Source: Escherichia coli 042
GTDB lineage: Bacteria > Pseudomonadota > Gammaproteobacteria > Enterobacterales > Enterobacteriaceae
Strand: one strand, 5' to 3'
DNA: 64,000 nucleotides
NCBI RefSeq assembly: GCF_000027125.1
Contig: NC_017626.1
Shown: piece after piece, positions 1 to 64,000 of the stretch
How the letters are laid out: every line of letters starts with the position of its first letter
How positions within the stretch are numbered: position 1 is the first letter of the stretch
Program-made: the position numbers and the translations under genes
Notes under the pieces: model-generated
Databases searched by the model: none
What the model saw: only the letters and a program-made list of their open reading frames with translations
What the model was told of the DNA's origin: nothing

Positions 1-10146: not shown

Positions 10147-12534
10147 TTATCCAATACGTGCTCGTGCGCGTTCCTGTTCACGGATCTGCGCCTGAATTTG
10201 TGTATAAAGCTGCGCCTGTTCATTATCGCGATCGGTCGCGGTCACGACCAGTGCGTAAGGCTCCTGCTCGCTGCTGAATGCTTCGCCCCAGTCTCTGTCC
10301 TGACGGGTAACAACAATAAACCATTTTTCATCCGGGTTACGCTGGCGAAAAGTCCAAATCGACGACTGTACCGTCCCGCGTTCCCGCTGTTGGGCTGATA
10401 CAACACGGTTAGTCTGGGCATCATCGGAGCGGGTTTCCGTCTCACTCTGCGTCTGGTGATTAAAACTGGCCTGCACTTCATCCAGCGAGCGGCCCTTAAC
10501 CAGCCGGAAACCGATCCGTGTGGCAGTATAATCCAGCCGGGTGGTACGCACGGCGGGTGAATATGCCAGCGTAACGCGGACTTCACGGGTTGCACGCTGC
10601 GATCGTAAAAAAGAAGCCGGGAAGGGCAGTTCAAAAAATTGGTGCGCGTTATTTTCTATCTGCTCTTCACATCGCATGACCACCACATTTTCAGAAGAAC
10701 GATATAACGCATCTTCATCAATGATGCCGTAGCCTGTCACGTCGCGCTCAATCTCCCGGTTTCTCGTTGCAGGCGCATTTCTATAGCTTTCTCTCATGGC
10801 CTGCGGAAAAGCCTGCGTCATCTCCTGAGAAACAGAAGCATGATTGACCAGCATTGCCCGCAGCATATTGGCAGACATTTCCGGGTATTCATTTAGCAGT
10901 CGACCCGCCAGATGTGTGATATACGGCGCGGCAAAGCTGGTGCCGCTGAGTTCTTTAAACAGCGTATTACCCTGAAACTGGTGATGGCAGCTTAATACGC
11001 CCAGACCGCGCATATGTGCCTGCCATTGCCCTTGCCGAACGTTGGAAGCGACATTGCCACCGTGCGCTACAACGTCAGGTTTAAACGCGCCTTTTACCGA
11101 CGGGCCGTGTCGGGTAAAAGGCGACGGTTGGTTTTCCGTTGCCGGGCTGAGATGCTGAATATCGCCAGGCCTACGCTGCGCATCCAACGTTGCGTTATGT
11201 CTGGCGACGCTGCCCACTGTCAGTACGTTCAGCGCCGGAGCCGGATCGATGATTACGCTGTCCTCATGCAACAGGTAGTCAGGATATTCATCCCGCCAGC
11301 TATTTTGCGGCACCGGAGGATCGTCGCTGCCTGCGAAATTCCCCGCAGAGACGACAAACAGTACATTATATTGCCGCGCCAGCGTATCTAACAGATACGC
11401 CATACCGCGAATATGTTTGCCGTCATAGGGCGCATTAGCATTCCCCAGCGACAGATTGAAAATGCGGCAACCGAGATCGGTAAAATACGCGACGGCGGCT
11501 GTTAGTGTGCTTTCAATCGTTTCGGCATTGAATTCAGCCCGCTCGTTCAGTACTTTCCCGTTATACAGCCATAGCTGCGGCTGCCAGAAATTGCTCTGGT
11601 TACAGGCTTCAACGTCGCCATACAGAGCAATACTCGCTACGGCGGTGCCATGCCCCTCTTGATCAAACGCATCCTGATTGGGAATAAAGCTGGCGCTTTC
11701 AGCAATGGCGGCACTTAACAGAGGGTGATTGGTGTTGATGCCGCTATCCAGAATACAGACTCTGGCCGCATTTACCGCAGGCGAAATCAGATGCTCTGGA
11801 AGTGTATTGATGTCCCGGTTAATTTGTTGATAGCTAATGCCGCTGGACGGTGGCAAATCAACCAACCTGACGTCCCGATGCGCTAACAGGTATTCTGCTT
11901 GCGCGAGCGAAACCTCTATCCGGTACATCAACAGGCTGTCCAGATTGACTTTATCCCGCCAGAGAATCCCCTGCTCTCTGAGCCAATTTTCAAAACGGGT
12001 ATACAGGTCGATACGTCTGGGGTGATGCGCCACATCGACTGGCCAGAGCTCCACATCCAGATTAAAGCGTTCCGCTACAGGAAAACCATAGCGCCGGAGT
12101 GCCCAGCTTTTACGATCTTCCGCCGACCAGCCGTCAATGCCGTCAAGCGCTTCGAGAATATTCCTGTAGGTTAGGTCCGTACGGGGAAGCCCCAGTTGCG
12201 CCAGATGGGTTTCGAAGGTTGTCAGACCCTGCTCATTAGTGAAAACGATACAGACCTGTTTACCTTCCTGACTGATGAACTCCACGCCGTGATGTATCAA
12301 TGCTGAAAAATTCATTGTGCCGCTGTAGTTCAGCTTGAGGATATAGCGCCCGTCATCGGCGCTGCCGGGTACTTGTGCCAGCGTTGGGCGCAAGGTATGG
12401 AGTTGCGTCAACAGCATTTGCCCGTGCTGGCGTAAATCGCCCCTGCGAATACGGGGCATATTGACTCTGCGGGTCCGTCGGTCGTTTTGAAGTGGTGCTT
12501 TGGTAATCGTTAGATGCTGATAATTCGCCGTCAT
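10147..12534 (-). CDS. Subtilisin-like S8 serine peptidase with ~250-aa N-terminal extension (IetS-like)
   Basis: 795 aa; catalytic D (VCILDSGIN), H (HGTAVASIA), S (GTSFAAPYITH); starts 9 nt after the ATPase stop. Confidence 0.8.
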   Translation of the reverse strand: MTANYQHLTITKAPLQNDRRTRRVNMPRIRRGDLRQHGQMLLTQLHTLRPTLAQVPGSADDGRYILKLNYSGTMNFSALIHHGVEFISQEGKQVCIVFTNEQGLTTFETHLAQLGLPRTDLTYRNILEALDGIDGWSAEDRKSWALRRYGFPVAERFNLDVELWPVDVAHHPRRIDLYTRFENWLREQGILWRDKVNLDSLLMYRIEVSLAQAEYLLAHRDVRLVDLPPSSGISYQQINRDINTLPEHLISPAVNAARVCILDSGINTNHPLLSAAIAESASFIPNQDAFDQEGHGTAVASIALYGDVEACNQSNFWQPQLWLYNGKVLNERAEFNAETIESTLTAAVAYFTDLGCRIFNLSLGNANAPYDGKHIRGMAYLLDTLARQYNVLFVVSAGNFAGSDDPPVPQNSWRDEYPDYLLHEDSVIIDPAPALNVLTVGSVARHNATLDAQRRPGDIQHLSPATENQPSPFTRHGPSVKGAFKPDVVAHGGNVASNVRQGQWQAHMRGLGVLSCHHQFQGNTLFKELSGTSFAAPYITHLAGRLLNEYPEMSANMLRAMLVNHASVSQEMTQAFPQAMRESYRNAPATRNREIERDVTGYGIIDEDALYRSSENVVVMRCEEQIENNAHQFFELPFPASFLRSQRATREVRVTLAYSPAVRTTRLDYTATRIGFRLVKGRSLDEVQASFNHQTQSETETRSDDAQTNRVVSAQQRERGTVQSSIWTFRQRNPDEKWFIVVTRQDRDWGEAFSSEQEPYALVVTATDRDNEQAQLYTQIQAQIREQERARARIG

Positions 12535-12543
12535 GGCAGTCCC

Positions 12544-13524
12544 TTATCGGTGGGTTCTGGCGTTTTCTCGCTGAGTTGCGTTTTTTAAATCTTTTAGCGT
12601 CAGGAATTCCTGATGACGCAGGATCATATGCTTGGTTGCCCGACGGACAATGCGCTCAATATCTGCACCGCTTTTCCCGAGCAGCAGGGATAATAGCTCG
12701 CTATCGTCCAGCTCAAACTGACGGCGGGTGCCGCGTAATTTTAACGCCAACAGCTCACGTAACTGCGCCTGATCCGGCAACGGAAATTCAATCACTTCAT
12801 CAAATCGACGCCAGATGGCGCTGTCCAGAATGTGTTCATGGTTAGTGGCCGCCAGAATCAGGCTTTTACCCTGATAAGCATCCATCATTTGTAAAACGGC
12901 ATTGACGACCCGGCGTAATTCACCGTGTTCGCCGCTGTCGCCACGCTCTTTTCCTATGGCATCAAACTCATCGAACAACACCACCATTGGGTGCTCTGCA
13001 ATAAAATCGAAAATTTTACGCAGATTGGCGGCGGTTTCTCCCAAAAACGAAGACACCAGTACGTCGAGGCGGACAATTGCCAGCGGCATGTCCAGTTCAA
13101 AAGCGATAACCTCTGCTGTCAGCGTTTTACCGCAGCCCGGCGGTCCGAAAAACATGATCTTACTGGCTGCTTTCATCCCGTAGCTATGCAATACATCGCT
13201 ACGCCGGTGCTCTTCAAGGAGTTCATCAATCACTGTAGCGCTGGTCGCCGGGAGGATCATTTCATCAAGGCTGCGCTGTGGCTGCCGGAGATCCAGCAAC
13301 GGCAGGCCCCTTTCTTTATCTATCGGTGCTTGAGGAAGCGCAGGCGAGCGCGAAGCCTGAACAAGACGATCGCCGTAAAGAATATGCTCCAGATCGTTAG
13401 CCAGAAGGTGGTGCTGTTTCTGACGTTCCTCATCAATAATGGCTTCCGAAACACGACGGAAAGTAGCGGTATCACCCGTTGCGCCCGCTTTTATTAGTTG
13501 CCTTAATATCTTACCGTTAGCCAT
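12544..13524 (-). CDS. AAA+ ATPase (IetA-like)
   Basis: Walker A GPPGCGKT, Walker B VVLFDEFD, sensor region LILAATN; ATG at 13524 has an AGGAG RBS (ORF track uses an upstream GTG at 13548). Confidence 0.8.
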   Translation of the reverse strand: MANGKILRQLIKAGATGDTATFRRVSEAIIDEERQKQHHLLANDLEHILYGDRLVQASRSPALPQAPIDKERGLPLLDLRQPQRSLDEMILPATSATVIDELLEEHRRSDVLHSYGMKAASKIMFFGPPGCGKTLTAEVIAFELDMPLAIVRLDVLVSSFLGETAANLRKIFDFIAEHPMVVLFDEFDAIGKERGDSGEHGELRRVVNAVLQMMDAYQGKSLILAATNHEHILDSAIWRRFDEVIEFPLPDQAQLRELLALKLRGTRRQFELDDSELLSLLLGKSGADIERIVRRATKHMILRHQEFLTLKDLKNATQRENARTHR

Positions 13525-13549
13525 TATTGACTCCTGAAACCACAGCACT

Positions 13550-16416
13550 TCATGCGGAAGGTGAACTCAACGTCCAGCTCACCGCGAATAATTGACGGGA
13601 CGTTATTTCCGTCGCCAGCTTTTGCTCGACCTCTTCCAGCAGACGGTCCTCTTCCTGCTCGATTTTTTTCTTTTCATCATGATACTGCAACATGATGCTA
13701 TCCCGCTCGCGTTCCAGCACCTTTAATGCGCGCTTGGCTTCCATTTTCTCTTTTAGAGAAGGAAGCTGACGGGCGGCTTTACGCGCCTCTTTAATTTCTG
13801 CATCTAACTGTTTGATACGTAAGTCCAGCGCGATACGTCGATCTTCTGACCAGCGTTCAAGTTTTTCTACTTCTTCATTGTAATAAAGTTCGTTATCGCG
13901 TTCGACCTGTTGGATAAAAGAATGCCGTAAAACCTCACATTGTGTTGTTAACGCAGGCAGCAAAGGCTGTTCTTCGACAGATGTTATCTCTGATAATGGC
14001 AGGCGAAGCAGACGGGATACGGTTTCCTCTGCCAGCACTTCGCCATTTTCTGTAACAGCGACGGTCAATAGTTTCTCTCGCTGTTGCTCCTGATTTCCGA
14101 TGCTGACTTTTGCCAGCAACAGCTGTCCCGATTTCCCGCAGAACAGTTTAACATCGGCCAGTTGTCCGCTTCTGGGTTGGTAGATGAAATGGAGCTTCTG
14201 GCAAACTGGGGATGTGGAAAGGCTTGCCCCTTCATGCAGGGCAGCATCAATCAGTTGCTTCCCATATCCCTGGCTGGGCCGGAAGAATTCGGCATCTTTT
14301 TCATCCGCAATGGGCCAGTTGACGTCAAAATACTTTCCTCTGGAACGAAAACCCGTCTCAGAACGTTGAAAATCGCTCTCGTCGCTCAGAAACATTTCCG
14401 CCAGCAGCAACAGATTTTCCTGGTAATCGTTTAACTGCGCGAGGGTGGTTGTACGTCGGGTTTTCAGATTGCGGACCACATCAACGTCAAAATGCTCGAA
14501 TAATGAACGCCGGGTTTCATTCTCCCGATTTTCCAGTTGATCTTTGAGTTCATCCTGCAGCTGATTAAATTCCTGTTCAATTTGTTCATCGGAGCGGCAG
14601 TGCTGGTATATCTCATGAATACGTCGTTCAATATCAACACCTGATTCGATCGACCCCAGAATGTCATCGGATGCGCCAAACACCCCTTCAAAAAGCTGGA
14701 ACTTCTGGCTCAATAATTCAAACACGCGCTGATCGGCACGGTTGCCTTTATTAATAAAATTAACCACCACGACATCGTGTTTTTGTCCATAGCGGTGAAC
14801 ACGCCCGATACGTTGCTCCACGCGCTGCGGATTCCACGGTAAATCATAATTGATTAACAGCGAACAAAACTGGAGGTTGATACCTTCTGCGCCCGCTTCA
14901 GTACAAATCATCAGGGTGCCTTCGTCCCTGAATTTTTCAACCAGCGCTGCCTTCATATCCGCCGTACTCGAACCGGAAACCCGGCCAGAGTTCTGATGTT
15001 TCTCCAGCCAGTCGCTGTAAATCTTCTTCGACACCGCATCGCTATTGCTGCCATTGAGCAGAACCACTTCTCCCTCGTAGCCACTTTCTGACAACAGTTG
15101 CGCCAGCCAGGTCTGGGTGCGTACGGACTCGGTAAAAATGACCGCCTTACGTAATCCGCCCAGTTCAGCCGTAAAGGTAAAGGCCCGATCGAGAACGCGT
15201 AACAGTGCTTCGGCCTTGGCGTTTTTGGTAATCGATGCCGCTAAAGTCTTATAATTTTTTAACTGGTCAATTTCGGCCTGTAGCGCCTGAGGATCGATGG
15301 TATCTTCGTCATCAATGCCTTCTTCATCGCTGTAATCGTCGTAATTTTCATAATCCGTCAGCGCATCCAGCACCGGCATTTTACTTTCAAGACGGTGGAT
15401 CATCGTTTCCAGCGTTCCCTGGATCGCTGTAGACGATGAGGCCAGAATTTTACGAATGACTAACGTTACTAGGTGACGCGCGCCGCTTTTGATCGCCAGT
15501 AGATCGTCCCGCTGCAAATAAGAGGAAACCTGTTTATAGAGCACTTCTTCGTCTTCCGTCGGACGAAAGTCTTCGGTTATTGAATGGCGTCGGGTAAAAC
15601 TGATCCCGCCTTCCTGCTGAACCTGTCGACGAAGCGTTCGATTACAGATTTTATTCAGACGAACCCTTAATAATGCCAGTTCTGCATCGTCAATATTCTG
15701 TCGGGAATAACGGGCCTTGAACGAAGCAAGGTCGCCGAAAAAATGAGGATCAATCACGGAAATCAGGCCGTAAAGCTCAAGAATACTGTTTTGTAGCGGC
15801 GTGGCGGAAAGCAGTATTTTTTTTCTGCCGGACAGTGCGCCACTGAGTTTTTTGGCTGTTTTAGCGCCATCGTTCTTGTAGATATTACGCAGTTTATGCG
15901 CCTCATCCATGACGACCAGATCCCACGGGATTCGTGCCAGCTCGTGCTCTTTACGGGCAGCGAATTCGTATGAACAAATGCAGATCGCCGCTTTCCCGGT
16001 TGCATTTTCAATATCAAAGGGATTATCGCTCCCCTCTTTAACCATTTGATTGAAGATCTTCGCTTCAATAATTTGTGAAGGCAGCGAAAATTTCTCTTCC
16101 AGCTCCTGGCTCCACTGCTTGCGTAGCGTTGCGGGTGCAATCAGCAACAGTTTTCGGCGGCGTTCAGCCCATTTTGCGCCAAAATCAGGCTGGCCTCAAT
16201 AGTTTTCCCCAGTCCCACTTCATCGGCCAGGATCACGCCATTCGACAGGGGAGATGCCAGCGCAAACATCGCAGCCTCTACCTGATGAGGATTCATATCA
16301 ACCCGTGCGCTGGCAATAGTTTGCGTCAGCGAGTCCTCGGCTTTGCCGCTTAACGTCAACCAGTGGGCCAGATAACTACGTTGGTGATCTGAATACATTT
16401 TCATACCTTTGTGCAA
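13550..16416 (-). pseudogene. SNF2-family helicase with ~450-aa coiled-coil-rich C-terminal extension, frameshifted near the N-terminus in this sequence
   Basis: Motif I ILADEVGLGKTIEA in the 16141..16416 piece; motif II VMDEAHKLRN and LLSATPLQN in the 13550..16147 piece. One extra nucleotide in the A4 or T4 run at plus 16172-16184 restores a continuous ~955-aa frame (...LILAQKWAERRRKLLLIAPATLRKQW...). Confidence 0.75.
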
Positions 16417-16698
16417 AGAGGGGGAGGGGAGCGCGACCGTATTTTACTGATATATGAACCGGGTTGCTAATCTGGAAGATGGCTCGCATTACATCCCCTT
16501 GTCGTTCACCGGGCTTCGCGGTCTCTTTTCCTCGCGTCTGCAAAATCAGGCGCCGGGCTTGACCTCCTGAACACTCCTTAGTGACGACACAATGGCGCGC
16601 TCGCGCCTTTTTTGTGCCGGTGCTCGGCTACACCTCAATGGCGGACCGGGCGGGGGCGTCGCAAGGCGCGCTGGATGGACTGTTCTGAGGAGGCAGGA

Positions 16699-17402
16699 AT
16701 GAGACGATTACCGCTGATGGTGGGCGTGATAGTGGGCGTAATGCTGGCTGTCGGCTGCCATGACCGTAGGGCTGGTGTGAGGACGCTGCTGGGCGATGGC
16801 GTGGAGCAATGGGGGCAGAAGTTGCCTTACGACCACTGGGAATTCAATTTTTTTACCCGAAAAATCTGCCGGCACTGGTGACAATGGTGTATCTGGAGGA
16901 CGGGGATATCCGGGAGAGCTTTTTCCGGCGACTGGATCCGACTGAACCCAGTCAGAGCAGTGTGGGAAAATGGAGCCAGCACGTAGGCGGTTTTTTAGCC
17001 AGTTTTAATATTGGCAAGGCGCTGCCTGTCAGGATGACGGTATGCTGGGACTCAGTTATCGATAAAAAGGCGTATGAGACGGAGATCTGGTTCAGCCGGG
17101 ATACGTGGCAGCAGATGCTGACTGCCTATCCTGATACTTATCGTCCGGGAAAAATATATTACCGAAACAAAATGATTATTGGCCTGCCCCCCGGTGGTAA
17201 AGTCAGGGTATGGTTAAAAGACAATCGTAATCCTGTTGTACTCCAGAATCCTGCCCGACAGTTCACCCTGACGGGAGATGATATGCTGATATGCAAAAAT
17301 GTTCCCAACAAGATTGATTTCAGTTACATCAAGGCTAACGGTTACGATCCATTTATCCGCGATTTTATCAAGGAAAAGCCCTATCCGTATGGTCACTGGT
17401 AG
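16699..17402 (+). pseudogene. Putative lipoprotein, frameshifted at a T7 homopolymer
   Basis: N-terminus MRRLPLMVGVIVGVMLAVGC (lipobox LAVGC); the two overlapping ORF-track frames (16612..16881, 16809..17402) join if the T7 run at 16848-16854 is T8 (...HWEFNFFYPKNLPALV...). Confidence 0.5.
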
Positions 17403-17429
17403 GGCGCAACGATCAGCAAAATTAAAATG

Positions 17430-17800
17430 ATCTTCTTGAGATCCTTTTAAGCTGCGCGTAATCTTCGGCTTGTAAACGGAAAAAGCCGCCTTGCGGCGGC
17501 TTTTTCCGTCCGATTAGAAGTCTTCGACCTCTTCTAATCGACTGTGGTAACTGGCTTGATGGAGCACAGATACCAAATGCTGTCCTTCCAGTGTAGCCGC
17601 TATAAGGCTTCAACTTCAAGAGTTCTGCGTATCTAAATCCACTATCCAGTTACCAATGGCTGCTGCCAGTGGCGTTAAGTCGTGTCTTACCGGGTTGGAC
17701 TCAAGACGATAGTTACCGGATAAGGCGCAGCGGTCGGGCTGAACGGGGGGGCGTGCACACAGCCCAGCCTAGAGGACTCGACTTATTTAATTGTGTAAAC
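17430..17800 (+). other. ColE1/pMB1-type plasmid replication-control region (RNAII 5' region / RNAI), truncated remnant
   Basis: Near-identity to the pBR322/pUC ori region as I recall it, e.g. GTCGTGTCTTACCGGGTTGGACTCAAGACGATAGTTACCGGATAAGGCGCAGCGGTCGGGCTGAACGGGGGG and CAGATACCAAAT..GTCCTTC..AGTGTAGCC; homology stops near 17795, before where the origin proper would lie. Confidence 0.7.
17476..17583 (-). ncRNA. RNAI-like antisense RNA of the ColE1-type remnant
   Basis: Minus strand from ACAGCATTTGGTATCTG... through a strong hairpin AAAAGCCGCC-GCAA-GGCGGCTTTT, matching the position and orientation of RNAI in ColE1 replicons; expression not assessable. Confidence 0.4.
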
Positions 17801-17867
17801 AGGGCCTCTCCGCGAAAGACCCTTATGCATCACCTGACGTTAAAAGTCACTACACCCAAGATGACGT

Positions 17868-18131
17868 TCAATGGCACCATGTGATTTCAATGTAAGCCCG
17901 GGCCGTCTGTTCCAGTACACCAGGCTCAGCGTTGTATGTGTTAGCTGCATCAAATACCAACGTCAGCACTTCAGGATACACAACCAGATATGTAATGGAG
18001 TTATCTTCATCCAATACTTTTCCCCACGCCTGCTCAATCAGATTTCTGAGAACCACCACCTCACGACTCTTACACCAGACATCGTTATTAAGTAGCAGCA
18101 CCATAAGATAAGGAGTGGTATCGTTAGCCAC
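17868..18131 (-). CDS. Hypothetical protein (unrecognised), between ColE1 remnant and IS1
   Basis: 87-aa ORF with protein-like composition; no recognisable motif. Confidence 0.2.
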   Translation of the reverse strand: MANDTTPYLMVLLLNNDVWCKSREVVVLRNLIEQAWGKVLDEDNSITYLVVYPEVLTLVFDAANTYNAEPGVLEQTARAYIEITWCH

Positions 18132-18271
18132 AGCCTCCCTGCTCCAGAGATAATATAAAGGGGGGGCTCAACAGATTGATCTTTACGTCGCTTACACTGC
18201 AAATATTCAGAAATGAGTCTATGCATTTCACCAGTAAAATCAGCCATCAGAGAGGGGGTAATGACTCCAAC

Positions 18272-18649
18272 TTATTGATAGTGTTTTATGTTCAGATAAT
18301 GCCCGATGACTTTGTCATGCAGCTCCACCGATTTTGAGAACGACAGCGACTTCCGTCCCAGCCGTGCCAGGTGCTGCCTCAGATTCAGGTTATGCCGCTC
18401 AATTCGCTGCGTATATCGCTTGCTGATTACGTGCAGCTTTCCCTTCAGGCGGGATTCATACAGCGGCCAGTCATCCGTCATCCATATCACCACGTCAAAG
18501 GGTGACAGCAGGCTCATAAGACGCCCCAGCGTCGCCATAGTGCGTTCACCGAATACGTGCGCAACAACCGTCTTCCGGAGCCTGTCATACGCGTAAAACA
18601 GCCAGCGCTGGCGCGATTTAGCCCCGACATAGCCCCACTGTTCGTCCAT
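18272..18649 (-). CDS. insB: IS1 InsB
   Basis: [48 protein letters not shown]... Confidence 0.9.
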
Positions 18650-18693
18650 TTCCGCGCAGACGATGACGTCACTGCCCGGCTGTATGCGCGAGG

Positions 18694-18969
18694 TTACCGA
18701 CTGCGGCCTGAGTTTTTTAAGTGACGTAAAATCGTGTTGAGGCCAACGCCCATAATGCGGGCAGTTGCCCGGCAGCCAACGCCATTCATGGCCATATCAA
18801 TGATTTTCTGGTGCGTACCGGGTTGAGAAGCGGTGTAAGTGAACTGCAGTTGCCATGTTTTACGGCAGTGAGAGCAGAGATAGCGCTGATGTCCGGCGGT
18901 GCTTTTGCCGTTACGCACCACCCCGTCAGTAGCTGAACAGGAGGGACAGCTGATAGAAACAGAAGCCAC
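18694..18969 (-). CDS. insA: IS1 InsA
   Basis: [43 protein letters not shown]... Confidence 0.9.
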
Positions 18970-19354
18970 TGGAGCACCTCAAAAACACCATCATACACTA
19001 AATCAGTAAGTTGGCAGCATCACCTGTTCCCAAAATTTTATTTATCTTCATCACTTACAGAGAATGCTCAACATTTGCTAGTCTTTTCCTGTCCTGGTAT
19101 CCAAAGTCTCCTCCCAAATATCCTGGATACTAGCTTAGACAAAATGAGATTATATTTATGGTAAATTATATCATAACAGCTTTTGTTAAGGATGCTGTGT
19201 AAGATAAAATATATGGGTTAGAGGCAGATTCTTTTGCAATCAGGAAGAAGATAATCACTGATGTTATCGGATATGTAGCAGTATTCGTTATAGCTATTTA
19301 GAGAAATTTGTGCCACAATTTATTATAGAGTTTAAAGAAAAATATATTGAAAAT

Positions 19355-19381
19355 AAAATCCGGGCTATTGCCCGGATTTTA
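19355..19381 (-). terminator. Rho-independent terminator downstream of the integrase gene
   Basis: Hairpin ATCCGGGC-TATT-GCCCGGAT followed by a T-run on the minus strand, immediately after the integrase stop. Confidence 0.6.
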
Positions 19382-20644
19382 TTATTTTAATGGGTTATTA
19401 ATCTTTGCATATTCAAATGGACTGATAAATTTTTCTCTGTTTGCATCCAGAAAATCGGCCCACCACTGTAGCATCAGTCGCCGTTCTTCCAGATGTTCTG
19501 CTTTATGAATGTAAGCAGCACGTACACCGTTACGTTCCTGATGGCTCATCTGACGTTCCACAGCATCGCGGGACCACAAACCTGATTCAATCAATGCACT
19601 GCACGCCATCGCCCGGAATCCATGGCCACAGACTTCCTGGGTTGTGTCATACCCCATCACCCTCAGGGCTTTATTTACAGTATTTTCACTGATTGGTTTA
19701 CGCGGGTCATGTGCACCCGTAAATATCAGACCATTTTCACCTGCCCATGTCTGAAGTTCTGTCAGTATGGCTACAGCCTGTTTACTGAGTGGCACAAGAT
19801 GTGGTGTCCGCATCTTGGAGCCCCGGTGTGAGAATTTTACGCCAGGCAGAGGTTCGCGTTCGGCTGGAATAGTCCACATGGCATTGTCAATATCAATTTC
19901 AGACCAGCGGGCATATCTGAGTTCACTGGAACGAATAAAAACCAGTAAATTCAGCATAACGGCAAGCCGGGTGACAGGCTGGCCTTTATAACCGTCAATA
20001 CGCGACAGAAGTTCAGGCAGGCGTGAAAGATTCAGAGCGGGGCGATGCTGGCGTTTTACCGTGGTCAATGCACCAGCCATATCCAGAGCCGGGTTATATC
20101 TGATGATGCCAGACTGTACGGCGTAACGCATTACAGCAGATATTCTTTGCTGCAGACGACTGGCGATTTCATAAATTTGTTTTGCTTCTGCAGCACGAAC
20201 AGGGATAAGCAGGTCCGGGGTATTGAGTGTTGTGATATCCCGGTTGCCGATAAAGGGGAAAACGTGTGTCTCGAGGCTTTTGAGTACTTTATCGCTGTGT
20301 GATTGTGCCCATTGTTTATTACTGGCATGCCAGCGTCGTGCAATATGTTCAAAAGAGAGCTGTAAATCAGGGACTACTTTTTTAACTCTTTTCTGTTCGC
20401 AAGGGTCAATCCCCTCTGAAATCAGTTTTCGGGCCTCATCCCGTTTTGTACGAGCTTCGGAGAGAGAAACTTCTGGATACACACCAAGTGCCAGAGTCTT
20501 CTCCTTACCCAGAATACGATAACGGAGACGCCAGTAACGGGAACCATTAGGATGTACCAGCAGGAACATGCCAGCCCCGTCAGTGAGTTTATAAGCCTTG
20601 TCAGTAGGCTTTGCTGCCCGGATTTTTGCGTCAGTCAGTGCCAT
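19382..20644 (-). CDS. int: P4-family tyrosine integrase
   Basis: 420 aa, MALTDAKIRAAKPTDKAYKLTDGAGMFLLVHPNGSRYWRLRYR...; C-terminal catalytic region HGFRAMA...RAAYIH; located ~200 bp from the 3' end of tRNA-Phe. Confidence 0.9.
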   Translation of the reverse strand: MALTDAKIRAAKPTDKAYKLTDGAGMFLLVHPNGSRYWRLRYRILGKEKTLALGVYPEVSLSEARTKRDEARKLISEGIDPCEQKRVKKVVPDLQLSFEHIARRWHASNKQWAQSHSDKVLKSLETHVFPFIGNRDITTLNTPDLLIPVRAAEAKQIYEIASRLQQRISAVMRYAVQSGIIRYNPALDMAGALTTVKRQHRPALNLSRLPELLSRIDGYKGQPVTRLAVMLNLLVFIRSSELRYARWSEIDIDNAMWTIPAEREPLPGVKFSHRGSKMRTPHLVPLSKQAVAILTELQTWAGENGLIFTGAHDPRKPISENTVNKALRVMGYDTTQEVCGHGFRAMACSALIESGLWSRDAVERQMSHQERNGVRAAYIHKAEHLEERRLMLQWWADFLDANREKFISPFEYAKINNPLK

Positions 20645-20841
20645 AGTTCAGCCTTCTGAATGCGTTAAAGAGGGTACAAATTCTGTCGAACTGGGGTATG
20701 CCCACAATTATACCCACACAATGAGGTTGATGTGGGGGGAATCTGGTTGAGTTCGGTAGAATTGATTTGGAGGCAGGACGCTTAAATCGTGGCGTCCTGG
20801 AATGAAAAACGGACCTCCGTGGAGGTCCGTTGATATGAATT

Positions 20842-20917
20842 TGGTGCCCGGACTCGGAATCGAACCAAGGACACGGGGATTTTCAATCCCCTGCTCTACC
20901 GACTGAGCTATCCGGGC
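20842..20917 (-). tRNA. pheU: tRNA-Phe (GAA)
   Basis: Exact 76-nt tRNA-Phe as reverse complement (GCCCGGATAGCTCAGTCGGTAGAGCAGGGGATTGAAAATCCCCGTGTCCTTGGTTCGATTCCGAGTCCGGGCACCA); followed by yjdC-dsbD-cutA as at K-12 pheU. Confidence 0.95.
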
Positions 20918-21023
20918 AACGGGGCGCATTAAACCGTAATCTGCACATCTCGTCAACCTAATTTCAGTAAAAGCGATTCAACTGCTTAAGATTGCGGCAA
21001 ATCGCTTCTTTTCTGTGTTTCTG

Positions 21024-21623
21024 TCAGGTCAGTGCGCCACCCTGGCGGCAGCGAGCGAAGCGCAGGATATCTTCTGCCAGCCGATGTGCGGTGTCGACAT
21101 CCGCCTGGCTACGATTCACCAGCATTCGGCTTAAACAGCCTTCCAGCACCAGTTCCATCTGCTTTGCTACCATCGCCGGATCGTCAACTTCCAGCGTGGT
21201 TAACAGTTCGTGGGTGAAATCGTAGGCCGCGCTTTTTTGCTGATCGGCCAGTTGATGAATAGGGTGGCCAGGATCGGGATAAAACGTACAGGCAGCGATA
21301 AACAGACAGCCCGGATAGCGGTTGTTTTTAACGCACTCCGATAACGCCTGATAACGTGCCAGCAGCTTTTGTTCGGCGGTTTGCGTTTCGTCCAGCATCA
21401 GCTGACGACGCCAGACATCTATCTGTTGGCTAAGATAACGCAGCGCATCGTAGAGGATTGCCTCTTTGTCTGGCCAGAAACGGCGCAGCTCGTCCAGTGG
21501 ATAATCCACACGTTCAGCAACCATCTCCAGCGTGGTGTTGGCAATCCCTTGTAATTCTAATAATTTCAGGGCTTCTCCCAGTACATCTTCACGTTGCACG
21601 CTATTTTCCTCCGTCTTTCCCAC
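21024..21623 (-). CDS. yjdC: TetR-family transcriptional regulator YjdC
   Basis: ORF-track protein recognised as YjdC; the true start may be the internal GTG at 21599. Confidence 0.8.
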
Positions 21624-21635
21624 TGCAAGTGTCGT

Positions 21636-23333
21636 TCACGGTTGGCGATCGCGCAAATGTGCGCTGAAGGTTTCAGCATCCATAAAGCCCGTGACGCGTG
21701 CTTGTGGATGCTCCTGGCCTTGTCCGTCAAAAAAGAGAATTGTCGGTAGGCCAAGGACATTAAGATGCTTTAACAGCGCCACATCTTGTGCGTCGTTGGC
21801 AGTGACGTTGGCCTGAAGTAATACCGTGTCTGCTAACGCTTTTTGCACCTGCGGGTCGCTGAAGGTGTATTTCTCAAACTCTTTACAGGCGACGCACCAG
21901 TCGGCATAGAGATCTAACATCACCGGTTTGCCTTTGGCTTCAACGAGCGCCTGATTTAACTCATCTACCGTTTTGATTTGTGTAAAGTTGAGATGCGTCT
22001 GAGTTTGCGCGGTATGCGTCGCACCAAATGCCCAATCCTGAAGTGGGCGCACGCTAACTAATGCCGCTGCCAGCAGGATTATTTGCACCACGCGCATCCA
22101 GCCGCGTTTGGCCTGTAGGCTGGTGATAAAGGCCCAGCCAAAGAATGCGACACCAAGCGCCGACCACAAGCGTAATCCCCATATATCACCAATCACTCGC
22201 TCCAGCAGGAAGACCGGCAGTGCGAGGATCACAAAACCAAACGCGGTTTTGACTTGTTCCATCCACGGGCCGCTTTTCGGCAGCAGGCGGTTACCAAAGA
22301 CGGTTATTAGCATCAGCGGCAGGCCCATGCCCAACGCATAGAGATAAAGCGTGCCGCCCCCCAGCAACATGTTCCCGCTTTGGGCGATATACAGCAGAAT
22401 CGCGCTAAGCGGTGCGGTGGTGCATGGTGAACAGATCAGTCCGGCAATCGCCCCCATAACAAACACACCGCCAGGTGAGCCGCCCTGTTGGCGATTGCTC
22501 ATCAGCGTGAGACGTGTTTGCAGCGAAGAGGGGAGTTGCAGAGTAAACAAGCCAAACATTGACATCGCCAGCAAGGTAAAGACGATAGCGAGGCCAATGA
22601 GCACGTATGGGTGCTGTAGCGCCGCCTGGAACTGTAACCCTGCGGCGGCAACCACCAGACCCAGTGCCGTGTAAGTCAGCGCCATCCCCTGCACATAAAT
22701 AAAGGTCAGCAACAATGCTCTGGCAGTGGAGAGCCGCTGTTTACCGCCCAGCACGATACCAGAAATCAGTGGGTACATTGGCAGCACGCATGGCGTAAAG
22801 GCGATACCAATACCGATCAACAACGCCCAGAGCGCGGAAAAGGGCAATTGCGCGGTGGGCTGCTCTTGCTGCGGAACAGACACAGGCTGTGGCGCTGAGT
22901 TGTTGACGACCACTTCGCTTAACGGAACGGTTTTGGTTTCTGGCGGATAACAGAAACCGGCATCAGCACAGCCCTGGTAGGTGACAGTTAACGTCGCTCC
23001 CGCACTCGCCTTGTTGATGGTTACGGGAAGCGTCAGCCGATCGCGGTAAATCTCGCTTTTGCCGTAAAACTCATCTTCATGCCAGACGCCTTGCGGCAGC
23101 TGTACGTCGGCAATTTTCGCGTGTTCCGGCGTAATGCGGATCTGTTTACGGTAGAGGTAATAACCGTCTTTGATCTGCCAGGTCAGATTCAGGTCATGTT
23201 GGTTTTGCTGAAAATCAAAAGCAAAGGCTTGATCCGCGGGGACAAATTGTGAACGTCCCGGCGCGTCGAATAATCCGGCAAAAACGGAAGTGCTGCAAAG
23301 TAGCAGGATCAGCGTAAAGATGCGTTGAGCCAT
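21636..23333 (-). CDS. dsbD: Thiol:disulfide interchange protein DsbD
   Basis: Start trimmed to [19 protein letters not shown] giving 565 aa; C-terminal thioredoxin-like CVAC motif. Confidence 0.9.
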
Positions 23334-23647
23334 GAGAGGTAATCTGTGTCTCCGTGTGTAACAGGTAAAACCAGAAGTTCCGGGGTTTGATATGGATGAT
23401 GAGACTTCAGGCATTCCAGCAGTGCCTGCTGGTGAGATACGGTAGTTTTTAAAATCATCTGCACTTCGTATTCTTGCTCCAGCTTACCTTCCCAGTAATA
23501 AAGAGAGGTTGCGCCGGGGATCAAGGTCGCGCAGGCCGCCAGTTTTTCCGCCAGCACTTTGGCGGCTAAATCCTGGGCTGTCGCTTCATCCGGTGCCGTA
23601 CATAGCACCACGACAGACGCGGTATTCGAACTTTTTTCATCAAGCAT
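23309..23647 (-). CDS. cutA: Divalent-cation tolerance protein CutA
   Basis: 112 aa from [21 protein letters not shown]; overlaps dsbD start as in K-12. Confidence 0.9.
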
Positions 23648-23761
23648 AAACACCTCGCAAGAACAGATGGAACCGCAAGAGAGAGGTCACTATACAACGG
23701 ACGGGGGAAGGATGTTAGTCGGCGGGAAAGAAAGCGGGGCCTGAAGCCCCGCGATTGATCA

Positions 23762-25063
23762 TTACAGCATGAAGCTACCCAGCACGAAGCCGAAGCAAAC
23801 GGCCAGGGCAACACCCAGAGTACCCGGGATGAAGAACGGATGGTTGAAGACGAATTTACCGATACGGGTTGTACCCGTGTCATCCATCTGTACCGCAGCA
23901 ACCAGCGTCGGGTAGGTCGGCAGAATGAACAGACCTGACACCGCAGCGAAAGAAGCAACAGCGGTCAGCGGAGAAACGTTCAGTGCCAGAGCCATCGGCA
24001 TCAGTGCTTTTGCGGTTGCAGCCTGAGAGTACAGCAGAGCAGAAGCAAAGAAGAAGATGACGGCCAGCAGCCACGGATGACCCTGAATCACTTCACCAGC
24101 GGTATCTTTGATCCAGTCGATGTTGTTGGAAACGAAAGTATCGCCCAGCCACGCAACACCCAGGATACAAATACAGGCGCTCATACCTGCTTTGAAGGTG
24201 CTGGAGTTGAGGATGTTGTCGGTATCGACTTTACAGATAACGGTGGTCAGAGTTGCAACGCTGAGCATGATGATCAGGATTGCGTTGGTGGTGTTCATCA
24301 GCGGTTTTTCAACCAGACCCATGCTTGGGCTGTTGATGATTGCATAGATAACCACGCCAACTACGCCCAGCAGGAATAGCCAGACGGACGTTTTTGCACC
24401 GGATTTGATTTCAATCTGCTTTTCACCGCGCAGTTCAACCAGGCCTTCTTCCAGACGCTTGCGATAAATCGGATCGTCAGAGAGTTTGGAGTTGAACAGC
24501 ATAGTGACCAGGAAGGACATCACCAGAACCGCCAGCAGGGTGGACGGGATGACCACGGAGAGCAGATGGAGGTAGCTGATGCCATGACCTTCCATTACGG
24601 AAGACATGTAAACCACTGCTGCTGAGATTGGCGATGCGGTGATCGCAATCTGCGCGGATACCACTGCAGTAGACAGCGGACGGCAAGGTTTGACGCCTTG
24701 TTCCTTCGCAACTTCAGCGATAACTGGCAGTGTCGCCAGAGAGATGTTGCCAGTACCAGCAAAGATTGTCAGGAAATAGGTCACGATCGGCGCGAGGATC
24801 GTGATGTATTTCGGGTTACGGCGCAGCAGCTTTTCTGTCTGATGAACCAGATAGTCCAGACCGCCAGCAACCTGCATGGCAGAAATAGCGGCGATAACCG
24901 CCATGATAATGGAAATGACATCGAACGGGATGTTACCGGGTTTAACGCCAATAGCGGCAAGAACCAGCACCCCCAATCCGCCTGCAAAACCAATACCTAT
25001 TCCCCCCAATCTGGCGCCCAAGAAGATCGCCAGCAAAACTATGATGAGTTCTACAACTAGCAT
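23762..25063 (-). CDS. dcuA: Anaerobic C4-dicarboxylate transporter DcuA
   Basis: 433-aa polytopic membrane protein, MLVVELIIVLLAIFLGARLGGIGIGFAGG... Confidence 0.9.
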   Translation of the reverse strand: MLVVELIIVLLAIFLGARLGGIGIGFAGGLGVLVLAAIGVKPGNIPFDVISIIMAVIAAISAMQVAGGLDYLVHQTEKLLRRNPKYITILAPIVTYFLTIFAGTGNISLATLPVIAEVAKEQGVKPCRPLSTAVVSAQIAITASPISAAVVYMSSVMEGHGISYLHLLSVVIPSTLLAVLVMSFLVTMLFNSKLSDDPIYRKRLEEGLVELRGEKQIEIKSGAKTSVWLFLLGVVGVVIYAIINSPSMGLVEKPLMNTTNAILIIMLSVATLTTVICKVDTDNILNSSTFKAGMSACICILGVAWLGDTFVSNNIDWIKDTAGEVIQGHPWLLAVIFFFASALLYSQAATAKALMPMALALNVSPLTAVASFAAVSGLFILPTYPTLVAAVQMDDTGTTRIGKFVFNHPFFIPGTLGVALAVCFGFVLGSFML

Positions 25064-25126
25064 ATTAGCCTTCCTTGTTTTTTAACAAGTTGATATTGGA
25101 TTGTTATTTTTAAGTTACTGCTCACA

Positions 25127-25157
25127 AGAAAAAAGGCACGTCATCTGACGTGCCTTC
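25127..25157 (-). terminator. Rho-independent terminator between aspA and dcuA
   Basis: Minus strand hairpin GGCACGTCAGATGACGTGCC followed by T6. Confidence 0.6.
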
Positions 25158-25180
25158 TTTATTTGTACTACCCTGTACGA

Positions 25181-26617
25181 TTACTGTTCGCTTTCATCAG
25201 TATAGCGTTTTGCTTTGTAAGCCGGGTGCATCAGATTCTGTACGGAGAAAATATCGTCAAGTTCCGCTTCAGTCAACAGACCGCGTTCCAGAACGACTTC
25301 ACGTACACTCTTACCGGTTTCGGCACAGATTTTACCCACGATGTCACCGTTGTGGTGACCGATGAACGGGTTCAGGTAAGTAACGATACCGATAGAGTTG
25401 TAAACGTAACCTTCGCACACTTCTTTGTTAGCAGTGATGCCGTTAATGCATTTTTCCAGCAGGTTGTAGCAAGCGTTGGTCAGAATGTGAACGGATTCAA
25501 ACATGGCCTGGCCAATGACCGGCTCCATAACGTTCAACTGCAGCTGACCTGCTTCTGCGGCCATGGTAACAGTGGTGTCGTTACCGATGACTTTGAAGCA
25601 TACCTGGTTAACCACTTCCGGAACAACCGGGTTTACTTTAGCTGGCATGATGGAAGAGCCCGCCTGCAGTTCCGGCAGGTTGATCTCGTTCAGGCCGGCA
25701 CGTGGGCCAGAAGAGAGCAAGCGCAGGTCGTTACAGATTTTGGACATCTTCACAGCCAGGCGTTTCAGCGCGCCGTGAACCATAACATAAGCGCCGCAGT
25801 CAGAGGTCGCTTCGATCAGGTCTTCAGCCGGTACGCATGGGAAGCCAGTGACTTCAGCCAGTTTTTTCACTGCCAGCGGAGAGTACTCTTTCGGCGTGTT
25901 CAGACCAGTACCGATTGCTGTTGCGCCAAGGTTAACTTCCAGCAGCAGTTCAGCGGTACGTTGGATATTTTTCACTTCTTCTTTCAGCAGGATGCTGAAA
26001 GCGCGGAATTCCTGACCGAGGGTCATCGGTACTGCGTCCTGCAGCTGGGTACGACCCATTTTCAGGATGTCCTGGAATTCGACAGCTTTACGTTCAAAGC
26101 CTTCACGCAGTTGGTTAATCGCATCTACCAGCTTAATCAGGGAAGAGTAAACTGCGATACGGAAACCGGTCGGGTAGGCGTCGTTAGTGGACTGACATTT
26201 GTTAACATGGTCGTTCGGGTTCAGGTACTGATATTCACCTTTCTGGTGACCCATCAGTTCCAGACCGATATTGGCCAGCACTTCGTTGGTGTTCATGTTT
26301 ACGGAAGTACCTGCGCCGCCCTGGTAGACGTCTACCGGGAACTGATCCATGCATTTTCCGTTGTTCAGGACTTCATCACATGCGGCAATGATGGCATTCG
26401 CTACACTTTTAGGAATGGTTTGCAGCTCTTTGTTTGCCATAGCTGCGGCTTTTTTAACCATTACCATACCGCGAACAAATTCAGGAATATCACTGATTTT
26501 GTTGTTGCTGATATAGAAGTTTTCAATCGCTCTCAGAGTGTGAACACCATAGTAGGCATCAGCTGGAACTTCCCTGGTACCCAACAGATCTTCTTCGATA
26601 CGAATGTTGTTTGACAT
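25181..26617 (-). CDS. aspA: Aspartate ammonia-lyase
   Basis: 478 aa from [24 protein letters not shown]; fumarase/aspartase family. Confidence 0.95.
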
Positions 26618-26953
26618 GTGAACCTTCTTTTTCAAGCTGCCAATGATTTGCTTTAAACACACAGAATATATGTGGTTTCGAATGTTTTTCGACCGACGAT
26701 TATCCCCTGCATCGACCGAATACCCGAGATCATATGCTGCTTGAGGATTTCTACCGTAATCTGGATCACTTTAAGTGTCGGTTTTTACCCCTTAATTATT
26801 AATTTGTGAAATAGATCACCGCTTTGGGATTACTACCAAAAATAGTTGCGCAAACATCTTGAAATTTTGCTAATGACCACAATATAAGCTGAACGCGATT
26901 CGCAACCCATTCAGGTAGCCGGGTTTAACCGGCTGCTATTACAGGAGAAACCT

Positions 26954-27430
26954 TTGCGCTGGTTACCTTTTATTGCCATTTTTCTTTATGTCTATATTGA
27001 GATTTCAATCTTTATTCAGGTTGCCCATGTATTGGGGGTATTGCTGACCCTCGTGCTGGTTATATTCACGTCAGTTATCGGTATGTCACTGGTACGCAAC
27101 CAGGGCTTTAAGAATTTCGTGCTGATGCAGCAAAAAATGGCGGCGGGTGAAAACCCAGCGGCGGAGATGATTAAAAGTGTTTCGCTGATCATTGCTGGTT
27201 TGCTGCTTTTATTACCGGGCTTTTTTACCGACTTCCTCGGTCTTCTGCTTTTATTGCCGCCGGTGCAAAAGCATCTGACAGTGAAGTTGATGCCGCATTT
27301 GCGCTTTTCTCGCATGCCAGGCGGCGGTTTTAGCGCCGGGACCGGTGGCGGTAATACTTTTGATGGTGAGTACCAGCGAAAGGATGATGACCGCGACCGC
27401 CTTGATCATAAAGACGATCGCCAGGATTAA
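26954..27430 (+). CDS. fxsA: Inner membrane protein FxsA
   Basis: 158 aa, MRWLPFIAIFLYVYIEISIFIQVAHVLG... Confidence 0.9.
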   Translation: MRWLPFIAIFLYVYIEISIFIQVAHVLGVLLTLVLVIFTSVIGMSLVRNQGFKNFVLMQQKMAAGENPAAEMIKSVSLIIAGLLLLLPGFFTDFLGLLLLLPPVQKHLTVKLMPHLRFSRMPGGGFSAGTGGGNTFDGEYQRKDDDRDRLDHKDDRQD

Positions 27431-27445
27431 TGTCGAAACGCCGGA

Positions 27446-28702
27446 TTATGTGGTTATGCCATTTTCCGGCGTTTTTCGTTTTGGCAGAAACAGCCATAAC
27501 CCCGCCAGCATGATCAGCGCATAGAGACTTTTCCAGCCGACCATTGCCAGTAACAGAACGCATAACAGCCCGCCAACCACCGCCAGTAGTCGATAACGTC
27601 CTTGCAATAATTTACAACCTGCCAGCATGCATAACAGATAAATCATAATAAAGATGCCATTGGCATAAATAATAAGAGCGTCCAGATTGATCTCTAAAGC
27701 ATGAATCACCAACGTGCTCACCACGCAGCAGCCGAGTACCGCATTGAGGGCATTATTCGGGATATGACGAGAAGAGAGGCGTGCCAGGTAGTGGTCAGGA
27801 TTATGTTGCGCCTGCGACCAGACCAGGCGGGCGAAGCTCTGTATATAAATGTTGAGACTGGCAAAGCAGGCCAGATAGCCAATCACGCAGGCAATCCATA
27901 ACGCTCCTACACCGAACAGTTGCACTACAATTTTTGGAAGCGATGCTGCTGCCGCCATTTGTTCACCATAGGCGTCGAAGTGTAAGACGACTACCGTACA
28001 GCCCCAGTAGACTAATCCTGCCAGCAGCAGACCAATCATCAAAGCACGAGGAAAATCACGCTCTGGATTTTTAAATTCCGAGGCAAGATGGGCAAATGCT
28101 TCCAGACCGACAAAGCACCAGAACATCACTGATAACGCAGCAAATAACCCGGTAAGTTCGATATTACCAGGTGCAGGGAAGGGGATACTCGCAGGTTTGA
28201 TATCGCCCGCCCACCAGATAGCGACAATCAGCGCGACGATAAGTCCGGCAATAACTGTTTGTAGATTAGCACTGGAACTGGCACCGCGAGTACCGATATA
28301 CCACACCAGCGCCAGCGTACCGAGTTCTGCCAACAACAGTTGCCAGCTATGCCAGCCAAACATTGCCTGGCCGAACCCGGCAGCAATTTGTAACGCGGCA
28401 GGCAAACCCACGGGAATGACCGATAAAAACAACCAGCCGGTGACTCGCTCAAGCCGCGAACCAAACGCCATACCGACGAAGTGCGCGACACCGCCTGCGC
28501 TGGGATAGTGGCGACCCAGAATCGCAAACACAATCGCAATCGGGAACACTAAGATAATCAAAACGGGCCACGCCCACAGGCTGTTATTGCCTGCTACCAG
28601 TGCAGCTAACGCAGGAACGGCAAACACGCCGGTGCCTAATAATGACGTCGATAGCAGGCCAATGCCCTGGGCCAGCCCCAGTTCTTGTTTGAGTCCACTC
28701 AT
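27446..28702 (-). CDS. yjeH: Amino-acid exporter YjeH (APC family)
   Basis: 418 aa from MSGLKQELGLAQGIGLLSTSLLG; ORF-track start is upstream of the expected start. Confidence 0.85.
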   Translation of the reverse strand: MSGLKQELGLAQGIGLLSTSLLGTGVFAVPALAALVAGNNSLWAWPVLIILVFPIAIVFAILGRHYPSAGGVAHFVGMAFGSRLERVTGWLFLSVIPVGLPAALQIAAGFGQAMFGWHSWQLLLAELGTLALVWYIGTRGASSSANLQTVIAGLIVALIVAIWWAGDIKPASIPFPAPGNIELTGLFAALSVMFWCFVGLEAFAHLASEFKNPERDFPRALMIGLLLAGLVYWGCTVVVLHFDAYGEQMAAAASLPKIVVQLFGVGALWIACVIGYLACFASLNIYIQSFARLVWSQAQHNPDHYLARLSSRHIPNNALNAVLGCCVVSTLVIHALEINLDALIIYANGIFIMIYLLCMLAGCKLLQGRYRLLAVVGGLLCVLLLAMVGWKSLYALIMLAGLWLFLPKRKTPENGITT

Positions 28703-28926
28703 GGGTTGATGTCCGATTGCGCCCAAATTATGGGCAACTGCGTAGATTTTCGATGGTAGCACAATCAGATTCGCTTATGACGGTGATGAAGAAATTGCGA
28801 TGAAATGTGAGGTGAATCAGGGTTTTCACCCGATTTTGTGCTGATCAGAATTTTTTTTCTTTTTCCCCCTTGAAGGGGCGAAGCCTCATCCCCATTTCTC
28901 TGGTCACCAGCCGGGAAACCACGTAA

Positions 28927-29271
<345 letters not shown>

Positions 29272-29302
29272 TCCGCGCACGACACTGAACATACGAATTT
29301 AA

Positions 29303-30961
<1,659 letters not shown>

Positions 30962-30986
30962 TTGCCCTGCACCTCGCAGAAATAAA

Positions 30987-31019
30987 CAAACCCCCGGGCA
31001 GAAATGTCTGGGGGTTTTT
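30987..31019 (+). terminator. groESL rho-independent terminator
   Basis: AAACCCCCGGGCAGAAATGTCTGGGGGTTTTTC hairpin plus T-run directly after the groEL stop. Confidence 0.8.
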
Positions 31020-31098
31020 CTTTTGGTCATCTTTCTAGTATAAGATTCAGACACGGACGACGCGAGTGGCGTCCAGCTCATTGATTATGGGGAATAAC

Positions 31099-31452
31099 AT
31101 GCACGTAAAATACTTAGCAGGGATTGTCGGTGCCGCGCTACTGATGGCGGGTTGTAGCTCCAGCAACGAATTGAGTGCTGCCGGTCAGAGTGTACGCATT
31201 GTGGACGAGCAGCCAGGCGCAGAGTGCCAGCTGATTGGTACTGCGACAGGTAAGCAAAGCAACTGGCTTTCCGGGCAACACGGTGAAGAGGGCGGTTCTA
31301 TGCGCGGCGCAGCAAACGATCTGCGCAACCAGGCTGCTGCAATGGGCGGTAACGTGATTTATGGCATCAGCAGCCCGTCGCAGGGGATGTTGTCCAGTTT
31401 TGTCCCGACGGATAGCCAGATTATCGGCCAGGTATATAAGTGCCCGAACTGA
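31099..31452 (+). CDS. yjeI: Lipoprotein YjeI
   Basis: 117 aa from MHVKYLAGIVGAALLMAGCSS (lipobox). Confidence 0.8.
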   Translation: MHVKYLAGIVGAALLMAGCSSSNELSAAGQSVRIVDEQPGAECQLIGTATGKQSNWLSGQHGEEGGSMRGAANDLRNQAAAMGGNVIYGISSPSQGMLSSFVPTDSQIIGQVYKCPN

Positions 31453-31501
31453 TGGGATCCAGAGGCTGGATACTTCCAGCCTCGTAGTAAAACAGATGGG
31501 A

Positions 31502-32371
31502 TTATTTCGCCTGTGGTGCAGTTTTGCTGGTGGATTGAACACGTAAGTGATGTAGCGCGCGTAAGCATTGATCCTGGGTTAGCGGTTGGGCGTTATTTGC
31601 CGCTACGGTGCGAACATAGACCTGACATGGTACACCCGCGAGTTTTTTCAGTCGTGGGCTGAAATCAAGCATTCGGCGAGTGATCGCCTCCACTTCTTTA
31701 CCCGGCGTTGCTTCACGCGTTTTCACCACTGCGCCGCTAAATTGTTCTTTGCCACTTTCATCTTTAAAGCGGTAAAGCACCGCCAGATAATGGTTGAACA
31801 AGTTATGTTTCCATTCCGGTTGGGAATAGGTGTCATATTCCAGATTGCCATTGTCCTGGCAGTCAACATCGTATAACGGTAGGAAATCTAACAGTGAGGT
31901 AATACGTAATGCCAGTTCACGCATTTCCGCATTATTAATTGCATGAATGATTGCTCGCGCCAGCATTTCAATCTGCAATTCATTGATGACTAATTCACAT
32001 TTGCTACCGTCATGTAGCGTTAATACGAAGGTAAGATTTTCACCCTGATTATCGGTAAGTTCCAGCGTGTTAACCCGACGATTAATATCGGCATTTTTAA
32101 GCTCATCAACCAGAATTTCTGGGATATTTTCTGCCATTTTCTTAATGACTTTATCGCGAGCTTGCTCATACTGAAGGCGTGCAGCAGCATCCAGTTTATG
32201 CTTTTGATGCAAACGGCTTTCCAGCGCAATCAGAAGGTCGCGCAGTTCCATGACAGACAGAAAGAACAACGATTCTTTATTGCGAGGCTCTTTAATTTTC
32301 AGCGCCAGTGCAATGAAATTATTGCTCTTGCGAATAACACCGGTATTAACACCCTTGATGCTTATGGCCAT
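31502..32371 (-). CDS. yjeJ: Uncharacterised protein YjeJ
   Basis: 289 aa, position and sequence as in K-12. Confidence 0.8.
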   Translation of the reverse strand: MAISIKGVNTGVIRKSNNFIALALKIKEPRNKESLFFLSVMELRDLLIALESRLHQKHKLDAAARLQYEQARDKVIKKMAENIPEILVDELKNADINRRVNTLELTDNQGENLTFVLTLHDGSKCELVINELQIEMLARAIIHAINNAEMRELALRITSLLDFLPLYDVDCQDNGNLEYDTYSQPEWKHNLFNHYLAVLYRFKDESGKEQFSGAVVKTREATPGKEVEAITRRMLDFSPRLKKLAGVPCQVYVRTVAANNAQPLTQDQCLRALHHLRVQSTSKTAPQAK

Positions 32372-32605
32372 GTAGGTTCTCCCTAACCATTTCTCAATTA
32401 AATAATTAATTTTAATTTATAAGCCAGATAAATGGGCTTGGTAGTAATAGTTGTTAAAATAACATAAATAGCCGTGCTCACTCTATATAAACAGAAAAGA
32501 AAGGTTAATTATTGGTGTTGGTTATATAAAAAGTAATAACAGCAATGTATATGAATAATTAAAGGTTATGCAACGTGCAAAGATTAAACTTCCCTGTTTA
32601 ATCAG

Positions 32606-33634
32606 TTACTGCTGGCGTAGCTGGAGATCCAGCGGCGTTTTGCTGGGTTCGCCGCCAATTTCTCGCGCCAGTTTAGGCACCAGATATCCCGACACCAGTG
32701 TCAGCAACTCACGCATAATCTGCCGTGCTTCGTCATCACTCACCATAAAATGCGCCGCGCCCTGTACTTTATCGAGCACATGCAGGTAATACGGCATCAC
32801 GCCCGCATCGAACAACGCATTACTCAGGTTTGCCAGCGTTTGCGCGTTATCGTTCACACCACGTAACAGAACGCTCTGGTTCAGCAAAGTAACGCCTACC
32901 CGGCGCAACTTAGCCATCGCCTGACGGAATGTTTCATCTACCTCATTGGCATGGTTGATGTGATTCACCAGCAAGATTTGCAGCGTAGAATGTGAAAAGT
33001 GTTCAACCAGCGCATCTGTGATGCGTGCCGGGATCACAATCGGCAGACGGCTGTGAATCCGCAGACGTTTGATATGCGGGATGGCTTCCAGTTGTGTGAG
33101 CAACCAGTCCAGCTCGTGATCTTTCGCCATCAGCGGATCGCCGCCGGAGAAAATCATCTCGTCCAGTTCCGGATGCGCAGCAACATACTCAAGTGCAGTT
33201 TGCCAGTTACGCTTGTTGCCCTGATTTTCGGCATAGGGGAAGTGGCGACGGAAGCAATAGCGGCAATTTACCGCGCAGCCGCCTTTGACCAGCAAAAGCG
33301 CCCGGTTGTGGTATTTATGCAACAAACCTGGCACTACGCTGTGCTGTTCTTCCAGCGGGTCGGTGGAGAATCCGGGCGCGACGACAAACTCATCTTGCGA
33401 GGTAATTACCTGACGCAAAAGCGGATCGTTCGGATTGCCTTTCTCCATGCGATCGATAAATGAGCGGGGCACACGCAGGGCAAACAGCTTTTTGGCGCTG
33501 CGTCCGGCCAACAGTTTTTCGTCCGCGTCTATATTCAAAAGACGCAGAAGTTCATCAGGATCGGTCACAACATCGGCAAGTTGCGTTAACCAATCTTCTC
33601 TGGATGGGGTATTTAGGGTTACAATATGCGCCAT
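32606..33634 (-). CDS. epmB: EF-P beta-lysylation protein EpmB (lysine 2,3-aminomutase family, radical SAM)
   Basis: 342 aa; CAVNCRYCFRR radical-SAM motif; divergent from efp. Confidence 0.9.
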   Translation of the reverse strand: MAHIVTLNTPSREDWLTQLADVVTDPDELLRLLNIDADEKLLAGRSAKKLFALRVPRSFIDRMEKGNPNDPLLRQVITSQDEFVVAPGFSTDPLEEQHSVVPGLLHKYHNRALLLVKGGCAVNCRYCFRRHFPYAENQGNKRNWQTALEYVAAHPELDEMIFSGGDPLMAKDHELDWLLTQLEAIPHIKRLRIHSRLPIVIPARITDALVEHFSHSTLQILLVNHINHANEVDETFRQAMAKLRRVGVTLLNQSVLLRGVNDNAQTLANLSNALFDAGVMPYYLHVLDKVQGAAHFMVSDDEARQIMRELLTLVSGYLVPKLAREIGGEPSKTPLDLQLRQQ

Positions 33635-33675
33635 TTTGTGGCTTAGCTACCAATTAACAAATTTCAGAGGGCCTT

Positions 33676-34242
33676 ATGGCAACGTACTATAGCAACGATT
33701 TTCGTGCTGGTCTTAAAATCATGTTAGACGGCGAACCTTACGCGGTTGAAGCGAGTGAATTCGTAAAACCGGGTAAAGGCCAGGCATTTGCTCGCGTTAA
33801 ACTGCGTCGTCTGCTGACCGGTACTCGCGTAGAAAAAACCTTCAAATCTACTGATTCCGCTGAAGGCGCTGATGTTGTCGATATGAACCTGACTTACCTG
33901 TACAACGACGGTGAGTTCTGGCACTTCATGAACAACGAAACTTTCGAGCAGCTGTCTGCTGATGCAAAAGCAATTGGCGACAACGCTAAATGGCTGCTGG
34001 ATCAGGCAGAGTGTATCGTAACTCTGTGGAATGGTCAGCCGATCTCCGTTACTCCGCCGAACTTCGTTGAACTGGAAATCGTGGATACCGATCCGGGCCT
34101 GAAAGGTGATACCGCAGGTACTGGCGGCAAACCGGCTACCCTGTCTACTGGCGCTGTGGTTAAAGTTCCGCTGTTTGTACAAATCGGCGAAGTCATCAAA
34201 GTGGATACCCGCTCTGGTGAATACGTCTCTCGCGTGAAGTAA
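33676..34242 (+). CDS. efp: Elongation factor P
   Basis: 188 aa, [46 protein letters not shown]... Confidence 0.97.
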
Positions 34243-34293
34243 TGCGGTTGTGGTGCGGCCTGCAGGCTGCACCATCACTTATTCAGGTCAGAG

Positions 34294-34419
34294 ATGATGA
34301 AACGCCTTATCGTTCTTGTTTTGCTTGCCAGTGCGCTGCTCACGGGCTGTAACACCGCTCGCGGTTTTGGTGAAGACATTAAACATCTCGGTAATTCCAT
34401 CTCCCGCGCTGCCAGCTAA
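34294..34419 (+). CDS. ecnA: Entericidin A lipoprotein
   Basis: 41-aa ORF MMKRLIVLVLLASALLTGCNTARGFGEDIKHLGNSISRAAS; below the ORF-track size cutoff. Confidence 0.8.
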   Translation: MMKRLIVLVLLASALLTGCNTARGFGEDIKHLGNSISRAAS

Positions 34420-34529
34420 TTTTTCTTCTCTTCCGAAAAATCATCAGATTTCCATCATTTTTGGTGATGTTGTCTATTATTAATTTGCTATAGGCAAACA
34501 TAAATAACATTACCTAAAAGGAAGACGTT

Positions 34530-34676
34530 ATGGTGAAGAAGACAATTGCAGCGATCTTTTCTGTTCTGGTGCTTTCAACAGTATTAACTGCCTGCAACAC
34601 CACGCGTGGCGTTGGTGAAGACATTTCTGATGGCGGTAACGCGATTTCTGGCGCAGCAACGAAAGCGCAGCAGTAA
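34530..34676 (+). CDS. ecnB: Entericidin B lipoprotein
   Basis: 48-aa [51 protein letters not shown]. Confidence 0.8.
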
Positions 34677-34850
34677 GCAATAACGGTACGACAGTTATGT
34701 CGTGCCGTTTGTTTTTTTGCGATAGTCACAAAGGTAATAGTTGAAATTCCCCTGCCACCTGGCAAAATATCCGTTCAACCATCAGCTTTGCAGGACGACC
34801 TGCAAACGCCTCTTTTCACCGGGGACGGCCCCAATTCTCCGGAGCCTGAT

Positions 34851-35168
34851 ATGTCCTGGATTATCTTAGTTATTGCTGGTCTGCTGGAAGTGGTATGGGC
34901 CGTTGGCCTGAAATATACCCACGGCTTTAGTCGTTTGACGCCAAGTGTTATTACTGTGACGGCGATGATTGTCAGTATGGCGCTACTTGCCTGGGCGATG
35001 AAATCGTTACCAGTAGGGACGGCTTATGCCGTGTGGACGGGTATTGGCGCAGTCGGCGCGGCCATCACCGGCATTGTGCTGCTCGGCGAGTCCGCTAACC
35101 CGATGCGCCTGGCGAGTCTGGCGTTAATCGTATTGGGGATTATTGGTCTGAAACTCAGCACTCACTAA
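34851..35168 (+). CDS. sugE: SMR-family guanidinium exporter SugE/Gdx
   Basis: 105 aa from [26 protein letters not shown]. Confidence 0.9.
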
Positions 35169-35698
35169 CTACCGGGCTGCTGTACCCAAATAAACTTACT
35201 GACATCAAACCCTTCCCGGGTCGCGACTGCCAGCATCTCCTGTTTCACTTCGTCAGAAATGGTTGGCGTGCGGGAGAGTATCCACAGGTAGTCGCGGTCC
35301 GGGCCGCAAACCAGCGCATGGCGGTATTCCCGATCGAGTGCAATAACGTTATAACCGCCATAGAAAGGACCAAAGAATGACACTTTCAGCGCAGCGCGAG
35401 TTGGTGCGCCGGTAAAGTACGCTTTCCCTTCACTCTGCTGCCACATTTCTCTGTCAGGGTTATAGCCTTTATTAATGACATTCAGGCCGCCGTCATCCCG
35501 CAGGCTGTATGTTGCGGTGACTTTTTCCAGTCCACGTTCAAAGCGGTGATCAAAACGGGCAATCTCATACCAGGTACCGAGATAGCGTTTAGCATCGAAA
35601 TTATTCACTACTGTCACGCCACGGGGCGGCGTAGGAGAACTGCAGGCAACGACCAGAAATGCAGCTGTCGCTGCGGCAACGAGAGGGAGCAGGCGCAT
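35165..35698 (-). CDS. blc: Outer membrane lipocalin Blc
   Basis: 177 aa, [50 protein letters not shown]... Confidence 0.9.
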
Positions 35699-35786
35699 AA
35701 ATGTTTCCTTACTGGTTTTTTTCTAAGTGTAGATGACAGCAAGGAAAAGCGGAGAAAAGGTCCAAAAATTCGGACCCGATGAAATT

Positions 35787-37342
<1,556 letters not shown>

Positions 37343-37352
37343 CTCAGGCTCC

Positions 37353-38485
<1,133 letters not shown>

Positions 38486-38493
<8 letters not shown>

Positions 38494-40294
38494 TCGCCTT
38501 CTCCTTCTTATTGGCTGCTTCCGCCTTATCGGCTGCATCCGCTTCGCCACCGTAAACACGTTTAGCTGGCGGCAGCGTAGTAATCTTCACGTCGCTGTAC
38601 TCCAGGCGAGTCGTGCCATCAGCATCGCGGAAGGCGAGGGTGTGTTTGAGGAAGTTGACGTCGTCACGCTCGGTGCAACCTTCGTCCAGACGCTGGTGTG
38701 CGCCGCGGGACTCTTTACGTGCCATTGCGGAGTGCGCCATACATTCAGCAACGTTCAGACCGTGGCCCAGTTCAATGGTGTAGAGCAGGTCGGTGTTGAA
38801 CACGCTGGAGGTGTCGGTGATGCGCACGCGCTTGAAGCGTTCCTGCAGCTCAGCCAGCTTGTCGATGGTTTTCTGCATCAGTTCCGGCGTACGGTAGATA
38901 CCGCAACCTTCTTCCATAGCCAGGCCCATTTCGTCGCGGATCTTCGCCCAGTTTTCGCCGCCATCCTGGTTAACCAGATCTTTCAGACGTTGTTCAACGC
39001 CAGCTGCCTGCGCTTCAATTGCCGCTTCGTTGCCATTACCGGCAGTTGCTGCACGCTCTGTCGCTTGTTCACCGGCCAGACGGCCGAAGACCACCAGTTC
39101 CGCCAGGGAGTTGGAGCCCAGACGGTTTGCACCGTGCAGACCAACAGAGGAACATTCACCCACGGCGAACAGACCTTTAATGCGGGTTTCACAGTTCTGA
39201 TCGGTTTCGATACCGCCCATGGTGTAGTGTGCGGTCGGACGTACCGGAATCGGTTCTTTAACCGGATCGACGCCAACGTACGCTTTCGCCAGTTCGCAGA
39301 TGAACGGCAGACGTTCATGCAGTTTTTTCTCGCCGAGGTGACGCAGGTCGAGATAAACCACATCGCCACGCGGCGTGGAGATGGTGTTGCCTTTACGCCA
39401 TTCGTGCCAGAAGGCCTGAGAAACTTTGTCGCGTGGACCCAGTTCCATATATTTGTTTTTCGGCTCGCCCAGCGGAGTTTCCGGGCCCATGCCGTAATCT
39501 TGCAGATAACGGTAGCCATTTTTGTTGACCAGAATACCGCCTTCACCGCGGCAGCCTTCGGTCATCAGGATACCGGAACCTGGCAGACCGGTTGGGTGAT
39601 ACTGAACGAATTCCATGTCACGCAGCGGAACGCCGTGGCTTAGCGCCATACCCATACCGTCACCGGTAACGATGCCGCCATTGGTATTGTAACGATAAAC
39701 GCGACCCGCACCGCCGGTAGCCATAACGACCGCGTTAGCACGGATCTGCACCAGCGTGCCTTCCATCATGTTCATTGCTACCAGGCCGCGAACATGACCA
39801 TCATCAACCAGAATATCCAGCACGAAATGTTCGTCAAAACGCTGGATCTGCGGGAATTGCAGAGAGGTCTGGAACAGCGTGTGCAGCATATGGAAGCCGG
39901 TCTTATCGGCGGCGAACCAGGTACGCTCGATTTTCATGCCGCCGAAGCGACGTACGTTGACGCTACCATCCGGGCGACGGCTCCATGGGCATCCCCACAG
40001 TTCCAGTTGGGTCATTTCGGTTGGGCAGTGGTGGACGAAATAATCCACGACATCCTGCTCACACAACCAGTCGCCACCCGCTACTGTATCGTGAAAGTGA
40101 TATTCGAAGCTGTCATGATCCTGCGCGACAGCGGCGGAGCCCCCTTCTGCAGCAACGGTATGGCTACGCATCGGGTATACTTTTGAGATTAGTGCGATTT
40201 TTGCATTTGGATTTGCCTGCGCGGCAGCAATTGCAGCACGTAATCCCGCGCCACCGGCGCCTACAATGGCAAGATCGGCTTGAAAGGTTTGCAC
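38486..40294 (-). CDS. frdA: Fumarate reductase flavoprotein subunit
   Basis: 602 aa, [29 protein letters not shown]... Confidence 0.97.
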
Positions 40295-40618
40295 GACATT
40301 CCTCCAGATTGTTTTTATCCCACAGCCCCGTACTTCAGGGTAAGTGCCTGAAAGTTACGGTCTGCGAACGCTATTCCACTGCTCCTTTATAGGTACAACA
40401 GTATAGTCTGATGGATAAGTCTGAAATTTGACGAGATCGATTTTTTTAGTGCGCAAGAGGGCTAAATTATCACTGAAGATGATTAATTTAATTACTAAAC
40501 CATCAGATCGTGCTTTTTTTAGTCACTGCCCACCGTTGTTTGATTCCTGCGTAAAATTTGTCTCGCCGTCGCGTTGCGAGTAGACTTCGTGCCCTTGTCA
40601 AAAACTGGAGATTTAACT

Positions 40619-41596
40619 ATGAGCGAAACGGCATCCTGGCAGCCGAGCGCATCCATTCCTAACTTATTAAAACGCGCGGCGATTATGGCGGAGATCCGTC
40701 GTTTCTTTGCCGATCGTGGAGTGCTGGAGGTGGAGACGCCTTGTATGAGCCAGGCGACGGTAACCGATATTCATTTGGTCCCGTTTGAGACACGTTTCGT
40801 TGGCCCCGGGCATTCGCAGGGGATGAATCTCTGGTTAATGACCAGCCCGGAATACCATATGAAGCGCCTGCTGGTTGCCGGTTGTGGGCCGGTATTCCAG
40901 CTGTGCCGCAGCTTCCGTAATGAAGAGATGGGGCGTTATCACAACCCTGAGTTCACTATGCTTGAGTGGTATCGACCGCACTATGATATGTACCGGTTGA
41001 TGAACGAGGTGGACGATCTCTTACAACAAGTGCTGGACTGCCCGGCAGCAGAAAGCCTTTCTTATCAACAAGCTTTCTTGCGTTATCTGGAAATTGACCC
41101 ACTCTCTGCCGACAAAACGCAACTGCGGGAAGTGGCAGCGAAACTGGATTTGAGCAACGTTGCTGATACCGAAGAAGACCGCGACACGTTGCTACAATTG
41201 CTGTTTACCTTTGGCGTAGAGCCAAATATTGGTAAAGAAAAACCGACCTTTGTGTACCACTTTCCAGCCAGCCAGGCATCACTGGCGCAAATCAGTACCG
41301 AAGATCATCGGGTCGCTGAACGCTTTGAGGTTTATTATAAAGGTATTGAGCTGGCGAATGGTTTCCATGAATTGACGGATGCCCGTGAGCAGCAACAACG
41401 CTTTGAACAAGATAACCGTAAGCGCGCGGCGCGCGGTTTGCCGCAGCACCCCATTGACCAGAATCTGATTGAAGCCTTGAAAGTCGGTATGCCTGACTGT
41501 TCCGGCGTGGCATTAGGCGTTGATCGTCTGGTGATGTTGGCGCTGGGCGCGGAGACACTGGCTGAAGTCATCGCCTTTAGCGTTGACCGGGCATAA
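40619..41596 (+). CDS. epmA: EF-P lysine-lysyltransferase EpmA (PoxA/GenX)
   Basis: 325 aa from [30 protein letters not shown]; class II aaRS-like. Confidence 0.9.
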
Positions 41597-41814
41597 TTCT
41601 GAAAAATTACTGAATTAACCGCGAAGAATGGCGTGATAAGCGCCATTCTGTAGCATATGTTTTCATTTTTCCGCTAAAGGCCACAATTTAAGACTGGATA
41701 TTTGATATCATCCAGGTATCAATTCTGTATTGGTTTTTACGCTGCCCGCTCAATGTTGGGCAGTGCAGTTCAGTGGGCGCGTTTTATACACGCGCTGAAA
41801 TGAAGGATGGTTTC

Positions 41815-43317
41815 ATGCCTCACACGATAAAAAAGATGAGTCTGATAGGACTCATATTGATGATCTTTACTTCCGTATTTGGATTTGCCAATAGCCCATC
41901 GGCTTATTACTTAATGGGTTATAGTGCGATTCCCTTTTATATATTTTCTGCATTGTTATTCTTTATTCCATTCGCCTTAATGATGGCTGAAATGGGAGCT
42001 GCTTATCGCAAAGAAGAAGGCGGTATCTATTCCTGGATGAATAATAGTGTCGGACCACGTTTTGCCTTCATTGGTACGTTTATGTGGTTTTCCTCTTATA
42101 TCATCTGGATGGTGAGTACCTCCGCGAAAGTTTGGGTACCGTTCTCAACATTCCTCTATGGTAGCGACATGACCCAGCACTGGCATATTGCCGGACTGGA
42201 GCCTACGCAGGTGGTTGGTCTGCTGGCAGTGGCATGGATGATTCTGGTCACCGTCGTTGCTTCAAAAGGGATTAATAAAATTGCCCGCATTACTGCGGTG
42301 GGCGGTATTGCAGTAATGTGTCTGAATTTAGTATTGCTGTTAGTAAGCATTACTATTTTGTTATTAAATGGTGGGCATTTCGCGCAGGATATTAATTTCC
42401 TTGCATCACCGAACCCGGGTTATCAGTCCGGTCTGGCAATGCTATCGTTTGTGGTATTTGCTATTTTTGCCTATGGCGGAATTGAAGCGGTTGGTGGTCT
42501 GGTCGATAAAACGGAAAATCCAGAAAAGAACTTTGCCAAAGGTATTGTTTTTGCCGCTATTGTTATTTCAATCGGTTATTCGCTGGCAATATTTTTATGG
42601 GGCGTCAGCACAAACTGGCAGCAGGTATTAAGTAATGGTTCCGTTAACCTCGGCAATATTACCTATGTGCTGATGAAGAGCCTCGGGATGACGCTGGGTA
42701 ACGCACTGCATTTGTCACCTGAAGCGTCATTGTCGCTGGGCGTATGGTTTGCGCGTATTACCGGACTTTCGATGTTCCTCGCTTATACCGGTGCGTTCTT
42801 TACGCTTTGCTATTCACCGCTGAAAGCCATCATCCAGGGGACGCCGAAAGCGTTGTGGCCGGAACCGATGACGCGCCTGAATGCGATGGGGATGCCGTCT
42901 ATCGCCATGTGGATGCAGTGCGGGTTGGTTACTGTCTTCATCCTGCTGGTTTCGTTTGGCGGTGGCACCGCATCGGCGTTCTTTAACAAACTGACTCTGA
43001 TGGCGAACGTGTCTATGACGCTTCCTTACTTGTTCCTCGCGCTGGCTTTCCCATTCTTTAAAGCACGTCAGGATCTCGACAGACCGTTTGTGATTTTCAA
43101 AACGCGTATGTCGGCAATGATTGCGACGGTGGTTGTCGTACTGGTTGTGACATTTGCGAACGTCTTCACCATCATTCAACCTGTGGTTGAAGCCGGAGAC
43201 TGGGACAGCACATTGTGGATGATTGGCGGCCCTGTCTTCTTCTCGCTGTTAGCGATGGCGATTTACCAGAACTATTGCAGCAGAGTGGCAAAAAATCCGC
43301 AGTGGGTGGTGGAATAA
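41815..43317 (+). CDS. yjeM: Putative amino-acid transporter YjeM
   Basis: 500 aa from MPHTIKKMSLIGLILMIFTSVFGFANSP. Confidence 0.85.
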   Translation: MPHTIKKMSLIGLILMIFTSVFGFANSPSAYYLMGYSAIPFYIFSALLFFIPFALMMAEMGAAYRKEEGGIYSWMNNSVGPRFAFIGTFMWFSSYIIWMVSTSAKVWVPFSTFLYGSDMTQHWHIAGLEPTQVVGLLAVAWMILVTVVASKGINKIARITAVGGIAVMCLNLVLLLVSITILLLNGGHFAQDINFLASPNPGYQSGLAMLSFVVFAIFAYGGIEAVGGLVDKTENPEKNFAKGIVFAAIVISIGYSLAIFLWGVSTNWQQVLSNGSVNLGNITYVLMKSLGMTLGNALHLSPEASLSLGVWFARITGLSMFLAYTGAFFTLCYSPLKAIIQGTPKALWPEPMTRLNAMGMPSIAMWMQCGLVTVFILLVSFGGGTASAFFNKLTLMANVSMTLPYLFLALAFPFFKARQDLDRPFVIFKTRMSAMIATVVVVLVVTFANVFTIIQPVVEAGDWDSTLWMIGGPVFFSLLAMAIYQNYCSRVAKNPQWVVE

Positions 43318-43414
43318 CCCGATGCCCTATCGTCTGTCTGACGATAGGGCGCAATGACAGGGAATTAGTGGGATTTCGTATGTGCTATAGCGAAATTAAA
43401 CTACGGGTTATCTC

Positions 43415-43729
43415 ATGAGTGCGCGCATGTTTGTCTTGTGCTGCATCTGGTTCATTGTGGCGTTCCTCTGGATAACCATTACCTCCGCGCTGGACAAAGA
43501 GTGGATGATTGATGGACGCGGGATTAACAACGTCTGTGATGTTTTGATGTATCTCGAAGATGACGATACTCGCGATGTCGGTGTGATAATGACGTTACCG
43601 CTCTTTTTCCCTTTTCTCTGGTTCGCTTTGTGGCGAAAAAAACGCGGCTGGTTTATGTACGCCACCGCGCTGGCTATTTTCGGCTACTGGCTGTGGCAGT
43701 TTTTTCTGCGCTATCAGTTTTGTTTGTGA
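43415..43729 (+). CDS. yjeO: Inner membrane protein YjeO
   Basis: 104 aa, MSARMFVLCCIWFIVAFLWITITSALDKEW... Confidence 0.75.
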   Translation: MSARMFVLCCIWFIVAFLWITITSALDKEWMIDGRGINNVCDVLMYLEDDDTRDVGVIMTLPLFFPFLWFALWRKKRGWFMYATALAIFGYWLWQFFLRYQFCL

Positions 43730-43757
43730 GCCGGATGGGTTCATCCGGCACAAAACC

Positions 43758-46700
43758 TTACAAACTTCCCGCCTGACGACCTTTGCCCGCAGAAGTTAAT
43801 GTTCTCCCCGTTTGTTTACCATTCAGGCTTTCCAGACGCATCTGGAAGGGCGGGAATGGCATATCGATACCGTGGGCATGGAAGCCTGCCAGAATTAGCT
43901 GGTGGATCTCATGGCGTAGCGGCATACGGTGACCCATCTCAGCGGCGTAAATACGCAGCTCGAAAATCTGAATCCCCTGTTGCAGATCCACCAGGAAGAC
44001 TTCCGGTGCCGGGTTGTCGATCACCAGCGAGCAGCGACGCGCTGCGGTGAGCAGGATTTCCGTCACTTCTTCACTGTTGGCATCGGCAGGGGCCGGAATC
44101 GTCAACACCACGCGCGTGACCGAGTCAGAGAGCGACCAGTTGATAAACTGCTCGGTAATAAACGCCTTGTTCGGCACGATTATCTCTTTACGGTCCCAGT
44201 CGCTGATGGTGGTGGCGCGGGTGTTAATTTTCGTCACACTACCGGTGAGATCGCGGATCGTCACCGTATCGCCAATGCGAATCGGTTTCTCGAACAGGAT
44301 GATCAGGCCAGAGATAAAGTTGGCGAAAATTTCCTGCAAACCAAAACCGAGACCAACACCGAGCGCGGCAACCAGCCACTGCAATTTCGACCACTCAATA
44401 CCAATCATCGAGAAGCCGACCAGCCCGCCAATTAGCATCAGCAGATATTTGGTGATGGTGGTGATGGCGTAACCTGTACCCGGCGTTAAATCCAGGTGCT
44501 GCAAAATCGCCAGTTCCAGCAGCGCGGGCAGGTTGCGCACCAGCTGCGTGGTGATGATAAACACCAGAATGGCAATCAGCACCGCACCGAGGGTAATCGG
44601 CTCCAGACTTTCTACGCCCTGTACCGTGGAGGTGACATCCCACAGCGAAATATTTTCGAGGAAGCCGAAAGCGGAATGGATTTCTGACCACAGCACAATG
44701 ACCGAAAGCAGGGCGATCAACATCAAAATTGAGCGCACCAGCCGCAAGGATTGCGCACTGATGGCATCGAGATCGACTTCGCTTTCATCGACTTCAATTG
44801 CCCCTTCCGGGCTACTGTGATGATGAGCTTCCTCTTCGCCACGCGCACGTTGCGCTAACATCTCTGCCCGGCGATGCTTCGCCCGGTCAAACGCCAGCCT
44901 GCGGCGCTGGATCAGCATCCAGCGGCGGATAACGTGATAAACCACTAGTAGCAGGAACCAGATGGCAACCGAGGTTTCAAGCCTCGCTAACAGTGCCTGC
45001 GCCGTTGCCAGATAACCCACCGCCGACGCCAGAATGGCAACCAGCGGTGCGCCAATCATCATGTTCCACAGCATATGGTTGGTAATGTTGTCACCGCTGC
45101 CTTCTTTGTTGAGATACAGCGGGATACCGGCCTTTTTCAGGCTGAGGGTGACTACCGCCAGCGCACCGCAAATGAGGATAAAGCAAAGCCGTCCCAGCGA
45201 ACCGGAAAACTCGCGGTCGTCGAGGTTATCGAACATCATCAGCGCCATAATCAGCGGCACAATAAGCCCGATGCTCATCAGGTAGTAGCGCATCCCACGG
45301 GAAACCCGTTCGCGCGGCCAGCCAAAATGAGCGATAAACAAGCCGTTCGGGCGAGCAAAGGTGGCGCAAATCATCACTACCCACAGCAGCGGCACGGTGG
45401 CCGTTACGCCATCGCCAATCGCGACCGCCAGCGGATAAGGCCACGCCTCGCGCAAGCCGTAACCCAGCGTCATCCACAGCACCGGCAGCGGTGACGCGAC
45501 GAGAATCGACCAGAAAAGAGTGCGTAACGTTAGCCAGAAGTGATCCTGAGTCACTTTGCCGACTTTCGCCGCCGAACGTTCAAGAAAACGGGTGAAATAG
45601 CGGCGAGAGTAAATACTGCAACCGACCAGAATCAACGCGCCAAACAGCGGTAAAATCGTCTCTTTACTGGTCAGCATCATCACACTGGCTTTGCCCAACT
45701 GACTAAAGGTGTCCAGCGAAATGAGACGACGCAGATCCTGGGCGATTTCCAGCGGCCAGGCGATGGTCATCGGGCGCACGTCAGAGGTCCAGAACAGATA
45801 GCGGTGCGTCGCTTCATTCACCTCTTTCAGCGCATCCTCCAGTTGCCCGTTGGAGACTTTCAGCTTGGTCAGTTCCAGTAGTAGCGTGTCTCCACCCTGC
45901 AACAATGAGTTCAGCAACTCACGCTGAGTGCGTAGCTGTGCTTCCAGAATACGGTTTTGCTCGGCGGTCAGCGGCTGACCGTCGGCCTGATGGATTTGCC
46001 GTAGCTGCGGCTGTTTATTAAGCAGATCCTCATAACGTAACCGTTGCACACGCAACTGCGCCATTTCGGTATCAAGCTGTTGTGGTTTTGGCATTTCCGG
46101 CAGCCGTGCCACCTGCGCCCGCAACGCTTCGCCGAGCAGATTGGACGATCCCAGCCATTGCGACTGTTCACGCAGCGTATTCAACGCTTGCCGGACCTGT
46201 AACGTCTGGCTGGCAGCCTGACGCTGTTGCGAGGCAACGAGATCCATCCGCTGCGCCTGTTGATTCAGCGCCGCTGATAGTTCGCGGTTAATTTTGAATT
46301 GCGCGACGATGTCTTTCGGCAAATCGGCGCTGTTTTCTGCCAGCAATTCGGTACTTTCCAGCGCCCGCTCCGCCTCAAGCTGACGTTGGCTGTTCAACTG
46401 ATTACGTAAGGCCTGCAAATACGCATCCAGTTGCTGGCTCTCTTTTTCCGCCAGCTCTGAGCGTAAGCGCGCTAATTCCTGGCGGTTATTGGCGGACAGC
46501 TGCGCCAGTTCCAGTTCATCGACGAGCGCTTTCAGGCGTGCGGAGTCAGACTGCAACGCGAAATTTTGTGCCTGATTGAGCGGGGAATTGCCGGTAAGCG
46601 TCCCCAGGCGGCGCTCGATTTCATTTAACTGACGGCGGGCATCGGTTTGCTGTTGCGGCAGTTGATTCAGCGAATCGGCAATCTCGCGGGCGCGTTCCTG

Positions 46701-47081
46701 CTCTTGCTGGGCCTGACGGCTTTTATCCAGCAACTGGCTGCTGACCTGGAGAATTTCCTGATTCAGCGCGTCGGTAGACATTCCCGGTGACACGCTGCGC
46801 GGCTCGTCACGCATGTTGTTTAATTGCGCGCGCAGAGTAGCGGAGAGTTTCGGATAATTATCAATGACTTCTTGATATTGCTTGATGCGCTCAAGGGAAC
46901 CTTTCCGTTCCTCAAGCGCATTTAAGGCAGACTGGAGCGCCTCTACGACTTCCGGTTGCGCGGGTTTCGCCGCTTTTGCCTGCTCCAGTTCTTGTGAGAT
47001 TTGTTTGCTATCGGGGGCCGTCGCGGCGTACGCCCCCCAACTGAGGCACCAGGCCATCAGAAAAGTGATAATCAGGCGCAC
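43758..47081 (-). CDS. mscM: Miniconductance mechanosensitive channel MscM (YjeP)
   Basis: 1107 aa; long coiled-coil periplasmic region and C-terminal MscS-like domain. Confidence 0.9.
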   Translation of the reverse strand: MRLIITFLMAWCLSWGAYAATAPDSKQISQELEQAKAAKPAQPEVVEALQSALNALEERKGSLERIKQYQEVIDNYPKLSATLRAQLNNMRDEPRSVSPGMSTDALNQEILQVSSQLLDKSRQAQQEQERAREIADSLNQLPQQQTDARRQLNEIERRLGTLTGNSPLNQAQNFALQSDSARLKALVDELELAQLSANNRQELARLRSELAEKESQQLDAYLQALRNQLNSQRQLEAERALESTELLAENSADLPKDIVAQFKINRELSAALNQQAQRMDLVASQQRQAASQTLQVRQALNTLREQSQWLGSSNLLGEALRAQVARLPEMPKPQQLDTEMAQLRVQRLRYEDLLNKQPQLRQIHQADGQPLTAEQNRILEAQLRTQRELLNSLLQGGDTLLLELTKLKVSNGQLEDALKEVNEATHRYLFWTSDVRPMTIAWPLEIAQDLRRLISLDTFSQLGKASVMMLTSKETILPLFGALILVGCSIYSRRYFTRFLERSAAKVGKVTQDHFWLTLRTLFWSILVASPLPVLWMTLGYGLREAWPYPLAVAIGDGVTATVPLLWVVMICATFARPNGLFIAHFGWPRERVSRGMRYYLMSIGLIVPLIMALMMFDNLDDREFSGSLGRLCFILICGALAVVTLSLKKAGIPLYLNKEGSGDNITNHMLWNMMIGAPLVAILASAVGYLATAQALLARLETSVAIWFLLLVVYHVIRRWMLIQRRRLAFDRAKHRRAEMLAQRARGEEEAHHHSSPEGAIEVDESEVDLDAISAQSLRLVRSILMLIALLSVIVLWSEIHSAFGFLENISLWDVTSTVQGVESLEPITLGAVLIAILVFIITTQLVRNLPALLELAILQHLDLTPGTGYAITTITKYLLMLIGGLVGFSMIGIEWSKLQWLVAALGVGLGFGLQEIFANFISGLIILFEKPIRIGDTVTIRDLTGSVTKINTRATTISDWDRKEIIVPNKAFITEQFINWSLSDSVTRVVLTIPAPADANSEEVTEILLTAARRCSLVIDNPAPEVFLVDLQQGIQIFELRIYAAEMGHRMPLRHEIHQLILAGFHAHGIDMPFPPFQMRLESLNGKQTGRTLTSAGKGRQAGSL

Positions 47082-47102
47082 GTCAGCGTTTCCTTTGATG
47101 GA

Positions 47103-64000: not shown

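Follow-up and report, generated by a model that had tools for sequence, protein, structure and literature searches.

The genes ietA and ietS of Escherichia coli 042 encode true members of the IetAS (Y4kL/Y4kK) family and lie inside a five-gene operon with a SNF2-type helicase gene and the genes for a type III-like methyltransferase (mod) and restriction enzyme (res). Locus comparisons suggest that the pair is cargo in the slot of a SNF2–Mod–Res frame. The system is already known, as it appears to be one that was tested experimentally in 2026. As the explanation of the whole we favor, with a probability of about 0.6, that IetAS in this slot is an ATPase-restrained abortive-infection protease and that the cassette corresponds to the published ietHAS. 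All positions refer to the window, i.e., the 64,000-nt stretch of contig NC_017626.1 that was analyzed (Table 1).

Table 1. Operon genes, associated elements and island boundary in the window
Feature	Position	Strand	Description
97-aa ORF	5255..5548	minus	directly after res; no PADLOC match
res, type III-like	8507..5637	minus	956 aa, SF2 helicase; PADLOC REase_III PDLC03648, 2117 bits
mod, type III-like	10137..8510	minus	beta-class N6-adenine methyltransferase, 542 aa when intact
ietS	12534..10147	minus	795 aa, S8 subtilase; start 9 nt past the ietA stop
ietA	13524..12544	minus	326 aa, ATG start, AGGAG 7 nt upstream; classic-clade AAA+ ATPase
SNF2/DrmD-like helicase gene ("ietH")	16398..13550	minus	949 aa when intact; PADLOC DrmD 594 bits
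Sigma-70-like -35/-10 pair TTAGCA-18-TAAAAT	16441..16470	minus	upstream of the SNF2 start; from a consensus scan
Tyrosine integrase	19382-20644	minus	boundary of the operon-bearing integrative island
tRNA-Phe (pheU)	20842-20917	minus	island boundary, beside dicD/dsbD

The IetA–IetS pair and its operon

An earlier note, made from the sequence alone, had described an AAA+ ATPase gene followed 9 nt later by an S8 subtilase gene, and the open reading frames and motifs confirmed this. IetA carries a Walker A motif (GPPGCGKT), a Walker B motif (VVLFDEFD), a pore-loop-like SSFLGET and, in WRRFD, the arginine-finger region; comparison with homologues showed the AAA+ motifs and the pore loop to be conserved. 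In IetS, the catalytic residues lie in CILDSG (D263), GHGTAVAS (H295) and GTSFAAP (S533), and together with N399, the oxyanion Asn, they are invariant in a family alignment of 67 sequences. Solved structures of IetS or IetA were not found, only generic subtilases (at most 22% identity) and p97/NSF-type ATPases; the nearest solved relatives of IetA are the D2 domain of p97/Cdc48 and NSF, with proteasomal ATPases also among the best.

The same note had likened the pair to the Iet (ietAS) module, which is composed of an ATPase and a subtilase. IetA matched the PADLOC IetA profile PDLC02196 over residues 2-322 (E = 3.9e-105, 350 bits) and IetS matched 791 of the 795 positions of the PADLOC IetS profile PDLC02198 (1206 bits), both far beyond chance, and ietA was found directly 5' of ietS on the same strand in all homologous loci compared. 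Together with the invariant triad, this supports the assignment to Iet. The similarity to reference proteins that the note had asked for held for these profiles but not for the prototypes of Gao et al. 2020, because the whole-protein scores fell below the NCBIfam cut-offs for IteA (267.5 vs. 510) and IteS (150 vs. 900). We read this as a separate Iet subfamily within the same superfamily, distant from the Gao-2020 prototypes. The pair shares the ATPase–S8 order and the cytoplasmic location with the IetAS of Gao et al. 2020, NCBIfam IteA/IteS and ietAS of Bacillus cereus m1293, but unlike the IteA/IteS equivalogs it falls into the PDLC02196/PDLC02198 clade with the Y4kK_N and Y4kK_2nd domains. 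These domain names come from precomputed annotations; the local Pfam scan of IetS returned Peptidase_S8 alone.

IetS consists of tandem propeptide-like N-terminal domains (residues ~60-230), the S8 core (~255-600), a C-terminal beta-sandwich (617-768) and a terminal helix. Its AlphaFold model is confident, and the best structural matches are propeptide-bearing subtilases. By hydropathy, neither a signal peptide nor a transmembrane segment was detected (maximum KD(11) of 0.46 within the first 60 aa, maximum KD(19) of 1.36 overall), and IetS is predicted to be a cytoplasmic protease. The earlier note had held that a secretion signal and a propeptide typical of exported subtilases would speak against Iet; the propeptide-like fold is present, the secretion signal is not, so this objection does not hold.

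The genes are ordered SNF2 helicase–ietA–ietS–mod–res on the minus strand, and their spacing (gaps of 25, 9 and 9 nt, followed by a 4-nt overlap of the mod stop and the res start) indicates one tightly packed operon. No convincing minus-strand terminator was found among the five genes. The TTAGCA-18-TAAAAT pair may be the operon promoter, a candidate to be read against a count of promoter-like sites in the region that did not exceed the shuffled expectation. The helicase and the restriction-modification genes, named as flanking genes by the earlier note, are both real, and the helicase has since been reported as a component rather than a mere neighbor.

Mod contains DPPY68, then a variable target-recognition domain, then FAGSG336. 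In the window its two halves match PADLOC MTase_III (PDLC03636) separately, whereas mod of E. coli O104:H4 is a single 1629-nt CDS. Cassettes that otherwise share 90-97% identity have just 15-30% at Mod residues ~140-320, i.e., the recognition domain is hypervariable. Res shows GVGKT76, DEAH224 and a C-terminal PDx14EPK nuclease motif (873-889). With the Mod motif order, the allele-variable recognition domain and a Res that combines an SF2 helicase with a PD-(D/E)xK nuclease, Mod/Res are predicted to form a type III-like restriction-modification system. The recognition motif of Mod was not found in the papers searched on the O104:H4 methylome. The Klebsiella cassette also carries a 70%-identical counterpart of the 97-aa ORF after res (L012, 16963-17469), and this ORF is a possible further member of the unit.

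A SNF2–Mod–Res frame with interchangeable cargo

The operon sits on a tRNA-Phe integrative island. Its ietAS pair is 100% identical to the copy in O104:H4. Of 5426 complete E. coli genomes, 73 carry ietAS, and exactly these 73 also have the SNF2 gene and res; by identity, the set divides 65/8 for each of the three. All five genes, equally spaced, recur in Salmonella and Klebsiella. The pair had no match in the plasmid database PLSDB and was found on chromosomes only. With 510 clusters at 50% identity (E <= 1e-30), IetAS is a large family, and its members are found on ICEs, on satellites and in pathogenicity islands; in every lineage examined, the pairs lie amid defense genes on mobile elements.

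The closest relatives of the two halves of the operon are found in different surroundings. IetS homologues with 61-70% identity (Pseudomonas, a Vibrio cholerae ICE, Dickeya, Klebsiella/Cronobacter) occur without SNF2, mod or res. The stand-alone IetA homologues are 75-79% identical and of equal length, and both proteins are colinear with the window pair, with no domain missing or added, an argument for IetAS being functional in the absence of a helicase. SNF2 homologues with 63-72% identity are all found in an SNF2–X–Mod–Res arrangement. We surveyed SNF2 loci using one genome per species; Mod lay downstream on the same strand in 55 of the 71 assessable loci, and the slot between the two genes was empty in 22 of these and filled in 33. 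SNF2 relatives in this SNF2–[slot]–Mod(–Res) frame extend over many phyla. The slot was occupied by HEC-01, a Schlafen/AlbA_2–HATPase_c_4 protein, PDC-S13, an LmuB-like ATPase, HEC-06, a PD-Lambda-2_B-like protein, PDC-S02, AbiU, HerA, PDC-S06, AbiD and a Ppl-like protein. A Methylotenera slot pair (L030, 298 and 795 aa) resembled IetAS by size and proved to be PDC-S13 with an LmuB-like ATPase.

Since close IetAS relatives stand alone and SNF2 relatives keep to a frame with a varied slot, IetAS looks like captured cargo and "ietH" like the first gene of the frame. By this comparison of loci, the helicase belongs with Mod and Res and not with IetAS, and the capture of IetAS was a recent event in Enterobacteriaceae, the slot being empty or otherwise filled in other lineages. 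Co-localization of type III restriction-modification with ietAS in E. coli has been observed statistically (Wu et al.), and defense systems embedded inside others are an established phenomenon (Payne et al.).

The frame resembles Hma (Payne et al. 2021, 2024) in its SNF2-type helicase, methyltransferase and third ATPase and in a slot with defense modules; HEC-01 and HEC-06, both Hma-embedded candidates, also appear in the slot of the SNF2–Mod–Res family. However, the methyltransferase of Hma is of the m5C type and its ATPase is HmaC, whereas here a beta-class N6-adenine Mod is combined with a type III Res bearing a nuclease motif. We rejected membership in Hma, given the N6_N4 type of the methyltransferase, a score of just 136 bits for HmaA and a Res without HmaC match. 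Class 1 DISARM is similar in that the helicase matches DrmD better than any other named family and has an adenine methyltransferase gene close by; it was also rejected, with DrmD scoring 588 against the NCBIfam cut-off of 950 and no drmA, drmB or drmC in the operon or its flanks.

Probable correspondence with ietHAS and two frameshifts in E. coli 042

The ietHAS system (Liu-DS4) of E. coli, published in NAR in 2026, consists of a helicase, an AAA+ ATPase and an S8 protease and defends against T7, with the helicase ATPase and the protease both required (PMC13069673). In the three-gene construct, helicase mutants K65A (Walker A) and D165A (DEAH) abolished defense and were cytotoxic, an ietA mutant could not be cloned, and ietH was reported as an essential third component (PMC13069673). 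This construct works without mod and res (PMC13069673), so the restriction half is unnecessary for the defense that was measured. The window cassette appears to be ietHAS, judging from the matching architecture, species, prevalence (~1.4-1.5% of genomes) and residue numbering. The gene order is the same, the SNF2/DrmD-like gene ends 25 nt before the ietA start, and the helicase of the intact locus has K65 in GLGK65T and D165 in D165EAH, the positions of the published mutants. Our interpretation of the helicase differs, however. The ietHAS paper regards it as acquired by ietAS and leaves mod and res unmentioned, whereas the natural copies analyzed here all carry mod–res and helicases of this family go with Mod/Res even where the cargo is a different one.

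The window copy also departs from ietHAS in that its helicase gene is frameshifted. A 1-nt deletion at window position 16172 (A5 to A4, about codon 76) turns the SNF2 gene into a pseudogene and cuts Walker A K65 off from the remaining protein; K65 and D165 share one frame in O104:H4, where the gene is intact, but not in the window. A second 1-nt deletion, at 9416 (about codon 241, within the recognition domain), shifts the frame of mod. Each deletion was absent from all 65 near-identical RefSeq cassettes. The earlier note had mentioned neither frameshift. Since the alignment of the adjacent core genome with a relative (36,292 nt, 229 mismatches) contained no gaps, sequencing error was judged unlikely, and the frameshifts are probably real. 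Phase variation of mod or ietH was considered but found no support, as the runs are only A5 and GG, with a single length in all 65 relatives. In the window strain, restriction has probably ceased to function and the coupling has probably been lost, with ietAS intact. An intact ietAS beside a broken helicase does not fit easily with a strictly antitoxin-like role of the helicase under native expression.

Proposed mode of action and alternatives

We propose that an IetA hexamer would spend ATP on holding IetS inactive, with IetS zymogen-like, its propeptide-like N-terminal domains retained, and engaged via the substrate-threading pore of IetA. The SNF2 motor, on DNA beside the type III-like restriction enzyme, would act as a second restraint, as an infection signal, or as both. 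If a phage disturbed this machinery or brought a trigger protein, restraint would fail, and freed IetS would cleave cellular and/or phage proteins, leading to arrest or death before phage release. We infer the restraint of IetS, its trigger and its cleavage targets. In the toxin–antitoxin systems IetA/IetS of pTiC58 and TA132/133 of Mycoplasma, the protease is the toxin and the AAA-ATPase the antitoxin, and losing the ATPase alone is lethal or unclonable; these systems, likened here by description, serve plasmid stability or are chromosomal, and have no helicase or restriction context. Gao-2020/B. cereus-type ietAS acts against phages via abortive infection, and the B. cereus system is triggered by SPbeta YosG. 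Literature searches found no paper on the mechanism or a cryo-EM structure of IetAS, and the view of the earlier note that sensing and cleavage targets are not established still holds in the 2026 literature (PMC13069673).

It is possible, though on the doubtful side, that ietAS is instead a self-sufficient two-gene abortive-infection module sitting in a permissive slot, with SNF2 and Mod/Res independent of it and shared transcription and co-transfer as the benefit; this is essentially the picture drawn in the earlier note. The highly similar, colinear stand-alone homologues fit such a module, as do a slot that is shared by many unrelated modules and often empty, the intact ietAS beside a broken helicase in the window, and the two-gene ietAS of other species, which defends alone. 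Against it stand the presence of all parts in 73 of 73 E. coli carriers and the helicase Walker A and DEAH mutants, which lose defense and turn cytotoxic in the three-gene construct (PMC13069673). We consider it unlikely that ietAS mainly exerts post-segregational killing, stabilizing the island or restriction cassette as on pTiC58, with defense secondary. The first description of the family was that of a toxin–antitoxin system for plasmid stability, the window copy sits on an integrative island with an integrase, and helicase and mod have decayed next to an ietAS unchanged at 100% identity, as expected of an addictive pair. Yet measurements have shown family members and ietHAS to act against phages, and the other slot occupants are defense genes rather than classical addiction modules; killing and defense are, moreover, not mutually exclusive.

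The structural relatives of IetA raise a further alternative, which we rate as very unlikely, namely a compartmentalized ATP-dependent protease of the ClpXP or PAN–20S kind. IetA would recognize and unfold particular phage proteins and pass them on to IetS, and their direct degradation would stop the infection without killing the cell. Classic-clade AAA+ substrate-threading unfoldases have an aromatic-hydrophobic-Gly pore loop and arginine fingers. IetA shows both, and its best structural relatives are p97 and proteasomal ATPases. Subtilases, however, are monomeric, open-cleft enzymes and not chambered, and no ring-forming feature was seen in the IetS model. Toxin–antitoxin genetics in three lineages, with a protease that is toxic without its ATPase, and a reported abortive-infection phenotype also speak against it. 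An ordinary exported subtilase with a chaperone-like ATPase and no role in defense was rejected as effectively refuted: the propeptide-like fold of the IetS N-terminal region agrees with it, but the lack of a signal peptide or membrane segment by hydropathy, the strong IetS/IetA HMM matches and the defense-gene surroundings on mobile elements do not.

For annotation, we suggest calling SNF2, ietA, ietS, mod and res as one set. By the locus comparison, the "third component" of ietHAS appears to be the gene that heads a conserved helicase–restriction frame in which the cargo varies, which gives the known system a context and does not make it a new one. This view changes which experiments are informative for ietHAS, and the window offers a natural allele with helicase and methyltransferase broken and ietAS intact. 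The locus matters because the IetAS family is large, and because of how an AAA+ motor restrains a protease, what triggers its release and which substrates it cleaves.

We tentatively extend this to the frame itself. SNF2–Mod–Res might be a widespread, unnamed restriction-type frame whose cargo is coupled to the SNF2 motor and serves as a suicide effector in the second line of defense. The effector would fire if a phage put the helicase/restriction machinery out of action or overburdened it, for instance with a DNA-mimicking anti-restriction protein like Ocr of T7. A precedent is PrrC, an effector that the restriction enzyme keeps silent until a phage anti-restriction factor sets it free. In the type Ic restriction locus EcoprrI, which Payne et al. 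cite as the classic example of embedding, PrrC is likewise a latent suicide effector encoded within a restriction-modification operon; it differs, however, in being an anticodon nuclease and in belonging to a type I locus, and the analogy to IetAS–Mod/Res is a hypothetical one. If true, the PrrC/EcoprrI type of guard would be generalized to many effectors, and "ietH" would be a generic sensor and safety catch for HEC-01, AbiU, AbiD, HerA and other cargos.

The ietA–ietS pair and the structure of its products

Two adjacent minus-strand ORFs in the window agreed exactly with the description in the earlier note in their sizes, their 9-nt gap and the quoted motifs, namely the ATPase motifs GPPGCGKT and VVLFDEFD in IetA and the protease motifs CILDSG, GHGTAVAS and GTSFAAP in IetS. 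That such an ATPase–subtilase combination represents the Iet module, as suggested there, was borne out by PADLOC, with IetA matching model PDLC02196 (E 3.9e-105) and IetS matching model PDLC02198 (1206 bits) over nearly the full profile length. Against IteA and IteS, the curated NCBIfam anti-phage equivalogs, IetA scored 267 (cut-off 510) and IetS 150 (cut-off 900). Since both scores lie well under the cut-offs, we assign the pair to the same Iet superfamily as the Gao-2020 prototypes, but to a distinct subfamily. This subfamily is large and conserved; an exhaustive search gave 510 clusters (50% identity) at E ≤ 1e-30, and homologues with 60-70% identity were found in Pseudomonas, Vibrio, Alteromonas, Burkholderia and cyanobacteria. 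The catalytic apparatus is intact, with D263, H295, N399 (oxyanion hole) and S533 of IetS invariant in an alignment of 67 diverse family sequences.

In IetA, an N-terminal domain of ~105 residues precedes a classic-clade AAA+ module; the best solved relatives of the protein are p97/Cdc48 D2, NSF and proteasomal ATPases. The pore loop SS(F/Y)LGET (aromatic-hydrophobic-glycine) and the WRRFD arginine-finger region are kept among homologues. Classic-clade AAA+ proteins with such pore loops and arginine fingers are hexameric motors threading substrate proteins, and the conserved motifs point to IetA being a motor of this type.

In a local Pfam scan, Peptidase_S8 (residues 258-573) was the sole domain of IetS, and the precomputed Pfam annotation places Y4kK_N and Y4kK_2nd in its N-terminal region. 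IetS, for whose N-terminal (~250 aa) and C-terminal extensions the earlier note had suggested structure prediction, was modelled with AlphaFold2 on 67 diverse sequences, yielding a confident model (pLDDT 89, pTM 0.85). A disordered basic loop (residues 18-31) and two β-α-β-β-α(-β) modules (~64-112 and ~130-226) precede the S8 core, which is followed by a C-terminal β-sandwich (617-768) and a terminal helix. In a Foldseek comparison with the PDB, the top matches were subtilases solved with their propeptide and/or a C-terminal β-barrel, including ProN-Tk-SP (3afg, 665 columns), KP-43, PCSK9, EpiP and unprocessed pro-subtilisin E; therefore, the N-terminal 250 residues are best read as propeptide-like. 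Generic ferredoxin-like folds were interspersed among these matches at similar Z, which makes this assignment probable rather than certain, and according to the model the region probably represents retained, duplicated propeptide-like domains. β-jelly-roll add-ons similar to the C-terminal extension are present in Tk-SP and KP-43. Our searches found neither a solved structure of IetS or IetA nor a structural or mechanistic paper on IetAS.

The operon, its genomic island and the frameshifted window copy

The pair lies within an operon of five genes arranged head to tail on one strand, in the order SNF2-related helicase, ietA, ietS, mod and res, with intergenic gaps of 25, 9 and 9 nt and a 4-nt overlap between mod and res. 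The last two genes were identified as type III Mod and Res by PADLOC. Mod shows the beta-class motif order (DPPY68, target-recognition domain, FAGSG336), and Res carries GVGKT76, DEAH224 and a C-terminal PD...EPK. When the Mod proteins of the E. coli O104:H4 (L001), Salmonella (L011) and Klebsiella (L012) cassettes were compared, the central ~180 residues (~140-320) of the E. coli protein were only 15-30% identical to the other two; the remaining cassette genes are 90-97% identical between E. coli and these genera. This implies, at the level of sequence, that the recognition domain was swapped between cassettes and that their methylation specificities differ, a pattern that would be expected of a working restriction-modification system.

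Coordinates of features in the window and in comparison loci
Feature	Position	Strand	Details
pic (part)	1-1137		serine-protease autotransporter gene, 99.8% to O104:H4
Divergent stretch	1138-3272		~2.1 kb unlike the O104:H4 island, which has IS3 and group II intron remnants there
Small ORF	5255-5548	minus	directly 3' of res; no family match found; 70% identical counterpart after Klebsiella res (L012 16963-17469)
res		minus	DEAD/DEAH helicase, operon's last gene, 956 aa
mod	8510-10137	minus	site-specific DNA methyltransferase, 542 aa when intact
Deletion in mod	9416		GG to G
ietS	12534..10147	minus	795 aa; starts 9 nt past the ietA stop
ietA	13524..12544	minus	ATG start preceded by AGGAG, 326 aa
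ietH	13550-16398	minus	SNF2-related helicase, 949 aa when intact
Deletion in ietH	16172		A5 to A4
Integrase-bearing island end	19382-20917		at pheU, dicD/dsbD; equals L001 29237-30772 at pheV, yqgA/speC
Compared mod genes	L001 18363-19991; L011 12398-14017; L012 12398-14011
Vibrio cholerae IetAS	L005-L007 9014-16055		followed by OLD-family ATPase/TOPRIM and UvrD helicase genes (Gabija-like)
Dickeya chrysanthemi IetAS	L008 1831-12385		P4-like element, directly after an AbiTii gene
Vibrio metschnikovii slot	L016 12823-16795		252-aa protein, no PADLOC match

Among 5426 complete E. coli genomes, ietAS was present in 73 (1.35%), always on the chromosome, and had no match among PLSDB plasmids. The SNF2 gene and res are each carried by these 73 genomes and by no others, and a non-random co-localization of type III RM and ietAS in E. 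coli has been described (Wu et al.). The O104:H4 copy sits in the pheV island, which also bears pic, whereas in the window the same island occupies the other tRNA-Phe gene, pheU, with dicD, dsbD, aspA and groESL as neighbours. The pheU site is unoccupied in strain CH4796.

A variant in which an additional SNF2/DrmD-like helicase, ietH, accompanies ietAS in E. coli has been published as ietHAS (Liu-DS4; NAR 2026, PMC13069673). It protected MG1655 against T7, required protease activity for defence and was found in >1.5% of E. coli genomes, and its ietA mutant was uncloneable (PMC13069673). The ietH substitutions K65A (Walker A) and D165A (DEAH) abolished defence and were cytotoxic once induced; both defence and the avoidance of toxicity thus depend on the helicase ATPase (PMC13069673). 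In the intact helicase of our cassette, these two positions fall on the lysine of GLGKT (K65) and the aspartate of DEAH (D165), and the cassette's prevalence is 1.35% in this analysis compared to >1.5% in the publication. Based on architecture, residue numbering, species and prevalence, the cassette is very likely the experimentally tested ietHAS. Both the observation and the interpretation in the earlier note were correct and concern a system of an already known kind; its caution that sensing and cleavage are not established also holds, with the anti-phage mechanism still unknown according to the 2026 publication (PMC13069673).

The ietAS segment of the window shows 100% identity to that of E. 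coli O104:H4 and of strains related to it. The 17.7-kb island segment differs from O104:H4 by 17 substitutions and two single-base deletions. One deletion affects the helicase gene at about codon 76 and places Walker A and the remaining motor in separate frames, and the other lies within the recognition domain of mod (about codon 241), splitting the gene into two ORFs. Both are absent from all 65 near-identical E. coli cassettes in RefSeq. Across 36.3 kb of neighbouring core genome, the alignment to a related strain is free of gaps, and therefore both frameshifts are probably genuine rather than assembly errors. Since a type III Res depends on Mod for its activity, restriction and helicase function have probably been lost in this strain, with ietAS retained unchanged.

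The slot between SNF2 helicase and Mod

IetS homologues with 61-70% identity belong to stand-alone ietAS pairs, without SNF2 helicase or mod/res. Such pairs were found in Pseudomonas putida, in an SXT-type ICE of V. cholerae next to a Gabija-like pair, in D. chrysanthemi and in Klebsiella/Cronobacter islands. In the V. cholerae loci, the flanks contain genes for RecT/SSB and F-type transfer, as is usual in SXT-type ICEs. The P4-like Dickeya element carries an integrase and a Phage_GPA primase-like gene, which places its ietAS pair in a satellite-type defence hotspot. Embedded and stand-alone proteins are colinear (IetA 75-79%, IetS 61-70% identical), with no domain gained or lost. The five-gene block with identical spacing was found only in an enterobacterial clade of ~88-100% identity.

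SNF2 homologues with 63-72% identity were in all four cases part of a SNF2–X–Mod–Res arrangement with varying X: an ABC ATPase and DUF4276 pair (HEC-01) in Aeromonas, a Schlafen/AlbA_2–HATPase_c_4 protein in Methylobacter and Endozoicomonas, and the small V. metschnikovii protein. In the last locus, two tandem full-length Mod genes precede Res. For a wider survey, the SNF2 alignment was searched against one genome per species, giving 80 loci from many phyla (38-70% identity); for annotation, their ORFs were called and compared with the window proteins by BLASTP. An N6/N4 methyltransferase homologue lay downstream on the same strand in 55 of 71 assessable loci. In 22 of these, -16 to +54 nt separate the two genes and the slot is empty; in the other 33 it is filled and spans 365-5752 nt. 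Where Res was orthologous to the window Res (19 loci), 4 slots were empty and 15 filled. PADLOC-named fillers were HEC-01, PDC-S13, LmuB-like ATPases, HEC-06/GmrSD-like, PD-Lambda-2_B-like, PDC-S02, AbiU, HerA, PDC-S06, AbiD and Ppl-like; several fillers had no match. IetAS filled the slot in none of the 80 loci. By these comparisons, the helicase belongs in evolutionary terms to an SNF2–Mod–Res frame that has a hot slot, and IetAS appears to be a recent capture into it.

We also considered known systems for the frame. Hma was ruled out by the lack of an m5C methyltransferase and HmaC, and DISARM by the lack of drmABC and a DrmD score under the cut-off.

Proposed restraint of IetS and competing readings

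The Iet family was first described on pTiC58 as a plasmid-stability toxin–antitoxin pair, in which the protease is the toxin and the active ATPase the antitoxin. A Mycoplasma homologue behaves in the same way, and in B. cereus the SPbeta protein YosG triggers an ietAS system that works through abortive infection. We propose that an IetA hexamer, with ATP, would hold a zymogen-like IetS inactive, plausibly via the IetS N-terminal region, and that the SNF2 motor may be an added safety catch or signal source. Infection would lift the restraint, and IetS proteolysis would halt the cell. We assign a probability of roughly 0.6 to the whole package of identity, embedding, restraint by IetA/SNF2 and release on infection; its identity and embedding parts are highly probable, and the specific restraint-and-release mechanism is tentative.

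The intact ietAS beside a frameshifted helicase is slightly difficult to reconcile with the helicase acting in a strictly antitoxin-like way at native expression levels. An autonomous or an addictive ietAS would each be compatible with this configuration. A purely autonomous hitch-hiker is an unlikely reading, and a role primarily as an addiction module for the island is quite improbable. We give still less weight to IetAS as a ClpXP-like targeted degradation machine. That IetS is an exported housekeeping subtilase, the objection anticipated in the earlier note, is hardly credible: the protein has no signal peptide or membrane segment and is cytoplasmic. Beyond the proposed restraint by IetA and SNF2, slot cargo might, under a guard hypothesis, serve as a suicide effector that fires when a phage disables the SNF2/restriction machinery, a speculative and rather unlikely idea.

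We found no description of SNF2–Mod–Res as a frame in the literature. Slot proteins of 180-493 aa without a PADLOC match were observed in six comparison loci (L020, L021, L040, L045, L047 and L049); by guilt-by-embedding logic, the unmatched slot proteins are candidate defence genes. The present analysis thus adds a natural double-frameshift allele and a structural reading of the IetS extensions, and recasts IetAS as cargo of what appears to be a widespread frame.

Follow-up and report, generated by a model that had tools for sequence, protein, structure and literature searches.

Tli1 of enteroaggregative Escherichia coli (EAEC) is an outer-membrane lipoprotein that binds Tle1 at a 1:1 ratio and blocks its phospholipase activity, as summarized in the section of PMC6730261 that cites Flaugnatti 2016. 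IsrK, a small RNA of Salmonella Gifsy-1, ends at a Rho-independent terminator, part of its transcripts reading through to orf45-anrP, and P4 seqA has been named a structural homolog of IsrK, with CI RNA as its antisense partner (PMC4825925). Relatives of both systems abut in the stretch of DNA analyzed here, which we call the window: 64 kb of the chromosome of E. coli 042, representing an E. coli tRNA-Phe island, located at pheU in this strain and at pheV in O104:H4, 55989, and E24377A. A lipoprotein gene in this island is interrupted at a run of T and is preceded by a hairpin. We consider it highly probable that the gene is a fixed frameshift pseudogene of a plasmid-borne, orphan Tli1-type immunity gene and that the hairpin is the terminator of an isrK-like RNA. 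The features of the locus are as follows, with the basis of each assignment in brackets.

16441 to 16470, minus strand: promoter-like site for the operon of the SNF2/DrmD-like gene (consensus scan, 9 of 12).
16500 to 16528, plus strand: putative promoter of the isrK-like RNA (inferred from the JJ1887 alignment).
16534 to 16613, plus strand: isrK-family small RNA, a P4 seqA-like or C4 a1b1-like leader with three hairpins (Rfam RF01394).
16633 to 16667, plus strand: the 5′ 35 nt or so of an antisense RNA of the C4/CI type; in annotations elsewhere, an "ash family protein" ORF begins here (ATG 16638) (JJ1887 alignment).
16668 to 16688, plus strand: tail of tle1, its last six codons and stop (ALDGLF-stop), forming the left end of the plasmid segment (plasmid alignments; the plasmid Tle1 ends in ...ADALDGLF).
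16699 to 17402, plus strand: tli1-like DUF2931 lipoprotein gene, frameshifted (frame repair, Pfam, homolog alignment).
17403 to 17774, no strand assigned: fragment of a ColE1-type replication origin that arrived with tli1 (Rfam RF00106, plasmid matches, fold).

The lipoprotein gene opens with an ATG at 16699, behind a Shine-Dalgarno sequence, GAGGAGG, at 16687 to 16693. Its 5′ frame encodes MRRLPLMVGVIVGVMLAVGC..., beginning with the lipoprotein signal peptide MRRLPLMVGVIVGVMLAVG-C20, in which the lipobox is LAVGC and the lipobox cysteine is Cys20. Inside the gene lies a run of seven T on the plus strand (T7, 16848 to 16854); the 5′ frame ends at a premature TGA at 16879 to 16881, and the 3′ frame is open to a TAG at 17400 to 17402. 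The T7 products are a 60-residue stub with the signal peptide and a 197-residue remainder without one. When the length of the tract was edited in silico, T8 or T5 gave a single 234-residue ORF, and T6, T7, and T9 gave none. At T8 the codons read AAT TTT TTT TAC (N-F-F-Y), and the T run is a by-product of these codons. The 64-kb window contains 21 homopolymers of seven or more bases, and the T7 tract taken alone is not beyond chance. A sequence-only reading of this DNA had placed the interrupting T7 at exactly these coordinates and had claimed that T8 would restore the frame, which agrees both with the edited 234-residue ORF and with homologs that are in frame with T8. The signal peptide with the LAVGC lipobox that it had described is present, with G19 and C20 invariant across 24 homologs. 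The alignment of homologs that it had proposed returned single-frame genes throughout, with T8 or an interrupted tract, and not two separate genes.

The restored 234-residue protein matched the Pfam family DUF2931 (PF11153) over residues 43 to 232 (E = 1.6e-31, 109.9 bits against a cut-off of 22.2). Among 90 homologs, those at 45 to 50% identity carry the NCBI name [quoted passage not shown] An NCBIfam search with the restored protein gave no match, and a PDB sequence search with it found no solved structure. Homologs were located directly 3′ of PF09994 Tle1-like genes on pS19_141-f, a 6.7 kb ColE1-type plasmid comprising tle1, the DUF2931 gene, ori, and rop; on pEA5_2 of E. albertii, where tle1 was established by tblastn; and in E. 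kobei, Erwinia, and Brenneria. By homology and gene context, the interrupted gene is a putative DUF2931/Tli1-like immunity lipoprotein for T6SS Tle1 phospholipases.

Positions 16668 to 17774 are 95.8% identical to the small ColE1-type tle1-tli1 plasmid pEA5_2, and all plasmid matches to the window start at 16668 and stop at about 17774. At the left end, 16668 to 16688 reads GCG CTG GAT GGA CTG TTC TGA, so that only the last 21 nt of tle1 are left, and tblastn for tle1 across the 64-kb window found none besides this remnant. The junction at 16668 carries a GCGC microhomology. Toward the right end, RNAI (Rfam RF00106, 59.9 bits) was found on the minus strand at 17476 to 17581, and a strong bidirectional hairpin lies at 17476 to 17509, within the origin fragment. 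Judged from the standard layout of ColE1 origins, the origin in the window would be incomplete, because plasmid homology stops at 17774, inside the origin region of the plasmid. Since only 21 nt of tle1 are retained and the window holds no tle1, the lipoprotein gene is predicted to be an orphan immunity gene brought by the plasmid fragment.

Upstream of this segment, the hairpin GGCGC-GCTC-GCGCC occupies 16594 to 16607 on the plus strand and is followed by T6 at 16608 to 16613. The earlier reading had reported an intrinsic-terminator-like element at 16588 to 16607; the element holds as a real plus-strand intrinsic terminator, but its start had been set 6 nt too early. A terminator pattern scan of the window gave three sites compared with 1.7 ± 1.2 in shuffles, and the fold of the hairpin alone gave z = −1.4. 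We take the hairpin as real because it forms the third stem of a full-length isrK match and because relatives show compensatory changes. The RF01394 match covers model positions 1 to 77 of 77 at 56.8 bits, against a gathering threshold of 50, with E = 1.6e-9 over the whole window. A match to RF03163 (c4-a1b1) at 16521 to 16573, which scored 37.5 bits, below its gathering threshold, overlaps the first two isrK hairpins. Six sequences were compared at the terminator, and the stems read GGCGC/GCGCC in the window, GACGC/GCGTC in JJ1887 and ST2747, and ACCGC/GCGGT in Hafnia phage yong2. The hairpin is thus identified, from covariance and alignment, as the predicted Rho-independent terminator of an isrK-like RNA. 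The candidate promoter of this RNA has a −35 element TTGTCG, a 17 nt spacer, and a weak −10 element TCTCTT, with a start near 16534; JJ1887 has TTGCCG and TATCTT at these positions. The isrK-like RNA of the window would then be a transcript from a weak promoter.

About 900 E. coli genomes contain sequences 70 to 82% identical to positions 16516 to 16665, under the annotation "ash family protein." Among the intact relatives that we examined, isrK scored 61 to 81 bits (where at or above gathering) and was followed about 22 nt later by C4 (RF01695) at 62 to 85 bits, then by a hypothetical protein of about 155 residues, an HTH protein, and an integrase; the other flank holds varying cargo, namely type I R-M, a reverse transcriptase, or Rhs. 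The homologous site of JJ1887 scored 71.8 bits for C4, and a C4 covariance search of the window gave no match, the plasmid junction at 16668 having severed the C4/CI part here, of which about 35 nt are left. When phages were searched with the isrK region, Hafnia phage yong2 was the single match. This search did not retrieve P4 itself by DNA similarity, so that the link to P4 is drawn from PMC4825925 and the covariance models.

The defense cluster on the other side comprises a DrmD-like SNF2 gene, IetA, IetS, and type III Mod and Res. Its orientation is divergent, as had been claimed: the SNF2 gene lies on the minus strand with its ATG at 16398, the start that RefSeq annotates at the identical O104:H4 locus. 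The promoter-like site at 16441 to 16470 has a −35 element TTAGCA, an 18 nt spacer, and a −10 element TAAAAT on the minus strand and is clear of the hairpin; the promoter pattern scan alone was not above shuffles. Because the site lies between the SNF2 start codon and the hairpin, a transcript from it would not contain the hairpin. A placement of the hairpin in the 5′ UTR of the defense operon was rejected both for this position of the site and since the hairpin region is conserved beside unrelated cargo. The regulatory region shared with the defense operon, in which the sequence-only reading had set the hairpin, accordingly gives way to a separate isrK/C4-type module that stands beside varied cargo in about 900 genomes. 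Homology to other islands begins only at about 16495, and the isrK/C4-type module spans 16495 to 16667; the intergenic region is therefore three abutting modules, the cargo promoter, the isrK/C4 remnant, and the plasmid fragment, and not one shared region. The hairpin precedes the lipoprotein gene only because the plasmid fragment joined at 16668. The tli1 gene has no evident promoter of its own because it is cotranscribed with tle1 on the plasmids, and here any expression of it would require transcripts that run past the isrK-like terminator.

The DUF2931 gene is carried by 74 of 5426 complete E. coli genomes. Chromosomal copies number about 68; at least 55 of them (about 60) have T7, just two are intact, and the lesions among them are of no fewer than four or five kinds. 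The copies are given below with the state of the tract and any other lesion.

Plasmid-type alleles beside tle1 (6 to 7 copies, 87.5% identity): T8; no lesions, intact where checked.
CFSAN004176 and A24 (the two intact chromosomal copies): T8; no lesions.
TW10573: T8; 3′ truncation at about 17275.
CE0007a and CE0026a: T8; TGC to TGA at the lipobox Cys20.
UMNK88 and ETEC1749: tract absent; 5′ truncation at 16895, the defense operon also being missing in UMNK88.
M217 group (about 14 genomes): T7; 12-bp deletion in the signal peptide and the same 3′ truncation as in TW10573.
Remaining listed copies, including about 15 O104:H4/55989 assemblies, E24377A, and ETEC strains: T7; no other lesions.

In the protein collection from public assemblies, T7 fragments occur on 1000 or more contigs, and 67 contigs encode the exact T8 protein, figures to be read against the strong skew of public genomes toward O104:H4 and ETEC clones. 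Only lengths of 7 and 8 were met among the copies. Every one of the approximately 15 assemblies of the O104:H4/55989 lineage has T7, and T8 was found only on haplotypes other than the O104:H4/55989 type. The closest full-length matches to the window are TW10690 and TW10722, at 99.8%.

Within the gene, the extra T is the sole difference of CFSAN004176 and A24 from the T7 allele. Over 6.6 kb, the O104:H4-type T7 haplotype differs from all others at three sites, and the T8 group of CFSAN004176, A24, and the CE strains has seven further differing sites. M217 (T7) and TW10573 (T8) have alleles in common and an identical truncation junction; past this junction they are only 92.7% identical, and the locus is therefore mosaic. 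T7 and T8 each occur on a full-length background (for T7, the O104:H4 group) and on a 3′-truncated one (for T7, the M217 group), so there were at least two changes of the tract, or recombination moved it. The T tract is therefore mutable, as is any 8-nt homopolymer. T8 is present in all plasmid alleles next to tle1 and in E. kobei, and by this distribution it is the ancestral, in-frame state. Synonymous codons break the tract in Erwinia (TTT TTC) and Brenneria (TTC TTT), Edwardsiella has an in-frame T7 with His replacing Tyr, and the Tli1-EAEC clade has L-F-I-Y at this position. Given the interrupted tracts in other genera, the tract is therefore not preserved at the DNA level.

We propose the following history. 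A small ColE1-type plasmid with the T6SS pair tle1-tli1 would have been the source of 16668 to 17774. Illegitimate recombination at the GCGC microhomology may have put a piece of this plasmid into the isrK/C4 module of the tRNA-Phe island, at a place where the module adjoined the defense cluster (DrmD-like SNF2, IetA/IetS, type III R-M). With only the final 21 nt of tle1 captured, the Tli1-type immunity gene, whose native role would be that of an outer-membrane lipoprotein binding and inhibiting the Tle1 phospholipase A1 in the periplasm, would have been orphaned; the same junction would have severed the downstream partner of the isrK-like RNA, the C4/CI-type antisense RNA. Selection on tli1 would have relaxed because no toxin was linked to it. 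Replication slippage may then have cut the T8 of the N-F-F-Y codons to T7. This allele would give no working immunity protein, because its products are a stub with the signal peptide and a remainder without one, and it would have been stably inherited since.

Decay fits the T tract better than an on/off switch does. One alternative is recoding of the T7 allele, in which a −1 ribosomal frameshift or transcriptional slippage would yield some full-length Tli1-like lipoprotein. The 0 frame, AAT TTT TTT ACC, contains an X_XXY_YYZ heptamer, U_UUU_UUU, and a −1 slip, or an extra U from RNA polymerase, would recreate the N-F-F-Y-P of the T8 alleles. RNA polymerase is known to slip on runs of U or A, as in Shigella mxiE, which counts in favor of recoding, although a seven-base run is near the lower limit for slippage. 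We searched for a frameshift-stimulating structure 3′ of the tract and found none, with fold z-scores of 0.05 for 16855 to 16920 and −0.99 for 16855 to 16980, and the lack of such a structure downstream counts against recoding. The two-frame layout, moreover, is derived and not conserved, the homologs all being in frame, and the other lesions in sister copies speak for a dispensable protein. On balance we regard recoding as very unlikely.

The sequence-only reading had raised the possibility of an on/off switch; for the gene as identified here, slipped-strand mispairing would toggle T7 and T8 and turn the orphan immunity lipoprotein on and off in subpopulations. The population data offer this idea some footing: both lengths occur on nearly identical sequence, CFSAN004176 and A24 being the T7 allele plus one T; each length occurs on two structural backgrounds, which calls for at least two events or for recombination; and the exact T8 protein, on its 67 contigs, is not rare. 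The same data do not show toggling, however, for the approximately 15 independent O104:H4/55989 assemblies all have T7 and only two lengths exist. A tract of 7 to 8 T is short for efficient switching in mismatch-repair-proficient E. coli, and this window alone has 21 runs of seven or more bases. The tract is not kept as DNA in Erwinia or Brenneria, T8 is ancestral, and T7 is fixed, being carried by every O104:H4/55989 assembly (approximately 15) and by 55 or more complete genomes; tle1, moreover, is gone. Unrelated lesions have struck the sister copies, among them a nonsense change, a deletion of 12 bp, and truncation at either the 5′ or the 3′ end; from the nonsense change and the truncations it follows that the gene is not being maintained, and on the M217 background, where the gene was already truncated, the tract change was therefore neutral. 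The contingency loci of Neisseria, Haemophilus, and Campylobacter resemble this one in that a coding homopolymer sets the frame and two lengths occur in the population. Unlike them, the present tract is short, shows no variation within a lineage, and is not conserved as DNA, and its gene is otherwise decaying. We therefore judge phase variation to be very unlikely.

An equally improbable variant would keep the T7 allele alive through low-level −1 ribosomal or transcriptional slippage or rare T7-to-T8 reversion, giving its carriers, the O104:H4 lineage among them, an inexpensive and mostly silent immunity reserve against Tle1-armed competitors that carry the tle1-tli1 ColE1 plasmid, expressed through read-through of the isrK-like terminator. 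Finally, a homopolymer error of sequencing or assembly in an intact gene has almost no likelihood: two single-base deletions unique to the window, at 9416 (against nine relatives) and at 16172 (against 12), may be assembly errors, but T7 recurs in at least 55 complete genomes obtained by Sanger, PacBio, and hybrid methods, among them 55989, E24377A, and many O104:H4 genomes, and T7 protein fragments recur on at least 1000 contigs, so that recurrence in independent assemblies effectively refutes it.

With the frameshift pseudogene as the preferred reading, the two genes of the RefSeq annotation ("hypothetical protein" and "DUF2931 family protein") should be one frameshifted, orphan tli1 pseudogene. 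Two nearby protein calls fall on RNA genes, "ash family protein" on a C4-type RNA and "replication initiation protein" on the ColE1 RNAI/RNAII. All components of the locus are of known kinds, with nothing beyond the ordinary, and its importance beyond annotation is little. It is an example of the debris that gathers in defense islands: after the capture of a T6SS effector-immunity pair from a plasmid, the toxin gene disappeared and the immunity gene broke down along several independent routes. Should the T7 allele prove leaky or reversible, this would bear on the persistence of orphan immunity genes; nothing that we found points there.

Compared with the described systems, the isrK-like module resembles IsrK of Salmonella Gifsy-1 in its full-length model match, its three hairpins, and its final Rho-independent terminator, and also in the start of a small ORF (16638) about 105 nt from the RNA start, comparable to the first AUG of orf45 at A107 (PMC4825925). 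The C4 antisense-RNA immunity modules of P1 and P7 (CI in P4) belong to this comparison too, and in relatives a C4 RNA lies about 22 nt downstream. Unlike the IsrK and C4 modules, the window has neither a C4/CI RNA nor orf45/anrP-like genes, and its −10 element is weak.

The lipoprotein gene shares with tli1 of EAEC the DUF2931 domain, a lipoprotein signal peptide with an invariant cysteine, 45 to 50% identity, and homologs 3′ of Tle1-like genes. It differs in lying outside any T6SS cluster, in having lost tle1 but for 21 nt, in being frameshifted, and in coming from a ColE1-type plasmid fragment, and the binding of Tle1 by its product is only putative. A further parallel is with orphan T6SS immunity genes, described in Vibrio cholerae (Kirchberger 2017) and E. 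coli (Ma 2017) and reviewed in PMC6730261: like the orphans treated in that part of the review, the window gene lies away from its cognate effector, came by horizontal transfer, and closely matches the immunity member of an effector-immunity pair found elsewhere. The orphans described there lie inside T6SS clusters and are usually intact, whereas the copy in the window has a small-RNA module as its neighbor in a defense island, and almost every carrier has the gene as a pseudogene.

The frameshifted tli1-like lipoprotein gene (window 16699-17402) appears in the PGAP annotation of its RefSeq relatives (for example, L001:12300-13003, a locus of one such relative) as two separate proteins, one per half, with no pseudogene flag on either. 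One half is a 60-aa "hypothetical" protein (WP_001387040.1), and the other is labelled "DUF2931 family" (WP_001420570.1 or WP_001387039.1). Homopolymer runs of at least 7 bases show a strong strand bias across the whole window, with 16 runs of T versus 3 of A when the plus strand is read, and the minus-strand defence genes contain several in-frame runs of T7 or T8 (5176, 6076, 9178, 13663, and 15817).

The chromosome also carries an embedded ColE1-type origin fragment, which contains a full RNAI gene. RefSeq gives this fragment a CDS for a "replication initiation protein" of 48 aa, probably a spurious ORF overlying RNAII. Beyond it, an IS1 copy shared with O104:H4 and absent from UPEC69 is followed by a P4-type integrase and then tRNA-Phe. 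O104:H4, E24377A, and UMNK88 carry the same island at pheV (yqgA side); in the window, as in TW10690 and UPEC69, it lies at pheU (dicD/dsbD side). The window features are as follows:

17403-17774, ColE1-type origin fragment
17476-17581, minus strand, full RNAI gene
18272-18969, IS1 copy
19382-20644, P4-type integrase
20845-20917, tRNA-Phe

C4 antisense RNA matches (62-85 bits) coincide with CDSs labelled "ash family protein" (loci L006:7118-7206, L022:2620-2708, L023:2602-2689, and L025:2284-2967); in Hafnia phage yong2, the 227-aa Ash CDS contains both the isrK and the C4 RNA match. Either these RNAs overlap a real gene or, in E. coli, the short CDSs called "ash" are misannotated RNA genes. 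Related islands bearing the isrK/C4 module have, near their integrase end, isrC (145 bits) and EFASI (~100 bits) RNA matches (L023:609-731, L023:4474-4602, and L024:4107-4234). Elsewhere in the window, and unrelated to the tli1/isrK finding, are a guanidine-II (mini-ykkC) riboswitch match (34787-34833, 50.4 bits) and three tandem tRNA genes with identical scores (50071-50487).

According to PADLOC models, the divergently oriented defence operon (window 9300-16398, minus strand; L001:1236-11999) encodes a DrmD-like SNF2 helicase, IetA (an AAA ATPase), IetS (an S8 protease), and the Mod and Res proteins of a type III R-M system. Two of its genes carry single-base deletions in the window. At 16172, a T5 run is reduced to T4, a change absent from all 12 relatives compared, which splits the SNF2/DrmD-like gene into ORFs 16141-16416 and 13550-16147; at 9416, within the type III methyltransferase gene, CC has become C, a deletion found in none of the nine relatives compared. 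These deletions are either assembly errors or a sign that the operon is inactivated in this strain. The described Ietas system consists of two genes, and the SNF2 gene found here upstream of IetAS falls outside it.

Follow-up and report, generated by a model that had tools for sequence, protein, structure and literature searches.

A block of plasmid DNA, 1,107 bp long, lies at positions 16668–17774 of the window, the 64,000-nucleotide stretch of the Escherichia coli 042 chromosome (NC_017626.1) analysed here, and is embedded in a tRNA-Phe genomic island. With a probability of roughly 0.88, we consider it to be what is left of a small ColE1-family plasmid of the tle1/tli1 type, unable to replicate, decaying and carried as neutral baggage. 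The fragment is real but is an ordinary molecular fossil, and the core of the first-pass annotation of this DNA, which saw a captured and truncated plasmid with a distinct RNAI, is right. The limits of the captured piece and the part given to the neighbouring IS1 have both changed.

The plasmid-derived block and its cargo

The first-pass annotation began the captured piece at about 17430, beside a lipoprotein gene. The ColE1 fragment it recognised is genuine, but the plasmid DNA starts at 16668, and both the adjoining lipoprotein gene and 21 bp of tle1 belong to it:

16668–17774, plus strand: plasmid-derived block, 1,107 bp
16668–16688, plus strand: 3'-terminal 21 bp, stop codon TGA included, of a tle1-like (DUF2235) gene for a T6SS phospholipase effector, at the left breakpoint
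16699–17402, plus strand: DUF2931/Tli1-type lipoprotein immunity gene, a pseudogene with T7 instead of T8 at 16848–16854

Against three plasmids, blastn and alignment set the limits exactly at 16668 and 17774, with unbroken homology between them and identities of 95.8% (pEA5_2), 91.3% (pSTEC17_183-a) and 89.1% (pS19_141-f) in blastn. The BLASTN search of plasmid databases proposed with the first-pass annotation has in this way supplied both the closest relatives and the exact breakpoints. As plasmid homology is unbroken across 16668–17774, the ‘lipoprotein’ gene must itself be plasmid cargo.

The plasmid homologue of the tle1-like gene falls in Pfam PF09994 (T6SS_Tle1-like) and bears the RefSeq name Tle1-like T6SS phospholipase effector. 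The plasmid orthologue of the tli1-type gene falls in PF11153 (E 4.1e-33), and the window copy is 89–96% identical at the DNA level. NCBIfam gave no match for the DUF2931, DUF2235 or yagK-remnant proteins, although Pfam did match DUF2931 and DUF2235. Proteins with a DUF2931 domain confer immunity to Tle1 effectors (PMC7245790). In the window the T7 run cuts the signal peptide and lipobox off the DUF2931 domain, leaving open reading frames at 16699–16881 and 16809/16884–17402 where RefSeq annotates two, and the adjacent cognate tle1 is absent from the window apart from its last 21 bp. On pS19_141-f, on pEA5_2 and in IncF-integrated copies, a tle1–tli1 pair directly precedes the ori, with the order and orientation seen in the window, and in all of the best plasmid matches the gene next upstream of the ori is a DUF2931 gene. 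Judged by this homology, the DNA came from a family of small ColE1 plasmids with a T6SS tle1–tli1 effector/immunity pair.

The RNAI/RNAII control region

The right-hand part of the block holds both transcription units of a ColE1-type control region, one of them cut short:

17436–17464, plus strand: RNAII (primer) promoter, with -35 TTGAGA at 17436–17441, a 17-nt spacer and -10 TAATCT at 17459–17464
17472–17774, plus strand: RNAII primer precursor, 5' ~303 nt, truncated, placed by alignment with ColE1 and with pS19_141-f, whose replicon is complete
17476–17583, minus strand: RNAI antisense gene, complete, 108 nt, with a 5' tail, three stem-loops and a terminator hairpin with U-run
17590–17619, minus strand: RNAI promoter, with -10 TACACT at 17595–17590, an 18-nt spacer and -35 TTGAAG at 17619–17614

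Homology of the region at about 17430–17800 to the RNAII-5'/RNAI part of ColE1, as first proposed, is borne out. Window positions 17425–17774 are 77.4% identical to ColE1 (NC_001371) in blastn (E ~1e-70), and more than 5,000 ColE1-type plasmids align to the control region. An Rfam scan of the whole window places RNAI (RF00106) at 17476–17581 on the minus strand at 59.9 bits, where the gathering score is 47 (E 1.9e-8). The match to the covariance model is full-length (model positions 1–102 of 102, not truncated), and by this measure the window RNAI is a genuine member of the family. A 72-mer quoted in the first-pass annotation occurs once in the window, at 17679–17750, and agrees with ColE1 at 70 of 72 positions and with both pS19_141-f and pSTEC17_183-a at all 72. 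The homology was said to end near 17795, which is too far to the right; it stops at 17774.

Neither RNAII promoter hexamer differs from ColE1 in the alignment, and both would function as they do there; the same alignment puts the RNAII +1 at about 17472. The promoter (17436–17464) is thus followed by the RNAII 5' domain complementary to RNAI (within 17472–17774), and the conserved G-run of the stub is at 17745–17751. The RNAI promoter lies inside RNAII on the opposite strand, and its predicted activity follows from hexamers and spacing that equal those of ColE1 in the alignment. As promoter hexamers and spacing equal those of ColE1, transcription of RNAI and of the RNAII stub probably continues. 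A generic sigma-70 consensus scan of 17350–17900 called no promoter; ColE1's own bona fide promoters also score below the scan threshold, and this null result is therefore not taken as promoter absence.

Folding of the RNAI strand gives three stem-loops behind an unpaired 5' tail at -54 kcal/mol, against a mean of -25.6 for shuffled sequences (z = -8.8), with the minimum free energy and centroid structures in agreement. The RNAI-equivalent stem-loops reported at first are therefore present, and a terminator-like site lies within the RNAI gene at 17497–17485 on the minus strand; promoter and terminator are laid out exactly as in ColE1. Stem-loop I of the window allele reads GGTAACTGGCTTGATGGAGCACAGATACCAAATGCTGTCC. 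Across seven alleles compared, 13 of the 32 RNAI pairs are preserved via double-sided changes. Compensatory changes thus exist as claimed, but they are located in the stems and not in the loops, which merely differ. The identity of only 77% to ColE1, the natural tle1/tli1 plasmids as nearest relatives and the covariation in the stems together sustain the earlier view that this is a distinct RNAI variant rather than vector sequence. RefSeq calls a 48-aa open reading frame inside the fragment a ‘replication initiation protein’.

Loss of the origin

In ColE1 priming, RNAII (about 550 nt at full length) reaches the origin, a persistent hybrid forms, RNase H cuts it and DNA polymerase I is primed. 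The rom/rop gene is accessory, not essential, for a ColE1-type replicon. When ColE1 and pS19_141-f were compared with the window by blastn, neither the final ~250 nt of RNAII nor the RNase H site/origin nor rom was found anywhere in the entire 64 kb, in agreement with the original remark that the origin proper and rom are gone, and whole-plasmid blastn confined plasmid homology to 16668–17774. Since the RNAII stub ends about 250 nt before the origin, it can give no primer and the fragment is incapable of serving as an origin. The captured fragment is not a functional ColE1 replicon. The block homology and the missing 3' part of RNAII likewise support the capture of a small ColE1-type plasmid whose replicon is truncated.

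Junctions and the island setting

To the right of the block, native island DNA precedes the IS1:

17774/17775: right plasmid/island junction, CAGCCTAGAG joined to GACTCGACTTATTT, with 1 nt (G) of microhomology
17775–18256, minus strand: native island backbone, 482 bp, being the 3' flank and 3' part of yagK/yfjJ (‘inovirus Gp2’-type)
18257–19024, minus strand: IS1, 768 bp, inside yagK/yfjJ and lacking a target-site duplication

The right junction is fixed by alignment with two insert-free islands and two plasmids. In strain CE0007a the plasmid sequence is unmutated at this junction (CAGCTTGGAG joined to GACTCGAC), and relative to CE0007a and the plasmids the window has four point changes beside it. 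Because CE0007a keeps plasmid sequence to the same point, the odd bases near the window junction are later mutations. With 1 nt shared between the partners, the joining is an illegitimate recombination. The backbone at 17775–18256 has counterparts in 1,444 E. coli genomes, nearly always on the chromosome. An 87-aa open reading frame at 17868–18131 is a yagK/yfjJ remnant, and YagK/YfjJ is annotated in CB6886, CUVET16-465 and CFSAN004176.

The left flank (16399–16667, 270 bp) contains an isrK/C4-like RNA (Rfam, 56.8 bits) and an apparent truncated start of an ash-family gene. A phage search of this flank returned a single weak match, to an Ash-family gene. The neighbouring defence cluster comprises a type III RM system, IetAS and a DrmD-like SNF2 protein. 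The island occupies the pheU site, with a dsbD/dicD flank matching UPEC69 at 100%, a guanidine-II riboswitch at +14 kb and three tRNA-Gly genes at +29 kb. A location at pheV, considered by analogy with O104:H4, is ruled out by divergence directly after the tRNA and by the pheU flank markers.

A second lineage of carriers, lineage A, was inspected in two strains, CFSAN004176 and CE0007a; A24 and CE0026a are placed in it because their partial match to RNAI is the same. Both inspected strains share with the window the left flank, the SNF2-to-yagK arrangement and the right junction, and in CFSAN004176 yagK/yfjJ is full-length, with neither an IS1 nor an IS1 scar. These strains bear on the proposal that IS1-mediated cointegration brought the plasmid in and that later deletions removed most of it. 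An IS1 only 482 bp away that lacks a target duplication must have taken part in some rearrangement, which speaks for such a history. However, those 482 bp are native backbone, neither junction sequence carries an IS1 end, and lineage A has the same two junctions with full-length yagK/yfjJ and no IS1 or scar, and we judge this route very improbable. The first-pass annotation had placed the IS1 next to the ColE1 fragment and had the plasmid possibly captured via it; the intervening backbone contradicts the former, and the IS1-free junctions of lineage A overturn the latter. As lineage A has identical plasmid junctions without IS1, the IS1 arrived after the capture. UMNK88, which has no IS1, was initially taken as proof of this late arrival and was dropped for that purpose, since it bears an excision scar: in UMNK88 and in one metagenome contig (L013) the site reads CATCA/CC/TGTTCCC, with the native GAGAGGG gone and the terminal CC kept. 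This scar arose through a CATCA repeat.

Our preferred reading of the block as a neutral plasmid remnant would need a single event. One illegitimate recombination would have placed 1.1 kb of plasmid between two island sequences, with the isrK/C4-like RNA and truncated ash-like gene start beside the defence-gene cluster as left partner and the 3' flank of the backbone gene yagK/yfjJ as right partner. The island would then have spread with the fossil to the pheV and pheU attachment sites.

Distribution and decay

The block is covered to at least 80% in 57 of 5,426 complete E. coli genomes, the query being 16640–17800, that is the block plus about 27 bp of each flank, with the junction sequences themselves examined in a few of the 57. 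The majority of the matches listed are 100% identical to the window, and the O104:H4 copy is identical base by base. Carriers include the O104:H4 outbreak strains, EAEC 55989, ETEC E24377A, TW10722 and NCTC9082. A further six metagenome contigs have the exact RNAI allele, all in the same chromosomal arrangement. The block is at pheV in O104:H4, 55989, E24377A and UMNK88, and at pheU in the window, UPEC69, TW10722 and others. Its occurrence at both tRNA-Phe sites places the capture before the spread of the island module to them.

ColE1/pMB1 origins are the commonest vector contaminant, and the 72-mer is matched at 72 of 72 positions in many plasmids, which could point to an assembly chimera or to contamination by a cloning vector. 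The chance of this is close to nil. The block and its ~27-bp flanks are covered in 57 independently closed genomes, produced on several platforms over decades, as well as in the six metagenome contigs, the RNAI region, at an identity to ColE1 of only about 77%, comes with natural-plasmid cargo, and the block has lineage-specific secondary mutations. The same arrangement in so many closed genomes and in the metagenome contigs excludes both an assembly artefact and vector contamination, and settles the concern over chimeric assembly that accompanied the first-pass annotation.

Different carriers have lost different parts. In lineage B, to which the window belongs, tli1 has the T7 frameshift, and this is the same in O104:H4, 55989, E24377A and 300709. 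In lineage A tli1 is intact (T8, 705 bp), and a 31-bp deletion corresponding to window positions 17466–17496, between CGGCTT direct repeats, takes out the RNAII +1 together with one half of the stem of the RNAI terminator. The block of UMNK88 is cut on the left at 16895, with loss of the 5' third of tli1, and that of TW10573 is cut on the right at 17275, with loss of all ColE1 sequence and with the remaining tli1 in frame (T8). That lineages A and B each lost a different component indicates neutral decay. The RNAI gene and both promoters are 100% conserved in 47 chromosomes, an invariance that could reflect selection. Since conservation is just as complete in the pseudogene and throughout the 1.1 kb, we ascribe the invariance to recent common ancestry.

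Selection might instead have acted on the cargo, with an orphan tli1-type immunity gene protecting its host against Tle1 from plasmid-bearing neighbours and the ColE1 region merely hitch-hiking. Orphan immunity genes are a known phenomenon, and the function assigned to DUF2931 proteins fits the idea. The left breakpoint, 21 bp inside tle1, kept the whole immunity gene with its ribosome-binding region and lost the toxin gene, and tli1 remains whole in lineage A and, in TW10573, keeps its frame up to the 3' cut. Against this, tli1 is frameshifted in the window and in most carriers, O104:H4, 55989, E24377A and 300709 among them, and UMNK88 has a tli1 without its 5' third. We hold such a selected role for tli1 to be unlikely.

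The RNAI allele and its possible activity in trans

The exact window RNAI allele occurs on none of the 72,556 plasmids in PLSDB. A metagenome scan also found it on no plasmid, all six matches being chromosomal. The best PLSDB match (98.2%) is pSTEC17_183-a, an origin-less copy within an IncF plasmid that has a different loop I. Relative to the window RNAI, free plasmids of the pS19_141-f type have four substitutions, which are confined to the 5' tail and stem-loop I, and stem-loops II and III, loops included, are identical in the window, pS19_141-f and NZ_CP117578. In E24377A the fossil is accompanied by the ColE1-type plasmids pETEC_5 and pETEC_6. Their RNAI has entirely different stem-loops II and III, and since this strain hosts both plasmids a general effect of the fossil on ColE1-type plasmids is excluded. 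Chromosomal copies and plasmids with a close RNAI were never found in one genome, a comparison without power given that only about 0.06 overlaps are expected (~53 and 6 carriers among 5,426 genomes).

The RNAI and RNAII stub transcripts would mainly pair with one another, and in trans RNAI would act only on a plasmid with RNAII loops that match the window allele. Cloned RNAI genes reportedly exert incompatibility in trans, and single loop changes are said to be able to alter its specificity. Trans-interference by the window RNAI is possible, although it would be narrow in range, and a partial cross-reaction with pS19_141-f-type plasmids is conceivable from the shared loops.

A stronger proposal is that the chromosomal RNAI is a working anti-plasmid determinant that is expressed constitutively and blocks, or lowers the copy number of, ColE1 plasmids of the tle1/tli1 family, so that its host would be shielded from a plasmid that is costly or gives weapons to competitors. 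The intact RNAI with its terminator and ColE1-identical promoter hexamers and spacing, the match of stem-loops II and III to the free plasmids pS19_141-f and NZ_CP117578, and the reported incompatibility in trans are all compatible with this, as is the lack of any genome that combines the chromosomal copy with a closely related plasmid RNAI, were that test not powerless. The neighbouring defence island is suggestive of an anti-plasmid role and proves nothing. However, the window RNAI differs from every free plasmid in its 5' tail and loop I base, and a single loop change can shift specificity. Half of the RNAI terminator is deleted in lineage A and RNAI is wholly lost in TW10573, a single chromosomal copy yields far less RNAI than a multicopy plasmid, and E24377A keeps its two other ColE1-type plasmids alongside the fossil. 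On this balance we regard a working anti-plasmid role as quite improbable.

A related proposal, which we consider about as improbable, is that the single chromosomal RNAI gene at the edge of the defence island gives a heritable ‘incompatibility immunity’ against its own tle1/tli1 plasmid lineage, or that the fragment is a recombination or landing site for resident ColE1 plasmids. Were it true, incompatibility immunity would also explain the absence of a free same-allele plasmid in carriers. Patches of ColE1-like sequence in CE0007a hint at use of the 130–350 bp of near-perfect homology for recombination or landing.

Comparison with known systems

The fragment shares with the ColE1/pMB1 control region the hexamers and spacing of both promoters, the RNAI tail with three stem-loops and the RNAII core (70/72). 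In contrast to those replicons, the window has only RNAII nt 1 to ~303, in a single chromosomal copy with no origin or rom, and unlike in ColE1 its stem-loops II and III are of wholly other sequence, with compensatory changes in the stems.

The order tle1–tli1–RNAII promoter/RNAI is common to the window, pS19_141-f (NZ_CP075646) and the Escherichia albertii plasmid pEA5_2 (NZ_CP117577), at 89–96% identity over the 1,107 bp. Those plasmids differ in that their replicon is complete, origin and rop included, and their tli1 is intact, and further in the RNAI 5' tail and stem-loop I, and in the RNAII region corresponding to 17595–17650, which is of another type. The closest allele, 98% identical over the ori part, is that of the IncF plasmid pSTEC17_183-a (NZ_CP075653), where a ColE1 replicon has likewise been absorbed and has lost its origin. 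There the host is a plasmid, whereas in the window it is the chromosome (tRNA-Phe island), and the truncations are independent, that in the window falling about 70 nt earlier.

Plasmid-origin fragments reportedly occur in the tRNA-associated pathogenicity islands of uropathogenic E. coli 536, such islands being described as mosaics of mobile-element debris. The 536 islands are reportedly alike in containing replication debris of small plasmids and differ in the islands and fragments concerned. ColE1 replicons inside larger plasmids are frequent, and ori truncation after integration has been described, for example in pE66An (Ares-Arroyo et al. 2021, PMC8683028). The co-integrates described there are mostly transposon-mediated; in contrast, no transposase is present at the window junction. 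A literature search that included a 2024 study of pheV islands (PMC11537424) turned up no specific account of this fragment or of a chromosomal RNAI.

Implications

Replicon-typing tools can report a ColRNAI replicon on chromosomal DNA of this kind, and plasmid detection from short reads of O104:H4, 55989 or ETEC strains could report a ColE1 plasmid that does not exist. Should exclusion of a cognate plasmid be shown, the fossil would represent a very simple, RNA-only anti-plasmid mechanism. The block documents small ColE1 plasmids as carriers of T6SS effector/immunity cargo, and its RNAI allele, unseen on sequenced plasmids, offers a glimpse of a plasmid lineage that is either unsampled or extinct. 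The shared junction is a clean synapomorphy with which the island module can be traced across pheV, pheU and pathotypes. It also illustrates how tRNA-Phe islands acquire plasmid debris through illegitimate recombination.

Plasmid relatives of the fossil

The plasmid relatives of the fossil include a family of 5-7 kb ColE1-type plasmids that carry a tle1-like T6SS phospholipase together with a DUF2931 immunity gene and whose hosts are E. coli, E. albertii and E. marmotae. The tle1-like/DUF2931 module is also found integrated in IncF plasmids of ~110-130 kb from human STEC isolates. Small multicopy plasmids carrying T6SS effectors seem to be little discussed in the literature, given that the word 'T6SS' is absent from a 2021 survey of ColE1 plasmids (PMC8683028).

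In the sister-lineage fossil of CE0007a (locus L021, 2430-2860, equivalent to window 17400-17830), patches of sequence agree with ColE1 and not with the plasmids of the tle1/tli1 family:

L021 2430-2860: ColE1-matching patches TTTTTTTCTG (RNAII promoter spacer), CCAGTGG and AAGGCGTGCC

Such patches are suggestive of gene conversion, with a resident plasmid of the ColE1 type as partner of the chromosomal copy.

Edges and island neighbourhood

A small RNA match lies to the left of the fossil:

16521-16667, + strand: interval containing a match to the isrK RNA family (RF01394; 56.8 bits, gathering score 50) with a terminator

A match to the C4 antisense target c4-a1b1 overlaps this RNA with a sub-threshold score, and sequence 3' of the RNA is 73% similar to the start of a Hafnia phage Ash-family gene; in the window this gene is cut off exactly at the plasmid junction 16667/16668. 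The interval resembles a C4/IsrK immunity module of phage or satellite type that lost its end when the plasmid piece was captured. To the right of the fossil (window 18245-19033), the IS1 within the backbone gene yagK/yfjJ lacks a target-site duplication, and the sequence on its right does not continue yagK/yfjJ as known from other islands, which together suggest an IS1-associated deletion. Near-precise excision of IS1 via a 5-bp CATCA repeat is seen in UMNK88 (locus L009, 5764-5790) and in one metagenome contig (L013), with the terminal CC of IS1 remaining in both.

The neighbouring cargo (5637-16398, - strand) is a defence island according to PADLOC models run on the O104:H4 copies:

5637-8507, - strand: type III restriction enzyme
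8510-10136, - strand: type III Mod methyltransferase
10147-12534, - strand: IetS
12544-13548, - strand: IetA
13550-16398, - strand: DrmD/BrxH-like SNF2 helicase

Relative to O104:H4, single-base deletions in the window break the reading frames of mod (at 9415) and of the SNF2 gene (at 16171); they reflect true loss of the genes' function or else sequencing errors in homopolymers. Downstream of pic, window 1138-3272 (2.1 kb) stands in place of a 2.7-kb O104:H4 segment comprising an IS3-fragment and a group II intron (ltrA), and contains an ORF:

1745-2821, - strand: 358-aa ORF

In the window the island module is located at pheU (19382-22600), flanked by dicD/yjdC-dsbD, and is 100% identical to UPEC69. 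It is shared with O104:H4, 55989, E24377A and UMNK88, where it occupies pheV. Downstream of tRNA-Phe, the sequences at pheU and pheV diverge within ~30 bp, and their differences cluster at 20936-20959. On the pheU side, the neighbourhood also has features that belong to the ordinary core genome and serve here only to identify the locus:

34787-34833, + strand: guanidine-II (mini-ykkC) riboswitch
50071-50490, + strand: three tandem tRNA-Gly(GCC) genes

Annotation of the RNAII core

RefSeq/PGAP places a protein-coding gene inside the conserved RNAII core of the fossil:

17616-17762, - strand: 48-aa ORF, 'replication initiation protein' (WP_072172747.1)

The equivalent RNAII-core ORF of ColE1 itself receives the same RefSeq/PGAP label. 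Since ColE1 replication does not require a plasmid-encoded initiator, the label looks like a propagated misannotation, through which the chromosome seems to encode a Rep protein.

Follow-up and report, generated by a model that had tools for sequence, protein, structure and literature searches.

The single IS1 in the stretch of Escherichia coli 042 DNA analysed here (64 kb in all, referred to as the window) does not mark the site of a simple insertion. Comparison with related genomes indicated that this IS1 is a true rearrangement joint inside the island at pheU, at which two pieces of DNA that continue differently in other genomes have been brought together. On the right, the joint carries the tRNA-Phe gene, the integrase gene and the 357-bp 3' flank of the integrase gene, and on the left it carries the 3' two-thirds of a yfjJ-family gene, beyond which lie an older plasmid remnant and the anti-phage cargo. 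The joint probably arose by an IS1-promoted adjacent deletion within a P4-type pheU island or within a tandem island array, and we assign this reading a probability of about 0.55. The features around the joint are listed in Table 1.

Table 1. Features around the IS1 joint and their positions in the 64-kb window.
Feature	Position	Strand	Basis or remark
Small ColE1-type plasmid remnant	16668..17774	+	Plasmid homology with sharp ends at 16668 and 17774
DUF2931 gene, N-terminally damaged (ORF)	16809-17402	+	Pfam DUF2931
RNAI	17476-17581	-	Rfam RF00106, 59.9 bits against a gathering score of 47
YagK/YfjJ-family (inovirus Gp2-type) pseudogene remnant	17774..18256	-	95-98.8% DNA identity to annotated genes
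87-aa ORF	17868..18131	-	Second yfjJ-remnant frame; RefSeq relatives label it 'hypothetical protein'
69-aa ORF	18038..18247	-	First yfjJ-remnant frame, from an internal Met (MADFTGE...) to the G-run, where the frame is lost
CATCA, left microhomology copy	18245..18249	.	5 bp, in the flank
Left flanking 9-mer CAGAGAGGG	18248..18256	.	Native yfjJ-family coding sequence
Intact IS1 (IS1A-like)	18257..19024	-	768 bp; exact inverted-repeat matches, ORFs, Pfam
insB' frame	18272-18775		
insA	18694-18969		91-aa InsA
CATCA, right microhomology copy	19018..19022	.	Inside the IS1 tip GCATCACC
Right flanking 9-mer TGTTCCCAA	19025..19033	.	Start of the integrase 3' flank
AT-rich non-coding region 3' of the integrase gene	19025..19381	.	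357 bp, part of the integrase module
P4-type tyrosine integrase, 420 aa	19382..20644	-	Pfam Arm-DNA-bind_3, Phage_int_M, Phage_integrase
tRNA-Phe (pheU)	20842..20917	-	Island integration site; adjoins yjdC/dicD and dsbD

The element itself was of ordinary structure. Members of the IS1 family are about 768 bp long and end in imperfect terminal inverted repeats of about 23 bp, and the repeats GGTAATGACTCCAACTTATTGAT (18257-18279, plus strand) and GGTGATGCTGCCAACTTACTGAT (19002-19024, minus strand) were matched exactly, 768 bp apart and once each in the window, which held one copy of IS1. The right end (19024) is IRL, with the insA promoter, and the left end (18257) is IRR. As expected of the family, an A6C frameshift motif was found at IS1 position 307, from which the -1 fusion InsAB' would be 232 aa long, and the Pfam search of the IS1 products returned Zn_ribbon_InsA, HTH_Tnp_IS1 and DDE_Tnp_IS1. 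Compared with the IS1 (IS1A-type) of Escherichia coli, the window element had the same length, the canonical 23-bp repeats, the insA/insB' arrangement with A6C and the DDE_Tnp_IS1 domain, with nothing unusual. RefSeq labels the equivalent place in relatives 'IS1-like element IS1A family transposase'. The element is complete and potentially active. In the promoter scan near IS1, solely the known IRL promoter-like site (19017-18990) was detected, and no outward promoter was detected at the left IS1 end toward the 69-aa ORF on the minus strand.

The two sides of the element were then compared with each other. The initial annotation, which was made from this DNA alone, had reported that the 9-mers flanking IS1 do not match, and this was confirmed, as CAGAGAGGG and TGTTCCCAA were identical at 0 of 9 positions. 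The 8-9-bp direct target duplication known from the IS1 family, which is a mark of simple insertion and not of the element, was absent here. No in-register duplication of k = 7-14 bp was found at IS1, and no imperfect or near-matching 7-9-mer was found within 30 bp of either IS1 end, so that the imperfect 8-9 bp duplication that the annotation had named as evidence against its own reading was not recovered on re-inspection. The absence of a duplication at IS1 indicated a later rearrangement. The left 9-mer CAGAGAGGG also occurred in IS1-free yfjJ homologues, where it was followed by AATGGCC..., and it is therefore native coding sequence and not a target duplication. In addition, the flanks of IS1 were identical in all the IS1-bearing relatives fetched, indicating that the joint is not an assembly accident of one genome. 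A cryptic IS1-like end in the left flank (ACCAGTAAAATCAGCCATCA, compared with the IS1 tip) was considered as a guide for the event; in 178 of 2,000 shuffles the local alignment scored at least as high, so that the resemblance was not significant.

The annotation had proposed that related islands and ColE1-type plasmids be compared in order to trace the original continuation of both flanks, and this comparison led on the left to the rest of yfjJ and on the right to unrelated cargo. CFSAN004176 and A24, which carry no IS1 at this place, were collinear with the window at 99.3% identity, at least from 10468 and up to exactly 18256. Past 18256, both genomes read AATGGCCTTATT..., which is the remainder of an intact 567-bp yfjJ, and beyond this gene lie a small yfjJ, two zinc-ribbon genes and a Gp2-like gene. 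The right flank was found at 97.5% identity in CH4784 (at pheU) and Rb-50 (at pheV), where it was preceded by cargo of the enolase-like/SDR/MFS/GntR type. The collinearity with relatives thus broke exactly at both IS1 ends, so that IS1 is a true rearrangement joint, as the annotation had suspected, and not a simple insertion. The 357-bp right flank was present in 50 of 5,426 complete E. coli genomes, always beside this integrase, and a more distant search for further continuations of this flank returned nothing past the 50 genomes.

The DNA on the left of IS1 was identified by its homologues. YagK/YfjJ homologues of 17774-18256 were found in about 840 genomes, nearly all of them chromosomal, and 1,652 of the 1,653 matches to the yfjJ-type sequence between the plasmid block and IS1 were chromosomal. 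The alignment revealed that the remnant lacks the promoter and the first 50 codons of yfjJ; its sequence sets in with codon 51, shortly before an internal Met (…AIPSL-MADFTGE…). Two frameshifts were also revealed: one base is missing from a G-run (about 18162-18168), and one extra base is present at about 17885. On the basis of the truncation and the two indels, the alignment indicated that the 69-aa and the 87-aa ORF represent different frames of a single decayed YagK/YfjJ-family pseudogene, which was halved by the IS1 joint. The intact homologue has 189 aa and matched Pfam PF11726 (YagK_YfjJ_C) with E = 7.5e-10, and no Pfam match was obtained for the 69-aa or the 87-aa ORF; the window copy does not carry PF11726 over an intact reading frame. 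The ORFs described in the initial annotation as orphans are therefore not orphans. The annotation had further noted that the ORF at 18038-18247, with its start 9 nt away from IS1, has no room for a promoter of its own. Its ATG indeed lies at 18247, 9 nt from the IS1 end, and the sequence ahead of it contains no Shine-Dalgarno; the remark on the promoter is correct but carries no meaning, because the supposed start is an internal Met of a 5'-truncated, frameshifted pseudogene. The two RefSeq "hypothetical proteins" by IS1 can accordingly be corrected to yfjJ pseudogene remnants.

A single IS1 with unrelated flanks at the point where collinearity ends is the footprint expected of an adjacent deletion. 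In such an event, IS1 would first have inserted beside the present joint, on one of its sides, with a normal 9-bp duplication. By intramolecular replicative transposition, the transposase would then have linked an end of IS1 to another target in the same DNA molecule, and the intervening DNA would have been discarded along with one copy of the duplication, so that one IS1 remained between two unrelated flanks. The DNA lost in this way would comprise the first 50 codons and the promoter of yfjJ, and probably also the adjoining small yfjJ, zinc-ribbon and Gp2-like genes and the original continuation past the integrase; the extent of the lost cargo was judged from the IS1-free relatives. The canonical order of P4-like islands is int, then yfjI, then yfjJ, as in CP4-57. 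The int-to-yfjJ orientation across IS1 fits this order, as an internal deletion would preserve it, and this favours the adjacent deletion. The same reading is favoured by the absence of a second IS1 from the window, which leaves no local inversion partner, and by the distribution of the yfjJ 5' part. CFSAN004176 and A24 were the only genomes with this missing segment at 100% identity, and among the top matches no IS1-bearing genome contained it as a reciprocal product, which points to loss and not to relocation.

Progenitor alleles of the deletion were sought in the 5,426 complete E. coli genomes. The exact progenitor junctions would be GGCAGCATCACCCAGAGAGGGAATGG for IS1 in intact yfjJ and TGTTCCCAAGGTAATGACTCCAAC for IS1 in the integrase flank, each with its duplication. 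One query consisted of the IS1 tip, CAGAGAGGG and the remaining yfjJ, and the other consisted of the CH4784-type flank, TGTTCCCAA and the IS1 IRR end, with a match defined as at least 80% query coverage. Neither the yfjJ::IS1 allele with the CAGAGAGGG duplication nor the int-flank::IS1 allele with the TGTTCCCAA duplication was found (0 of 5,426 genomes). As no progenitor state was found in these genomes, we infer the order of the steps and the role of IS1 as the cause of the loss, along with the flank of the original insertion and the size of the lost segment. Compared with the classical IS1-promoted adjacent deletions, the event in the window was deduced from comparative genomics, by which it is inseparable from recombination between IS1 copies. 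Previous work has documented both adjacent deletion and IS-IS recombination as causes of insertion sequences without duplications (PMC11708052).

Recombination between IS1 copies is the less probable of these two causes here, but it has substantial evidence on its side. It would consist of a RecA-dependent crossover between two IS1, one in yfjJ and one downstream of the integrase, each with its own duplication. The two copies could have shared an island, occupied neighbouring islands in tandem or lain on separate replicons, and the crossover, by deleting or exchanging the DNA between them, would yield one hybrid IS1 with flanks from two different insertions. The predicted product is identical to the one observed, that is, one IS1 whose flanks do not match and whose ends coincide exactly with the breakpoint. 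The capacity of the resident IS1 for IS1-IS1 exchange is demonstrated by MLI121, MLI114 and BEC1-S17, in which two IS1 lie around a resistance region. The Phe-tRNA sites hold tandem islands, for example in CH4784, and in CFSAN004176 the homologous cargo block lies in the leuX island, in the opposite orientation relative to the integrase of that island, indicating that the block has moved between islands. However, no two-IS1 progenitor was found at these positions among the 5,426 genomes, and the window has no second IS1 that could have served as partner. Moreover, IS1 displays no demonstrated mosaic of two variants, the copies at this site differing by only 2-4 SNPs. As a counterpoint to a deletion within a single island, the leuX block in CFSAN004176 is also compatible with a joint that formed, equally, from two islands fused through IS1 copies.

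Far less probable is the simple insertion of IS1 into a joint that already existed, with a duplication that decayed or was never made. This explanation takes as the ancestral site those genomes in which the flanks are adjacent without IS1, and seven complete genomes are of this kind (55989, UMNK88, ETEC1749, H3, UPEC69, AF58 and HSP425). The initial annotation had stated that loci with the same flanks and no IS1 would speak against its reading. Such loci formally exist, but their sequence indicated that they are derived. A joint predating IS1 would read ...CATCAGAGAGGG directly joined to TGTTCCCAA... in an IS1-free island. The IS1-less junction reads …TCAGCCATCA-CC-TGTTCCC… (…GCCATCA|CC|TGTTCCC); it is missing GAGAGGG, a 7-bp piece of native yfjJ that every homologue and the IS1-bearing form contain, and it keeps the last bases of the IS1 tip (2 bp of IS1). 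In the BLAST results of these alleles, the two flanks overlapped by the 5-bp CATCA. One 773-bp deletion from CATCA to CATCA converts the IS1-bearing form into the scar, whereas the reverse conversion needs the seven native bases to be restored with no template, and the IS1-less loci are therefore descendants of the IS1-bearing form. The seven loci are secondary scars and not empty sites. The flanking 9-mers, with no shared base, are likewise not a decayed duplicate.

Each allele of the SNP at 17990 (A/G) was found with both the IS1 and the scar states, and both states were present at pheV and at pheU. This distribution, which comprises one SNP and the location and for which recombination is the alternative, suggests that the 773-bp CATCA deletion arose independently more than once. 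The deletion resembles nearly precise IS excision by slipped mispairing between short direct repeats, in that CATCA repeats are likewise involved and a residual IS1 terminus is left. It differs from such excision in that it proceeded without a target duplication, so that the flank lost 7 bp and 2 bp of IS1 stayed behind. The case also illustrates a pitfall, as a locus with the same flanks and no insertion sequence may be a secondary excision scar and not an empty site.

The annotation had also proposed that IS1 is the breakpoint at which plasmid-derived DNA was joined to the island. Such a fusion could have passed through an IS1-mediated cointegrate. IS1 forms cointegrates, and a truncated ColE1-type replicon does lie nearby, as the annotation had recognized. 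The plasmid homology of this block had an identity of 95.8% to E. albertii pEA5_2 and of 89-91% to other small ColE1-type plasmids, which carry rop, a Tle1-like DUF2235 gene and DUF2931. The RNAI antisense RNA gene of a ColE1-type replicon was present, and the complete RNAII primer region up to the origin was not, since the homology stopped about 300 nt past the inferred RNAII start. The ColE1-type replication origin lies about 555 nt downstream of the RNAII start. With just about 300 nt of the RNAII region kept, the origin would, from ColE1 biology, be gone, and we infer that the remnant is dead. The 147-bp "replication initiation protein" annotated in RefSeq relatives can be corrected to a remnant of this dead ColE1-type origin. 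As to the breakpoint, the proposal was not borne out, and a plasmid fusion through IS1 is highly improbable. The right end of the remnant (17774) lies 483 bp to the left of IS1, with chromosomal-island yfjJ DNA in between, and the equivalent plasmid/yfjJ junction was found beside intact yfjJ in three IS1-free genomes (CFSAN004176, A24 and DETEC-P1056). DETEC-P1056 retains a bigger plasmid piece, with rop, the Tle1-like gene, DUF2931 and an ori fragment, and has no IS1. The junction in IS1-free genomes indicated that IS1 played no part in the embedding of the plasmid remnant, which most likely came first.

The weakest explanation, a repeat-induced misjoin at an IS1 copy in one assembly, is conceivable in that IS1 is multicopy in E. 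coli (a median of 11 matching places per genome), but it can practically be set aside, as the identical joint was found in 38 independently sequenced complete genomes, at pheV and pheU, and derived alleles (the scars and the resistance-region insertion) have the same outer flanks.

The island was assigned by its integrase, its integration site and its relatives. The P4-like integrase gene directly adjoins the 3' end of tRNA-Phe, as is characteristic of a P4-type tRNA island, and the neighbours of pheU were identified by comparing annotated genomes. Allowing up to 3 mismatches, a search of the 64-kb window recovered no second copy of the tRNA-Phe 3' end direct repeat; GI-pheV has a length of 87-110 kb in relatives (PMC11537424), and the island probably extends past the left end of the window. 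The cargo to the left of the plasmid remnant forms an anti-phage block with a DrmD-like SNF2 helicase, an IteA/IteS-like AAA ATPase and S8 peptidase, a methyltransferase and a DEAD helicase. The region 16600-19400 was present at full length and 99.5-99.9% identity in 38 complete E. coli genomes, among them O104:H4 outbreak strains, E24377A and BR1220, which have the island at pheV. Comparison with the intP4.5 GI-pheV of E. coli 55989, O104:H4, E24377A and UMNK88 (PMC11537424) revealed a shared integrase, integrase-proximal region and helicase cargo at 99.8-100% identity. The published islands are located at pheV, whereas the window island is located at pheU. This similarity indicated that the window island is an intP4.5-type GI-pheV, a described type. 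The intP4.5 islands have been described as mosaics of modules with insertion sequences between them (PLoS Genet 2024, PMC11537424); IS1 has 0 occurrences in the main text of that paper, and the joint, the scar alleles and the plasmid remnant are undescribed there. In an island type that O104:H4 and related pathogens carry, the joint documents how anti-phage cargo came to be fused with an integrase module. Neither the element nor the island type nor the mechanism is new, and the understanding of IS1 and of genomic islands is unchanged; the scar alleles and the docking of resistance regions are useful details and are unsurprising.

In some relatives, a resistance region with CTX-M-15 among its genes was later captured by the same IS1. 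In MLI121, MLI114 and BEC1-S17, an arrangement of IS1, resistance genes and IS1 replaces the single IS1, with the outer flanks unchanged; the two-IS1 state of MLI114 was assigned from its matching hit profile, and the structure in BEC1-S17 is a related one. In MLI121, the two IS1 bound a 36-kb resistance region with CTX-M-15, TEM-1, tet(A), mer, sul1 and dfrA5. MLI121 was considered as the ancestral, undeleted state and was rejected, since a recent resistance region of the Tn21/Tn3/ISEcp1 type makes up the 36 kb between its IS1 copies. The resistance region is a recent acquisition through the resident IS1 and not the ancestral state. The recurrent 773-bp deletion and the docking of IS1-bounded multiresistance regions would fit an IS1 joint that is a repeatedly re-used hotspot and not a one-off scar, a reading that we hold tentatively, at somewhat less than even odds. 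If it is true, the island would be a platform that fixes ESBL genes in enteroaggregative and diarrhoeagenic lineages. The arrangement in MLI121, MLI114 and BEC1-S17 is alike to the docking of IS26 or IS1 composites at a resident insertion sequence, and it is a feature of these relatives and not of the window.

The same 773-bp deletion, which removes IS1, was found on both alleles of the SNP at 17990, and it was present at pheV as well as at pheU (loci L002, L007, L009-L011, L024 and L025 of the genomes lacking IS1). This distribution hinted at a loss that recurs and is directed by microhomology. The CATCA repeats bounding the deletion (18245-18249 and 19018-19022) continue imperfectly, reading CAGCCATCA versus CAGC-ATCA.

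None of the 5,426 complete genomes was 100% identical to the window over 16600-19400. In E. coli MLI121 (L006, NZ_CP117016.1 1953921-1990950), the single IS1 of the window (18257-19024) is replaced by two copies, one IS1A-type and one IS1B-type, which enclose a 36-kb resistance region. The outer flanks of this arrangement were identical to those of the window. Strain MLI114 appears to carry the same arrangement, as judged from its matching hit profile, and a related, shorter structure was observed in BEC1-S17-ESBL-09 (L008). At position 20162 in the integrase gene, the window carries G, versus A in 11 of the 13 relatives compared; the G is shared by MLI121 and BEC1-S17-ESBL-09. In E. coli DLI.5a (NZ_CP103972.1 1885550-1889550), the 357-bp flank between IS1 and the integrase gene is interrupted by ISKpn26 (IS5-like), inserted at window position ~19130, about 105 bp to the right of IS1.

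A more complete chromosomal copy of the small ColE1-type plasmid was found in E. coli DETEC-P1056 (L016, NZ_CP116169.1 4210517-4215146), where it is adjoined by an intact yfjJ. This copy appears to represent the plasmid integration at an earlier stage than the remnant that is left in the window. The DUF2931 gene of the window (16668-17402) is damaged at its N-terminus and retains a 197-aa ORF, and in near-identical RefSeq relatives a separate 183-bp ORF is annotated upstream of the DUF2931 ORF. In plasmids, CFSAN004176 and A24, the gene is 705 bp long (234 aa). In the truncated RNAII region, a 147-bp ORF (17616-17762, corresponding to L001 10017-10163) is labelled "replication initiation protein" by RefSeq/PGAP. 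This label recurs across dozens of genomes and plasmids, probably as an artefact of the way in which ColE1-type origins are annotated. An isrK match lies directly to the left of the left boundary of the plasmid remnant (16668); isrK is an Hfq-binding sRNA of Salmonella islands.

Features of the window and gene content of two related loci
Feature	Location	Strand	Remark
IS30, IS3 and IS110 transposase genes	1745-4915		left of anti-phage cargo
DrmD-like SNF2 helicase	within 5637-16147		anti-phage cargo; score under NCBIfam cut-off
IteA/IteS-like AAA ATPase and S8 peptidase	within 5637-16147		anti-phage cargo
Methyltransferase	within 5637-16147		anti-phage cargo
DEAD/DEAH restriction-type helicase	within 5637-16147		anti-phage cargo
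isrK (Rfam)	16534-16613	+	56.8 bits; gathering score 50
Resistance region	MLI121		CTX-M-15/ISEcp1, TEM-1, tet(A), two mer operons, class 1 integron with dfrA5-sul1, catA fragment
Plasmid copy	DETEC-P1056		rop, Tle1-like DUF2235 phospholipase gene, full DUF2931, ori fragment

In the left part of the window, the cargo at 5637-16147 has the appearance of a composite anti-phage locus. The island DNA methyltransferase in this cluster (8510-10137, minus strand) is split into two overlapping ORFs of 302 and 247 aa, versus a single 1,629-bp gene at the same place in O104:H4; the window copy is therefore probably frameshifted.
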